Source: Mobula hypostoma (taxonomy: Eukaryota). From it: 64,000 nucleotides of DNA. Below, piece by piece: positions 1 through 64,000 of this stretch. The stretch's first letter is position 1; each line of letters begins with the position of its first letter. The notes beneath the pieces were generated by a model. The model was not told the DNA's origin. It searched no databases and was given only the letters and a program-made list of their open reading frames with translations. Location of the stretch: contig NC_086097.1 in assembly GCF_963921235.1 (NCBI RefSeq), positions 118,422,001-118,486,000 on the forward strand, in the 5' to 3' direction. The position numbers were made by a program, and so were the translations under genes.

Positions 1-1762
1 AGAAAAAGTTAACCATTGGAAGAGCATAACCCTCCATGGAGGACATCTCTATGATCTGAGCAGACTAGATGTTGATAAGCAAATGTCAAATGCTTGAGCA
101 GAAATAGAGGGCTTCCTTGTGGCAAAACAGGACCAGGTGGTAAACACACAAAAAAAATCAAAATTACATAATAAAAGACCAAAAAATTAAACATGATGAA
201 TGCAGAAAATGCCAAGAGAGAACAGAAACAATCCAACACATTATAGGATCCTGCAGCAGTTTACACAATCTGATTACTCACACTGGCACAATTAAGTGGC
301 AAACATCATTCACCAAAACCATGCTTTAAAATACGAAGTCATAAAACACACCATACCTTACTATAAATACAAGCCTGATCCAGTTTTAGAGGCAGAGTCC
401 TACAAATGTTATTATGACAGACCAGATCATCCATAATAACTGTCCTAATATAATATGATAGGATACAAGCAAGAACAACTTACTTAATAGAAATGGCCAT
501 TCTAAATATACATAGCTTACAGAAATCAATAAGTGAAAAACACCAAAAATATGCTGAATTAAACAAGGAAATTGAAAGACTATGGAACAAGTTTGCGGAT
601 GACACGAAGCTGGGTGGCAGTGTTAGCAGTGAGGAGGATGCTAAGAGGATGCAGGGTGACTTGGATAGGTTGGGTGAGTGGGCAAACTCATGGCAGATGC
701 AATTTAATGTGGATAAATGTGAAGTTATCCACTTTGGTGGCAAAAATAGGAAAACAGATTATTATCTGAATGGTGGCCGATTAGGAAAAGGGGAGGTGCA
801 ACGAGACCTGGGTGTCATTATACACCAGTCATTGAAAGTGGGCATGCAGGTACAGCAGGCGGTGAAAAAGGCGAACGGTATGCTGGCATTTATAGCGAGA
901 GGATTCGAGTACAGGAGCAGGGAGGTACTACTGCAGTTGTACAAGGCCTTGGTGAGACCACACCTGGAGTATTGTGTGCAGTTTTGGTCCCCTAATCTGA
1001 GGAAAGACATCCTTGCCATAGAGGGAGTACAAAGAAGGTTCACCAGATTGATTCCTGGGATGGCAGGTCTTTCATATGAAGAAAGACTAGATGAACTGGG
1101 CTTGTACTCGTTGGAATTTAGAAGATTGAGGGGGGATCTGATTGAAACGTATAAGATCCTAAAGGGATTGGACAGGCTAGATGCGGGAAGATTGTTCCCG
1201 ATGTTGGGGAGGTCTAGAACGAGGGGTCACAGTTTGAGGATAGAGGGGAAGCCTTTTAGGACCGAGGTTAGGAAAATCTTCTTCACACAGAGAGTGGTGA
1301 ATCTGTGGAATTCTCTGCCACAGCAAACTGTTGAGGCCAGTTCATTAGCTATGTTTAAAAGGAAGTTAGATATGGCCCTTGTGGCTACAGGGGTCACGGG
1401 GTATGGAGGGAAGGCTGGGTTCTGAGTTGGATGATCAGCCATGATCATAATAAATGGCGGTGCAGGCTCGAAGGGCCGAATGGCCTACTCCTGCACCTAT
1501 TTTCTATGTTTCTATGTTTCTATGAACAGGGCATACAATGTCCCAATAGTTATATCTACAGCTGATATCATTCCAATATCTCTACACAGTAGCAATAAGC
1601 AATTAGGCCTATAAGCAATATTTATATAAATCTTCACAAAGCAACAATATTGAACACCACTAGAATTGTCTGAGAGTTCCTAGCAATTGAGAAATGAATG
1701 AGTTTGGTTATGCCTGTACCTCAGCTTCTACCAGCTTGCACGGAGGAAAAAATAAATAATTA
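1..1762 (+). mobile_element. R4/Dong-clade (restriction-like endonuclease) non-LTR retrotransposon, 3' remnant, interrupted by a CR1 at 590-1523
   Basis: Manual translation gives WKSITLHG..EIEGFLVAKQDQVVNT, CCHC-type finger CRKCQERTETIQHIIGSC and a PD-(D/E)xK-like region LIEMAILN..EKHQKYAELNKEIERLW. After the CR1 it resumes with NVPIVIST..NLHKATILNTTRIV, a short 3'UTR and an aataaataat tail. Confidence 0.8.
590..1523 (+). mobile_element. Young CR1 LINE (family A), 5'-truncated
   Basis: RT C-terminal half (KFADDTKLGG..WQMQFNVDKC..LVRPHLEYCVQFWSP) and (tttctatg)n tail; near-identical to the copies at 30587-34333 and 58862-59664. Confidence 0.95.
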
Positions 1763-1935
1763 TGATTCTAGCACAGACCTACCAATCCGCACAGTGATAA
1801 TGAATGTTTGTTTGAGTACCTGGTCAAACATTGTAACACACAATCTAGAAGTAAAATGGATTCAGGAGAAAAAGCAACACACATCAAAGTTGCTGGTGAA
1901 CGCAGCAGGCCAGGCAGCGTCTCTAGGAAGAGGTG

Positions 1936-1973
1936 CAGTCGACGTTTCAGGCCGAGACCCTTCGTCAGGACTA
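1936..1973 (-). ncRNA. Minimal type I hammerhead ribozyme motif in the inverted PLE tail
   Basis: Minus strand reads tagtc CTGACGA a gggtctcggcct GAAA cg TC gactg. Confidence 0.7.
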
Positions 1974-2634
1974 ACTGAAGGAAGAGTTAGTAAGAGATTT
2001 GAAAGTGGGAGGGGGAGGGGGAGATCCAAAATGATAGGAGAAGATGGGGTGATATACTGCATCTGGTGCTCCTGATGTGGCCTTCTATATATTGGCGAGA
2101 CCCGACGCAGACTGGGAGACCGCTTCGCTGAACATCTATGCTCTGTCCGCCAGAGAAAGCAGGATCTCCTAGTGGCCACACATTTTAATTCCACATCCCG
2201 TTCCCATTCTGACATGTCTATCCACGGCCTCCTCTACTGTAAAGATGAAGCCACACTCAGGTTGGAGGAACAACACCTTATATTCTGTCTGGGTAGCCTC
2301 CAACCTGATGGCATGAACATCGACTTCTCTAACTTCTGCTAATGCCCCACCTCCCCCTCGTACCCCATCTGTTATTTATTTTTATACACACATTCTTTCC
2401 CTCACTCTCCTTTTTCTCCCTCTGTCCCTCTGACTATACCCCTTGCCCATCCTCTGGGTACCCCCCCCCTTGTCTTTCTTCCCGGGTCTCCTGTCCCATG
2501 ATCCTCTCGTATCCCCTTTGCCAATCACCTGTCCAGCTGTTGACTCCATCCCTCCCCCTCCTGTCTTCTCCTATCATTTTGGATCTCCCTCTCCCCCTCC
2601 CACTTTCAAATCTCTTACTAACTCTTCCTTCAGT

Positions 2635-2672
2635 TAGTCCTGACGAAGGGTCTCGGCCCGAAACGTCGACTG
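2635..2672 (+). ncRNA. Minimal type I hammerhead ribozyme motif in the PLE tail
   Basis: Stem I tagtc/gactg, core CTGACGA(A), stem II gggt/gccc, GAAA, palindromic ACGT helix III, GUC cleavage triplet. Confidence 0.78.
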
Positions 2673-3009
2673 TACCTCTTCCCAGAGATGCTGCCTGGCC
2701 TGCTGCATTCACCAGCAACTTTGATGTGTGTTGCTTGAATTTCCAGCATCTGCAGAATTCCTGTTGTTCAGGAGAAAAAGAATGCACTCACACAATTGAA
2801 GACATGTAAATACTTGAAGTTACAATGGATGTGCTAAAAGCAATTATTGAAAGAATCCACAATTGGAAAAGTACTGGCAGTAATAGTGTTCACAGTTATT
2901 GGTATAAAGAATTTTCTTGTTTTTATCTGTACATATTAAAACATGTCAGTAGTTTTCTTAGAAATCCTGAAAAACATGTCTGAATTTTTGACAGAAAATA
3001 AAACATCTG

Positions 3010-3890
3010 ACTGAGAAGGAAGGGGAAGATGCCAGATAGAAAGGTGGAGGGAATGGAAGGTGGCTAGCTGGAAAATGATAGATGAAGCGAGGTGGGTGGG
3101 AAAAGTCAGGGGCTAGAGAAAGGGAAGGAGGGAAAATCTGGGGGGAAGTGATAGGCAGGTGAGAAGAGTTAAAAGTTCAGGGTGGAGAACGGAGGAAGGG
3201 AGGACAGGTGGAAACATTTTTTACTGGAAGGAGAAATTGATATTCATGCCATCAGTTGAAGGCTACCCAGACAGGATATAAAGTGTTTCTCCTCCACACT
3301 GAGGGTGGTCTCATCTTAGTATATTTTCCAACATGTTGGAATGAGAATGGGAATAGGAATTAAAGATTTTTGGCCACCGTGAAGTTTCACGTGGTGGATG
3401 GAACAGAGATGCTCCATGAGGCAGTCTCCGAATTATGACTGGTCTCACCAATACAGAGAAGGCTGCATCAGGAACATTGTACTCAATAGGCAACCCCAAC
3501 AGATTTTCAGGTGAAGTTTTGCCTCACCTGGAGTGACTGTTTGGGGCCCTGAATGGAGATGAGGGATGAGGTGCATTGGCAGGTGGAGCACTTAGGCCAC
3601 TTGCAGGGATAAGTGCCAGGAGAGAGAATAGTTGAGAGGTGCGAATAGACAAGGGAATCATGGAGGGAGCGATCCCTGTGGAAAATGGACAGGGGTGGGA
3701 AGGTAGAGATATGTTTATTGGTTGGATGCCTTTGGAGATGGTGGAAGTTGTGGAGGATGATGTGTTGGATGTGGAGGCTGATGAGGTGGTAGTTAAGGAC
3801 AAAAAGAACTCTATCACTGTTAAGGTGTTTGGGAAATGGAGGAGATGCATTTGAGGGCAGCAACAATAGTGGAAGGAGGAAAATCCCATT
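3010..3890 (-). mobile_element. Older PLE fragment (linker, GIY-YIG, tail)
   Basis: ORF 3507-3923 contains HIQHIILHNFHHLQRHP..FHRDRSLHDSLV..PGTYPCKWPKCSTC, homologous to the PLE at 48354-49884. Confidence 0.85.
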
Positions 3891-4024
3891 TGTAAATCTC
3901 CAAAATGCCAGAATTCTAAACACTACTAGAAGAAACCGAAAGATCCCAACATTTGATAAATGACTTTGCCTGGTTATGTCTGTATCTCAGGTTTTACCAG
4001 ATTGAGCTGAGAAAAAATATTTTT

Positions 4025-5180
4025 TCAATAACAATAATAAATAAACAATAAATATCAAGAACACAATATGAAGAGTCATTGAAGCTGAGTCAGTATCTGT
4101 GAGAAAAATTCAGAAAGGGGGAAGAATGAAGTTATTCCCTCTGGTTCAAGAGCCCAATGGTTGAGAGGTAATAATGGCTGTTGGAGTGGGTCCTAAGGTT
4201 CGTGAACCTTCCTTCTGCTGGCAGCAGTGAGAAGTGAGCATGGTCTGGATGGTGGGGGTCCTTGATGGATCATGCTTTCCCGTGACAGCACTCCATGTAG
4301 ATGTGCTCAATCGTGGGAAGGGCTTTAGCAGTGATGGACTGGGCTGCTTCCACTACTTCCATAAGCATTTCTGTTCAAGGGAATTGGTGTTTCTATTCCA
4401 GGTTGTGGGCAACCAGTCAACATACTCTCCACTGCACACTTATAGAAGTATGTCAAAGTATTAGATGACATGCTGAATCTTCACAAACTTCTAGGGAAGT
4501 TGAGGCACTGCTGTGCTTTCTTCTTAAGGGAACTTATGTGTTAGGCCCAGGCTGATCTTCTGAAGTGACAACACAGAGGAATTTAAAGTTGCTGACCCTC
4601 TCTGCCTCTGATTCCCTGATGTGGACTGCCTCATAGACCCCCACTTTCCTCCTCCTATAATCAGCTCCTTGGTCTTGCCGACATTGAGTAAGAGGTGGTT
4701 GCTGTGGCACCACTCAGTCAGGTCTTCAGTCTCCCTCCTATATGCTGATTCCTCACCACCTTTGATACGACCAACAACAGTGGCACCGTCAGCAAACTGA
4801 AATATGACATTGCAGATGCTCTTAGCCTCAGAGCCATAAATGCAAAGCCAGTAGAGCAGGGGACAATGCACAGAGCTTTGTGTGCACCAGTATTGATGGA
4901 AATTGTGGACGAGATGTTGTTGCCAATCTGAACTGACTGGGGTCTGCAAGTGAGGAAATCGAAGATCCAATTCCACAAGGAGGTCTTGAAGTTTATTGAT
5001 TAGTTTTGAGGGGATAATAGGATTGACTGTCAATCTGTAGTCAATGAAGAGCATCCTGAGGTATGCATCTTCACTGTCCAGTTGTTCCAAGGTTGACTGA
5101 AGAGCTAATAAAGCAGCATCTGCTGCTGACCTGTGATAGAAGGAAAATTGGAGTGGATCCAAGTCACTTCTAAGGATCAT
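4025..5180 (-). mobile_element. Rex1/Babar-type LINE fragment, decayed
   Basis: LDPLQF..LEQLDSEDAYLRMLFIDY..FADGATVVGRI..WCHSNHLLLNVGKTKEL; WIFDFLTCRPQSV. Confidence 0.85.
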
Positions 5181-5319
5181 CTAGGTGCAAAACCTTGTTG
5201 TCACTTACATTGCTTTGTTTCACTTTGTAAGAGTTGATAGCATCAAGCACTGCCACAGCTAATGAACATCCTTCAGTGATTCAAGTCTGGTCCAAAATTG
5301 CCACTTCAGAATTTTAAAG

Positions 5320-6800
5320 ACAGGCCACCTCTGCATAGCTTGCCCAAAGTGTGCTGGCACCTATGCACAGGCAGTAAGAGGGGGAAATGCCACTGAGAAC
5401 GTCCAGGCAAATACAAGTACATCCATCACCAGCACTGAGGCCACGGCTGAACAGAGACAGTACCTGAAGAAAGGCCAACTACCTCGAGATCCTACCCCCC
5501 AACGGGAGAGTCCCAGGCCTTCCACAGACAAGGGGGAGTCCATGGAAGAAGGGAGGGCAGAGGAATAAGAGGAATAATGCTGAGTGGTGAAGAGGAAGAA
5601 GTTGCATAGAGCACCAACCAAGAGACAATGGGCTGCTAAAGGCTGAACGAAGAGCGAGGCCATGCTCTTCGGCAACTGGCCTGACTGATTGAGTGTCCCC
5701 TTCACCATCAGGTCTGATTATGTGAAGGTGCTAGGGATCTAGTTTGGAGGGGCCAAAACATGCAACGAGAACTGGCAGCAGCAGATTGGGAACGTGAAAC
5801 AGAAATTGGGACCGTGGGGAGGGCGCTGTCTATCGATGACTGGGAAAAAACTGGTAATTAGGTGTGAGGTGTTCTCAGGGCTGCTGTACTTGATGCAAGT
5901 GTGGCCCAGCCTCCACTATTTCAGCTTGAGAATCACCAAAACTGTCTTCTGGTTCATCTCGGGATCGAAAACAGAGTGGGTCAGATGAGTTACAATACAC
6001 AAGTCCTGGGACAATGGAAACAAAAACATTCCCAACATCACACTCACCTTCATGTGTGCTTGCATCAGACTGTGCATGGAACCTAAATACATGGACATCA
6101 AGTACCATTATGTGCCAAGGTTCTATTTGTCCTCGGCGCAGTGAGAGTGGCCTTCCAGGTTAGATCCTTCATGCATCCCTGGAGCATCACTCCCACTGTG
6201 CACTGCCCACGGGATGAGTGTAGTGGGTCAAGACAGTGGCTCATCTCTTTGTGGACTGTGAGATTGCAAAGAGGGTGTGGAGAAAGATGAAAGGGTCTGT
6301 TTCATACTTCATCCTGCGCAGCTGCGTGAGAGAGGACTCTCTCATCTACTGTCAGTTCCCAGGGACACACAAGGAGATGAAGATCAGGTGCTGCTGGAAG
6401 ATCATGAACTCGGTGAAAGAAGCCCCTTGGTCAGCCTGAATCTCATTGGTCCGCCAGCCAATCGAGCTGTCTGAGAAGGAATGCCGCTGACTGGCACATT
6501 ACAAGCTGCAGGAGAACATGCACTGAAGCTTGGTGCAGTCACCACAAGGGCTGGGTGGAAAAGGACCATGATGTCAGCTTCTTCTGCAATTGGAGAGGAA
6601 GGGGATGGACTGGGGGAGGAAGTCCTTCAATTATTATAATAATTAGTCGATCATCTCAGAGTTCCACATGAGTGGCAGCAGTGTAATAGAACAGTACAAA
6701 AAGCATTTTAACTATGAATTCAAAGAATGAAATGGCATTGAACAATTTATTATTTTAGTTTTTTTTTTAAATTATGACTAAAGTTCATTTTTTTTAATAG
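5320..6800 (+). mobile_element. Tx1 (L1-Tx1 clade) LINE remnant with internal deletions
   Basis: ORF1-like knuckle GHLCIACPK near 5322; ENWQQQIGNVKQKLGPW..LSMTGKKLVIRCEVFSGLLYL; zinc-finger region AHLFVDCEIAKRVW; CCWKIMNSVKEAPWSA. Confidence 0.75.
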
Positions 6801-7058
6801 AAGTTTGATGGCTCTGGGCCTGCACCCACTGGAATTTAGAAGAATGAGGAGGATTCTCACTGAAACCTATCAAATATTGAAAGACCTAGATAGAGTGGAA
6901 CGTGGAAAAGATGTTTCTTCCCTTGGGGTAGTCTGTACCAGAGTGCACAGCATCAGAATGCAAGGATGTCCTTATAGACCAGAGATGAGGAGGAATTCCA
7001 TTAGCCAGAGGGTGGTGAATCTGTGGAAATCATTGCCACAGATGGCTGTGGAAGTGAA

Positions 7059-10000
7059 TGTTATGCTTTGTATCTCCAGAAGCTAATTGGATGAAGAACG
7101 TAGGAACCCCGGGTGATTGTGTACTTAGTTTTTACTTCAGTGAGGTGTGCACATATGACGTGGTGGCGTAATGATATACGTAATTCACGTACTTTTATAC
7201 ATAACCTGTAATGAAATATATAAGCAACAAAGTATGCTTAATCAAATAACATATTTACAATATTACTAAATATTAAATACACAACACTCCTCCCAGCTTA
7301 GCTGTAAATTCCAACCCAATATTGTATGCATCTCAACTCAAATATATATATCGTATTGCTCTCTAGTCATCTATATATATGCAGTATATTATATAATAAA
7401 ACTACTCTACAGATATCCACAGCATAGTAAATTTTAAGTTGTCCCATTCAGGACTAAAGATTTAATCACCGCAGAGGATTTCTTACTTTTGTGGGATAAT
7501 GTCGTTCCCGACAAGGAGGAGTCACTCTGCCTGGGAGGTGACACTTGTGGCTGTGAAACAATCTCATGTTCTGGAGTCTACTTTGTGACAGTGGTAAGAG
7601 TTGACTCTGGGACTGCAGAAAGTGGTTCTGACAGCTTTGGACAACTTTCTTCTTGAACAATCGACTCTACTCTCCTCAACCGATCAATGTGTCATCTCTA
7701 AATTCTACACAATCTCCGTGATGTAGGAGTGTGTTCCCGTTCTCTCCAGTTCTGTTCAATGTACCCACTTTTGATCACCTCTGTATTCCCTCAACAGGAC
7801 TACTTGTCCAAAAGTGAAACATTGAGGCTCCTTGTTTGAGGAGCCCTCAGTTTGTCTCAGCTGTTTATCCTGCATGCTCCTGAGACTGGGATGAGGAGAT
7901 CCATGCTTAAGTGTAAAGGATGACACAAGAACAGCATAGCTGTTGAGTTGCTGTTTGTAGAGTGTGGTGCATTGTGATATGCAAGGAGGAAGTTGGCGAG
8001 CTTCTGATTCAGTGTTAGTGTAGTGTGCTCTGCTGACATAGCTTGCAGGGTGTTCTTTAGACTCTGGACAAACCTTTCCACCAAGCCATTCATAACTGAG
8101 TGGTACGGTGCAGATATAACATGCCTTATTCCATTTATTTTCAGGAATGTCTGAAATTGTTCTGCAACAAACCATGACCCATCATCACTGACTAAGTGTT
8201 CCGGAACACCAGTCCTAGAGAAGAGGCTTCTCAACACATCAGCAGTGTGTAAGGCTGTAGGGGAGGCCAATGGGAACACTTCTGGCCAACTTTGTAGCTG
8301 CATCCACTAATACCAAGAAATTTGTGCCCATGAATGGTCTGACAAAATCCACATGAATCCTCTGCCAGGGCAATGCAGGCCATCCTCAGGATGGAGAGTT
8401 GCCTGCTCTTGGCATCTTCTGGTTGAGTTGGAATCCCAAGCAGTGCATGCAAGCTGTTCAATCTGCTGACGTATTTCAGGCCACTGGACAAAACTTTGAG
8501 ACAATGCGTTCATTTTGACTAAACCTAGATGACTGGCATATAGCTTCTCCACATTTTAGCTCTCAGCTTGGATGATACAACAACTCTCAATACACACATA
8601 AGGCAAGTTCATCCCCACGTTGATAAAAGTGGGGGAACTGGAATTTCTGTTGCACATTCCAGCCATTTTTGGTTGCCATGTGGACCTGAGACAGTGTGGG
8701 GTCTTTTCTGGTTTCCCATTGGATCATTTCTACTGTACTAGGGAGACGTTGGATTTGCATTAAGGAGAATACATCAAGAGAAGTGTCCACGTTTGTAAGT
8801 ATTTCAGATATTTCTTTTTCAAAAGATAAACAAGACAATTCATCTGCATTTCCATGATTTGTTGTCTTCTTACATTCGATCCTGTAGTTGTGTCCATCAA
8901 GAAACAGAGCCCATTGGTAACACAATTTGTTTGTCCAGGCAGGTTTCTGTTTAGATGTTGCAATTTTGTTCACACTCACTTTCATTCTCAGCCTGTTGAT
9001 TCCATTGTTATAGCAAACTTCAACTGCTCTTTTAACTGTAACTTGTTCTTTTGTTGGGAACCATTTTTAATGCTTTCTTGTAAGGTTCCAGAAAATAAAC
9101 AGTCTTTCAGTGCATCATTAAGCCCATCACTGAACTGACAATGCCCGGACAATCTCTTCAATTCAGCTGTGTAAGCTGAAATAGACTCCCCTTCCTTTTG
9201 ATTCCATTTATGAAACTTAAAGTGCTCTGCAACCAACAATGGTTTCAGTTCTAAATATTCCTACATTACATTCAGAATATCAGCAAAGCTCATTTTGCTT
9301 GGCTTGCAGCAGTTAAACTTCTAAGTACACTGCATGCTTTTTCCACCTAGTATACTCAGTAACACAGGCACTCATTTTGTCTTGGCTATTTTATTTGATT
9401 CAAAATACTACTTAATTTATTCAGTATACATCATCCAATTCTCTGTTGTGCAATCAAACACGTCTATCCTTCCGATGCAGTCAGCCATTCCTGTTCTTTT
9501 TAAATTTATTGTTATTATGATTGTTATAATTATGCCCATTTTCGGCCTTTTTTAACTCGATCATCTCTGCCCCCTTGCAAGGAAATACATACTACACTTT
9601 TTTGAACTCAAATGTCTTTCCCGCCTTTCGATGATAAATGTGCTGCATTTTAACAGGGAAGTTGTTGTCTTGGATTTGTTTTAAAACAACCTCACTGCTA
9701 GGTTTTATAACCCCAGAAACTAATCAAAATTAAAACATGGGAGCCTGGGGATACTCATCTACTTAGTTCTTACTTCAGTATGGCACACATATATGATGTA
9801 CACCATTCATATACATTTACATATAACCTGTATGTTCATGTACTTTTACATATAATCCATAATGAGTTATGGAAACACAACATGCTTAATCAAGCAATAT
9901 GCAGTATATATATATTATAAATATCACTGGAATATGTTGTGAAATTTGTTGATATGTAGCAGCTGTACTTTGCAATACATAATAACTATGGTAAGTTTCA

Positions 10001-10320
10001 TTAAGAAATAAATATATTAAAAAAGGTAAATTATATGTATTGCGAAAAGAAAAAAAATTGAGGTAGAGTTCATGGGTTCAATGTCCATTCAGAAATCAGA
10101 TGGCAGAGGGGAAGAAGCTATTCCTGAATCATTGAGTGTGTGCCTTCAGACTCCTGTACCTTTTCCCTGATGATAACAATGAGAAGAGGGTATGACCTAG
10201 GTGATGGAATTTCTTATGATAGATGAGGCATTGAGGATGCAGGGTAGGCTAGTGCCCATGTTGGAGCCTACTGTGTTTGCAATATTACTCAAATATTACT
10301 GAAATATGAAATACACTACA
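7059..10320 (-). mobile_element. Decayed Gypsy LTR retrotransposon with gag and integrase but no PR/RT
   Basis: Related LTRs at 7059-7286 and 9696-10320 (the latter interrupted), both TG..CA; PPT gggaggag at 7287-7294; gag FKFHKWNQKEGESISAYTAELKRLSGHCQF; IN GVPEHLVSDDG..APYHSVMNGLVERFVQSLK. Confidence 0.88.
9905..10280 (-). mobile_element. Rex1-type 3' end inserted in the Gypsy 5' LTR
   Basis: gatggcagaggggaagaagctattcctgaatc matches the Rex1 3' end also seen at 41635-41700. Confidence 0.65.
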
Positions 10321-10949
10321 GCCAAGTCATTGGATATGTATATACCAGAGGCTGATAGATTCTTTTTCAGTCAGGGTGTTAAAGGTTACAGAGAGACTAT
10401 AGGACAATGGGTTTGAGTGGGATGATAAATCAGCCAGGATGGAATGGTGTAGCAGATATGATTGGACAAATGGCCTAATTCTGCTCCTCTGTTTCATGTT
10501 CCTGTATACTCACTAAGGACGGAAGCTAACTACAAGGAACTGAGCCATATATTTAGTGTAAGTGACTGCAGCTGGTCAGATCTGCCCAAGCAGCTCATCC
10601 AATGAACGTTTTTAATTTTTGGCCCCTTCATCAGGAAGGGCCTCAGGAGACTGGAGCAATCTGAGTGTTCACAACATCCAGGAACTGAAGGAAATACTCA
10701 TGCTTTGATTCTCAGAGAAGTTTCTTGAACAAATTGGAAGCGTATCATTTATGTACGGCTTGAGGACAATTGAATATTCTTATCAAGATGTACTTAGTTT
10801 GCCTAAATCCAGGAATTCAACAATCAACTTGGCTAGGGGATGAGCAAAGATTTTTAAATAAAAGGCCCCATCAATTAATCAGTGGAATCAAAATCTGGAC
10901 AAGTTGTCTAGTAGCTAACCTGGCAGAGAACATAAACACTGAACATAGA

Positions 10950-11210
10950 AGAGTACAACACAGTATGGGAGCTTTGGCCTATGATGTTGTGCCAACATTT
11001 TAACCTACTCCATCATCAGTTTAATCCCTCCTTCATACACAACCCATAACCTTCATTCCTTATTATGCTGATGTGTTTATCTAAGTGCCTTTTAAATGTA
11101 TGGTTTAAGTGTCTTGTATCAGGCTCTACAACCACCCTGGCATCTACCACTCTCTGTGTGAAAAAAAACCAAGCTAACCATGATGTCACCTCTAAACTTT
11201 CCTCCATTCT
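10950..11210 (-). mobile_element. CR1 3' end fragment
   Basis: FFTQRVVDA..FKRHLDKH; aacatagaa tail. Confidence 0.7.
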
Positions 11211-11499
11211 TCTGGTACAGATGTAAAACACTGAAGAAGAAAGAACCTCAAAGGCGAGGAGCGTGGACCAGAAAGGTGTTTTGAACCAGCTAACCAGATC
11301 TCAATGTCTAATCAATATCCATTTGGACACCACAGGAGTACATAAGCTGGCATTCTGAGGAGACATCACCCTCAACTGTGCACTGATGATGGTTTCTCTG
11401 TTGGAGCTGAAATATCTGCAAACATTTTGCTAAGCTTGTCAATCAACCAAACTTCCAAAGAGCCATCCCAAGCTACCAATATTCTGCATTATTTCAAAA

Positions 11500-11895
11500 G
11501 ATACTATCACGGACAGAAGATTGGCTGCCTGGCAGGAGGTAAAGAGTGGGAATAAAGAGGGCCTTTTCTGCTTGGCTGTGATAACTAGTGATGTTCCGCA
11601 GGTGTTGGTATTGGGACCACTTCTTTTCATGCTCTATGTCAGTGATTTGGATGGTGGAATTAATGGATTTATGGTCACGTTTACAGATGATACAAAGATA
11701 GGTGGAGGGCAGATAGTGTTGAGGAAGCAGGAAGTCTGCAGAAGGACTTAGACAGATTAGGAGAATGGGCAAAGAAGTGACAAAGAAAATAAAGTGCAAA
11801 GATGTGTATGGCCATGCACTTTGATATAAAAAATAGAGATGTAAACTATTTTCTAAATGGGAAGAAAATTCAAAATCAGAGGTGCAAAGGATTGT
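11500..11895 (+). mobile_element. CR1 RT fragment
   Basis: SDVPQVLVLGPLLFMLYVSDLD..FTDDTKIGG. Confidence 0.8.
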
Positions 11896-12289
11896 TTGTC
11901 CACCCTGCTGAGTGAGGTCTTTCATTGATTCTATTATGGCTCTTAGATTTTCTTAGTATACCTGCAAGAAAATGATTCCCAGGGTTGCATATGGTGACAT
12001 GCAATATAACAAATTTTAATATTAGATTTATAATTAATTTACTTTGAATTTAAACTTTGAACAGGTAGAGAGGGTTAGGGAAAGAATATAGTGAACAGTC
12101 TAGACCTGCCTCGGGTATCATTTAGTTTTACATCTGTAAGTTCATACCAATTCTTCCTTCTCAGAGTCTGGTTGGAAATGTTCCAAGTAGGAATGTTGCA
12201 GAACGCAATGTATGCTTCAATGTGTATTTCAAATGACAATGATCCAGAAAGTTCAATTCAGTCCTTTATTTTAATTATGTTTAGCCTTG

Positions 12290-12620
12290 GGTTGACAGAG
12301 ATTATGATATGATGAGCTGATGATTTGAAGTACTAGTGCCATGGGTTAAGTGTGGAAATTGAATTATTTCAGGGGAAAATGATGGGGAATTTCATCACAC
12401 AGGGTGGTGAAAATGTGGAATGAGTTGTCAGTGGAAACGGTAAATGTAGGTTCGATTGCAATTTTTAAGAGGCAGTTAGATGAGTCATTGATGGGAGCAG
12501 TATGGAGGGCTATGGTCTGGGTGCAGGTTGATGGGAGTAGGCAGATTAATATTTTAGCATGGACTAGATGGGCCAAATGGCCCCTTTCTATGTTGTAGTG
12601 CCCTATGACACTGTGACCCT
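12290..12620 (+). mobile_element. CR1 3' end fragment
   Basis: VVKMWNELSVETVNVGSIAIFKRQLD followed by a CR1-type 3'UTR. Confidence 0.75.
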
Positions 12621-12639
12621 ATATAATTTGGAACCACTT

Positions 12640-12870
12640 TTCCCATCTAGCATCTCCCACCTTCTCACTTCATTCCCCTTTCCCCACCCACCGACCTGCC
12701 CCTCACCTGGCTTCACATCACCTGCCAGCTTGTATTCCTACTCCTCCCCCCACCTTCTTATTCTGGCTTCTATCACCTTCATTTCCAGTCCTGATGAAGG
12801 GTCTTGACCAGAAACATCAACTCTTCATTCCTCTCCATAGATGCTGCCTGACCTACTGAGCTCCCCCTGC

Positions 12871-12910
<40 letters not shown>

Positions 12911-12950
12911 GCTCTAGATATACAGCATCTGCAGAATGTCTTGTGTTTAT
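12640..12950 (+). mobile_element. Old PLE 3' tail with a decayed hammerhead motif (12786-12822)
   Basis: cagtc CTGATGA a gggtcttgacca GAAA ca TC aact; gatgctgcctgacct..cagcatctgcaga terminus shared with the other PLE tails. Confidence 0.75.
12873..12908. repeat. (TG)18 microsatellite inside the PLE tail
   Basis: Perfect TG run read directly. Confidence 0.95.
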
Positions 12951-12963
12951 GATATAAATTGGT

Positions 12964-13365
12964 AGTCATCATCATCATTATGTGCCGAGTGGTATGACGT
13001 GGGTGATTATGGTCTTTGGCCATGATTATTCTTGGCAAACATTTCCACAGAAGTGGTCTACCATTGCCTTCTTCTGGGTAGTGTCTTTACAAGATGTGTG
13101 ACCATACCCCTTCCCCACAATCCTCAACCATTATCAATGCCTTCCAGAGTTTGTCTGCTTGGCGTCAGTGGTCGCATAACCAGGATATACACAAGCTGCT
13201 CATACGACCATCCTCCACCTGCGTCCATGACCTTATGTGACCCTGATCAGGGTTGGGGGGCTAGGCAGGTGCTACACTTTGCCCAAGAGTGACCTTGCAG
13301 GCTAGCAGAGGGAAGGAGTGCAGTACACCTCCATTGGTAGAGACATATCTCCACCCCGCCACCCA
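12964..13365 (-). mobile_element. Short retroposon with an RTE/BovB-like 3' tail
   Basis: Minus strand has agaaggcaatggtagaccacttctg..tttgccaagaataatcatgg and ends in (gat)n, resembling BovA/Sauria-SINE tails from memory. Confidence 0.55.
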
Positions 13366-14483
13366 GAAAATTGGTAGTAGAGCTGGAAATAGAATTCTGT
13401 TCTGATGTTCTACAACCAAGGATGCATGTGAAGTATAGAATTCATTAGCATTTCATTTTAGTTTTCCTCAAATGATTGAGATATTTCAAAAGGCATGCAG
13501 TTTTGTTCAGTGTATTACAGTTCCTGCCAATAACTCGCTTTGCTCTCCAGCACAGTATGTGGCTTTCTTGAAATTTATCACCATGTCCACAAATGCTTCT
13601 CCAGATCCATAATGCCTCCTAATACCCTAGAGCAACTACAAAGCCTAAAAATACTACCCATTACAATGTTCCATTTTAATACATCGTGGTGCCTTGAGGG
13701 CTGATTCACATTCTCAATTTTCTAGCTACTTTTACACATATGAATAAATATTAATTATCTCATTTAAATCTATTCCTTTTGTGTAGATCCTATATTTTCC
13801 AGCTGAAATTCAAAATTAAATCCTGGATGTTCAAGACTTTCCTTCAGCTTAGTGAGTAAAACCGTTCTTTTCAGTCATTGTCAGCTCATTGCACTCTGCT
13901 CCAGACTACATTAAGCATCCTCCGGTTAAACCATGGTAGGTTTACCATCTTGGCTCTCTATTTGGCCTGGAAATGAATGTTCCACTCTGTGCCCAAGTTT
14001 TCTTATCTTCATCTCGAGAATATTGCTCCTTCAAGACTCCAGTCCTCTCAACCTTCATGTGAAATCCAGTTTCATGCTTTGAATATATTACTTACGGAAT
14101 AATCATGCATTGGGGATCACTGCTCCAGAGAAAACATTAATGTCAGTCTATTTCTGGTATCAGATTGAAGGTGGGTCCTTTTTCTGCAGACATCCCTTTG
14201 ATTCAAAATTGGAAAAGCTATGTCCCTTATGTCCCTTTAACCATCTGGTACTTGAAACAAGTTGCACAGCGAAAGTCACTACTTCAGTAGAGGAACAGTA
14301 TGACTACTTTGCACTATAATTGACATTTTTTGTCCAAGTTTTGTTATTACTTGTAAAAGCTGTATATGTTCTCTGTTTAAGTTATGCCTTTCTTGTGAAT
14401 GTTGTCTATTTGATGAAATGTGCCTCTGACACTACTGTAAATAAGCGTCTTACTGCAGTTGTTCATACATGTACGCATGCGTG

Positions 14484-15459
14484 TGCACGCGCCGGTCGTG
14501 CATGCAGCCTGTTACAGCCGTTCCGACCAGCATTCTTACTTTTTCCTTCTTACTTTTTAACTTACGTTATTTTTTGTTTTTTTTCCCCACAGTAACACGT
14601 TGAAGCAGCACCCTCTCTAACATACTGGTAGAGAGAGTTTTATTTGGGTTTTTAGCGCTGGAAATAGTTATATTCCGACACGTCTCATTAACGGGGCAGA
14701 AGCATGGTCACATTGTTTATTCTAGGGACCAGCTGATTGAGCATGCCGGCCGGTTTAGCGAGCAGAGCGGCAGACACCCCTGCTGAAATCTGGAGGAAAA
14801 CACACAGAGGATGCAGAGGGGGATCACAAAGGCGAGGAAAGAGGACCGGGTCGAGACAACAGAGGCTTATGGAGAAGAAGAGTTCGGTGGGTAATAAAAT
14901 GGACGAGTTCACGGCGCTAGCCAGGCGTCAGAGAACATTTCGGGAGTGCAGTGTTATGTGTTTTACTGGAACGGGGCTGCACAAGGACATACCCAATCAA
15001 ACCTTTTCCATGGATGGCTTCCAGACCGTTCCGGCTGACCGGAGGTGCACTGAGAGCGGTAAGCGTTAAGGAGTTGGGTGCTTACTGTTCTGGTTAACAA
15101 CGCATGGTGCAATCCAGGTCATATTACGATCAAGGAACGTGTTTGTAGACCGAATATTGAACTTTTTGCTGTTGGACCCCGGCCATATTCCACCGAGATA
15201 CAACACTGGGCATCATGAGAGGTTGTTCCTGCCTGTGACCATCGAACTTTGCAGCTCCTCCCATGAAGGGTCAGACATCCTGAGCCGATAGGCTGGTCCT
15301 GGGCTTATTTCCATCTGGCATAGTTTGCGTTTTCATGTTTGATTGTTTGTGGTTTTTGTATTGCTATATTTATGGTCTATTCTTGGTTGGTGCGGCTGTA
15401 ACGAAACCCAATTTCCCTCAGGATCAATAAAGTATATTTATCTATCTATCTATCTATGT
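14484..15459 (+). mobile_element. Internally deleted Rex1-type element: 5'UTR and APE start fused to the 3' end
   Basis: SVGNKMDEFTALARRQRTFRECSVMCFT..DGFQTVPADR (APE N-terminus) joins at ~15188 to a sequence matching 19900-20130; (tatc)n tail; candidate TSD atgcgtg at 14477-14483 and 15460-15466. Confidence 0.8.
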
Positions 15460-16129
15460 ATGCGTGCATTTGGTAATAGCCTCAACTTTGACTTTGATTT
15501 TGACATACAGTATGTTCTTACAACCTCCACTCTCTACGAATCCCAGCCTGTACAGAGCTCTATCAGCATGGTCTCTCTCACCAACTGTTCCCAAGTTCGA
15601 CTGATCACCAACCAACCACGTCCCACTTCTTTGTTCTACTCCAGCTGGGTAATGTCTATCTTTATGTCACCAGCATCATTAATTCTTTACCTGCTTCTGG
15701 ATTATCATCTTCATGATCAGTAACTGCACATTCAACTATTACACATATGCCCTTTGGGATACTTCTCCTAAACTAGACTTCCACTTCCTCTTCATCCAGA
15801 ACCATTATTTTACTTTTCTTCCCTTCCAAAACCATCTGATTAGATGATCAGTTTCCATATTTTCCTTTTGTTGAGCATATAGTGATATTTAATGTAAGGA
15901 CCAAAGTCAAGGCAAGTTGCGACATTGTGAAGATGTCATGAATTTTTGCAGGATATGTTGAGCAGAATGTGATTTTACACAACACTTAGAATACTAAGGA
16001 AATTTTAAAAAGAGGAAAGGATCCAATTTATTTATTCTGGAAGGAATTTCAATATACAAGCTCTTAAAAAAATTACTGTATTTATATGGTTTGCGGAACA
16101 TTTCAACATTAGACAGAATGCATTCACTC

Positions 16130-18660
16130 TGAATACAGATGGAATACAGTGTAGGAAAGTGTATGATCCTGTACTTGGGTAGAAAGAATCAGTATGTATA
16201 TTATTTTCTCAATGGGGAGTGATTTCAAAAATCGAATGTGCAAAGTGACTTAGGAGTCCCAGTGAAAGATTCCCTAAAGTTTAGTTTGCAGGTTAGGCCG
16301 GTAGTAAAGAAAGTGAATACAATGCTGGCATTCATTTTGAGAGGATTAGAATATAAAAGCAAAGATGCAATGCTGAGACTTTATAAGGCACTGGTTAGAC
16401 CATCTTTGGAGTATTCTGGTCAGGTTTGGGCACCATATCTAAGAAAGAACATGTTGTTGGACAGGGTCGTCCAGAGGAGGTTTAACATAGAACATAGAAT
16501 AGTACAGCACATTACAGGCCCTTCGGCCCACAATGTTGTGCCGACCCTCAAACCCTGCCTCCCGAATAACTCGCCAAATTAAATTCCTCCATATTCCTGT
16601 CTAGTAGTCTCTTAAACTTCACTAGCGTACCTGCCTCCACCACTGACTCAGGCAGTGCATTCCATGCACCAACCACTCTCTGAGTGAAAAACCTTCCTCT
16701 AATATCCCCCTTGAACTTCCCACCCCTTACCTTAAAGCCATGTCCTCTTGTATTGAGCAGTGGTTCCCTGGGGAAGAGGTGAAGGCTATCCACTCTATCT
16801 ATTCCTCTTATTACCTTGTACACCTCTATCATGTCTCCTCTCATCCTCCTTTTCTCCAAAGAGTAAAGCCCTAGCTCCCTTAATCTCTGATCATAATGCA
16901 TACTTTCTAAACCAGGCAGCATCCTGGTAAATCTCCTCTGTACCCTTTCCAATGCATCCACATCCTTCCTATAGTGAGGTGACCAGAACTGGACACAATA
17001 CTCCAAGTGTGGCCTAACCAGAGTTTTATAGAGCTGCATTTTTACATCGCGACTCTTAAACTCTATCCCTCGACTTATGAAAGCTAACACCCCATAAGCT
17101 TTCTTAACTACCCTATCTACCTGTGAGGCAACCTTCAGGGATCTGTGGACATGTACCCCGAGATCCCTCTGCTCCTCCACACTACCAAGTATCCTACCAT
17201 TTACTTTGTACTCTGCCTTGGAGTTTGTCCTTCCAAGGTGTACCACCTCACACTTCTCCTGGTTGAACTCCATCTGCCACTTCTCAGCCCACTTCTGCAT
17301 CCTATGAATGTCTCTCTGCAAACTTTGATAATGCTCTACACTATCTACAACACCACCAACCTTTGTGTTGTCTGCAAACTTACCAACCCACCCTTCTACC
17401 CCCATATCCAGGTCGTAAATAAAAATCACGAAAAGTAGACATCCCAGAACAGATTCTTGTGGGATACCACTAGTCACAATCCTCCAATCTGAATGTACTC
17501 CCTCCACCATGACACTCTGCCTTCAGCAGGGAAGCCAATTCTGAATCCACCTGGTCAACCTTCACTGGGTCCCATGCCTTCTGACTTTCTGAATAAGCCT
17601 ACCTTGTGGAACCTTGTCAAATGCCTTACTAAAATCCATATAGATCACATCCACTACGCTACCCTCATCTATATGCCTGGTCACCTCCTCAAAGAACTCT
17701 ATCAGGCTTGTTAGACATGATCTGCCCTTCACAAAGCCATGCTGACTGTCCCGATCAGAGCATGATTCTCTAAATGCCCATAGATTCTATCTCTAAGAAT
17801 CTTTTCCAATAGCTTTCCCACCACAGACGTAAGGCTCACTGGTCTATAATTACCTGGACTATCCCTACTAACTTTTTTGAACAAGGGGACAACATTTGCC
17901 TCCCTCCAATCCTCCGATACCATTCCCGTGGACAACGAGGAGATAAGGATCCCAGCCAGAGGCTCAGCAATCTCTTCCCTCACCTCGTGGAGCAGCCTGG
18001 GGAATATTCCGCCAGGCCCTTGAAACTTATCCGTCCTAATGTATTTTAGCAACTCCAACACCTCTTCTCCCTTAGTATCAACATGCTCCAGAACATCAAC
18101 CTCACTCATATTGTCCGCAGCATCATCAAGTTCCCTCTCATTGGTGAATACCAAAGAGAAGTATTCAGTGAGGACCTCACTCACCTCCACAGCCTCCAGG
18201 CACATCTTCGTGAATGATCCCAGGAATGAAAGGGTTAATGCATAAGGAGCACTTGATGGCATTAGGCCTGTCCTCACTAGAGCGTAGAATATTGAAGAGG
18301 GATCTCATTGAAACATGCCATTATTGAAAGGCTTAGCCAGAGTGGACATGGAGAGACTGTTGCCAATAGTGGGAGAGTGTAGGTCCATGGGGCACAGCTT
18401 TTGAATAGAAGAGAGATGGGGAGGAAATTTATTAGCCAGAATAAAGTCTGTGGAATTCATTGCGACGCACAACTTTAATGGCCAAGTCATTGGTTGTATT
18501 TAAAGTGGAGTTTAATGGGCTTTTGATTAATAAGGGCACCAAATGTTATGGGGAGAAGTCAGGAGAATGGGGTTAATAGGAAAGTAAGTCATGCATGATT
18601 GAATGGTGGAACAGGGTCGATGGACAAAATGACCTAATTCCGCTCCTATGTCTTATGGCA
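16130..18660 (+). mobile_element. Old CR1 3' part, interrupted at 16484-18208
   Basis: QSDLGVPVKDSLK..LYKALVRPSLEY..VQRRF resumes at ~18209 with gaatgatcccaggaatg. Confidence 0.8.
16484..18208 (-). mobile_element. 5'-truncated CR1 LINE (RT, frameshifted)
   Basis: ORFs 17729-18277 and 16548-17510 (NYRPVSLTSVVGKLLE..SGIPQESVLG..FADNTKVGG); (ttctatg)n-type tail. Confidence 0.93.
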
Positions 18661-18749
18661 TTATTGTCTATTAGGAATGTGTCATGCTTATAATGAGAAG
18701 CTTACCTGCCTGATTAGCTAAAGAAGCTCCTTTGTTTCTAAATGATCTA

Positions 18750-20157
18750 TGCTGTGGAAGACGTCCTGCCTAGTCCCTGTGGCGAAGATGCTGTGCCCTG
18801 GCGGCCTCAGTGACTACAGACCAGTGGCATTGACCTTCCACATCATGAAAACCCTGGAGAGACTTGTTCTGGAGCTGCTCCGGCCTATGGTTAGGCTGCA
18901 CTTAGATCCCCTCCAGTTTGCCTACCAGCCCCGACTAGGAGTTGAGGATGCCATTGTCTACCTGCTGAACTGTGTCTACGCCCACCCGGACAAGCCAACG
19001 AGCACTGTGAGGGTCATGTTTTTTGACTTCTCCAGTGCGTTCAACACCATCCGCCCTGCTCTGCTGGGGGAGAAGCTGACAACGAGGCAGGTGGATGCTT
19101 TCCTGGTGTCATGGATTCTTGATTACCTGACTGGCAGACCACAGTACATGTGCTTGCAACACTGTGTGTCTGACAGAGTGGTCAGCAGCATAGGGGTTCC
19201 ACAGGGGACTGTCTTGTCTCCCTTTCTCTTCACCAGTTACACCTCAGTCTTCAGTTAATGCACAGAGTCTTGTCATCTTCAGAAGTTTTCTGATGACTCT
19301 GCCATAGTTGGATGTATCAGCAAGGGAGATGAGGCTGAGTACAGGGCTACGGTAGGAAACTTTGTCACATGGTGTGAGCAGAATTGTCTGCAGCTTAATG
19401 TAAAAAAGACTAAGGAGCTGGTGGTAGACCTGAGGACAGCTAAGGCACCAGGGACCCCTGTTCCCATCCAGGGGGTCAGTGTGGACATGGCGGAGGATTA
19501 CAAATACCTGGGGATATGAATTGAAAATAAACTGGACTTGTCTCAGAACACTGAGGCTGTCTACAAGAAGGGTCAGAGCCGTCTCTATTTCCTGAGGAGA
19601 CTGAGATCCTTTAACATCTGTCGGACGATGCTGAGGATGTTCTACGAGTCGAGTCTGTGGTGGCCAGTGTGATCATGTTTGCTGTTGTGTGCTGGGGCAG
19701 CAGGCTGAGGGTAGCAGACATCAACAGAATCAACAAACTCATTCGTAAGGCCAGTGATGTTGTGGAGATGGAACTGGACTCTCTGACGGTGGTGTCTGAA
19801 AAGAGGATGCTGTCCAAGTTGTATGCTATCTTGGACAATGTCTCCCATCCACTACATAATGTACTAGTTCGGCACAGGAGTACATTCAGCCAGAGACTCA
19901 TTCCTCCGAGATGCAACACAGAGTGTCATAGGAAGTCATTCCTGCCTGTGGCCATCAAACTTTACAACTCCTCCGTTGGAGGGTCAGACACCCTGAGCCA
20001 ATAGGCTGGTCCTGGACTTATTTCCTGGCATAATTTACATATTAATATTTAACTATTTATGGTTTTATTACTATTTATTATTTATGGTGCAACTGTAACC
20101 AAAACCAATTTCCCCCGGGATCAATAAAGTATGACTATGACTATGACTATGACTATG
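18750..20157 (+). mobile_element. 5'-truncated Rex1/Babar LINE
   Basis: DYRPVALT..LDPLQFAYQ..VRVMFFDFSSAFNTI..GVPQGTVLSPFLF; aataaa followed by a (ctatga)n tail. Confidence 0.93.
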
Positions 20158-21419
20158 ATTCTTCACCACAGTTATCAGCATTTTGCAAGTGCTATGCTTA
20201 CTGGTCATTTACCATCAAATCGTGCAAGCTCCTTTAGGGTGTATCAGGACTATCATGGACTCAGTGTGATGTGCATATAAGCACTGACTGAGCGCTACTT
20301 TCTCACTGCACATCCCATGGCAGAGGAGGATGGAGTACATAGTATTAAGTATTAAGTGTATAAAAATTGACTCAATCATGAACATGGAGCCAAAGTGATA
20401 CTCGTGACTTTCTTCTGTACAGCAACATCGAACATGTGAGAAACCCAGTGTGACATGCAAATGTGGAAGTTGCAGCAAATCAAGGATTAAGATAATGTCG
20501 AGGCAAGGATAATTTACAGACAGTGTGCAGTCAGCCCAGGCAGGAAAGGTCTTTGAAGAGACCTTTGGAGTATTCTGATCAGTTCTGGGCAGAAAGTACA
20601 TGCTGCTAGTGAAGGGGTTACAGAGGAGGTTTACATGGGCAGGGGGCTGCAGCCATTTGACATGCCAAGACAAGATAAAGATGCAAACAAATAATTTTTG
20701 AGTTACACTTAGTACTGGTTAGTTGATTTATTAATTCTAAAGTGTTATCGGCCTTTAACATGTAGATTCCTTTGGTTATTAATACTGATGGCTGGTAACC
20801 CGTTATGCAAATAAGGAATCTAAACATCTACAAGGTTACCAATTGCTTAATATCTCTATCCAACTAGTCAATTTACATATAAAAATGGCATTTCTTTGTT
20901 TAAATTTTAGAGCAGTTTGTTGGCAGGGGCCATGATGTTTTCCTTGCGGAGAAGTAAGTGAGGAACAAATGCAAGTTTTCAGAGTTCAGTTAATTGGCAT
21001 TGACATACAAACTGACAGATGGATTAAATGTCCTACCCCTGTGCCAAAAATTCATTGTAATTCTAAGCTGTCTATAAAACATTAAATAGCTCCAAAGTCA
21101 GGCTGGCAAACAAAAGGATCTTGTCAATGGGAAATGGATAGGCTGGCAGCTATATAACTCAATGACTATCACTCACTGAAATGTCCCCACTGAAGGTTTA
21201 TTGCAAATGGAGTTGGCAAGAAATTAATACTGATAACTTTTAATAGAGCCATTTGGTCAATATGAGAACAAAAACTGAAATGTATAATACATTATATTAT
21301 ATCAATAAGAATATAAATCCACTAGATTTTGGGATTAAGTGAACATTAATGCACTAAAGATATTATGACATAGAATCAAAGTGTTTTAGTTGATATTATT
21401 AGTGTACAATTCAGATCTC

Positions 21420-21800
21420 TCTCCAAGGATCATCATCTTGTTGGGGTAGAGGTTTGTGAGTTACTGAGATCTCAAGAGTGATGCCGTCTGGAATTTTTCC
21501 ATCTGGTGTTTTGCTCCTGGTACGGTCACTCATGATGGCAAGGTCAGGGCGGATGTTCCAGACAAAGAGCGATCTAACCAGGGCCTCAGCCGTGGAGTTG
21601 GCAGAATATTTTGACACATCACAATGACAGTGAGGGTGGCGGAAGGCTGCAGCAGTGAAGGGTCCTCAGTCAGCTTGCACTCCGTGCCACTGGGCCTTGA
21701 CCTCCATCTGTCAAGGACTGTATGATGGCTGCCCGTGCATCAGCTCCCCACGTTAAACAAAGTCACGCACAGTCATTCCACATTAAGGGAATCCACTATA
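21420..21800 (+). mobile_element. RTE-5'UTR-like short repeat, decayed
   Basis: tttgctcctggtacggtcactcatg..ggtcagggcggatgttccagacaaagagcg resembles 22140-22290 and fish RTE 5'UTRs from memory. Confidence 0.4.
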
Positions 21801-22139
21801 ACATACGGGATTAATTTCTGCGCCGATATGAAAAGCCCCACTAATGGACAACTCCTTCGGAGAACATAATACTTGTCTTGTGTGGTCACTTTACTACGAT
21901 AATTCAGCTCAAATCATCATCAGATTTCCTTTCAGGTTTTATCAACTTCTAACAAGTGACGGTTTCCACATACAAATGTCAACATTTTCATGCATTTAAT
22001 TACATTTTGGATGGAGAGCTTGTTTAATCAATTATTTCTGAGTGAGAAATCCATGTTGCATTTGAATTTCAATCCTTTAGATGCAAATCCAAGATTTCCA
22101 TTCAATTTTCACGGTTCTTGGGCCTGAAGCCCTCCAAGA

Positions 22140-22510
22140 GCGCCACAACCTATTGTGGTTTGGAGGCTTGCATGTCTCAATGACCCAAAGAGCTATGTTG
22201 GCAGGATTCAGGGCCTTAGGTTTTGGTTCTTGGTAAGGTCACCCATAACAACCAGGTCAAAGGGTAGAGGCCAGACTAAGAGTGGTCCGCTGGTCTCCAG
22301 GTTTCGGGGATCAGCTCAGAACAATGTAGAATCCTTCTACATCTGAGTGTGACCATATTCCTGAATCTCCACCTGAGACAGCATGACTGAAAGCAATGAA
22401 AACTGAGAGGAAGCTGCTGACAAGATGAAGTAAGCTGTAAACACTGCCAGAGATGAGAGACCTTCTTTTCCGCCCTAAATGCCAGCAGCATTAATGGGCA
22501 AAAGAGAAAG
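22140..22510 (+). mobile_element. RTE-derived short element with a 5'UTR-like head and an RTE-like 3' end
   Basis: Head gcttgcatgtctcaatgacccaaagagctatg..ggccagactaagagtgg; tail gccagagatgagagacc..gccctaaatgccagc. Confidence 0.45.
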
Positions 22511-23399
22511 AGGAGAGCCTGAAGTGGATAGATCCCATTGGGACTATTGTTATCACTAAGCCAATAACTAGTGCTGTAATTAGGTTTGAAATTAATGAAG
22601 GGATTTGGGACATAGAGAGAGAATGCTTGGAGAAATCAGGAGAGGACCCACTTGTCCTGATTTCTCCATTGAAATTGACATTGAAAAGCAATAATCTTAA
22701 TTTTAGACAGCAGAGTTAAAAGTGAAGAGAGGAATAGAAAGAAAGGAAGATTTTAACAGAAGTAATATCACGTTAGTCCACAAAATGATGTCAGCAATAT
22801 TGTAACAACGCTGAAGGCACCACATATAAATGAGCAAAGCATTTGTAATAGAAACAACAAACTGAATAAATTTAAGGGATCTGATCTAGTTATCATTATG
22901 GAAAAGAGGTTGAACAACTAATATCAGGAACTAAATAGTCCAGACATCAATGTTTTAGAAAGTTCAGGCACATAAAACAGAATGGGGTAAACTATTTTTA
23001 TAATAGCAAAAGATGAAATAAAGACTAAATGACCATAAGACATAGGAGGAGAATTAGGTCATTTGGCCCATCGAGTCTACTCCGCCATTCCTTCATGATC
23101 TTTGACACCCTTACTAATCAAGAAGCGATCAACCTCTGCTTTAAATATACCCAATGATGACTTCTTCAGCCAACTGTGACAATGGATTCCACTAAAGAAG
23201 TTAAAAGAAAAAAGATGCTCATTTTTAGAAAAGGCAGATGTGTGACCTGTTACTCGGAGAAAAGGAACAAAAATGTGAAGGGCACATGACTTGAAATAAG
23301 CTTCGTATTTGTATTGTAAGGCAGAATATAAATCAAGGAATTAAAGATACACTTTATACCAGTGATATTCTGACAATGAGGGCTTTTATTTGCCCATTG

Positions 23400-23720
23400 C
23401 TGCACACTCTATTCATTCATTACTGCACACCCAAAAATCACACAGTCAAGTTCGCCAATGACACAACAGTGGTTGGACTGATCACCAGCAACAACGAGAC
23501 GGCCTACAGAGAAGAGTTGGAAGAGCTTGATGCCTAGTGCCAGACAAATAATCACTTCCTTAATGTAAACAACATTGTATATCCATGCTCACATCATTCT
23601 GCAGATACGCAGGACAGAGCATCCTAAAAAGCTGCATTATTGCTTGTGGTGGAAACTGCACAGTGGCAGGCCGGAAGACTCCACAACGGGTAGTCAAAAC
23701 TGCTAAATGCAACACTGCCA
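23400..23720 (+). mobile_element. Rex1-type RT fragments
   Basis: KFANDTTVVGLITSNNETAYREELEEL; ESILKSCIIACGG. Confidence 0.7.
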
Positions 23721-26700
23721 CCTGTGCCTGGACCAGCTGATTTTTTTTCTCTCTGCTGTAATTGAGATTGTGGAAGGCATTGCTTGTGGAGCTTAAAGCC
23801 AGATTTAAAAAGTGAGTGGAGCACGTTGGAATTTTCTGTGGAGCTTGAGATTGTTTGGGCTAAGTAAAAGGGACGCTTTAAGCAGATCAGAAATTCTGTA
23901 AGTGGGCCAGAATTAGAGTGGAGATCTGAGGCTTTGGCTCAAAACGCTTCAGTGTGAAGAGCTGGAGGTTAAGTTGATATTGAACTCAATGTAGAACTGC
24001 CTGAGGGACTCCTGCTTGGATTTTTCCTTGGGCTTTACTCCCGAAGCCTTCCCCATGGGTGGGTACAGCCACAAGGCAGTGGAGGATTGAGATCAGAGTT
24101 TTCCTTCTCCTCGATGAGCTGCCAAACATAACTGATGAACTCCATCTGCCTTTAAGCGAATGGTTTTTCAGGCACCAGTAACCATTTGCCCATTCTCCTG
24201 TCAGTAGAAACAGTTATGCTGGGCTTAGTAGCTAAGTCACATGTGAAGGCCAGGAGCCGAACTTGATTGTTAGAGGCTATTTGGGACACATGCCCTTGGG
24301 AGCTTTAATAGGCAGTGGAAGTTCTTCCTTACTACCTCCCCTGGGTATAATAATATTAAAGAAACAAGAGAATTAAGAATTTATGGATAAGAGCTGCAGG
24401 TAATTTGAAGGAGGCAGGTAGCTGGGTGACTGTCAGGAGAGGGAAAAGGAATAAGCAGGTGGTGCATAGTAACTCTGTCTACTGTTTTTTATAAATACTG
24501 TTGGGAGTACAACCTAGCAGCAGAAAGCTACAGTAATCAGCTCGCTAGCACTGAGTGTGGCTCTGTGACGTGGAAAGGGATGAGGAGAGGAGGTGAGTAG
24601 TAGTAATAGGGGATTCATTTGATAGGAGAACAGACAGGAGGTACTGTGGAAGACAATGAGATTCCTGGATGATATGTTACCTCCCAGGGGCCAGAGTCAG
24701 GGACATCTCTGTATGAGTCCGTAACATTCTTACGGAGGAAAGCAAGGATCCAGAGGTCATGGTCCATGTCAGTATCAATGACTTTGGCTGGAAGGGAAAA
24801 GATGTCCTTCAAAGTAAGTTCAAGGAGTTAGGTGCTAAATTAAAAGACAGAAACTTCACGGTGGTAATCTCAGGATTTCTACCCACACCACATCCTTGTG
24901 AGGCTGGAAATAGGAAGGTAATGCAGTTTACCATATGGCTAAGGAGATGGTATATAAGGGAGGACTTCACATTTTTGGGTTATTGGGCTCTCTTGCAGAG
25001 AAGGTGAGACCTGTACAAATGGGATGGCTTGCACGTGAACTTACAGGAAGGTCTGTTAGTGTTACTCTGGGGGATTTAGAGTTCCAGGGGGTTGGGAACC
25101 AGGGTGCCAGGACAGCTAGTAGAATGATTGATGTTAAGCCTCCACATCAAAGACTGGAACTGAAAGGTTGAACATGAAGGAACTAATGTTCTGAATTCCA
25201 TCTATTTCAATTCAGGAAGTACTTTAAGCAAGGCAGATGAACTATAGAGTATGGATCAGCATGAGAAATTATGATATTGTAGCCATTAGTGAGACTTGGT
25301 GTGGGAGGGGCAGGACTGGCAGCTCAATTGCTCCATAGCTTCAGTCGTGATAGATCGGAAGAGACTATCGGGGATGGAGTGGCATTACCAATCAGGGAAA
25401 ATGTCGCGGCAGTGTTCAGTCAGGAAAGACTGGAGGGCTCTGCTACTGAGGCATATGGGTGAAACTGAACAATAAGAAAGGAATGATCACTCTAATTGGA
25501 TGATAATATAGACATCTTAACAATTAGTGGAATTTAATGAAAGACATTTGTTGAGAGATTGCAGACTATTGCCAGAAAAATAAGGTGATAGCAGGTGATT
25601 TTAACTTTCCTCATATTGACTGGGACTCCCATACTATAAATGGACTGGATGAGATAGAGTTTGTCAAATGTGTTCAGCCAAGTTTTCTTAATTAATATGT
25701 AGAGGTCACAACTAGTGAGGTGCAATAGTGGGTCGCCCATTAGGTCAGGTAACATTTGTACGGGAACATATACAATTCCATTAACTTCAAGATAATTATG
25801 AAGAAAGATAGGACTGGCCCCGGGGTTGAGATTCAAAACTGGAGAAATTATAATTTTGATGACATCAGAAGGCTCTAGCAGGTATGGATTGGGATAAGTT
25901 TTTATTCTGTCAAAGGAATGGTTGGTAGGTGGGAGGCCTTCAAAAGTGAGATATTGAGAATATAGAACTTGTGTGCTGCATTTTAAATAAAAGGCAAGGT
26001 TAACAGGGTTAGGGAACCTTGGCTTTTGAGGGTGATTGAAGCCCTGATTAGGAATAAGAAGGAGGTACACAGCAGGTATAGGCAGCAAAGGACAAATGAG
26101 GCACGTGAGGGCTGTAAGAAATGCAACAGAATAATTAAGAAGGAAGTTGGGAGAACTAAAAGAAGGCATGAGGTTACTTTGGCTGATAAGGTGAAGGAGA
26201 GTCCCAAGGACTTCTACAGATATACTGAGAGTAAAAGGATAGCCAATGTCCAAAATTGGTCTACTGGAAGATCAGCGTGGCCATCAATGCATGGAACCGA
26301 AAGAGATCAGGAAGACCTTAAATGGATATTTTACATTTGTATTTACTTGGGAAGTGTCACAGAGTCTACACCAACTGAGGCAAGACAGTAGTGAGGTCAT
26401 GGAACATATCCAGATTACAGAAGAGGAAACACTTGCTGTCTTGAGGCAAATTAGAATGAATGTACCCAGTGCCTGACAAGGTGTCTCCTCAAACTTTGTG
26501 GGAGGCTAGTGCAGAAATTGGGATTTTGGCAAAGGTACTTAAACGATCCTTAACCATAGGTGCTGGAAGATAGTTGAATATCTAATATTGTTCTGTTGCT
26601 CAAGAAAGGATCTAATAATAACCTGGGAAATATTAGGCTGTGAGTCTGACATCCATAGTAGCTAAATTTTAGGGTGATATTCTAAGAGACAGGATAAATA

Positions 26701-26809
26701 ATTATTTGGATAGATAGACCGTGATTAGGGATAGAGCATGATTAACATGGCTTTGTACTGTATGTGATAGGTCAGATCTAACCAATCTTACAGATTTTTT
26801 TTATATAAG

Positions 26810-28310
26810 ATACCATAAGACAAAGAAACAGAGTTAGTCCATTCAGCCCATCAAGTCTTCTCTGTCATTCAATCATTGCTAATTTATTAGCTCTCTCAAC
26901 CCCAGTCTCCTGCCTTCTCCCTGTAACCTTTGATGCCCTTACTAATCAAGAACTCATCAACCATAACTTTAAATATACCCAATGACTTGGCGTACATAGT
27001 CATCTGTGACAATGCATTCCACAAATTTATCACCCTCTGGCTAAATGAATTGCTCCACACATCTGTTCTACAGAGTGTTACATACCCCGTAACTGGGTTA
27101 CCAAACCAGCAGAAATGGATCACTCAGTTGGAGTCTGGATTACTAGAGCTAAGAAAGTTTTATTAAAGAAACAAGCAACACAGTACTCTAATCAAAAGGA
27201 TAATAAATGCAACATTTCAGCAATGATAAACACACATGTACACAGAATTAAGATAACAGAATCAATCAAGCTCTATCGTTGTCTAGGGGTAAATGACCAG
27301 TTTCAAAGTGACGCAAAGTTCAGTTCAATTTAGTTCAGTTCAGTTCGCAGTAATCACTGCCGTGGTGATGGACAGTGGGGGGAAGGAGAGAGAGAGCAAA
27401 ACGAATGAATATTCAAGGCTTCCACACAGACCTTTGCAGTCAGCTTTTGGGCGAGTCCTTTGTGATGTCATCTGAGGTCACCGACCGTGACCCCCTCCGT
27501 TTCCAGATACGATCGTTTCTCTGCGGTGAACCTGGCACCCAGGCAAGGGTGGACACACACCAGGTTCCCGCCGATCGTGCCTTTCCACCCTGTGCGTCTA
27601 TGGCCCAGTACTTCCCACCGACTTGTGAGAGACGCACCGCTTCCAGGGTCTTGTTACCTCGGGTATCGTGTGTGTCCTGCCTTAGCGAACCTGTCCGTTT
27701 TAATCCGCCTGCTGGGATATCGCCTGTCCATCACTTCAAACAGTTCAGGGTTCAAAGGGGGAGCCGATCTTGACAGCTCTCCTTCCCCTTCATTAACATC
27801 TCCAAATGCAGCTCCATTGTTTTCCTTATCTCTCTCTCTCCTGAAGACAGGTGGCAGACCAACTGCTGATTCCACTGGTGCCAGCACAGGACAGCTACAT
27901 CTTAATCTATGTGTATTCTTGTCACAAGAGACATCCTTTTGTTTTAGACTGTGTTCTCTGCTCCTAGACTCTCCGACTATTAAAATCATCCTTTCCATGT
28001 TGACTCTGTCACGGTCTTTCAATATTTAGCAAATTTCAAATAGATTCCTCCTCAACATTCTAAATTCCATTGAGTACAGGCCCAGAGCCAATCAAACACT
28101 CCTAATAACTTCATTCCCAGGGGGCTCATTCTTGTGAAGTTCCTATTGACCCTCTCTTTACTTAGATAAGGTGCCCAAAACTGTTCGCAGTAGTCCACAT
28201 GTGGTCTTTAATGCCTCATAAAGCCTCAGCATTACATAATTGATTTTATATGCTGATCTCTAGTCTTCAAAAATAAATGCTAAAATTGTGTTTAGCTTCA
28301 TTACTGCCAT
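26810..28310 (-). mobile_element. CR1 3' part, interrupted by a solo LTR
   Basis: FSQRVINLWNALSQ..KGIKGYREKAGDW; continues after 27930. Confidence 0.8.
27076..27926 (-). mobile_element. Solo LTR, 851 bp
   Basis: TGTTAC...GTCACA termini, 4-bp TSD agag (27072-27075 and 27927-27930), AATAAA on the minus strand near 27160, CpG-rich. Confidence 0.85.
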
Positions 28311-28504
28311 TATCTACATGGACTTTAGTAAGGCCATTGACAAAGTCCTGCATGGGAGGTTGGTCCTGGAGGTTAGTAAACCTGGTATTTAAGATGAAAT
28401 AGTAAATTGAATTCAATATTTGCTTAGCGGGAAAATCAAAAAGTCAAGGTAGATTGTTGCAACTCTGACTGGGGGCCAATTTGTGTGTCATAGGGATTTC
28501 TGTT

Positions 28505-28900
28505 GTGTCATCTTCTTATCAGCTTGATCCAGACTAGCCATTCTTCTGAATCTCTCATGAACAAGGTGTTTTTGCCCACAGAACTTCTACTCCCAGAATA
28601 ATTTATTTTATTTTCACACCATTCTCTGTAAACTATAGACACTGTTGTGCATGAAAATCCAAGGAGATCAACACTTCCTGATATCCTCAAACAACCCATT
28701 CTGGCACCAACAATCATTCCACAGTCAAAGTCACTTAGATCACATTTCTCCCCTATTCTGATGCTTGGTCTGAACAACAACTGAACCCCTTAATCATGTC
28801 TGCATGCCTTTATGCACTGAATTGCAGTTAAATGATTAGCTTGTTAGATATTTGTATTAGCAAACAGGTGTTCAGGTGTCCTTAATAACGTGGCCACTGA
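28505..28900 (-). mobile_element. Non-autonomous Tc1-like DNA transposon
   Basis: HTH remnant CDLSDFDCGMIVGAR..LLGFSCTTVSIVYREW; cagtggccac terminal motif. Confidence 0.8.
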
Positions 28901-30669
28901 AAGGATATTAATGATCTGATCAGCTTGACGCAGCCATTGAGTCCATGAGTTTTTAAAAGTTTTTGTTTAAATTGCTGCTCTGGTTATCATTAGACCACTA
29001 TAATAGTACATGTCTATTGCCGATGCAACTTTTGTTTCAATTTTTAAGCCAGAAAGAAGGATATAACTTTACAGACATAATGAAGAGTCATCCCAAGTCT
29101 GTTGCCATAACACCCTTCATTTTTCATAAAGCTCCAGGTACACTTCAGCTCATATTCTCCGCATAAAGATATATATTGTGTTGACTGGACTGGTGAGTAC
29201 CTTCAGCTGGTAAAATAATAACTGCATCATGGTCCGGTTGACATCATTATCCTGCTAATTAATGTATCTATTCATACTTCAAGCCAGTTACTGGTGACAG
29301 CTCTGGGCTTCCCTGATTGGGCACCCAATAGCAAGGAATGAAGGCATTTCTGTATTTGCTTGGAATAAATTTCAATGCACTCCTCTCCTTGGCCCCCAAA
29401 ACTAGAAAAGGTTGCTGGGCCTCATCCTGAAAAGACCAGGATATTTTCCATTAGGCTCCTGATTGTGCCTGAGTTTTGAATGTAGTGTTGCTCACTGTTA
29501 GAAATATGGAAAGGGCTCAGAAAGCAATCAGACAACGAAGAGCTTTTGTTTTGGGTCTTCCAGCCCTCAGGGTAGAACTGCCTGCCTTGTACATTCAGCA
29601 GAATTTACACCCAGGAAAGGAGTCATGTAAACTGCAGGATAAATGGTTCTGAACAAGCAAAAATCTCATAGCAGTTAGTGCATTGCTTCACAGCACCAGC
29701 TCCAAGATTGAGGTTTGATTCCCAGCTCTGCCTGAAAAGTGGTGCACATCGGTACCAATGACATAGCAAGGAAAAGTGAGGAGGTCCTGGATAGTGAGTA
29801 TAGAGAGCTTGGTAGGAAGTTGAAAAGCAGGACCTCAAGGGTGGTAATCTCAGGATTGCTACCTGTGCCACGTGCCAGTGAGGGTAAGAATAGGATGCTC
29901 TGGAGGATGAACAAGTGGCTGAGGAACTGGTGTAGAGGGTAGGGTTTCAGATTTCAGGATCATTGGGACCTCTTCTGGGGCAGGTGGGACCTGTACAATG
30001 GAGAGACGGGTTACACTTGATCAACAGGGGGACCAATATCCTTTCAGGGAGGTTTGTTAGTGCTGTTGAGGAGGCTTTAAACTAGATTTGCAGGGGGATG
30101 GGAACCAGAGTGCCAGAGCTGACAGTGTGGCTGGGGTGAAAATAAATGATGTTGAAAGTTTAAGCAAATCCACTGATAGAAAGGTTGTGAGTGGTGGTAA
30201 AAGTCTTCTGAGGTGTATATATTTCAATGCTAGGAGTATTGCGGGAAAGGCAGACGAGTTGAGGGCGTGAATTGACATGTGGAATTATGACGTTATAGCA
30301 ATTAGTGAATCTTGGCTACAGGAGGGGCAGGACTGGCAGCTTAATATTCCAGGGTTCCGATGTTTCAGATGTGACAGAGGCAGAGGAATGAAAGGTGGGG
30401 GAGTAGCATTGCTTGTCAGGGAAAATGTTACAGCAGTGCTCAGGCAGGACAGATTAGAGGGCTTGTCTACTGAGTCCTTATGGGTGGAGCTGAGAAACAG
30501 GAAAGGTATGGCCACAGTAGTGGGATTGTATTATAGACCACCCAATAGTCAGCGAGAATTGGAGGAGCAAATCTGTAGAGAGATAGAAACATAGAAACAT
30601 AGAAACATAGAAAATAGGTGCAGGAGTAGGCCATTTGGCCCTTCGAGCCTGCACCGCCATTTATTATGA

Positions 30670-33600
30670 TCATGGCTGATCATCCAACTCAGAACCCCGC
30701 CCCAGCCTTCCCTCCATACCCCCGACCCCTGTAGCCACAAGGGCCATATCTAACTCCCTCTTAAACATAGCCAATGAACTGGCCTCAACAGTTTCCTGTG
30801 GCAGAGAATTCCACAGATTCACCACTCTCTGTGTGAAGAAGTTTTTCCTAATCTCGGTCCTAAATGGCTTCCCCTCTATCCTCAGACTGTGACCCCTCAT
30901 TCTGGACTTCCCCAACATCGGGAACAATCTTCCTGCATCTAGCCTGTCCAATCCCTTTAGGATCTTATACGTTTCAATCAGATCCCCCCTCAATCTTCTA
31001 AATTCCAACGAGTACAAGCCCAGTTCATCCAGTCTTTCTTCATATGAAAGTCCTGCCATCCCAGGAATCAATCTGGTGAACCTTCTTTGTACTCCCTCTA
31101 TGGCAAGGATGTCTTTCCTCAGATTAGGGGACCAAAACTGCACACAATACTCCAGGTGTGGTCTCACCAAGGCCTTGTACAACTGCAGTAGTACCTCCCT
31201 GCTCCTGTACTCGAATCCTCTCGCTATAAATGCCAGCATACCATTCGCCTTTTTCACCGCCTGCTGTACCTGCATGCCCACTTTCAATGACTGGTGTATA
31301 ATGACACCCAGGTCTCGTTGCACCTCCCCTTTTCCTAATCGGCCACCATTCAGATAATAATCTGTTTTCCTATTTTTGCCACCAAAGTGGATAACTTCAC
31401 ATTCATCCACATTAAATTGCATCTGCCATGAGTTTGTCCACTCACCCAACCTATCCAAGTCACTCTGCATCCTCTTAGCATCCTCCTCACTGCTAACACT
31501 GCCACCCAGCTTCGTGTTATCCGCAAACTTGGAGATGCTGCATTTAATTCCCTCATCCAAGTCATTAAAATATATTGTAAACAACTGGGGTCCCAGCACT
31601 GAGCCTTGCGGTACCCCACTAGTCACCGCCTGCCATTCTGAAAAGGTCCCGTTTATTCCCACTCTTTGCTTCCTGTCTGCTAACCAATTCTCCACCCACA
31701 CCAATACCTTACCCCCAATACCGTGTGCTTTAAGTTTGCACACTAATCTCCTGTGTGGGACCTTGTCAAAAGCCTTTTGAAAATCCAAATATACCACATC
31801 CACTGGTTCTCCCCTATCCACTCTACTAGTTACATCCTCAAAAAATTCTATGAGATTCGTCAGACATGATTTTCCTTTCACAAATCCATGCTGACTTTGT
31901 CCGATCATTTCACCGCTTTCCAAATGTGCTGTTATCACATCCTTGATAACTGACTCCAGCAGTTTCCCCACCACCGACGTTAGGCTAACCGGTCTATAAT
32001 TCCCCGGTTTCTCTCTCCCTCCTTTTTTAAAAAGTGGGGTTACATTAGCCACCCTCCAATCCTCAGGAACTAGTCCAGAATCTAACGAGTTTTGAAAAAT
32101 TATCACTAATGCATCCACTATTTCTTGGGCTACTTCCTTAAGCACTCTAGGATGCAGACCATCTGGCCCTGGGGATTTATCTGCCTTCAATCCCTTCAAT
32201 TTACCTAACACCACTTCCCTACTAACATGTATTTCACTCAGTTCCTCCATCTCACTGGACCCTCTGTCCCTTACTATTTCTGGAAGATTATTTATGTCCT
32301 CCTTCGTGAAGACAGAACCAAAGTAATTATTCAATTGGTCTGCCATGTCCTTGCTCCCCATAATCAATTCACCTGTTTCTGTCTGCAGGAGACCTACATT
32401 TGTCTTTACCAGACTTTTCCTTTTTACATATCTATAAAAGCTTTTACAGTCCGTTTTTATGTTCCCCGCCAGTTTTCTCTCATTATCTTTTTTCCCCTTC
32501 CTAATTAAGCCCTTTAAGCCCTCCTCTGCTGAACTCTGAATTTCTCCCAGTCCTCAGGTGAGCCACTTTCTCTGGCTAATTTGTATGCTACTTCTTTGGA
32601 ATTGATACTATCCCTAATTTCTCTTGTCAGCCACTGGTGCACTACCTTCCTTGATTTATTCTTTTGCCAAACTGGGATGAACAATTGTTGTAGTTCATCC
32701 ATGCAACCTTTAAATGCTTGCCATTGCATATCCACCATCAATCCTTTAAGTGTCATTTGCCAGTCTATCTTAGCTAATTCACGTCTCATACCTTCAAAGT
32801 TACCCCTCTTTAAGTTCAGAACCTTTGTTTCTGAATTAACTATGTCACTCTCTATATTAGTGAAGAATTCCACCATATTATGGTCACTCTTACCCAAGGG
32901 GCCTCTCACGACAAGATCGCTAATTAACCCTTCCTCATTGCTCAAAACCCAGTCCAGAATAGCCTGCTCTCTAGTTGGTTCCTCGACATGTTGGTTCAAA
33001 AAACCATCCTGCATACATTCCAAGAAATCCTCTTCCTCAGCACCTTTACCAATTTGGTTCACCCAGTCTACATGTAGATTGAAGTCACCCATTATAACTG
33101 CTGTTCTTTTATTGCACACATTTCTAATTTCCTGTTTAATACCATCTCCGACCTCACTACTACTGTTAGGTGGCCTGTACACAACTCCCACCAGCGTCTT
33201 CTGCCCCTTAGTGTTACGCAGCTCTATCCATATCGATTCCACATCTTCCCGGCTTATGTCCTTCCTTTCTATTGCGTTAATCTCTTCTTTAACCAGCAAC
33301 GCCACCCCACCTCCCCTTCCTTCATGTCTATCCCTCCTGAATATTGAATATCCCTGAACGTTGATCTCCCATCCCTGGTCACCCTGGAGCCATGTCTCTG
33401 TGATCCCAACTATATCATAATCATTAATAACAATCTGCACTTTCAATTCATCCACCTTATTACGAATGCTCCTTGCGTTGACACATAAAGCCTTCAGGTG
33501 CTCTTTTACAACTCTCTTAGCCCTTATACAATTATGTTGAAAAGTGGCCCTTTTTAATGCTTGCCCTGGATTTGTCGGCCTGCCACTTTTACTTTTCTCC

Positions 33601-33722
33601 TTTGTACTTTTTGCTTCTACCCTCACTTTACACTCCTCTGTCTCTCTGCACTGGTTCCCATCCCTCTGTTGTGAACTAACCTCCTCACACCTAGCCTCTT
33701 TAATTTGATTCCCACCCCCCAA
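30670..33722 (-). pseudogene. CR1 ORF2 (APE endonuclease and RT), broken by a frameshift near 32514
   Basis: 402-aa APE ORF (NARSIRNK, ITETWL, GDFN, SDHN) and 565-aa RT ORF (YLDFQKAFDKV, GVPQGSVLGP, FADN). Confidence 0.92.
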
Positions 33723-33727
33723 CCATT

Positions 33728-34228
33728 CTAGTTTAAAGTCACCTCAGTAGCCCCCGCTAATCTCCCTGCCAGGATATTGGTCCCCCTAGGATTCAAGTGT
33801 AACCCGTCCTTTTTGTACAGGTCACGCCTGCGCCAAAAGAGGTCCCAATGATCCAAAAACTTGAATCCCTGCCCCCTGCTCCAATCCCTCAGCCACGCAT
33901 TTATCCTCCACCTCATCGCATTCCTACTCTCACTGTCGCGTGGCACAGGCAGTAATCCCGAGATTACTACCTTTGCGGTCCTTTTTCTCAACTCCCTTCC
34001 TAGCTCCCTATATTCTCCTTTCAGGACCTCATCCCTTTTCCTACCTATGTCATTGGTACCTATATGTACCACGACCTCTGGCTCCTCACCCTCCCACTTC
34101 AGGATATCTTGGACACGATCAGAAATATCCCGGACCCTCGCACCAGGGAGGCAAACTACCATCCGGGTCTCCGGACTGTGTCCACAGAATCGCCTATCTG
34201 ACCCCCTTACTATCGAGTCCCCTATCAC
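33728..34228 (-). CDS. CR1 ORF1 SGNH/GDSL-like esterase domain (partial)
   Basis: IGDSIVRG, VVHIGTND and DGLHL blocks. Confidence 0.85.
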   Translation of the reverse strand: MIGDSIVRGSDRRFCGHSPETRMVVCLPGARVRDISDRVQDILKWEGEEPEVVVHIGTNDIGRKRDEVLKGEYRELGRELRKRTAKVVISGLLPVPRDSESRNAMRWRINAWLRDWSRGQGFKFLDHWDLFWRRRDLYKKDGLHLNPRGTNILAGRLAGATEVTLN

Positions 34229-35525
34229 AACTGCCCTCCTCTTCCTTGCCCTACCCTTCTGAGCTACAGGGCCAGACTCTGTGCCGGAGGCACGGCCACT
34301 GTCGCTTCCCCCGGGTAAGCTGTCCCCCCCAACAGATAGCAGGCAACTGCAGGAAACATAAAGTTGTGGTGGTAGGGGATTTTAATTTTCCACATATTGA
34401 TTGGGACTCCTATACTGTTAGGGGTCTAGATGGGTTAGAGTTTGTAAAATTTGTTCAGGAAAGTTTTCTAAATCAATATATACAGGTACCAACTGGAAGG
34501 GATGGAATATTAGATCTCCTATTAGGAAACGAGTTAGGACAAGTGACAGAAGTGTGTGTAGGGGAGCACTTTGGTTCCAGTGATGATAACACCATTAGTT
34601 TCAACTTGATCATGGATAAAGATAGATCTGGTCCTAGGGTTGAGGTTCTAAACTGGAAGAAGGCCAAATTTGAAGAGATGAGAAAGGATCTAAAAAGCCT
34701 GGATTGGGACAGGTTGTTCTCTGGCAAGGATGTGATCAGTAGGTGGGAAGCCTTCAAAGGAGAAATTCTGAGAGTGCAGAGTTTATATGTTCCTGTCAGG
34801 ATTAAAGGCAAAGTAAATAGGAATAAGGAACCTTGGTTCTCAAGGGATATTGCAACTCTGATAAAGAAGAAGAGAGAGTTATATGACATGTATAGGAAAC
34901 AGGGAGTAAATAAGGTGCTTGAGTAGTATAAAAAGTGCAAGAAAATACTTAAGAAAGAAATCAGGAGGGCTAAAAGAGGACATGAGGTTGCCTTGGCAGT
35001 CAAAGTAAAGGATAATCCAAAGAGCTTTTACAGGTATATTAAGAGTAAAAGGATTGTAAGGGATAAAATTGGTCCTCTTGAAGATCAAAGTGGTTGGCTA
35101 TGTGCAGAACCAAAAGAAATGGGGAAGATCTTACATAGGTTTTTTACATCTGTATTTACTAAGGAAACTGGCATGAAGTCTATGGAATTAAGGGAAACAA
35201 GTAGTTAGATCATGGAAACTGTACAGATTGAAAAGGAGGAGGTGCTTGCTATCTTGAGGCAAATTAAAGTGGATAAATCCCCAGGACCTGACAGGGCATT
35301 CCCTTGGACCTTGAAGGAGACTAGTGTTGAAATTTCAGGAGCCCTGGCAGATATATTTAAAATGTCGGTGTCTATGGGTGAGGTGCCGGAGGATTGGAGA
35401 ATGGCTCATACTGTTCCGTTGTTTAAAAAAGGATCGAAAAGTAATCCGGGAAATTATAGGCTGGTAAATTTGATGTCGGTAGTGGGTAAGTTATTGGAGG
35501 AAGTACTAAGAGACAGAATCTATAT

Positions 35526-36471
35526 GACTGTGCAGCCAGATTCAATGAGAACCTGATCATTAAGTTTGCAGATGATACCACAGTGGTGGGGCTCATCAGA
35601 AAAAATAATGAAACAATGTACAGGGAGGAGGTCAAACACCTAAAGAGCTGGTGCAGGGATAACAACTTGATGCTTAATGTCACCAAAACCAAGGAGATGA
35701 TCGTCGATTTCAGACGGTCTCAGCCTGAGCACACACCCCTCAGCATCAGCGGCTCCACAGTGGAGAGAGTGGAAAGCATCAAGTTCCTTGGGGTGCAGAT
35801 CTCAGACAATCTCACCCGGTCCAGGGACACCACTGAGATTGTGAAACGGGCCCAGCAGAGATTGCACTTTCTGAGGAAGCTTAAACAAGGATCACTCCCC
35901 ACTAATATCTTAACTACATTCTACAGAGGCGTGGTTGAGAGTGTGCTGACCTTTTGCATCACAACCTGGTACTCCAGCTGCAGTGCTGTCGACAAAAAAG
36001 CCTTGCAGAGGGTGGTTAGGGGAGCAGAGAAGGTTATTGGGGTCTCCCTACCTTCTGTCCAAGACCTTTTTCAGAGTCGATGCCCCCAGAAGACACGATA
36101 TATCATTAAAGACCCGTCACACCTTCTCCATGAACTGTTTGTTCTTCTGCCATCAGGCAAACGTTACAGGAGCATCAAAACTAAAACCACAAGGCTACTA
36201 AACAGCTCCCTCCCACAGGCAGTTGGACTGCTAAATAGCTGCTCTACCTGACTCTGCGTTGGATGCTTTTAACTTGCACTGGACAGTTATAACTTGATTT
36301 TAACTGACATGTGGCTGTTGCATTTTACTATATATTGTTATGTTTATTATTTAGTGTTGCATTTGTTATGTTATGATTGCACTGCTCCTGAGAAGTGCTG
36401 TCTCGTTCTGCCCTGCAGAGCTGATGTACGGTTAGAATGACAATAAAGTTTTTTGAATCTTGAATCTTGAA
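35526..36471 (+). mobile_element. 5'-truncated Rex1-type LINE nested in CR1-B
   Basis: KFADDTTVVGLI..WCRDNNLMLNVTKTKEMIVDFRR..LLPSGKRYRSI; (ttgaatc)n tail; the host CR1 resumes at atttggatagacag. Confidence 0.92.
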
Positions 36472-38266
36472 TTTGGATAGACAGGGACTTATTAGGGAGA
36501 GTCAACATGGTTTTGTGCATGGTCGGTCATGTTTGACTAAACTATTGGAGTTTTTCAAGGAGGTTACCAGGAAAGTGGATGAAGGGAAGGCAGTGGATGT
36601 TGTCTACATGGACTTCAGTTAGGCCTTTGACAAGGTCCCGCATGGGAGGTTAGTTAGGAAAATTCAGTCGCTAGGTATACATGGAGAGGTGGCAAATTGG
36701 ATTAGTTATTGGCTCAGTGGAAGAAACCAAAGAGTGGTAGTAGAGGATTGCTTCTCAGAGTGGTGGCCTGTGTCTAGTGGTGTGACACAGGGATCAGTGC
36801 TGGGTCCATTGTTATTTGTCATCTATATCAATGATCTGGATGATAATGTGGGAAATTGGATCAGCAAATTTGCTGACGATACAAAGATTGGAGGTGTAGT
36901 GGACAGTGAGGAAGGTTTTCGAAGCTTGCAGAGGGATTTGGACCAGCTGGAAAAATAGGCTGAAAAATGGCAGATGGAGTTTAATACAGACAAGTGTGAG
37001 GTATTGCACTTTGGAAAGACAAACCAAGGTAGAACATACAGGGTTAATGGTAAGGCACTAAGGAGTGCAGTGGAACGGAGGGATCTGGGAATACAGATAC
37101 AAAATTCCCTAAAAGTGTCATCACAGGTAGATAGGGTCGTAAACAGAGTTTTTGGTATATTGGCCTTTATTAATCAAAGTACTGAGAAAAAGAGCTGGAA
37201 TGTTATGATGAGATTGCATAAGGCATTGGTGAGGCTGAATCTGGAATATTGTGTTCAGTTTTGGTCACCAAATTACAAGAAGGATATTAATAATGTTGAA
37301 AGAGTGCAGAGAAGGTTTACAAGGATGTTGCCAGGACTTGAGAAACTCAGTTACAGAGAAAGGTTGAATAGGTTAGGATTTTATTCCCTGGAGCGTAGAA
37401 GAATGAAGAGAGATTTGATAGAGGTATATAAAATTATGATGGGTATAGACAGAGTGAATGCAAGCAGGCTTTTTCCACTGAGGCAAGGGGAGAAAAAAAC
37501 CAGAGGACATGGGTTAAGGTTGAAGGGGGAAAAGTTTAAAGGAAACACTAGGGGGGGCTTCTTCACACAGAGAGAGGTGGGAGTGTGGAATGAGCTTCCA
37601 GATGAGGTGGTAAATGTGGGTTCTTTTTTAACATTTAAGAATAAATTGGACAGATACATGGATGGGAGGTGTATGGAGGGATATGGTCCGTGTGCAGGTC
37701 AGTGGGTCTAGGCAGAAAATGGTTCGGCACAGCCAAGAAGGGCCAAAAGGCCTGTTTCTGTGTTGTAGTTTTTCTATGGTTTCTATGGTCTCTATGGTTT
37801 CTAAAAGAGTGTGAACATTCTTACCATAACTGAGTGCTCTGGTTTCCTCAGACATTTCAAAAATTTATGGGTGGGTTTACTGAGTTGCAGGCATGCTACG
37901 TTGGTACCAGAAGCATGGTCCAGTGCAGTTTACGCTGATTTGATTTGACACAAATGATACATTTCACTGTATGTTTCAACATACATATGACAACTAAATC
38001 TAGTATTTACTTTATCTTTAATCTAATCTTTCAAAACCAAATTGTACGTGTGACCAAGTAGAAGTCCTTTTGTTTCATAAAGGTTTCAGGGCTCTTCAGG
38101 GGAGAACATTTGTATCCGGTCACTGGCAGCCTGTGTGTTGGGGATCATTACTGGAACATCCAGATTTACAAAGCAGTGTATCCTTCATGTTGAAATCAAC
38201 TTATATGAAGTTGCTTCCGTTTGGGAACAGAGCATCAAGGACGTCTCAAGCTGTGAGGTGTATTGT

Positions 38267-39278
38267 CAAACAAACAACAGGAATTCTGCAGATGCTGGAA
38301 ATTCAAGCAACATACATCAAAGTTGCTGGTGAACGCAGCAGGCCAAGCAGCATCTATAGGAAGAGGCGCAGTCGACGTTTCAGGCCGAGACCCTTCGTCA
38401 GGACTAACTGAAGGAAGAGTGAGTAAGGGATTTGAAAGCTGGAGGGGAAGGGGGACATGCAAAATGATAGGAGAAGACAGGAGGGGGAGGGATAGAGCCG
38501 AGAGCTGGAGAGGTGATAGGCAAAAGGGGATACGAGAGGATCATGGGACAGGAGGTCCGGGAAGAAAGACAAGGAGGGGAGGGTGACCCAGAGGATGGGC
38601 AAGAGGTATATTCAGAGGGACAGAGGGAGAAAAAGGAGAGTGAGAGAAAGAATGTGTGCATAAAAATGAGTAACAGATGGGGTACGAGGGGGAGGTGGGG
38701 CCTTAGCGGAAGTTAGAGAAGTCAATGTTCATGCCATCAGGTTGGAGGCTACCCAGACGGAATATAAGGTGTTGTTCCTCCAACCTGAGTGTGGCTTCAT
38801 CTTTACAGTAGAGGAGGCCGTGGATAGACATGTCAGAATGGGAATGGGATGTGGAATTGAAATGTGTGGCCACTGGGAGATCCTGCTTTCTCTGGCGGAC
38901 AGAGCGTAGATGTTCAGCAAAGCGGTCTCCCAGCCTGCGTCGGGTCTCACCAATATATAAAAGGTAACATCGGGAGCACCGGACGCAGTATATCACCCCA
39001 GTCGACTCACAGGTGAAGTGATGCCTCACCTGGAAGGACTGTTTGGGGCCCTGAATGGTGGTAAGGGAGGAAGTGTAAGGGCATGTGTAGCACTTGTTCT
39101 GCTTACACGGATAAGTGCCAGGAGGGAGATCAGTGGGGAGGGATGGGGGGGACGAATGGACAAGGGAGTTGTGTAGGGAGCGATCCCTGCGGAATGCAGA
39201 GAGGGGGGGGAGGGAAAGATGTGCTTAGTGGTGGGATCCCGTTGGAGGTGGCGGAAGTTACGGAGAATAATACGTTGG
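38267..39278 (-). mobile_element. Young PLE 3' part (GIY-YIG and tail)
   Basis: ORF 38703-39029 GVIYCVRCSRCYLLYIGETRRRLGDRFAEH..GMNIDFSNFR. Confidence 0.93.
38369..38406 (-). ncRNA. Minimal hammerhead ribozyme motif in the PLE tail
   Basis: tagtc CTGACGA a gggtctcggcct GAAA cg TC gactg. Confidence 0.72.
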
Positions 39279-39339
39279 ATGGTGCAGCATTCTGGAATGA
39301 CTGAGGCTAGGAAATTGAGAGTCATTATCATCTTAAATC

Positions 39340-39960
39340 TAAACACAAGGGATTCTGCAGATGCTGAAAATCTAGAGTGACATACACATAATGCTGCAGA
39401 AACATAGCAGGTCAGGCAGCATATATGGAGAAAACTAACCCGTTGGTGTTTTGGGCGAGACACTTCATCAGACGGGAAAGGAAAGGGGAAGAAGCTACAA
39501 TAAGAAGGTGGTGAGAGGAGAAGTAGTACAAGCTAGAAGGTGATAAGTGAAGCCAGGTGAAGACGAAGGTAGGTGTATGGGGTGCGGGGGTGGTGAGAAG
39601 CTGGGCGTGATAGGCGAAAAAGGTAAAGAGCTGAAGAAGAAGGTATCTGATAAGAGAGGAGAGTGGACCATGGAAGAAAGGGAAGTAGCAAAGGAAAGAG
39701 AGGGAGGTGATAGGCAGGTGAGGAGAAGAAAAAGGGAGCCAGAAGCGGGAATGGAAAATCAGAGAAGGGAGGGTGGGAAATTAGCTAATGTTGGAGAAAG
39801 CGAAGTTTGTGCATAAAGCTACCCAAATGGAATAGGATGTATTGCTCTCTAACCTGACAGTGGCCTCATCGTGGCTGTAAAGGAGAGCATGTACTGACAT
39901 GTTAGAATGGGAATGAAGAGTGGAATTAAAAAGGTTGACCACTGGGAAATCTTTTGTGGA
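39340..39960 (-). mobile_element. Old PLE 3' fragment
   Basis: FPVVNLFNSTLHSHSNMSVHALLYSHDEATVRLES; ttctgcagatgctg terminus. Confidence 0.8.
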
Positions 39961-41194
39961 TAGAGCTGTATAGTGGTGTGTGCTTGGCTGGAGTCCTCCT
40001 ACAAAATGGAACATATCTGAGTGATGACAGGCTGGTAGATCTGTGCCCTTCAGGGATGTGGAGATGCAATTATCTGCCACCATATTGCCACCAGGGATAA
40101 TTGCCTCTTTCCTCTAGATCCATGATCTTTACTGAGTCACTCGCAAAAATTTAGACTGAAGACTCCACACAAAAAGCACTACCAGTGACTTAATGACAGA
40201 GGAAAGCATTGCAAATATTAATCGTGCTACATTTTAAAGCTAAATTCAGAGCAATTGTATGAAATGACTCAGAGCACTTTAGGAAAAGTAGAAATAGTTT
40301 CTGGGAAGTTTTGAAGCTGACAGTTAAAAGTTTCTTTTTATTGTTTTTTCAGTTATGTAATTATATTTTAATGGACCCCACTACTATTGAGAACTTTTTT
40401 TTCTTTTTCTGTGACTATCAAACATTGTTTGCTTGACCTGGAAGCTACATTAAAGTTTGCATCACTGACAAATGATGATGCGCCATTGCTGATTTCATTA
40501 CTTGCTGAAAATACATCAGACCAGATCAAATTTGGCAATTGATGCAATGTGACATGGAGCCCTCATTATCTGCAGACTTACCATCTATGGTATCAGCATG
40601 CTCGTGAGGACAGGATTATGTTAGAACACTCAGGGTAAAGACTGGAGTCAAGGTATGCAGCCAGGGCAGGGTTCCGGAGTGTGCACTCAGTAAGTGGCCA
40701 GAACCACGACCAGGGTTAGCATTATTGGGGAATCAGGATATAAGTAAATTTACATAATTGCTGAAACTGAAATTTACAAACACTGAAGAAGTGTCACATC
40801 ATGGAGGGGTTGACAACTCTATTTCAGTGAGCTTTGATATCATTCATAGAAGCTTTAGTGGTGTCCACATTTGGAAAGAGTATGCCCCTCTCCCTTGTGA
40901 GTTACAAGGTCTAAGTGCATATTCAGTGGCCACTTTCAGAATCAACTGAGCTGAACTGAATATGCCAGGAATCTTTTGATGACTTATGTGGGTTGGTGCT
41001 TTATATTCTGTGTTCTTCACTCTTTTTTTACCGTTTGCATATTTTGCTTTTTTTGTGCATGGGGGGGGGGGAATTGGTTTGATGTTTTTCTTTGAACAGG
41101 TTCCATGGCTTTTTTTGTTTCATGGTTCCCTGTGGGAAGACAAATCTCAGGGCTGAATACTGCATAGATACTTTGATAATAAATGTACATTGAA

Positions 41195-41968
41195 TCAAAA
41201 TCACGTTTAATATTATTGGCGTATATTAAGAAATATGTTGTTTAGCGGCAACAGTAATAATAAAAATACCCATAAATTACAATAAGAAAAGCATATATGT
41301 AGCCGTGAGTTCGAGCCCCAGCCGAGGGAACGTGTTGTGTCCTTGAGCAAGGCACTTAATCACACATTGCTCTGCGACGACACTGGTGCCAAGCTGTATG
41401 GGTCCTAATGCCCTTCCCCTGGACAACATTGGTGTCATGGAGAGAGGAGACTTGCATCATGGGCAACTGCTGGTCTTCCATACAACCTTGTCCAGGCCTG
41501 CGCCCTGGAGAGTGAAGACTTTCCAGGCGCAGATCCATGGTCTCGCAAGACTAACGGATGCCTTTATATAAAAGAAAAAAAATAACGAATTAGTGAGTTA
41601 GTGTACGTGGGTCCAATTTCCATTCAGAGATCTGATGGCAGAGGGGAAGAAGCTGTTCCTAAAATGTTCACTATATATCTTCCAGCTTCTATACTTCCTG
41701 CTTGATGGTAGCAATGAGAAGAGGACATGTCCTGGATAATCACATATGCACCTTTCTGAGGCATTAGCTTTTGAAGAGGTCCTCGATGCTGGTGAGGCCA
41801 GTGCCCATGATGGAGCTGGCTGAGTTTGCAATTTTCTACAGCTTTTTTTCCAATTCTGTGCAGTGGCCCCGCCATACCAAATTATGATGGAACAAGTTGG
41901 AATGCTTTCCACAGTACATCTATAGAAATTTGAGAGTGTCTTTGGTGACATAGCAAATCTCCTCAATT
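41195..41968 (-). mobile_element. Rex1-type 3' fragment interrupted by a SINE
   Basis: RRFAMSPKTLSNFYRCTVESI..LFSLLPSSRKYRS..FRNSFFPSAIR. Confidence 0.8.
41300..41566 (+). mobile_element. tRNA-derived SINE, 5'-truncated
   Basis: Box B gttcgagcc and tgtgtccttgagcaaggcactta core; homologous to 49926-50227. Confidence 0.75.
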
Positions 41969-42380
41969 TTATTAGGTAAACCTGTACACATGCTCATTAA
42001 ATCAATTATCAACTCAGTCAATCATGAGGAAGCAACTTAATGCATAAAAGCATGCAGACATGGTCAAGAGGTTCAGTTGTTGTTCACAGCAAACAGTCAG
42101 ATAGAGAAGAAACTTGATTTATGTGACTTTGACTGTGAAATGATTGTTGATCTTAGTTTGAATATTTCAGAAACTGCTCATCTCCTGAGATCTTCGCGCA
42201 CAATATGCGTGAAGTTTTACAGAGAATGGTACGAAAAACAAAAGAAAATCTATTGAGTGGCAGTTCTGTGGGTGACAACGTCTTGCTAATGAGAGAGGTC
42301 AGAGGAGAATGGCCAGACTGGTTCAAACTGACAGGAAGCCGACAGTAAATCAAGTAACCACACGTTACAACAGTGGTGTG
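41969..42380 (+). mobile_element. Non-autonomous Tc1-like element
   Basis: Homologous to 28505-28900 and 43190-43716. Confidence 0.75.
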
Positions 42381-42944
42381 CAGATTTAATTCGAAATTTT
42401 GTTTGTGAGGTGCATTCTGTTCTCGCTTTCCGTTTCTGATGTTTATATTGAGTAGAGAATTAAAGAGAAAGCAGACTATCATCAAACAATTAGAGGAAAA
42501 CAGTCATTGTTGTCTCAGAGGTAGAGCAGAAGGAACAGCATTAGTATGGATTCAGTTCAACTCAAAATTATGTTTGTTTGAAAAAATATTTACATATGGA
42601 TGAAAAATGGTGCACATGACTGACAGCAATATGCTGCTGTTACTGCTGGATAAATTATTCAATCCAAGTTAATTGTGACTTATTTTAAATAATTGATCAG
42701 ATTGTGCCCAACTGAATCACATCACTGCCCTTCATATAGACATAATTTCATGGGCTGTTGACCTTTGCTGTTCTTCATATAGTTTAATGATCTCAAACAC
42801 CACAAAATTGTTCCAATTGTATTAAAATATATATTTAATATCTTTGTTAAGCTTCTGCTAATTATGATCAGGAATTCATCACTCCATTTTTTTCTGTTCT
42901 CGTTTTCTGCATGTGTGGCTTCATGCTGTGTTTTCTTTCCACAG

Positions 42945-42995
42945 ATTCCAGCTATTCCATCAAACAACAGGGAGCAGCTGAGGAACTGAATGCTG
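42945..42995 (+). CDS. Candidate 51-nt host coding exon, phase 1-1: (D)SSYSIKQQGAAEELNA
   Basis: Strong acceptor gtgttttctttccacag, donor G|gtaact, open frame, non-repetitive context. Confidence 0.4.
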
Positions 42996-43189
42996 GTAAC
43001 TTATTTGATTAAAAGAGAGGGCTGCAGCTACACAGAAGCAAGTCCATACCTGTAACCACTCAAGGTCCACCCTTTCTGTGATTTCAATATCAGCCATAAG
43101 AGACTAAGATCAGTTTTGATATCTTTTGCACATCAGGCAGAGTTAGCAAGCACCAGAACTGTGATAAAATCTGGGACTTCTTCAATCTT

Positions 43190-43716
43190 CATTCAGTGTC
43201 CACTTTATTAGGTACACCTGCTTATTAATGCAAATATCTCATCTGCCAATAACGATGCAACAATCCAATGCATAAAAGAACACAGACATGGTCAAGAGGT
43301 TTAGTTATTTAGACCAAACATCAGAATGGGGTTAGAGTGTGATCTAAGAGACTTTGCCCATGGAATGATTGTTGGTGCCAGAGGGGGTGATTGGAGTATC
43401 CCAGAAACTACTGATCCCCTGGGATTTTTACACAATCTTTAGTATTTACAGGGAATGGTACAAAAATCAATAAAAACTATCCAGCCAGTGGCAGTTTTGT
43501 GGGCAAAAATGTCTTGTTAATGAGAAAGGTCAGAGGAGAATATCCAGAGAGGTTCAAGTTGACAGGAAGGTGACAGTATCTTAAACAACCAAGCATCACA
43601 ATAGTGGTATACAGGAGAGCATCTTTGAATGCACAACATGCCAAACCTTGAAGTGGATGTGCTATAGCAGCAGATGACCATGAATGTACACTCAGTGGCC
43701 ACTTTATTAAGTACAG
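43190..43716 (+). mobile_element. Non-autonomous Tc1-like element
   Basis: cagtg(t/g)ccactttatta motif at both ends; transposase HTH remnant (GMIVGAR). Confidence 0.75.
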
Positions 43717-44884
43717 TATGGGTGTAGGTAAATAATTGTACTTACCAAATCTGCCATTGTTGTATCCACCTTTATGGTCACATCGAGAAGCTATCAGCAG
43801 CACACATTAGGAATACAAATTTGAAACACAACCCAGAATACAAGTTCATAAAGCTGTTACTATTGAAGGCTTCAGCTCTTGGTTTCCTTCTTCTGAATAC
43901 CATTACCACCGTTTGTGTTCACAATGCTTTCAAACAACTCCAAATCAAAATAAGTTAAGTTAACTAAGAGGTGAGTAATTTTGCACACATTTTTGAGTGT
44001 CTAAACGCCAGTGAAGAAAAGTGTCAACTCATTTTTTAAAGATGGTTTTCATTTTCTTAAAACTCTTTCCTTTAGCCTCTATCTCTATAAACTATTATCA
44101 ACAATAATGCAAAATTCAGTTCAACCACAGTGAGAATCTTTACCTCAGAAAATATACTGCATTTATTTGTTCTTAGAGCAACTGACTTTTACTAAACTCC
44201 ACAACCCCCCCAAAAAAAACGTATATCTGAAAGGGTGAGCTACATCTTTTTCCATCAGTGAAAACTGTGAACTTCCATAACCTTGTATATAACCTCTGCC
44301 ACATCTGATAGTTTCATTTGTATTCATCTGCGATGGGGATCATTTCAAAGGAGGTAAGAAAATGTAGGAAATAAGAACAGGGTCATAGATTCAGATTTGT
44401 ATTGAGCAAGAAGATGGCTGATCTTTTTTTTCAAACTCAGAACTACTTTCTTTGACTAACCCTCAGTTTTGGAACCACTTGACATCCAAAAAAAAGCTTC
44501 AGTTCTTCTCTTGGATATATCAAACATTTGTTCTTTGGAATTCCTTGCACTTTCTTCCCTCAACCCTCTGGATGATGAGGTTTTCTCATGTTTATCCTAA
44601 ATACACCTTTATTTAAAAAAAAACTATGTTCCCTTATGATTCCAGGCACCTGAAGTAGCAGAAACAGTATCCCAGTCGTTCCCTTTTCAAGCCCTGATAT
44701 GAATTCTGCATGTTTCAATCAGATATCCTCTCATTCTCCTAACTGTGACAACACAGGATCAGTCTGATCATTTAATTTCCTAGGTCAATACTGCTATTTA
44801 TGAATCAGTCTGTTGGTCATTAAATGCATCATCATAATGAGACCCTTCACTAGTTTGAAAAATCATACATGCACCCAATATTCC

Positions 44885-45680
44885 GGTAAGATGGCAGCAC
44901 GCACGGTGTAGCCATTCATCTTTCATGTCTTTTTCACAATTGCCGGAAGTTTAGAGCCTCAATTACTGCAGATATGCCCCACTAGTGAGTTGCTAAATAG
45001 TGATGAAGCTGGACTTGTTGTGCACAGTGTTGTCGCCTGGGCTTGGTGCATTCTGTTGTCGTGCGGAGGCTCTAGGTACTCCAACAAACAGGGCAAATGA
45101 TTGTCTTGGACGGTTTTTATTATGATCACAAGACTCTGCTGGACATTGGTAATGTAGAATACTGCAAGTCTGGCTTATCGTCGAGACCGATGGCGGGGGA
45201 GTTGTGAGGCCTCGTTTGTTGCGTGGACCAGGCCCTTATGCCTCAGTGTCACCTGTTGCAACAGCTCAGGAGAGGAGATGACGGAGGCATTGTGGGCGAG
45301 ATTAGAGGCCTATAATTGCATGCTGGAATCAGTGCTGGGTTGGGGGCTGCTCCCCAGCCCCGTCAAGCTGCTCTCCAGTGTTCGCTCGCTGAAAGACAAC
45401 GCTGGAATGCATTCATCTGTGGCTGCATGAGTGTGCGAAGAGGACCACTGCATGTTTGCTCTTGCAGAAACTGGACAACATGCATGCACCATCAATCCAC
45501 CAGCCACATCATTCAGGAACGGGCTATATGTTTTTGTGACTGTATATCTTAACTATATGTAATTTATGTGCTATGTACTGTGTGCTGTTTGTGACTGTGG
45601 TACCTTGGTCCCGGAGGAAAGGTATTTTATTTGGCTATATTCATGTTGATGGTTGAATGATAATTAAACTTGAATTTGAA
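44885..45680 (+). mobile_element. Probable LINE-derived non-autonomous retroelement
   Basis: Starts aagatggcagc, is CpG-richer than its flanks and ends taattaaacttgaatttgaa, a Rex1/L2-like tail. Confidence 0.45.
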
Positions 45681-45819
45681 CAGGGACCTTTACAATTGTA
45701 GCAAGGTATCTTTACTCATGCACTCAAATCTCTAGCAATAAAGACCAATATACTGCGTACTTTCTTGACTGATTGCTGTACCTGTGCATTCATTTTCAGT
45801 GATACACAGGCAAAAAAAA

Positions 45820-46660
45820 ATTCCCCATTTTCTGCTTTCCGCAGGGGTCCCTCCCTCCTGGCACTTATCCTTGCAAGCGGAACAAGTTGCACACCTGTCC
45901 CCTACACCTCCTCCCTCACTACCATGCAGGGCTCTAAACAGTCCATCCAGGTGAGCCGACACTTCATCTGTGAGTCTGTTGGGGTCATCTACTGCATCCG
46001 ATACTCCCAATGTAGCCTCCTGTATACAGTATCGATGAGACCCGACGTAGATTGGGAGACTGTTTCACCAAGCACCTACGCTCCATCCGTCAGAAAACCT
46101 GAGATCTCCTAATGGCCACCCATTTCAGTTCTACTTCCATTCCCATTCCAAGATATAATTCAATGGCCACCTCTACTGCCACGATGAGGCCACATGGAGC
46201 AGCATCTTATATTCCATCTAGGTAGTCTCAAACCCGATAGCATTAACATCAATTTCTCAAACTTCCAGTAATTGCCTCCACCTGTCCTTCACCATTCCCC
46301 ATTCCCATTTCCTCTCTCACCTTATCTCTTTACTTGCCCATCACCTCCCTCTGGTGGTCCTCTCCCTTCCCATTCTTCCATGGCCTTCTGTCCTCTACTA
46401 TCAGATTTCCCCCACCTCCAGCCCTTTATTTCTTTCACCAAACAACTTCCCATCTCTTTACTTCATCACTGCCCCCTCCCAGTTTCACTTGTCACCTGCT
46501 AACTTGTACTTCTTTCTCCCTTCCTCCTACCTTCTTACTCTGACCTCATCTCTTTTTGCCAGTCCTGATAAAGGGTCTCGGCCTGAAAAGGTGACTGTTT
46601 ACTCTTTTCCACAGATGCTGCCTGGCCTGCTGAGCTCCTTCAGCATTTTTCATGTATTAC
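45820..46660 (+). mobile_element. Old PLE 3' part with a decayed hammerhead at ~46560-46597
   Basis: RHFICESVGVIYCIRYSQCSLLY; cagtcctgataaagggtctcggcctgaaaag. Confidence 0.85.
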
Positions 46661-46689
46661 AAGAACAAAGAGCTACCTTTGAAGATTAG

Positions 46690-47110
46690 CACTTTGGTTG
46701 GGTTGAGCTGTTCTCCGATCTCGGCAACCAGCTGCATTTTAAAGATGCATTTCATCACCATACGAGGAGACATCATCAGCATGCTGTTAATTTGTGCTGT
46801 GTCCTCAGAATGCTTGGCCTTTACATACTTATTAATCAACTGATTGGCCGTCATTAGAAACTCAGTTGTGAGGTAGGGAGGGGGTCTTATCACTGAATGG
46901 TTGCAGGTGAACTCTGTGCGTCGTGGCCTGGAATTTTGCCCGGACTGGCTTATAAATAGAATTGAGATATACATGTTTGTTTTCAGAATTGTTCACAGAA
47001 AAACATGCTTCTAGGAATTCTCTTGTCTGCTGTGTGTTTGTTGGCATCATGACTTTCACTGATGCCCAGTCAAATTTGTGCCCCTTTCGACCATTATGGG
47101 TGGGTCTTTA
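46690..47110 (-). mobile_element. PLE of a distinct (Poseidon-like) lineage, 3' fragment
   Basis: GHKFDWASVKVMMPTNTQQTREFLEACFSVNNSENKHVYLNSIYKPVR (GIY-YIG C-terminus type), followed by a hammerhead-bearing tail. Confidence 0.7.
46740..46785 (-). ncRNA. Minimal hammerhead motif of the second PLE lineage, decayed
   Basis: CTGATGA tgtctcctcgtatggtgat GAAA tgca TC, with palindromic ATGCAT helix III. Confidence 0.6.
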
Positions 47111-47203
47111 CTGTTCACTCTGCCCATTTGAAAAGCATGCCAAAGCTGATGATATCATCGTTTTCCTCTTTTGAGTGTCCTCAGCCTCATCTGTTTATAC
47201 CTT

Positions 47204-49884
47204 TCAAAGTTGCTGGTGAACGCAGCAGGCCAGGCAGCATCTCTAGGAAGAGGTACAGTCGACGTTCTGGGCCGAGACCCTTCGTCAGAACTAACTGAAA
47301 GAAGAACTAGTAAGAGATTTGAAAATGGGGGGGGGAGGGGGAGATCCAAAATGATAGGAGAAGACAGGAGTGGGAGAGATGGAGCCAAGAGCTGGACAGT
47401 TGATTGGCAAAAGGGATATGAGAAGATCATGCGTATGAGAAGATCATGGGACAGGAGGCCTAGGGAGAAAGAAAGGTCGGGGGTGGGGGGAACCCATTGG
47501 ATGAGCAAGGGGTATAGTGAGAGGGACAGGGGGAGAAAAAGGAGAGAAAGAAAAAGAAAGAATGTGTGTATATAAATAAATAACGGATGGGTACGAGGGG
47601 GAGGTGGGGCATTAGCGGAAGTTTGAGAAGTCAATGTTCATGCCATCAGGTTGGAGGCTACCCAGATGGAATATAAGGTGTTGTTCCTCCAACCTGAGTG
47701 TGGCTTCATCTTTACAGTAGAGGAGGCCGTGGATAGACATATCAGAATGGGAATGGGACGTGGACTTAAAATGTGTGGCCACTGGGAAATCCTGCTTACT
47801 CTGGCGGACAGAGCATAGGTGTTCAGCGAAACGATCTCCCAGTCTGTGTCTGCTCTCGCCAATATATAGAAGGCCACATCGGGAGCATCGGATGCAGTAT
47901 TTCACCCCAGCCAACTTGCAGATGAAGTGTCGCCTCACCTGGAAGGACTGTCTGGGGCCCTGAATGGTAGTAAGGGAGGAAGTGTAAGGGCATGTGTAGC
48001 ACTTGTTCCACTTACAAGGATAAGTGCCCAGAGGGAGATCAGTGGGGAGGGATGGGGGGGACGAATGGACGAGAAAATCACGTAGGGAGCGATCCCTGCG
48101 GAAAGCGGGGGTGGGGGGCGCGGTGGGAAAGATGTGCTTAGTGGTGGGTTCCATTGGAGGAGGCGGAAGTTACGGAGAATAATATGTTGGACCCAGAGGC
48201 TGGTGGGGTGGTAGGTGAGGTCAAGGGGAAACCTATTCCTAGTGGGGTGGCGGGAGGATGGAGTGAGAGCAAATGTGCGTGAAATGGGGGAGATGCGTTT
48301 GAGAGCATAGTTGATGGTGGAGGAAGGGAAGCCCCTTTCTTTAAGAAAGGAGGGTATCTGTCCCCCACTTATCCTTCGCTACATCGACGACTGCATTGGC
48401 GCTGTTTCCTGCACGGATGCTGAGCTCGTTGACTTCAATAACTTTGCCTCCAACCTTCACCATGCCCTCAAGTTTACCTGGTCCATTTCTGACACCTCCC
48501 TCCCCTTTCTAGTTCTTTCTGTCTCTATATCTGGAGACAGCTTATCTACTGATGTCTACTATAAGCCTACTGACTCTCACATCTATCTGGACTATTCCTC
48601 TTCTCACCCTGTCTCTTGCAAAAATGCCATCCCCTTCTCGCAATTCCTCCATCTCCGCCGCATCTGCTCTTAGGATGAGGCTTTTCATTCTAGGACAAGG
48701 AAGATGTCCTCCTTTTTTAAAGAAAGGGGCTTCTCTTCCTCCACCATCAACTCTGCTCCTAAATGCATCTCCCCCATTTCACGCACATCTGCTCTCACTC
48801 CATCCTCCCACCACCCCACTAAGAATAGGGTTCCCTTGGTCCTCACCTACCACCCCACCAGCCTCTGGGTCCAACATATTATTCTCCGTAACTTCCACCA
48901 CCTCCAACGGGATCCCACCACTAAGCTCATCTTTCCCTCCCCCCGCCCCCGTTGCTTTCTGCAGGGATCGCTCCCTGCATGACTCCCTTGTCCATTCGTC
49001 CCCCCCATCCCTCCCCACCAATCTCCCTCCGGGCACTTATCCTTGTAAGCGGAACAAGTGCTACACATGCCCTTACACTTCCTCCCTTACCACCATTCAG
49101 GGCCCCAGATGGTCCTTCCAAGTGAGGCAACACTTCACCTGTGAGTCGGCTGGGGTGATATACTGCGTCCGGTGCTCCCGATGTGGCCTTCTATATATTG
49201 GCGAGACCTGACGCAGACTGGGAGATCGCTTTGCTGAACATCTACGCTCCGTCCGCCAGAGAAAGCAGGATCTCCCAGTGGCCACACATTTTAATTCAAT
49301 GTCCCATTCCCATTCTGATATGTCTATCCACAGCCTCCTCTACTGTAAAGATGAAGCCACACTCAGGTTGGAGAAACAACACCTTATATTCCGTCTGGGT
49401 AGCCTCCAACCTGATGGTATGAACATTGACTTCTCAAACTTCCGCTAATGCCCCACCTCCCCCTCGTACCCCATCCATTATTTATTTATATACACACATT
49501 CTTTCTTTTTCTTTCTCTCCTTTTTCTCCCTCTGTCCCTCTCACTATACCCCTTGCCCATCCTCTGGGTTCCCCCCCTCCCCCTTTTCTTTCTCCCTGGG
49601 CCTCCTGTCCCATGATCCTCTCATATCCCTTTTGCCAATCAACTGTCCAGCTCTTGGCTCCATCCCTCCCACTCCTGTCTTCTCCTATCATTTTGGATCT
49701 CCCCCTCCCCTCCTACTTTCAAATCTCTAACTAGCTCTTCTTTCAGTTAGTCCTGACCAAGGGTCTTAGCCTGAAACGTCGACTGTACCTCTTCCTAGAG
49801 ATGCTGCCTGACCTGCTGCGTTCACCAGCAACTTTGATGTGTGTTGCTTGAATTTCCAGCATCTGCAGAATTCCTCGTGTTTGC
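47204..49884. mobile_element. Inverted PLE pair: minus arm 47204-48353, plus arm 48354-49884
   Basis: The plus arm has RT (RYIDD..FTW..LPFL..VYYKPTD..SSHP) and GIY-YIG; the minus arm mirrors ~48709-49843. Confidence 0.92.
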
Positions 49885-49925
49885 ATATAACAGACTCAAT
49901 CTCTTTGTCCAAGTCATTAATAATA

Positions 49926-50227
49926 GGCATCCGTTAGTCTTGTGAGACCATGGATTTGTGCCTTGGAAGGTTTCCAGGGCGCAGGCCTGGGCAAGGTTGT
50001 ATGGAAGACTGGCAGTTGCCCATGCTGCAAGTCTCCCCTCTCCATACCACCGATGTTGTCCAAGGGAAGGGCACTAGGGCCGATACAGCTTGGCACCAGT
50101 GTCGTCGCAGAGCAATGTGTGGTTAAGTGCCTTGCTCAAGGACACAACACACTGTCTCAGCTGAGGCTCGAAGTAGCGACCTTCAGATCACTTGACCGAC
50201 ACCTTAACCATTTGGCCACGCACCAAC
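49926..50227 (-). mobile_element. tRNA-derived SINE, full length
   Basis: Box A tggccaaatgg and box B-like cttcgagcc; homologous to 41300-41566. Confidence 0.78.
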
Positions 50228-50734
50228 ACAAGTCACTAATATAGACTGTAGAAATCTAGCATCCCAACACTGATCATGGACATTGTTGAGCATTTTTCAT
50301 GTGCGATGCATGGTTAATCGATGGTCTGCTCTTGATCTCAGTTGTGACAGAATAATGAAAGCCTCAGGGAGAAGCGTGATAATCTGACAAAATTACTGAT
50401 GTGCCAATCTGTATGGAGTTCCAATTATGTGAGGTGATTATGTTATCCTGGTGATTAATGGAAGATTTACACTTTGGAAGTTGCATTTTGTATGATACTT
50501 CTGTCAGGTTTATGAGGACATATGGAATGAATATTTTGATTGAGATCTGCATTTTGCATTTGAATAGCTACCAGATGACAGCAAATATGGTTAAACTGTG
50601 ATAATCAAACCCTGTCAATCATTCATCTGAAGTGGAAATCTCAACTCAGAGTCAGCCAATACAAAATAATAGTTCACCCCGTCTTTATTTTCCGTCATCT
50701 AATTTTAGGGTTTCATCCTATAAAAGCCCTTAAA

Positions 50735-51260
50735 TCACATAAGACAAGAGACATGGGAGAAGAATTAGGCCATTCAGCCCATCAAGTCTGCTTCACCATT
50801 CCATCGTGGATGATTTATTATTCCTTTCAATCCCATTCTCCTACCTTCTCCCCGTAACCTTTGACACCCTTACTAATCAAGAACCTATCAACCTCTGCTT
50901 TAAATATGACTAATGATTTGGCCTCCACAGTTGTCTGTGACAATGAATTCCACAGATTCAACATCTTCTGACTAAAGAAGTTCATCCTCATCTCTATCTT
51001 AAAGGGACATCTTTCTATTCTGAGGTTGTGCCCTTTGATCCTAAACTCCCCGACATTTGGAAACATCCTCTCCATGACCACTCTTTCTAGGCCAATCGAT
51101 ATTCAATAAGTTTCACTGAAGACCGCCCCCCCCCCACCAATTCTTCAAAACTCCAGCAAGTATGGACCTAGAGCCATCAAACGCTTCTCCTACATTAACC
51201 CTTTCATTTTTATGAACAACCTCTGTACCCTCTCTAATGCCAACACATTCCTTCTCACAT
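50735..51260 (-). mobile_element. CR1 3' fragment
   Basis: ERMFPNVGEFRIKGHNLRIE..NFFSQKMLNLWNSLSQ. Confidence 0.85.
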
Positions 51261-52214
51261 AAATCACAATGCAAAGATATCTAGTGTTTTCCTCCTTTCT
51301 ATTCCAATTGCTACAAACTCAGAAATCGTTACAAAATTGTCAAGCATCATCCCACTTCCGTCAATCCATGCTGAGTTTGCCCAACCTTTTTATTATTTTC
51401 AAAGTGCACTGTTAACACAATATTCTAGTCTCTTCCTTACTACTAATCTTAATTGTTTGATAATGAATTCAGGGAAGTTAAGATATAGGAAAAGTAAGTA
51501 ACTGAAAGACAAATGGTCACTTGTCTTCAATGATCAACTTGTTGGAGTTCAGATATTGAGAAGATTTGTACATGGTACTGCCTTGATTTCCAGTGTTAGG
51601 ACAAAAAAATCCCAAAGTTGAGGAAGAATTTTGTTAACCAGGGGTTGGTGAATCTCTGGAATTCATTCCCACTCGTGGCTTCGAGGCGAAGTCATTGCGT
51701 ATACTTAAGGTGGAAGTTGATAGGTTTTTGATTATTAAGGGCATCAAAGGTAACTGCGAGAAGGTAGGGGAATGGGGTTAAGAGGGATAATAAATCAGCC
51801 ATAATCAAAAGGTGAAGAAGACTTGATGGGCTGAATAGCCTTACTCTTAGTTACTTACTTGGGCACTTATCTCCTAAGTGGGCCATAGGATATTGATGAC
51901 CTCTCATCTCCATCATCTTCTGAAGTGGATGGTTTGGTTAAAGTTCGTCAATGCTTCTGCAATCCATGCCACCCACTCTACAGGGGATTGGCCCATACAG
52001 CTTCACCAGAGAGAGCCCTGTAGGAAAACCTTACTCATTTCTACCTTCAAGCAACACACATTTCTACCTTTCACGTATGGACTTTGAGAGGCAGGCCTAA
52101 ATCTGTTCCCATGTTCTATGATTTTAAGCCTTTAAAATGAGCAGATCATACATGGTTATTTGCTTGCTTTGCATACTTCTCTAAAATTCATTCAATGATC
52201 TTGTGTTCCCACAG

Positions 52215-52360
52215 TCACCTCTCACAAATTTCTGGTTGGAACTCTGAAAGATCTCCACCAGCACCATGCACAGGATAATACCTCCTGTGGACAAAACTTG
52301 CTGGCTCCCTTGGAGCTGTCTCTGATTTTCCTATCATTCTCTCAGGTCCTATTCACTTAG
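52215..52360 (+). CDS. Candidate terminal coding exon (phase 1) with a GPI-signal-like hydrophobic C-terminus
   Basis: Acceptor cttgtgttcccacag; TSHKFLVGTLKDLHQHHAQDNTSCGQNLLAPLELSLIFLSFSQVLFT*; AATAAA downstream at ~52572 and ~52802 in repeat-poor DNA. Confidence 0.45.
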
Positions 52361-53221
52361 CAACAACATTCTTCTGTGGCTGGAAGAACTTTGCTTGTAA
52401 TATAAGATACCTTTTTGAGAGTTAACTGTAAAGACAGCATCTTCCACCATCAGCTTAAGCAAGAAAACAGCAGAAGGAAGACTGACAGTGCTGTTCCATG
52501 AATCTTGCAATTGAAGTCCATGCTCTATACTTTCATCAAGTTAAGTTGACCAGCAACATGTATTAACATTAAATAAATAGAATGAAACGATTTCTAGACT
52601 TTTATTTTGCAGTGTTTCTCAGAGATTGTCATCTCTGGCATTTTATCAGTGTGCCTGTACTCTCATCTCCATTTCCTTAATATTCCTTTCTCTCAGTGTT
52701 CATATAGCTAAGCCCTCTAAAGAATTGGTCGGATTTAATAACCAGCATAACTGTAGGTATTGAGAGTATATTCTTAAAATTCAGAATAAGATTAATCTAG
52801 AAATAAATTGACAAGAATGGAAATTATGGCCCACAAATATTACATTCAAGTGCTTGAATTTGAGAATTGTGAATCACAAACATACAGATTTTTGTGGTGG
52901 TGCCTGGGAAAAACAGCTGAGAACCAAGCATGATGTCTCATACCATGACAGTCATGCAGGGAGTGGGGGCATGGTGTAAACTTGCAAAAAAATCACCTTG
53001 CTGTAAACAAAATGTACAAACGTACATTGAAAGTATGAAGTTAAGAAGACTGGAAGGAAACCTGTTTAGTGAAAAATTTCCATTGTGCTTTGAAAATCTA
53101 TAGCTTGTACTTGGAGATGTTATATGTAACTTAAGACACTTTTTGTGGTCCAGCTACTGAGGAAGTCAGGAAGTTTGATACTCAATAGACAAAGGCAGAG
53201 AAAACACACAATCAAAGTCTA

Positions 53222-53470
53222 TAGGGCAGCATAGTAGCATATAGCTGTTAGCACAACAGTTTACCTGTTTCCTACCACATTCTAAAGGCATATGGTTAGG
53301 GTTAGTGAGTTACTGGCATGTTATGCTGGCACTGGAAGTATGGTGAGACTTGGGAGTTGCCTCGCATAATCTTCGATGATTTGATTTGATGCAAACGATG
53401 GGTTTCCCTGTATGTTTCAATGTACTATACATATGACAAAGAAAATTAATCTTTAATCCTCTTTAATCTT
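53222..53470 (+). mobile_element. Old tRNA-like SINE
   Basis: ggcagcatagtagc head; gatttgatttga..ctgtatgtttcaa..aatctttaatc tail shared with 37803-38030. Confidence 0.6.
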
Positions 53471-54949
53471 CGGCTATACTAGGAGACATAAATTAGAGGA
53501 TAGTATAATTTAATGTTAAAAATTAATAAAGCTAAAACCGGTCTGTATAAGTTGAGTTTGATGGACACTCAATTGGTGCTTGTCTCTGACATTCAAGACA
53601 ATATTTATTTTTAACCTTCCTTTCTGGACTTGACTGCAAAACTATAATAGCTTGTCAGCCCAAACTTCAGTATGAGTTGCCGTCAGCCAGTGTCAACAGC
53701 CCAAAATCTGCACATTAGCAGAAGAACCCCTATTGCATTCCGATAATTATCTCCGTGACCTGCTCAAAAGACAAAGTGAGTGTAACACCCAGAAAAGCAG
53801 AACAGATAAGTTATTGCAGTCACTTCAACTGCCTATTAAATTCATCTGTCTAATATTTATACTCCAAATTATTTTAGATTCTTGGATATATAAGGAAATA
53901 AATGACTGTAAAATTTCCTTCTTAGTTAGACTTTGTTAGGTCCTGTTTGAGGTGGCTTATCACTTTGAACCAGACCAATTTCTGTAGTATGGTAATCACC
54001 TCCGAGAATCATAGAATAAAAATGAGTCAGAAAGCTCATTTGTTAACATTTTACCCTGACTGTGAAGTAAGTTCCTGTTCATATTTATCACTGAGATAAC
54101 CAATGTGGAGTTTTAATCCACTTCCATTTGTCTTATTTTTCCGTTTTTATAATTATGACCCTGAGTAGCTACTATTAACACATTTCTGGCATGCAGCAGA
54201 GGTCATTAATAGATAACCCTCGAAGATCATAAAAAATGAAAGTCTGTCATGCCTAGTTTTAGTTTCCACATCTAGATGCTGAACACAAGAGAGCTGAGGA
54301 AAAGGAGTAGACTTTTCAGTTTCAAGTCATGTTATATGTATATTTGATGGCCTGGATTTGAATTGAACTGTAAGTGGTTTCCTTTGGATATTGGAACAGC
54401 CAGATCCCTAACTTTCAAACTGGACAGATCATGTTTTGCAGTAGGGTGCTTGGTATGTTAGTGGGATTGATGGCTGCTGAGGCTTATAAGGCAAGGCTAG
54501 AGCACATGTGAAGTATTATGAGCAGTTTTGGGTCCTTTATCTAAGAAAGGATGTGCTGGCTTTGGAGAGGGTCCAGTGGAGATCCCGGAAACGTAAGATT
54601 TAATATACAGTATAAGGAGCATTTGATGGCTCTGGGCCTGTATTCACTACAGTTTTGAAGACTGAGGGAGAATTTCATTAAAATGGTGGCCCAGATGGAT
54701 CAGGAATTAGAGAGGAAGCAACTCACAGGTCTGTGAGTGAGATTTAAAAAATGAGGTTTCACATGCTTTTGGCATTTTTCCAGTGGTCTAATCAAGTCAG
54801 GAGCGAGAGAGGAAGCAACTCACAGGTCCATTAGTTACAAGGAGCATTTGTGGACTTTCAGCATTTTCTGGCAAGAGCAGCCATTGTGTAAGTGGACCAC
54901 TGTTGAAGTGGAGAGTGTTTGGCTAATCAGGCATTGGTGAGAATGGGCT

Positions 54950-56980
54950 TGGGGTAGATAAGTATTTAGTAAGTTTCTTCTTCTTCATTCTTCCTCTGTA
55001 GTTACATAGTGCAGTGAGGATGGCAGTGTTAAGATGTGGGAATTCGGCGAGACCAATATCCTCCCGGATTACAGATCTACAATCAGGTTCACGGAGCTGC
55101 AGCTCTTTGGAGAGCATGTTAAGGAGCTAGAGCTGCAGCTTGACGACTTTCAGCTCATAGGGGAAGCTAAGGAGGCGATAGATAGGGGCTACAGGGAGAT
55201 AAGCACTCCTAAGTTGCAGGAGGCAGGTATCTGGGTGACTAATAGGAGATGGAAAGGAAATGGGCAGCCAATGCTTTTTGCATAGTAGGGGAATTAAGGG
55301 CTATGGGGAAAAGGCAGGTAGGTGGAGATGAGTCCATGGCCAGATCAGCCATGAATTTATTGAATGGTGGAGCAGACTCGATGGGCCAGATGGCCAACTC
55401 CTGCTCCTATTTCTTATGTTCTTATGCAGAGTACCCCTGTGGTTGATCCTCTCAATTATAAGTCTACCACTTTGGATACTGTTGGGGAGGGGGGAGAGTA
55501 ACTTACCAAGGGAAAGCTGCAGTGATCAGGTTTCTGGCATTGTGTCTGGCACTGTGGCTCAGAAAGGAAAAGGGCTGCAGTAGTGATAGGGGATTCCATA
55601 ACTGGACAACACATTTTTTCAAAAGTGTTGCTTCCTCAGAATTTTTTTTTGTTTGTGATAGACCGCTTGACGATGAACACAAATATCATTTCAGGCTACT
55701 TGTATCACGTAGGAATTTGGAGAAACAACAAATTAACTTTTATTGAATATAATGTGTTTCATTGCATAATGGTGCTGATGCTTTGCAATAGTTCAATTAA
55801 GTTAAAAATATTTTGTCAATGATTTTCATTTGTACTCAGTGTCTGAGACTTCTGGCTTAAGTGTCCAACAATAATCCGCCAGCATTGATGGTTTCCAGTT
55901 GCCGTGGTATCTTTTCTCCATGACCGCAATGTCCTGGTGATACCTTTCACCATGCTTGCAACTAACAGCACCAAATTTGCAGGGAAGAAGTCTAAATGGG
56001 AATGCAGAAAATGAATCTTTAGTGACATGTTGCATTTCATGGTTTTATATGTCTGAAGCATGTCTGAAACCAGCTGCATGTAGTTTGGTGCTCTGCAGAT
56101 GCCGAGAAAAATTTCAACAACTTCCTTGAATGTCTTCCATGTGATTTTCTCCAGTCCCACTAGAAATTCTTCAAATTGCCTGTCATTGATGACCTGTTTG
56201 ATTTGTGGACCAACATAAATGCTTTCCATAATTTTGGCATCAGTTCTTCTGGAAAGCATCTGTCTCAAATATCAAAATCCATTATAGAATTTTTTGGGCC
56301 TGGTGATAGCAAATTCCATTCTTACAGTCCTGAACCCAATAATTATTGCTAAAACCTGTCCTGCCCTACAGCAGCCGCACTGCCTAAGCAGGCCAAGTAT
56401 GCCTGGACAAGATAGGATACTTTCCAGCTTACATTGTAGGCAACATTTTAATTGACTTGAATTATGAAATGAAATAATAAACATAAGTGATTTCAGAAAA
56501 TGGTGTGTGATAGGGAAATTTCATGGTGATTTTCACGATCAGTAGCCCAAAATTCATAAAATACACCTAAAGGTATTCAGGAAGCAAAATCTTTGTTGTC
56601 CAGTTTGTTGTCTAATTATAATTAGAGGAGTAGAGACAAGATTCTGTGGCTACAATAGAGACACCTGGACGGTATGGTGCCTCCCAGATGCCAGGGTTAG
56701 GGATGTCTCAGACTGGATCCATGGCATTCTAAAGTGGGAGGGTGAGCAGCCAAAAATCTTGGTACATATTGGCACCAATGTCACAGATAGGAAAATGGAG
56801 AAGTTCCTGAAAAAAAAATTAGGGAGCTAGTTAGAAAGCTGAAAAGCAGGACCACAATGGTAGTAATCTCAGGATTTCTGCCTGTGCCACATGCCAGTGA
56901 GGGTAAGAATAGGATCATTTGGCAGGTGAATGTCTACTTGAGGAACTGGTGCAGGGGGCAGGATTTCAGATTTATAGATG
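54950..56980 (+). mobile_element. Old CR1 ORF1 region interrupted by a CR1 3' end (~55275-55428) and a DNA transposon
   Basis: MWEFGETNILPD..ELQLFGEHVKELELQLDD..WVT; IGDSI at 55583-55600 resumes as IRGVETRFCG at ~56621; VHIGTN. Confidence 0.8.
55601..56604 (-). mobile_element. Internally deleted cut-and-paste DNA transposon (SDE[HQ]GERFHQDI-type transposase; possibly Tc/mariner-related)
   Basis: TIRs actggacaac / gttgtccagt; YVGPQIKQVINDRQFEE..CNMSLKIHFLHSHLDFFP..HGERYHQDIAVMEKRYHGNWKPSMLADYCWTL. Confidence 0.8.
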
Positions 56981-58861
56981 ATAGAAACTGAGTGATAGAG
57001 CTGTGGATGGACAGTTGGTATAAAAGCAGAGGCAGAGTGTGGTGAGACTGTCAGGAAAGTCAGGCAGATAATAGTGTAAAATTTCAGTCAGTGGGATGAG
57101 TTGCAGTGTAACATGGGGACAAAGTTAAAAAGGGCGATGAATACAGGACTGCAGGTGTTATATTTGAATGCATGTAGTATATGAAATGAGGTATATGATC
57201 TTGCAGCACAGTTAGAGATTGGCAGGTTGGCGTTGTGGGCATCACTGTATCATGGAAGTTATGGCTGGAAGAAGATTATCGTTGGGAGCTTAATGTCCAA
57301 AAATACACATTGTATCGAAAGGCAAACAGAGAGGGTGGCATGGCGTGGCTCTGTTGGTAGAAAGTTAAATCTAATCGTTAGAAAGAGAAAACACAGGATT
57401 GGAAGATTCAGTATTGTAATGGGTAGAGTTAAGGAACTGCAAGGTAAGAAGACCCTGAGGGAGTTAGATACAGAACAGCAGCCAGGATGTGGCCAACAAT
57501 TTACAACAGGGAACTGAAAATGTATGTCAAAAGGGCAATGTTATGATAGTCATTGGAGAATCCAATATGCATGTAGATTGGGAAAATCAAGTTGGTACTG
57601 ACTTTGGATCCGAAGAGAGAAAATTTGTAGAATGCCTGTGAGATGACGTTTTAGAGCAGCTTGGGGTTGAGCCCACTAGGGGATCAGCTATTCTGGAATG
57701 GGAGTTGTATAAGGAACCATATTTGAACAGGGAGCTTAAGATAAAAGGCAGTGATCTGATTATGACAGAACTCACACTGCAATTTGAGAGGAAGAAGCTG
57801 AAGTCAAATATATCAGTATTACAGTGAGGTAAATGGATAACAGAGTCATGAGCGAGGAGCTGGCCTGAGTTGATTGGAAGGGATCACTAGCAGGGATAAC
57901 AGCCAAGCAACACTGGCTGGAGTCTCAGGGATCGATTCGTATGGTGCAGAAGAAATACAGCCCAAAGAAGATGAAGTATTATAATGGCTGGATGACATTA
58001 CCATGGCTGATAAAGGAAGTCATCCAACATAAAAGCAAAAGAGAGGGCATATTATAAAGCAAAAATTTGTCGGAAGTTAGAGGATTGGGACACCTTTAAA
58101 AACCAATGGAAGCCAATTAAAAAAGCCATAAGGAGCAAAAAGATGAAATATAAAGGTATTAAAGAGGAGATCAAATGTTTTTTTATAAAGAGTAAGAGAG
58201 GTGAATGTAGATATTGGACACTAGAAAATGATACTGGAGAGGTAGTATTGGGAGACAAAAAAATAGAGGATGAGCTGATTAACTACTTTGCATAATTCTT
58301 CACTGTGTAATACATTAGTATTATGCCAGAAATTTGTGAGTGTCAGGGCAGAAGTGGGTGTATTTGCTATTGGTATGGAGAAGGTGCTCGGTGAGCTGAA
58401 AAGACTTGAGGTAGGTAAGTCACCTGGACCAGATGGACTGCACCTGAGGTTCTCAAAGAAGTTGCTGAGATTGTGGAGGTGTTAGTAATGCATCATTAGA
58501 TTCCAGAATGGTTTTGGAGGACTGGAAAATTGCAAATGTCACTCCACTCTTTAAGAAAGAAGGGAGCCAGAAGAAAGGAAATTACAGGCCAGTTAGCTTG
58601 AACTCAGTGGTTGAGAAGATGTTGGAGTTAAGGATGTGGATTTGGGGTACTTGGAGGCACGTGATAAAATAGGCTGCGGTCAGCATGGTTTCCTTAAGGG
58701 AAAATCTTACATAGCAAACCTGTTGGAGTTCTTTGAAGAAATGACAAGCAGGATAGACAAAGGAGAATGAGTGGATGTTGTCTACTTGGATTTTCAAAAT
58801 GCCTTTGTAAAAGTGCCACACATGAAGATACTTAACAAGTTAAGACCCATGATATTACAGG

Positions 58862-59664
58862 AAACATAGAAAACACAGAAAATAGGTGCAGGAGTAGGCC
58901 ATTCGGCCCTTCGAGCCTGCACCGCCATTTATTATGATCATGGCTGATCATCCAACTCAGAACCCCGCCTCAGCCTTCCCTCCATTCCCCCGATCCCCGT
59001 AGCCACAAGGGCCATATCTAACTCCCTCTTAAATATAGCCAATGAACTGGCCTCAACTGTTTCCTGTGGCAGAGAATTCCACAGATTCACCACTCTCTGT
59101 GTGAAGAAGTTTTTCCTAATCTCGGTCCTAAAAGGCTTCCCCTTTATCCTCAAACTGTGGCCCCTCGTTCTGGACTTCCCCAACATCGGGAACAATCTTC
59201 CTGCATCTAGCCTGTCCAATCCCTTTAGGATCTTATACATTTCAATCAGATCGCCCCTCAATCTTCTAAATTCCAATGAGTACAAGCCCAGTTCATCCAG
59301 TCTTTCTTCATATGAAAGTCCTGCCATCCCAGGAATCAATCTGGTGAACCTTCTTTGTACTCCCTCTATGGCAAGGATGTCTTTCCTCAGATTAGGGGAC
59401 CAAAACTGCACACAATACTCCAGGTGTGGTCTCACCAAGGCCTTGTACAACTGCAGTAGTACCTCCCTGCTCCTGTACTCAAATCCTCTCGCTATAAATG
59501 CCAGCATATCATTTGCCTTTTTCACCGCCTGCTGTACCTGCATGCCCACTTTCAATGACTGGTGTATAATGACACCCAGGTCTCGTTGCACCTCCCCGTT
59601 TCCTAATCAGCCACCATTCAGATAATAATCTGCTTTCCTATTTTTGCCACCAAAGTGGATAACT
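58862..59664 (-). mobile_element. Young CR1 family A, 5'-truncated (3' module of the 28S-CR1 chimera)
   Basis: ORF 58938-59591 is near-identical to the C-terminus of ORF 30670-32367; tttctatg-type tail. Confidence 0.95.
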
Positions 59665-59669
59665 AAAAA

Positions 59670-59880
59670 ACAAAAGTTTGGCTCGAGGGATGACTTTCAG
59701 TAGATCGCAGCAAGGTAGCTGCTCTGCTACTTACGAAACCCTGAGCCCGAATTAGGTCATCTGCGAATATTTTAGCACCGGGTTCCCCACGAGCATTCGG
59801 TGTGCTAAACAGGTTTAGAGGCGGCGCCCATCTGTCCGCGCTCCAGGCCAGTAGCAACGGCACTTCTCGCCAGCCGCGCC
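59670..59880 (-). pseudogene. 28S rRNA 3'-terminal fragment (~210 nt), retrocopy
   Basis: Minus strand ..tcgtggggaacccggtgctaaa..gggtttcgtaagtagcagagcagctaccttgctgcgatctactgaaagtcatccctcgagccaaacttttgt matches the conserved vertebrate LSU rRNA 3' terminus. Confidence 0.9.
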
Positions 59881-60936
59881 AGAATGAAGATACCAGAATG
59901 AAGAGACCATTGGATAATAGCTAGGCAGGAGGCAAAGAGTGGGAATAAAGGGAGCCTTTTTAGATTGGCTGTCTGTGACTAGGAGGGGTCTGTGTTGGGG
60001 CAGCATTTTTAACATTATATGTCAATGACTTGGATGATGGAATTGGTGCCTTTATTGTAAAGTTTGCAGATGCCATGAAGATAGGTGGAGGGGCAAGTAA
60101 TTTTGAGGAAGTAGAGAGGCTACAGAAGGACTTAGACAGATTAGGACAATGGGCAAAGAGGAGGCAGATGGAATACAATGTCAGGAAGTGCACGGTCATG
60201 CACTTTGGTAAAAGGAATGGAAGTGCGCACTATTTTCTATTTTTTAATGGGGGAAACATTTCAAAGTCTGAGGCACAAATGGATTTGAGTGTCTTCGTGC
60301 AGGATTCCCCAAAGGTTAACTCGCAAGTTGAGTCAGTGGTGAAGGGGCAAATGCAATGTTAGCATTCCTTTCAAGAAGACTAGCATAGAAAAACAAGGAT
60401 GTTATGCTGAGACTTTATAAGGCACTGGTGAGGCCTCACTTGGAGTATTGTGAACAGTTTTGGGCTGCTTATCTAAGAAAAGATGTGCTGACCTTGAAGA
60501 GGGTTCAGAGAAGATTGACAAAAATTATTCCAGGATGACAGGCTTGGCATATGAGGCTCTGGGCCTGTATACACTGGAATTCAGAAGAATGAAGGGGAAT
60601 CTCATTGAAACCCATCAGATGCTGAAAGGCCTAGGTAGAGTGGATGTGGAGAGGACCAGAGGACATAACCACAGAATAGAAAATGCACGCATATGGAGAT
60701 GAGGAGGAATTTCTTTAGCCAAAAGGTGGATAATCTGTGGAATTTGTTGCCACAGATGGCAGTGGAGGCCAGGTAACTGTATTTAAGGCAGAAGTTCTCA
60801 ATAAGTCAAAGCGTGAAAGACCATGGGAAGAAGACAGAAGAGTGGGGTTAAGAAGGAAATGGATCAGCCATAATCAAATGGTGAAGTAGGGTCAATCAGC
60901 TGAGTGGCCTAATTCTGCTCCAAAGTATTATGGTCT

Positions 60937-61131
60937 TGTAGCGATGTGCTACACACAGCGCTAGAATAACCACACGGAGTCGGTGAGTTGGAGTTGCGAT
61001 GAAAGAGGTTTATTCAAACTTCGCGGCCCGCTTTAAAGCCTTCCCGTTCCCGCCCTTTTTGCTGCCGGCCCTCTGCCTGCGCGCGCTGTTTCGTGAGCCG
61101 GTTCGTGGGTGTCAGAAAGTGGGTCGCCACA
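60937..61131 (-). repeat. 3' LTR, 195 bp
   Basis: Minus strand TGTGGCG...CGCTACA termini, AATAAA near 61010, adjacent PPT. Confidence 0.85.
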
Positions 61132-64000
61132 TAACCCCCCCCGCAGAACCGGTGATACCTCCCCCAATGTCCACAGTCTGGATCAGCCTCTGTTTGGGAG
61201 GTCTGCCCCTGCGCCGCGGTGCCTGAGCCTGGACCGGTTGCGCCAAGTCCACATGGGCCGGTTTGAGTCGGTCCACCGTGAAAACCACCTCTCTCCCCCC
61301 AATGTCCAGCACAAACGTGGACCCGTTGTTGCTGATCACCTTAAACGGCCCCTCGTAGGGCCGCTGTAGCGGTGCCCGGTGTCCGCCCCGTCGTACAAAA
61401 AGAAACTTACAGTTCTGCAGGTCTTTGGGTACGCAGGTCGGGCTCTGTCCGTGCTGTGAAGTGGGTATGGGGGCCAGGTTACCGAGCCTCTCACGTAGTC
61501 TGTCCAGGACTGCTGTGGGTTCTTCCTCTTGCCCCCTTGGGGCTGGTATGAACTCTCCTGGGACGACCAGGGGCCATATGCGTACACCAACTCGGCCGAC
61601 GAGGTGCATAGATCCTCTTTGGGCGCCGTGCGGATTCCGAGCAGGACCCAGGGAAGTTCGTCCACCCAGTTAGTCCCCTCCAGGCGGGCCATGAGAGCCG
61701 ATTTCAGGTGACGGTGGAAGCGCTCCACTAGTCCGTTCGACTGTGGGTGGTAGGCAGTTGTGTGGTGTAGCTGTGTTCCTAAAAGTCTGGCCATAGCCGA
61801 CCACAGGCTGGAGGTGAACTGGGCACCCCTGTCGGAGGTAATGTGGGCCGGTACCCCGAAGCGGGCTACCCAGCTTGCGATCAGTGCTCGGGCGCAGGAT
61901 TCGGAGGTGGTGTCGCTGAGCGGGACTGCCTCTGGCCATCTGGTGAACTGGTCTACCATAGTTAGGAGGTACCGTGCTCCTCGTGACACTGGCAGGGGCC
62001 CCACGATATCCACATGAATGTGGTCGAACCTCTGGTGGGTGGGTTCGAACCGCTGCGGTGGAGCCTTGGTATGCCGCTGCACCTTGGCCGTTTGGCACTG
62101 CATGCACGTTTTGGCCCATTCACTGACCTGTTTACGAAGTCCATGCCACACGAACCTGTTGGAGACCAGCCGGACAGTTGTCCTGATGGAGAGGTGCGCT
62201 AAGTTGTGAATGGATTCGAACACCCGCCGGCGCCAGGCTGCTGGAACGACGGGGCGGGGTTGGCCAGTAGCTACGTCACATAGTAGGGTCCTCTCACCTG
62301 GGCCTACGGGGAGGTCTTGGAGCTGCAAACCGGAGACTGCAGTCCTGTAACTGGGGGTCTCAGTGTCTGCCTGCTGTGCCTCTGCCAGCGCTGCATAGTC
62401 CACCCCCTGGGACAGGGCCTGTATGGTGGGTCTGGATAGTGCGTCCGCCACGACATTGTTCTTTCCAGAGACATGCCGGATGTCCGTCGTGTACTCGGAG
62501 ATGTAGGACAGATGTCGCTGCTGGCGGGACGACCAGGGGTCGGACACCTTAGTGAACGCAAAGGTAAGCGGTTTGTGGTCAGTGAACGCGGTGAAGGGCC
62601 TACCTTCTAAGAAGTACCTGAAATGCCGGATTGCCAGGTATAGTGCCAATAGCTCCCTGTCGAAAGCACTGTATTTGAGTTCGGGTTTGAGTAGGTGTTT
62701 GCTGAAGAACGCCAGGGGTTGCCAGCGACCCTCGATGAGTTGTTCCAGCACTCCACCGACTGCTGTGTTGGATGCCTCCACCGTGAGGGCAGTAGGAACG
62801 TCCGTTCTGGGGTGCACTAGCATCACGGCGTTTGCCAAGGCTTCTTTGGTTTTAACGAAAGCGGTTGCGGCCTCTTCGTTCCAGGTAATGTCCTTGCCCT
62901 TACCCGACATTAGAGTGAACAAGGGGCGCATGGTTCGGGCTGCTGAGGGGAGGAAACGGTGGTAGAAATTCACCATACCCACGAATTCCTGCAAGCCTTT
63001 GATTGTGTTGGGTCGGGGGAAGTGGCGGACCACGTCTACCTTGGCGGGCAGCGGGGTTGCCCCGCCTTTAGTAATCCTGTGGCCCAGGAAGTCGATGGTG
63101 TCGAGTCCGAACTGGTATTTGGCCGGGTCGATTGTAAGGCCAAATTCGCTCAGGTGGGCGTAGAGTTGACGGAGGTGGGACAGATGCTCCTGCCGACTAC
63201 TGCTGGCTATGAGGATGTCGTCCAAGTAGATGAATGCAAAGTCCAGGTCGCGTCCCACCGCGTCCATTAGCCGCTGGAAAGTCTGTGCGGCATTCTTTAG
63301 ACCAAACGGCATTCGGAGGAATTCGAGAAGTCCGAACGGGGTGATAAGTGCTGTTTTGGGGATGTCGTCCGGATGTACAGGGATTTGATGGTATCCCCGG
63401 ACGAGGTCTACCTTGGAAAAGATCCTTGCGCCGTGTAGGTTTGCTGCGAAGTCTTGAATGTGCGGCACAGGGTAGCGGTCTGGCGTTATAGCCTCGTTCA
63501 GTCTGCGGTAGTCACCGCATGGTCTCCAGCCCCCCGTTGCCTTGGGCACCATGTCAAGGGGGGAGGCCCATGGGCTGTCGGACCGTCGTATGATCCCTAA
63601 TCCCTCCATCTTCTTGAACTCCTCCTTCGCCAGTCGGAGCTTGTCCGGGGGAAGCCTTCGAGCACGGGCGTGGTGGGGTGGTCCCTGGGTCGGGATGTGG
63701 TGCTGTACTCCGTGTCTGGGCATGGCTGCCGTGAACTGCGGTGTCAGTACTGATGGGAAATCCGCCAGGACCCTGGTAAATTCATCGTCGGACAGCGTGA
63801 TGGAGTCCAGGTGTGGGGCTGGCAACTGTGCTTCACCCAGGGAGAACGTTCGAAAAGTCTTAGCGTGGACTAATCGCTTCCCTTGCAAGTCGACCAGCAG
63901 GCTGTGGGCTCGTAGAAAATCCTCACCCAGCAGTGGTTGGGCCACGGCGGCCAGTGTGAAGTCCCACGTGAACCGGCTGGAGCTGAACTGTAGCCGTACC
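61112..64000 (-). CDS. Gypsy pol (PR end, RT, RNase H, integrase) with one frameshift near 61575
   Basis: [75 protein letters not shown]; the C-terminus is in ORF 61112-61609 (PYEGPF, RRRGRPP). Confidence 0.9.

What the first reader, a model, noticed from the sequence alone, without database searches (positions are those of the whole stretch)
58862..59880. 28S rRNA 3' end plus oligo(U) fused to a CR1 LINE as one chimeric retro-insertion
Seen: on the minus strand ~210 nt of the extreme 28S 3' end (..gagccaaacttttgt) runs through about five extra T's straight into a 5'-truncated young CR1 (agttatccactttgg..), which ends in its own tail. The whole unit interrupts an older CR1 whose halves rejoin (..tattacaggaa|agataccag..). 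Known: ncRNA-LINE chimeras such as U6-L1 arise by template switching or RtcB-type RNA ligation, and SINE28 derives from the 28S 3' end. Inference: this is a CR1 counterpart that captured a 3'-uridylated mature 28S end, either as a one-off event or as the seed of a 28S-headed retroposon family.
Basis: partly seen in the sequence, partly recalled or inferred. Interest (0 to 1): 0.82.

Follow-up and report, generated by a model that had tools for sequence, protein, structure and literature searches.

The report
rRNA end fused to CR1 retrotransposon
The last 213 bases of 28S ribosomal RNA, followed by five T's that neither parent sequence has, are joined to a truncated CR1 jumping gene inside an older one; it is likely one insertion in which the copying enzyme jumped onto a ribosomal RNA that possibly carried a U tail, and this genome holds several independent junctions of the kind, so it is a recurring accident and not a new element family.

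Summary
Confirmed. Window 59882-59670 (minus) is 28S nt 3629-3841, ending at the mature 3' end. Five T's absent from the rDNA 3'ETS and from CR1 join it to a 5'-truncated young CR1 (59664-58862), inside an older CR1 whose halves rejoin (2-nt overlap plus a locus-templated filler). Three of four differences from rDNA are CpG transitions, so an assembly artefact is unlikely; public contigs did not settle read support. It is not a family: 8 dispersed copies stop at the mature 28S end, each joined to a different retroposon site (5 CR1 3' parts, 3 SINE-like heads; 5 of 8 pass a blind rule). Four or more extra T's occur at 3 of 10 rRNA/CR1 junctions versus 0 of 36 plain CR1 junctions, and one lies at the 18S site matching a uridylated decay intermediate reported in human cells. 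Best reading: a reverse-transcriptase template jump onto a U-tailed rRNA end (0.5); main rival: A's added by the enzyme itself (0.25). 28S/L1 chimeras are published for human; the CR1 clade, mature-end capture and extra T's differ. The scan noted rRNA-LINE chimeras before in two other genomes.

The parts
59670..59882 (-). 28S rRNA nt 3629-3841 of the genome's own rDNA, ending at the mature 3' end; 5' end at the first base of the 5-nt loop of a predicted 6-bp GC hairpin
   Evidence: 4 differences, 3 are C>T at CpG; fold
59665..59669 (-). Five extra T's, templated by neither rDNA 3'ETS nor CR1
   Evidence: (10 of 10 array copies continue CGGCC)
58862..59664 (-). 5'-truncated young CR1-type LINE: last ~240 codons of ORF2 (one premature stop), 3' UTR and short-repeat tail; tail end overlaps the target by about 4 nt
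   Evidence: (aa 387-627 of the window's longer copy, 96%)
59883..59886 (+). 4-nt filler at the 5' junction; with 4 flanking bases on each side it forms a 12-bp copy (59879-59890) of target DNA at 59893-59904
   Evidence: sequence; the copied word carries this locus's own variants, differing from the other old-CR1 copies printed
59887..59888 (+). 2-nt target-site duplication (AA), partner at 58863-58864
   Evidence: intact old-CR1 copies overlap by 2-3 nt across the insertion
58024..58864 (+). Older CR1, upstream half (start not mapped; reaches at least 58024)
59887..60933 (+). Older CR1, downstream half (end approximate)

Best explanation
The 28S end, the five T's and the truncated CR1 likely entered the older CR1 in one target-primed insertion, in which the CR1 reverse transcriptase likely ran off a broken CR1 RNA and jumped onto the 3' end of a 28S rRNA molecule that probably carried a short added U tail. 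Shown: the parts, their order and orientation, the untemplated T's, the rejoining target, the filler copied from the target, and the sister junctions. Inferred steps: (1) priming at the target through about 4 nt shared with the CR1 tail; (2) copying of 803 nt of CR1; (3) jump to the rRNA end, helped by pairing of one or a few non-templated A's with the U tail; (4) stop after 213 nt at a hairpin loop (RNA break or pause); (5) the cDNA end paired with CCAG in the target, copied 8 more bases, slipped back and was sealed, leaving the 12-bp local repeat. The product is a dead pseudogene without known function. Odds: single chimeric event about 0.92; template jump rather than ligation about 0.75 of that; T's from the RNA about 0.6-0.7 of that.
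For: Single event: flanks rejoin around the whole unit (6 of 14 copies; 6 of 6 upstream hits rejoin after the CR1 tail, 0 directly after the 28S piece); 28S 98.1% and CR1 97.1-97.6% to nearest relatives. Real DNA: 3 of 4 changes are CpG C>T and none was seen in the 9 array copies that could be compared or in L012/L013 (L011 was out of register through an indel). Recurrence: the terminal 22-mer gives 23 hits = 10 array, 6 running into the 3'ETS, 7 stopping at the mature end, plus one more diverged copy (L020); all 8 have a same-sense retroposon within 14 nt by eye, 5 of 8 by a blind boundary rule against 8 of 400 random positions; 0 of 14 copies from an internal 28S window have a sense CR1 at their 3' end, 1 has a SINE-like head. 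Template switch: L013 joins the exact 28S end to the same CR1 family through a 4-nt overlap, and its flanks rejoin. U tail: 4 or more extra T's at 3 of 10 sense rRNA/CR1 junctions (L001, L015, L081) versus 0 of 36 plain CR1 5' junctions (Fisher p 0.008); L081 ends 59 nt before the 18S end, which by human numbering (1869 nt, recalled) is U1810, a decay intermediate with short oligo(U) tails in bioRxiv 10.64898/2026.04.26.720784 (section 6). 26S 3' uridylation is reported in C. elegans (abstract listing).
Against: No read or contig was seen bridging either junction, and no RNA 3' ends could be read. [quoted passage not shown] R2 reverse transcriptase adds mostly A's, at least 3 nt (PMC8857657 passage), which would read as T's here. 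5 of the 8 mature-end copies have no extra T and one has a single T. The set of 10 junctions was chosen by eye and after the fact; the 36 plain junctions join to DNA, where overhangs may be trimmed, and some may be later insertions, not truncations. The blind rule also fires at 8 of 26 internal 3' ends and 7 of 25 internal 5' ends of 28S copies, so 2% understates the background. Only 3 of 8 mature-end copies had flanks that allowed a rejoin test. The U1810 match is one case; a pattern search for more gave only L081 and two chance-level hits (3 hits, 3 in the control). Internal-window copies are older on average, so junctions there are harder to see.
Confidence: 0.5

Rival explanations
1. Same single insertion and template jump, but the T's were made by the reverse transcriptase: non-templated A's on the cDNA end, or stutter on the terminal U, then pairing with the unmodified 28S end, which itself ends in U.
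For: R2 RT adds mainly A's, 3-4 nt, and jumping needs such an overhang (PMC8857657 passages). Would explain why an RNA ending in U is a hot spot: 8 mature-end 28S copies against 2 of 10 dispersed 18S copies at the 18S end, which ends in A. L081's end is also a U.
Against: 0 of 36 plain CR1 junctions show 4 or more T's; the same paper calls overhangs of 3 nt or more nonproductive and finds jumping best with +1 or +2; L081 falls on a site reported as uridylated.
Confidence: 0.25
2. A U-tailed 28S fragment was ligated to a cleaved CR1 RNA before reverse transcription (RtcB route shown for U6/L1).
For: Same-sense, exact end, T-run at the joint as in U6/L1; RtcB joins a 2',3'-cyclic phosphate to a 5'-OH (PMC6789731 passages). 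Blunt joins such as L079 fit.
Against: Needs a cyclic phosphate or 3' phosphate, not known for the 28S end or a TUTase tail (own knowledge); L013 and L047 join through shared bases, which ligation does not favour; none of the 30 best U6 copies is joined to a CR1 part by eye, two or three are joined to SINE-like heads.
Confidence: 0.12
3. Two separate cDNAs (CR1 and 28S) were joined by end-joining repair at the same break; the T's and the filler are repair-polymerase products.
For: The 5' junction shows templated filler of the kind made by end joining; L035 has 655 nt of 28S in antisense on a young CR1 with a 3-nt duplication, which cannot be a simple jump.
Against: A same-sense piece that starts exactly at the RNA's 3' end needs a primer there; the CR1 cDNA end is the simplest one. 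8 of 8 mature-end copies are same-sense by eye.
Confidence: 0.07
4. Independent insertions next to each other, or an assembly chimera.
For: No bridging read was seen; the genome is repeat-rich (17% of 600 kb random DNA matches the ORF2 C-terminal part alone).
Against: No CR1 sequence upstream of the 28S piece, no own tail or duplication for it, CpG decay in the rRNA part, locus-specific filler, and sister cases with rejoining flanks (L013, L079).
Confidence: 0.04
5. Copy or founder of a 28S-headed, CR1-tailed SINE family.
For: Head-plus-LINE-tail anatomy resembles SINE origins; SINE28 exists in mammals (PMC4994717).
Against: The junction occurs once; all 8 mature-end copies differ in partner or joint; no promoter in the head is evident.
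Confidence: 0.02

Closest known systems
[quoted passage not shown]
   Same: 28S fragment of similar size (median 269 nt) on the 5' end of a truncated LINE, mostly same-sense (83%), one insertion event; antisense cases ascribed to twin priming, as L035 here.
   Different: Partner is CR1-type, not L1; duplication 2 nt, not 15-17; only 1 of the 18 human rows reaches the 28S 3' end (4958-5034, about 27 nt from the L1), most lie around 3636-4115; the words 'uridyl' and 'CR1' do not occur in its main text.
U6/LINE chimeras of L1, L2 and RTE clades (Doucet et al. 2015, PMC4476161; Moldovan et al. 2019, PMC6789731; passages seen)
   Same: RNA 3' end with a T-run joined in sense to a 5'-truncated LINE or to its SINE; 5'-truncated RNA part and small duplications (1-9 bp) as in platypus U6-L2.
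   Different: U6 carries a native U tail and cyclic phosphate, 28S does not; for CR1 Doucet had one unresolved turkey copy only.
SINE28 (Longo et al. 2015, PMC4994717; part 2 of 6 of the text and passages seen)
   Same: Dispersed copies of the 28S 3' end, several about 215 nt long; one table row (Xq27, 4821-5035, no tail, next to L1P3) looks like an uninterpreted counterpart.
   Different: SINE28 copies have A-rich tails and L1-type duplications; here the tail is a piece of CR1 and each joint is unique.
TUT7/DIS3L2 uridylation of rRNA decay intermediates (bioRxiv 10.64898/2026.04.26.720784; passages and section 6 seen, supplements closed)
   Same: Short oligo(U) on rRNA ends, including an 18S intermediate at A1809/U1810 that matches L081's end.
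   Different: Shown for 18S in starved human cells; 28S tails are described as very rare. No link to retrotransposition in the passages seen.

Membership tests
ncRNA/LINE chimeric insertion | RNA-derived piece joined to the 5' end of a truncated LINE | tested here: met
ncRNA/LINE chimeric insertion | One target site around the whole unit (duplication or rejoining flanks) | tested here: met
   older CR1 rejoins with 2-3 nt overlap
ncRNA/LINE chimeric insertion | Both parts of the same age, absent together from orthologous sites | tested here: inconclusive
   divergence matches (98.1% and 97.1-97.6%); no related genomes are held (header)
ncRNA/LINE chimeric insertion | Junction present in raw reads | tested here: inconclusive
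   contigs only, output cut, none of 32 listed pieces bridges a junction
U6/L1-type RtcB ligation products | 2',3'-cyclic phosphate on the captured RNA and chimeric RNA before insertion | not testable with these tools
   needs RNA end chemistry
SINE28 / 28S-headed SINE family | Many copies sharing head, joint and tail | tested here: not met
   one copy per junction
SINE28 / 28S-headed SINE family | A-rich tail directly after the 28S piece and L1-type duplication | tested here: not met
   T5 then CR1; 2-nt duplication
CR1-group LINE (passenger) | RVT_1 reverse transcriptase ORF2 and short-repeat tail without poly(A) | tested here: met
   Pfam RVT_1 E 8.5e-30 on the window's longer copy; tails
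CR1-group LINE (passenger) | Placement in the canonical CR1 clade on an RT tree; esterase ORF1 | not tested
   the label CR1 rests on recalled motifs and tail type; no reference tree was built
Uridylated rRNA decay intermediate | Untemplated U's on the RNA itself | not testable with these tools
   only the DNA fossil is seen; no raw RNA reads were offered

The most novel reading that the evidence does not exclude
CR1 chimeras in this genome are fossils of oligo-uridylated rRNA: the mature 28S end with 4-5 U's (two loci) and the 18S helix-44 decay intermediate with 4 U's (one locus). U tails would act as landing pads for the jumping reverse transcriptase, and TUTase-marked ribosome decay would be active in the germline of a CR1-rich vertebrate lineage and readable from genome assemblies alone.
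Probability: 0.35. Interest if true: 0.65.

Novelty: new variant of a known kind. Interest (0 to 1): 0.45.

Why it matters
It extends rRNA/LINE chimera formation from L1 to a CR1-type LINE, for which the papers I read had no resolved case, and shows the raw step by which rRNA-headed SINEs could arise. The junctions offer a way to test template jumping against RNA ligation (overlap versus blunt versus T-run), and, if the T's come from the RNA, genomes keep a record of rRNA tailing and decay sites in germ cells. The locus itself is a dead pseudogene.

Tried and rejected
Laying public data: only Logan contigs were offered; 4 of 21 runs were laid; two runs of one sample hold contigs identical to both flanks (58749-58860, 59934-60036) but none of the 32 listed pieces bridges a junction and 346,837 pieces were not shown, so no verdict; that sample may be the source. 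Rfam on 10 kb missed the fragment. Whole-28S search scored 40 of 574 candidates, so internal fragments are not a census. 5.8S: 2 dispersed copies of 10 hits, both run past the mature end. U6: 30 of 48 hits read; many are poly(A)-tailed with long duplications, none joined to CR1 by eye. Pattern search for more T-tailed 18S U1810 ends: nothing new. L081's target site could not be tested: its CR1 is interrupted twice within 6.1 kb. Genomic T-run variant of the 3'ETS: rejected (10 of 10 array copies; 6 dispersed copies running into the ETS show none, one has a single T; a second organism's contig also lacks it). Literature: 9 searches; those pairing 28S/rRNA with CR1, chimeric, shark or elasmobranch listed no report of an rRNA/CR1 chimera; subscription journals are mostly outside the library, and Ichiyanagi and Okada 2008 on CR1 junctions was seen only as a reference title.

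Full report
Observation. On the minus strand, window 59882-59670 is the 3' end of 28S rRNA: Rfam's LSU model is matched to its last position, and against the genome's own rDNA unit (contig C50, 28S delimited by Rfam) it is nt 3629-3841, 213 nt, with four substitutions. Five more T's follow (59669-59665), then a CR1-type LINE from codon 387 of the window's longer copy to its tail (59664-58862). All 10 rDNA array copies continue with CGGCC, and other copies of the young CR1 have TGTGA before the junction. The T's are therefore untemplated. The name CR1 rests on Pfam RVT_1, the tail type and recalled motifs; no tree was built.

Target site. The unit lies inside an older CR1 on the + strand. Of 14 other copies of that family, 6 align with the left flank ending at 58864 and the right flank starting at 59886-59887, overlapping by 2-3 nt; the other 8 aligned only in part. 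So the duplication is 2 nt. Between the 28S piece and the target sit four filler bases; with their neighbours they form a 12-bp copy (59879-59890) of target DNA 14 nt further on (59893-59904), including four bases shared with the 28S end. My reading (inference): the cDNA end paired with the target, copied a few bases and slipped back. The copied word has this locus's own variants, so the joint was made here. Three of the four changes in the 28S piece are C>T at CpG, as expected for DNA that has aged in the genome. Together these make an assembly artefact unlikely. Public data did not decide it: only contigs were offered, none of the 32 listed pieces bridges a junction, and most pieces were not shown.

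Family or recurrence. A search with the 28S piece gave 33 matches, 10 in the array and 23 dispersed. A pattern for the terminal 22 bases with one mismatch gave 23: 10 array, 6 that run on into the 3'ETS, 7 that stop at the mature end (0 control hits). One more diverged copy (L020) also stops there. The 8 copies have 8 different joints: this locus (5 T's, young CR1), L013 (same CR1 family, other site, 4-nt overlap, flanks rejoin), L015 (4 T's, another CR1 family), L020 and L021 (CR1-type 3' ends), L019, L048, L051 (SINE-like heads, labelled by eye). A blind boundary rule passed 5 of 8, against 8 of 400 random positions, but also 8 of 26 internal 3' ends and 7 of 25 internal 5' ends of 28S copies, since any piece landing in a repeat makes a boundary. 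In none of the 8 does the upstream flank continue directly after the rRNA piece, though only 3 had flank hits to test. In a same-size internal 28S window, 0 of 14 distinct dispersed copies had a sense CR1 at the 3' end and 1 had a SINE-like head (10 array, 2 orphon, 1 already counted and 1 duplicate row dropped; these copies are older on average). The 18S end behaves alike at lower count: 2 of 10 dispersed copies stop at the mature end, and L079 is an 18S end joined to a CR1 3' part with rejoining flanks (8 array rows and 1 orphon dropped). So this is a recurring event, not a family.

The T-run. Among 41 CR1 5' junctions found by rule in about 0.98 Mb held, 5 were rRNA-adjacent and were set aside; of the other 36 none has 4 or more T's directly upstream, one has 3. 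Among 10 sense rRNA/CR1 junctions picked by eye, 3 do (this locus, L015, L081; Fisher p 0.008); L036 has C plus 3 T's and L082 a T-rich stretch, not counted. L081 is an 18S fragment ending 59 nt before the mature end. With the human 18S length of 1869 nt (recalled) that is U1810, where bioRxiv 10.64898/2026.04.26.720784 maps a decay intermediate with short oligo(U) tails (section 6). This favours tails on the RNA, but it is one case found after the fact, and a targeted search found no second one. Against it, that preprint finds 28S tails very rare in human cells (its supplementary figures could not be seen), and R2 RT adds mainly A's, 3-4 nt, although long overhangs were called nonproductive for jumping (PMC8857657 passages). 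All three T-run junctions follow a U, which both models allow.

Mechanism. Best: one target-primed event with a template jump onto a U-tailed 28S end (0.5). Rivals: RT-made A's (0.25), RNA ligation (0.12; needs a cyclic phosphate per PMC6789731, and does not predict L013's overlap), joining of two cDNAs by repair (0.07; L035 shows an antisense 28S capture on the same CR1 family), independent insertion or artefact (0.04), SINE family (0.02). The 5' ends of this copy and of L013 (3629, 3634) flank the loop of a predicted GC hairpin, hinting at a preferred break or pause; n = 2.

Comparison. 28S/L1 chimeras are published for human (PMC13174262: 18 loci, 83% sense; passages, all 18 table rows, of which 1 reaches the 3' end). 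U6 chimeras are known for L1, L2 and RTE, with one unresolved CR1 case (PMC4476161 passages). SINE28 copies are tailed and L1-mobilised; one 215-nt row next to an L1P3 resembles this locus (PMC4994717). PMC4494074, PMC13343379, PMC3747384 and bioRxiv 10.1101/2024.06.27.600882 were seen as passages (section 15 of PMC13343379). Searches listed no rRNA/CR1 chimera. Earlier notes of this scan describe single decayed rRNA-LINE fusions in two other genomes.

Verdict. Real, most likely one insertion, one of a small recurring set; a new variant of a known kind (CR1-type partner, mature-end capture, untemplated T's). Interest 0.45; 0.65 if the U-tail fossil reading (probability 0.35) holds.

Noticed in passing
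L081 (G000:C1:3372798-3372927, minus): 18S nt 1644-1769 plus 4 extra T's joined to a long sense CR1; the end equals human U1810, a reported uridylated decay intermediate. Target site not testable.
   Followed up: partly
L035 (G000:C62:64564615-64565269): 655 nt of 28S (1703-2357, 100% identical) in antisense on the 5' end of a young CR1, 3-nt duplication, inside an older CR1: twin-priming-like capture.
   Followed up: yes
L015, L019, L026, L029, L048 and neighbours: 5' ends of 28S copies pile up just downstream of the triple-U at 3385-3387: 5 of 20 within 3380-3400, 10 of 20 within 3383-3455 (p 5e-5 to 8e-4 for the fixed window, 0.01-0.05 for any window). My mapping of this site to the m3U base that stops RT (bioRxiv 10.1101/2024.06.27.600882) is from recall. 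Would mean the copies came from mature, modified rRNA.
   Followed up: partly
L023-L027, L029, L030, L041, L054: Nine dispersed 28S copies have 3' ends at 3739-3762, around the linker before the last hairpin, most without a passenger element; the search window biases which copies were seen.
   Followed up: no
L016 (C9:169.82 Mb) and L017 (C91:57.92 Mb): Two copies share flanks on both sides of a 28S-end plus 3'ETS piece; the flank looks like a DNA transposon (hAT-like by recall) that captured rDNA.
   Followed up: no
C166:32462-33047, C55:2429027, C9:203143479, L044, L235, L236: Several rDNA-derived pieces start or break at 28S nt 2692-2696, just after the TTAAGG word that I recall as the R2 target site.
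   Followed up: no
L160, L162, L168-L172, L174, L175; L183, L184: U6 retrocopies with poly(A) and long duplications suggest an L1-like element is or was active; two U6 copies run straight into SINE-like heads.
   Followed up: no
L084, L085, L087, L088: 18S fragments followed within about 20 nt by SINE-like heads, some with T-rich linkers.
   Followed up: partly
window about 60937-64000, + strand: GC-rich LTR-retrotransposon-like element starting with TG at the end of the older CR1 (seen; label by eye).
   Followed up: no
window 30583-34500 (minus) and 588-1524 (plus): Two more copies of the young CR1 family; the first keeps a 627-codon open stretch with an RT domain.
   Followed up: partly
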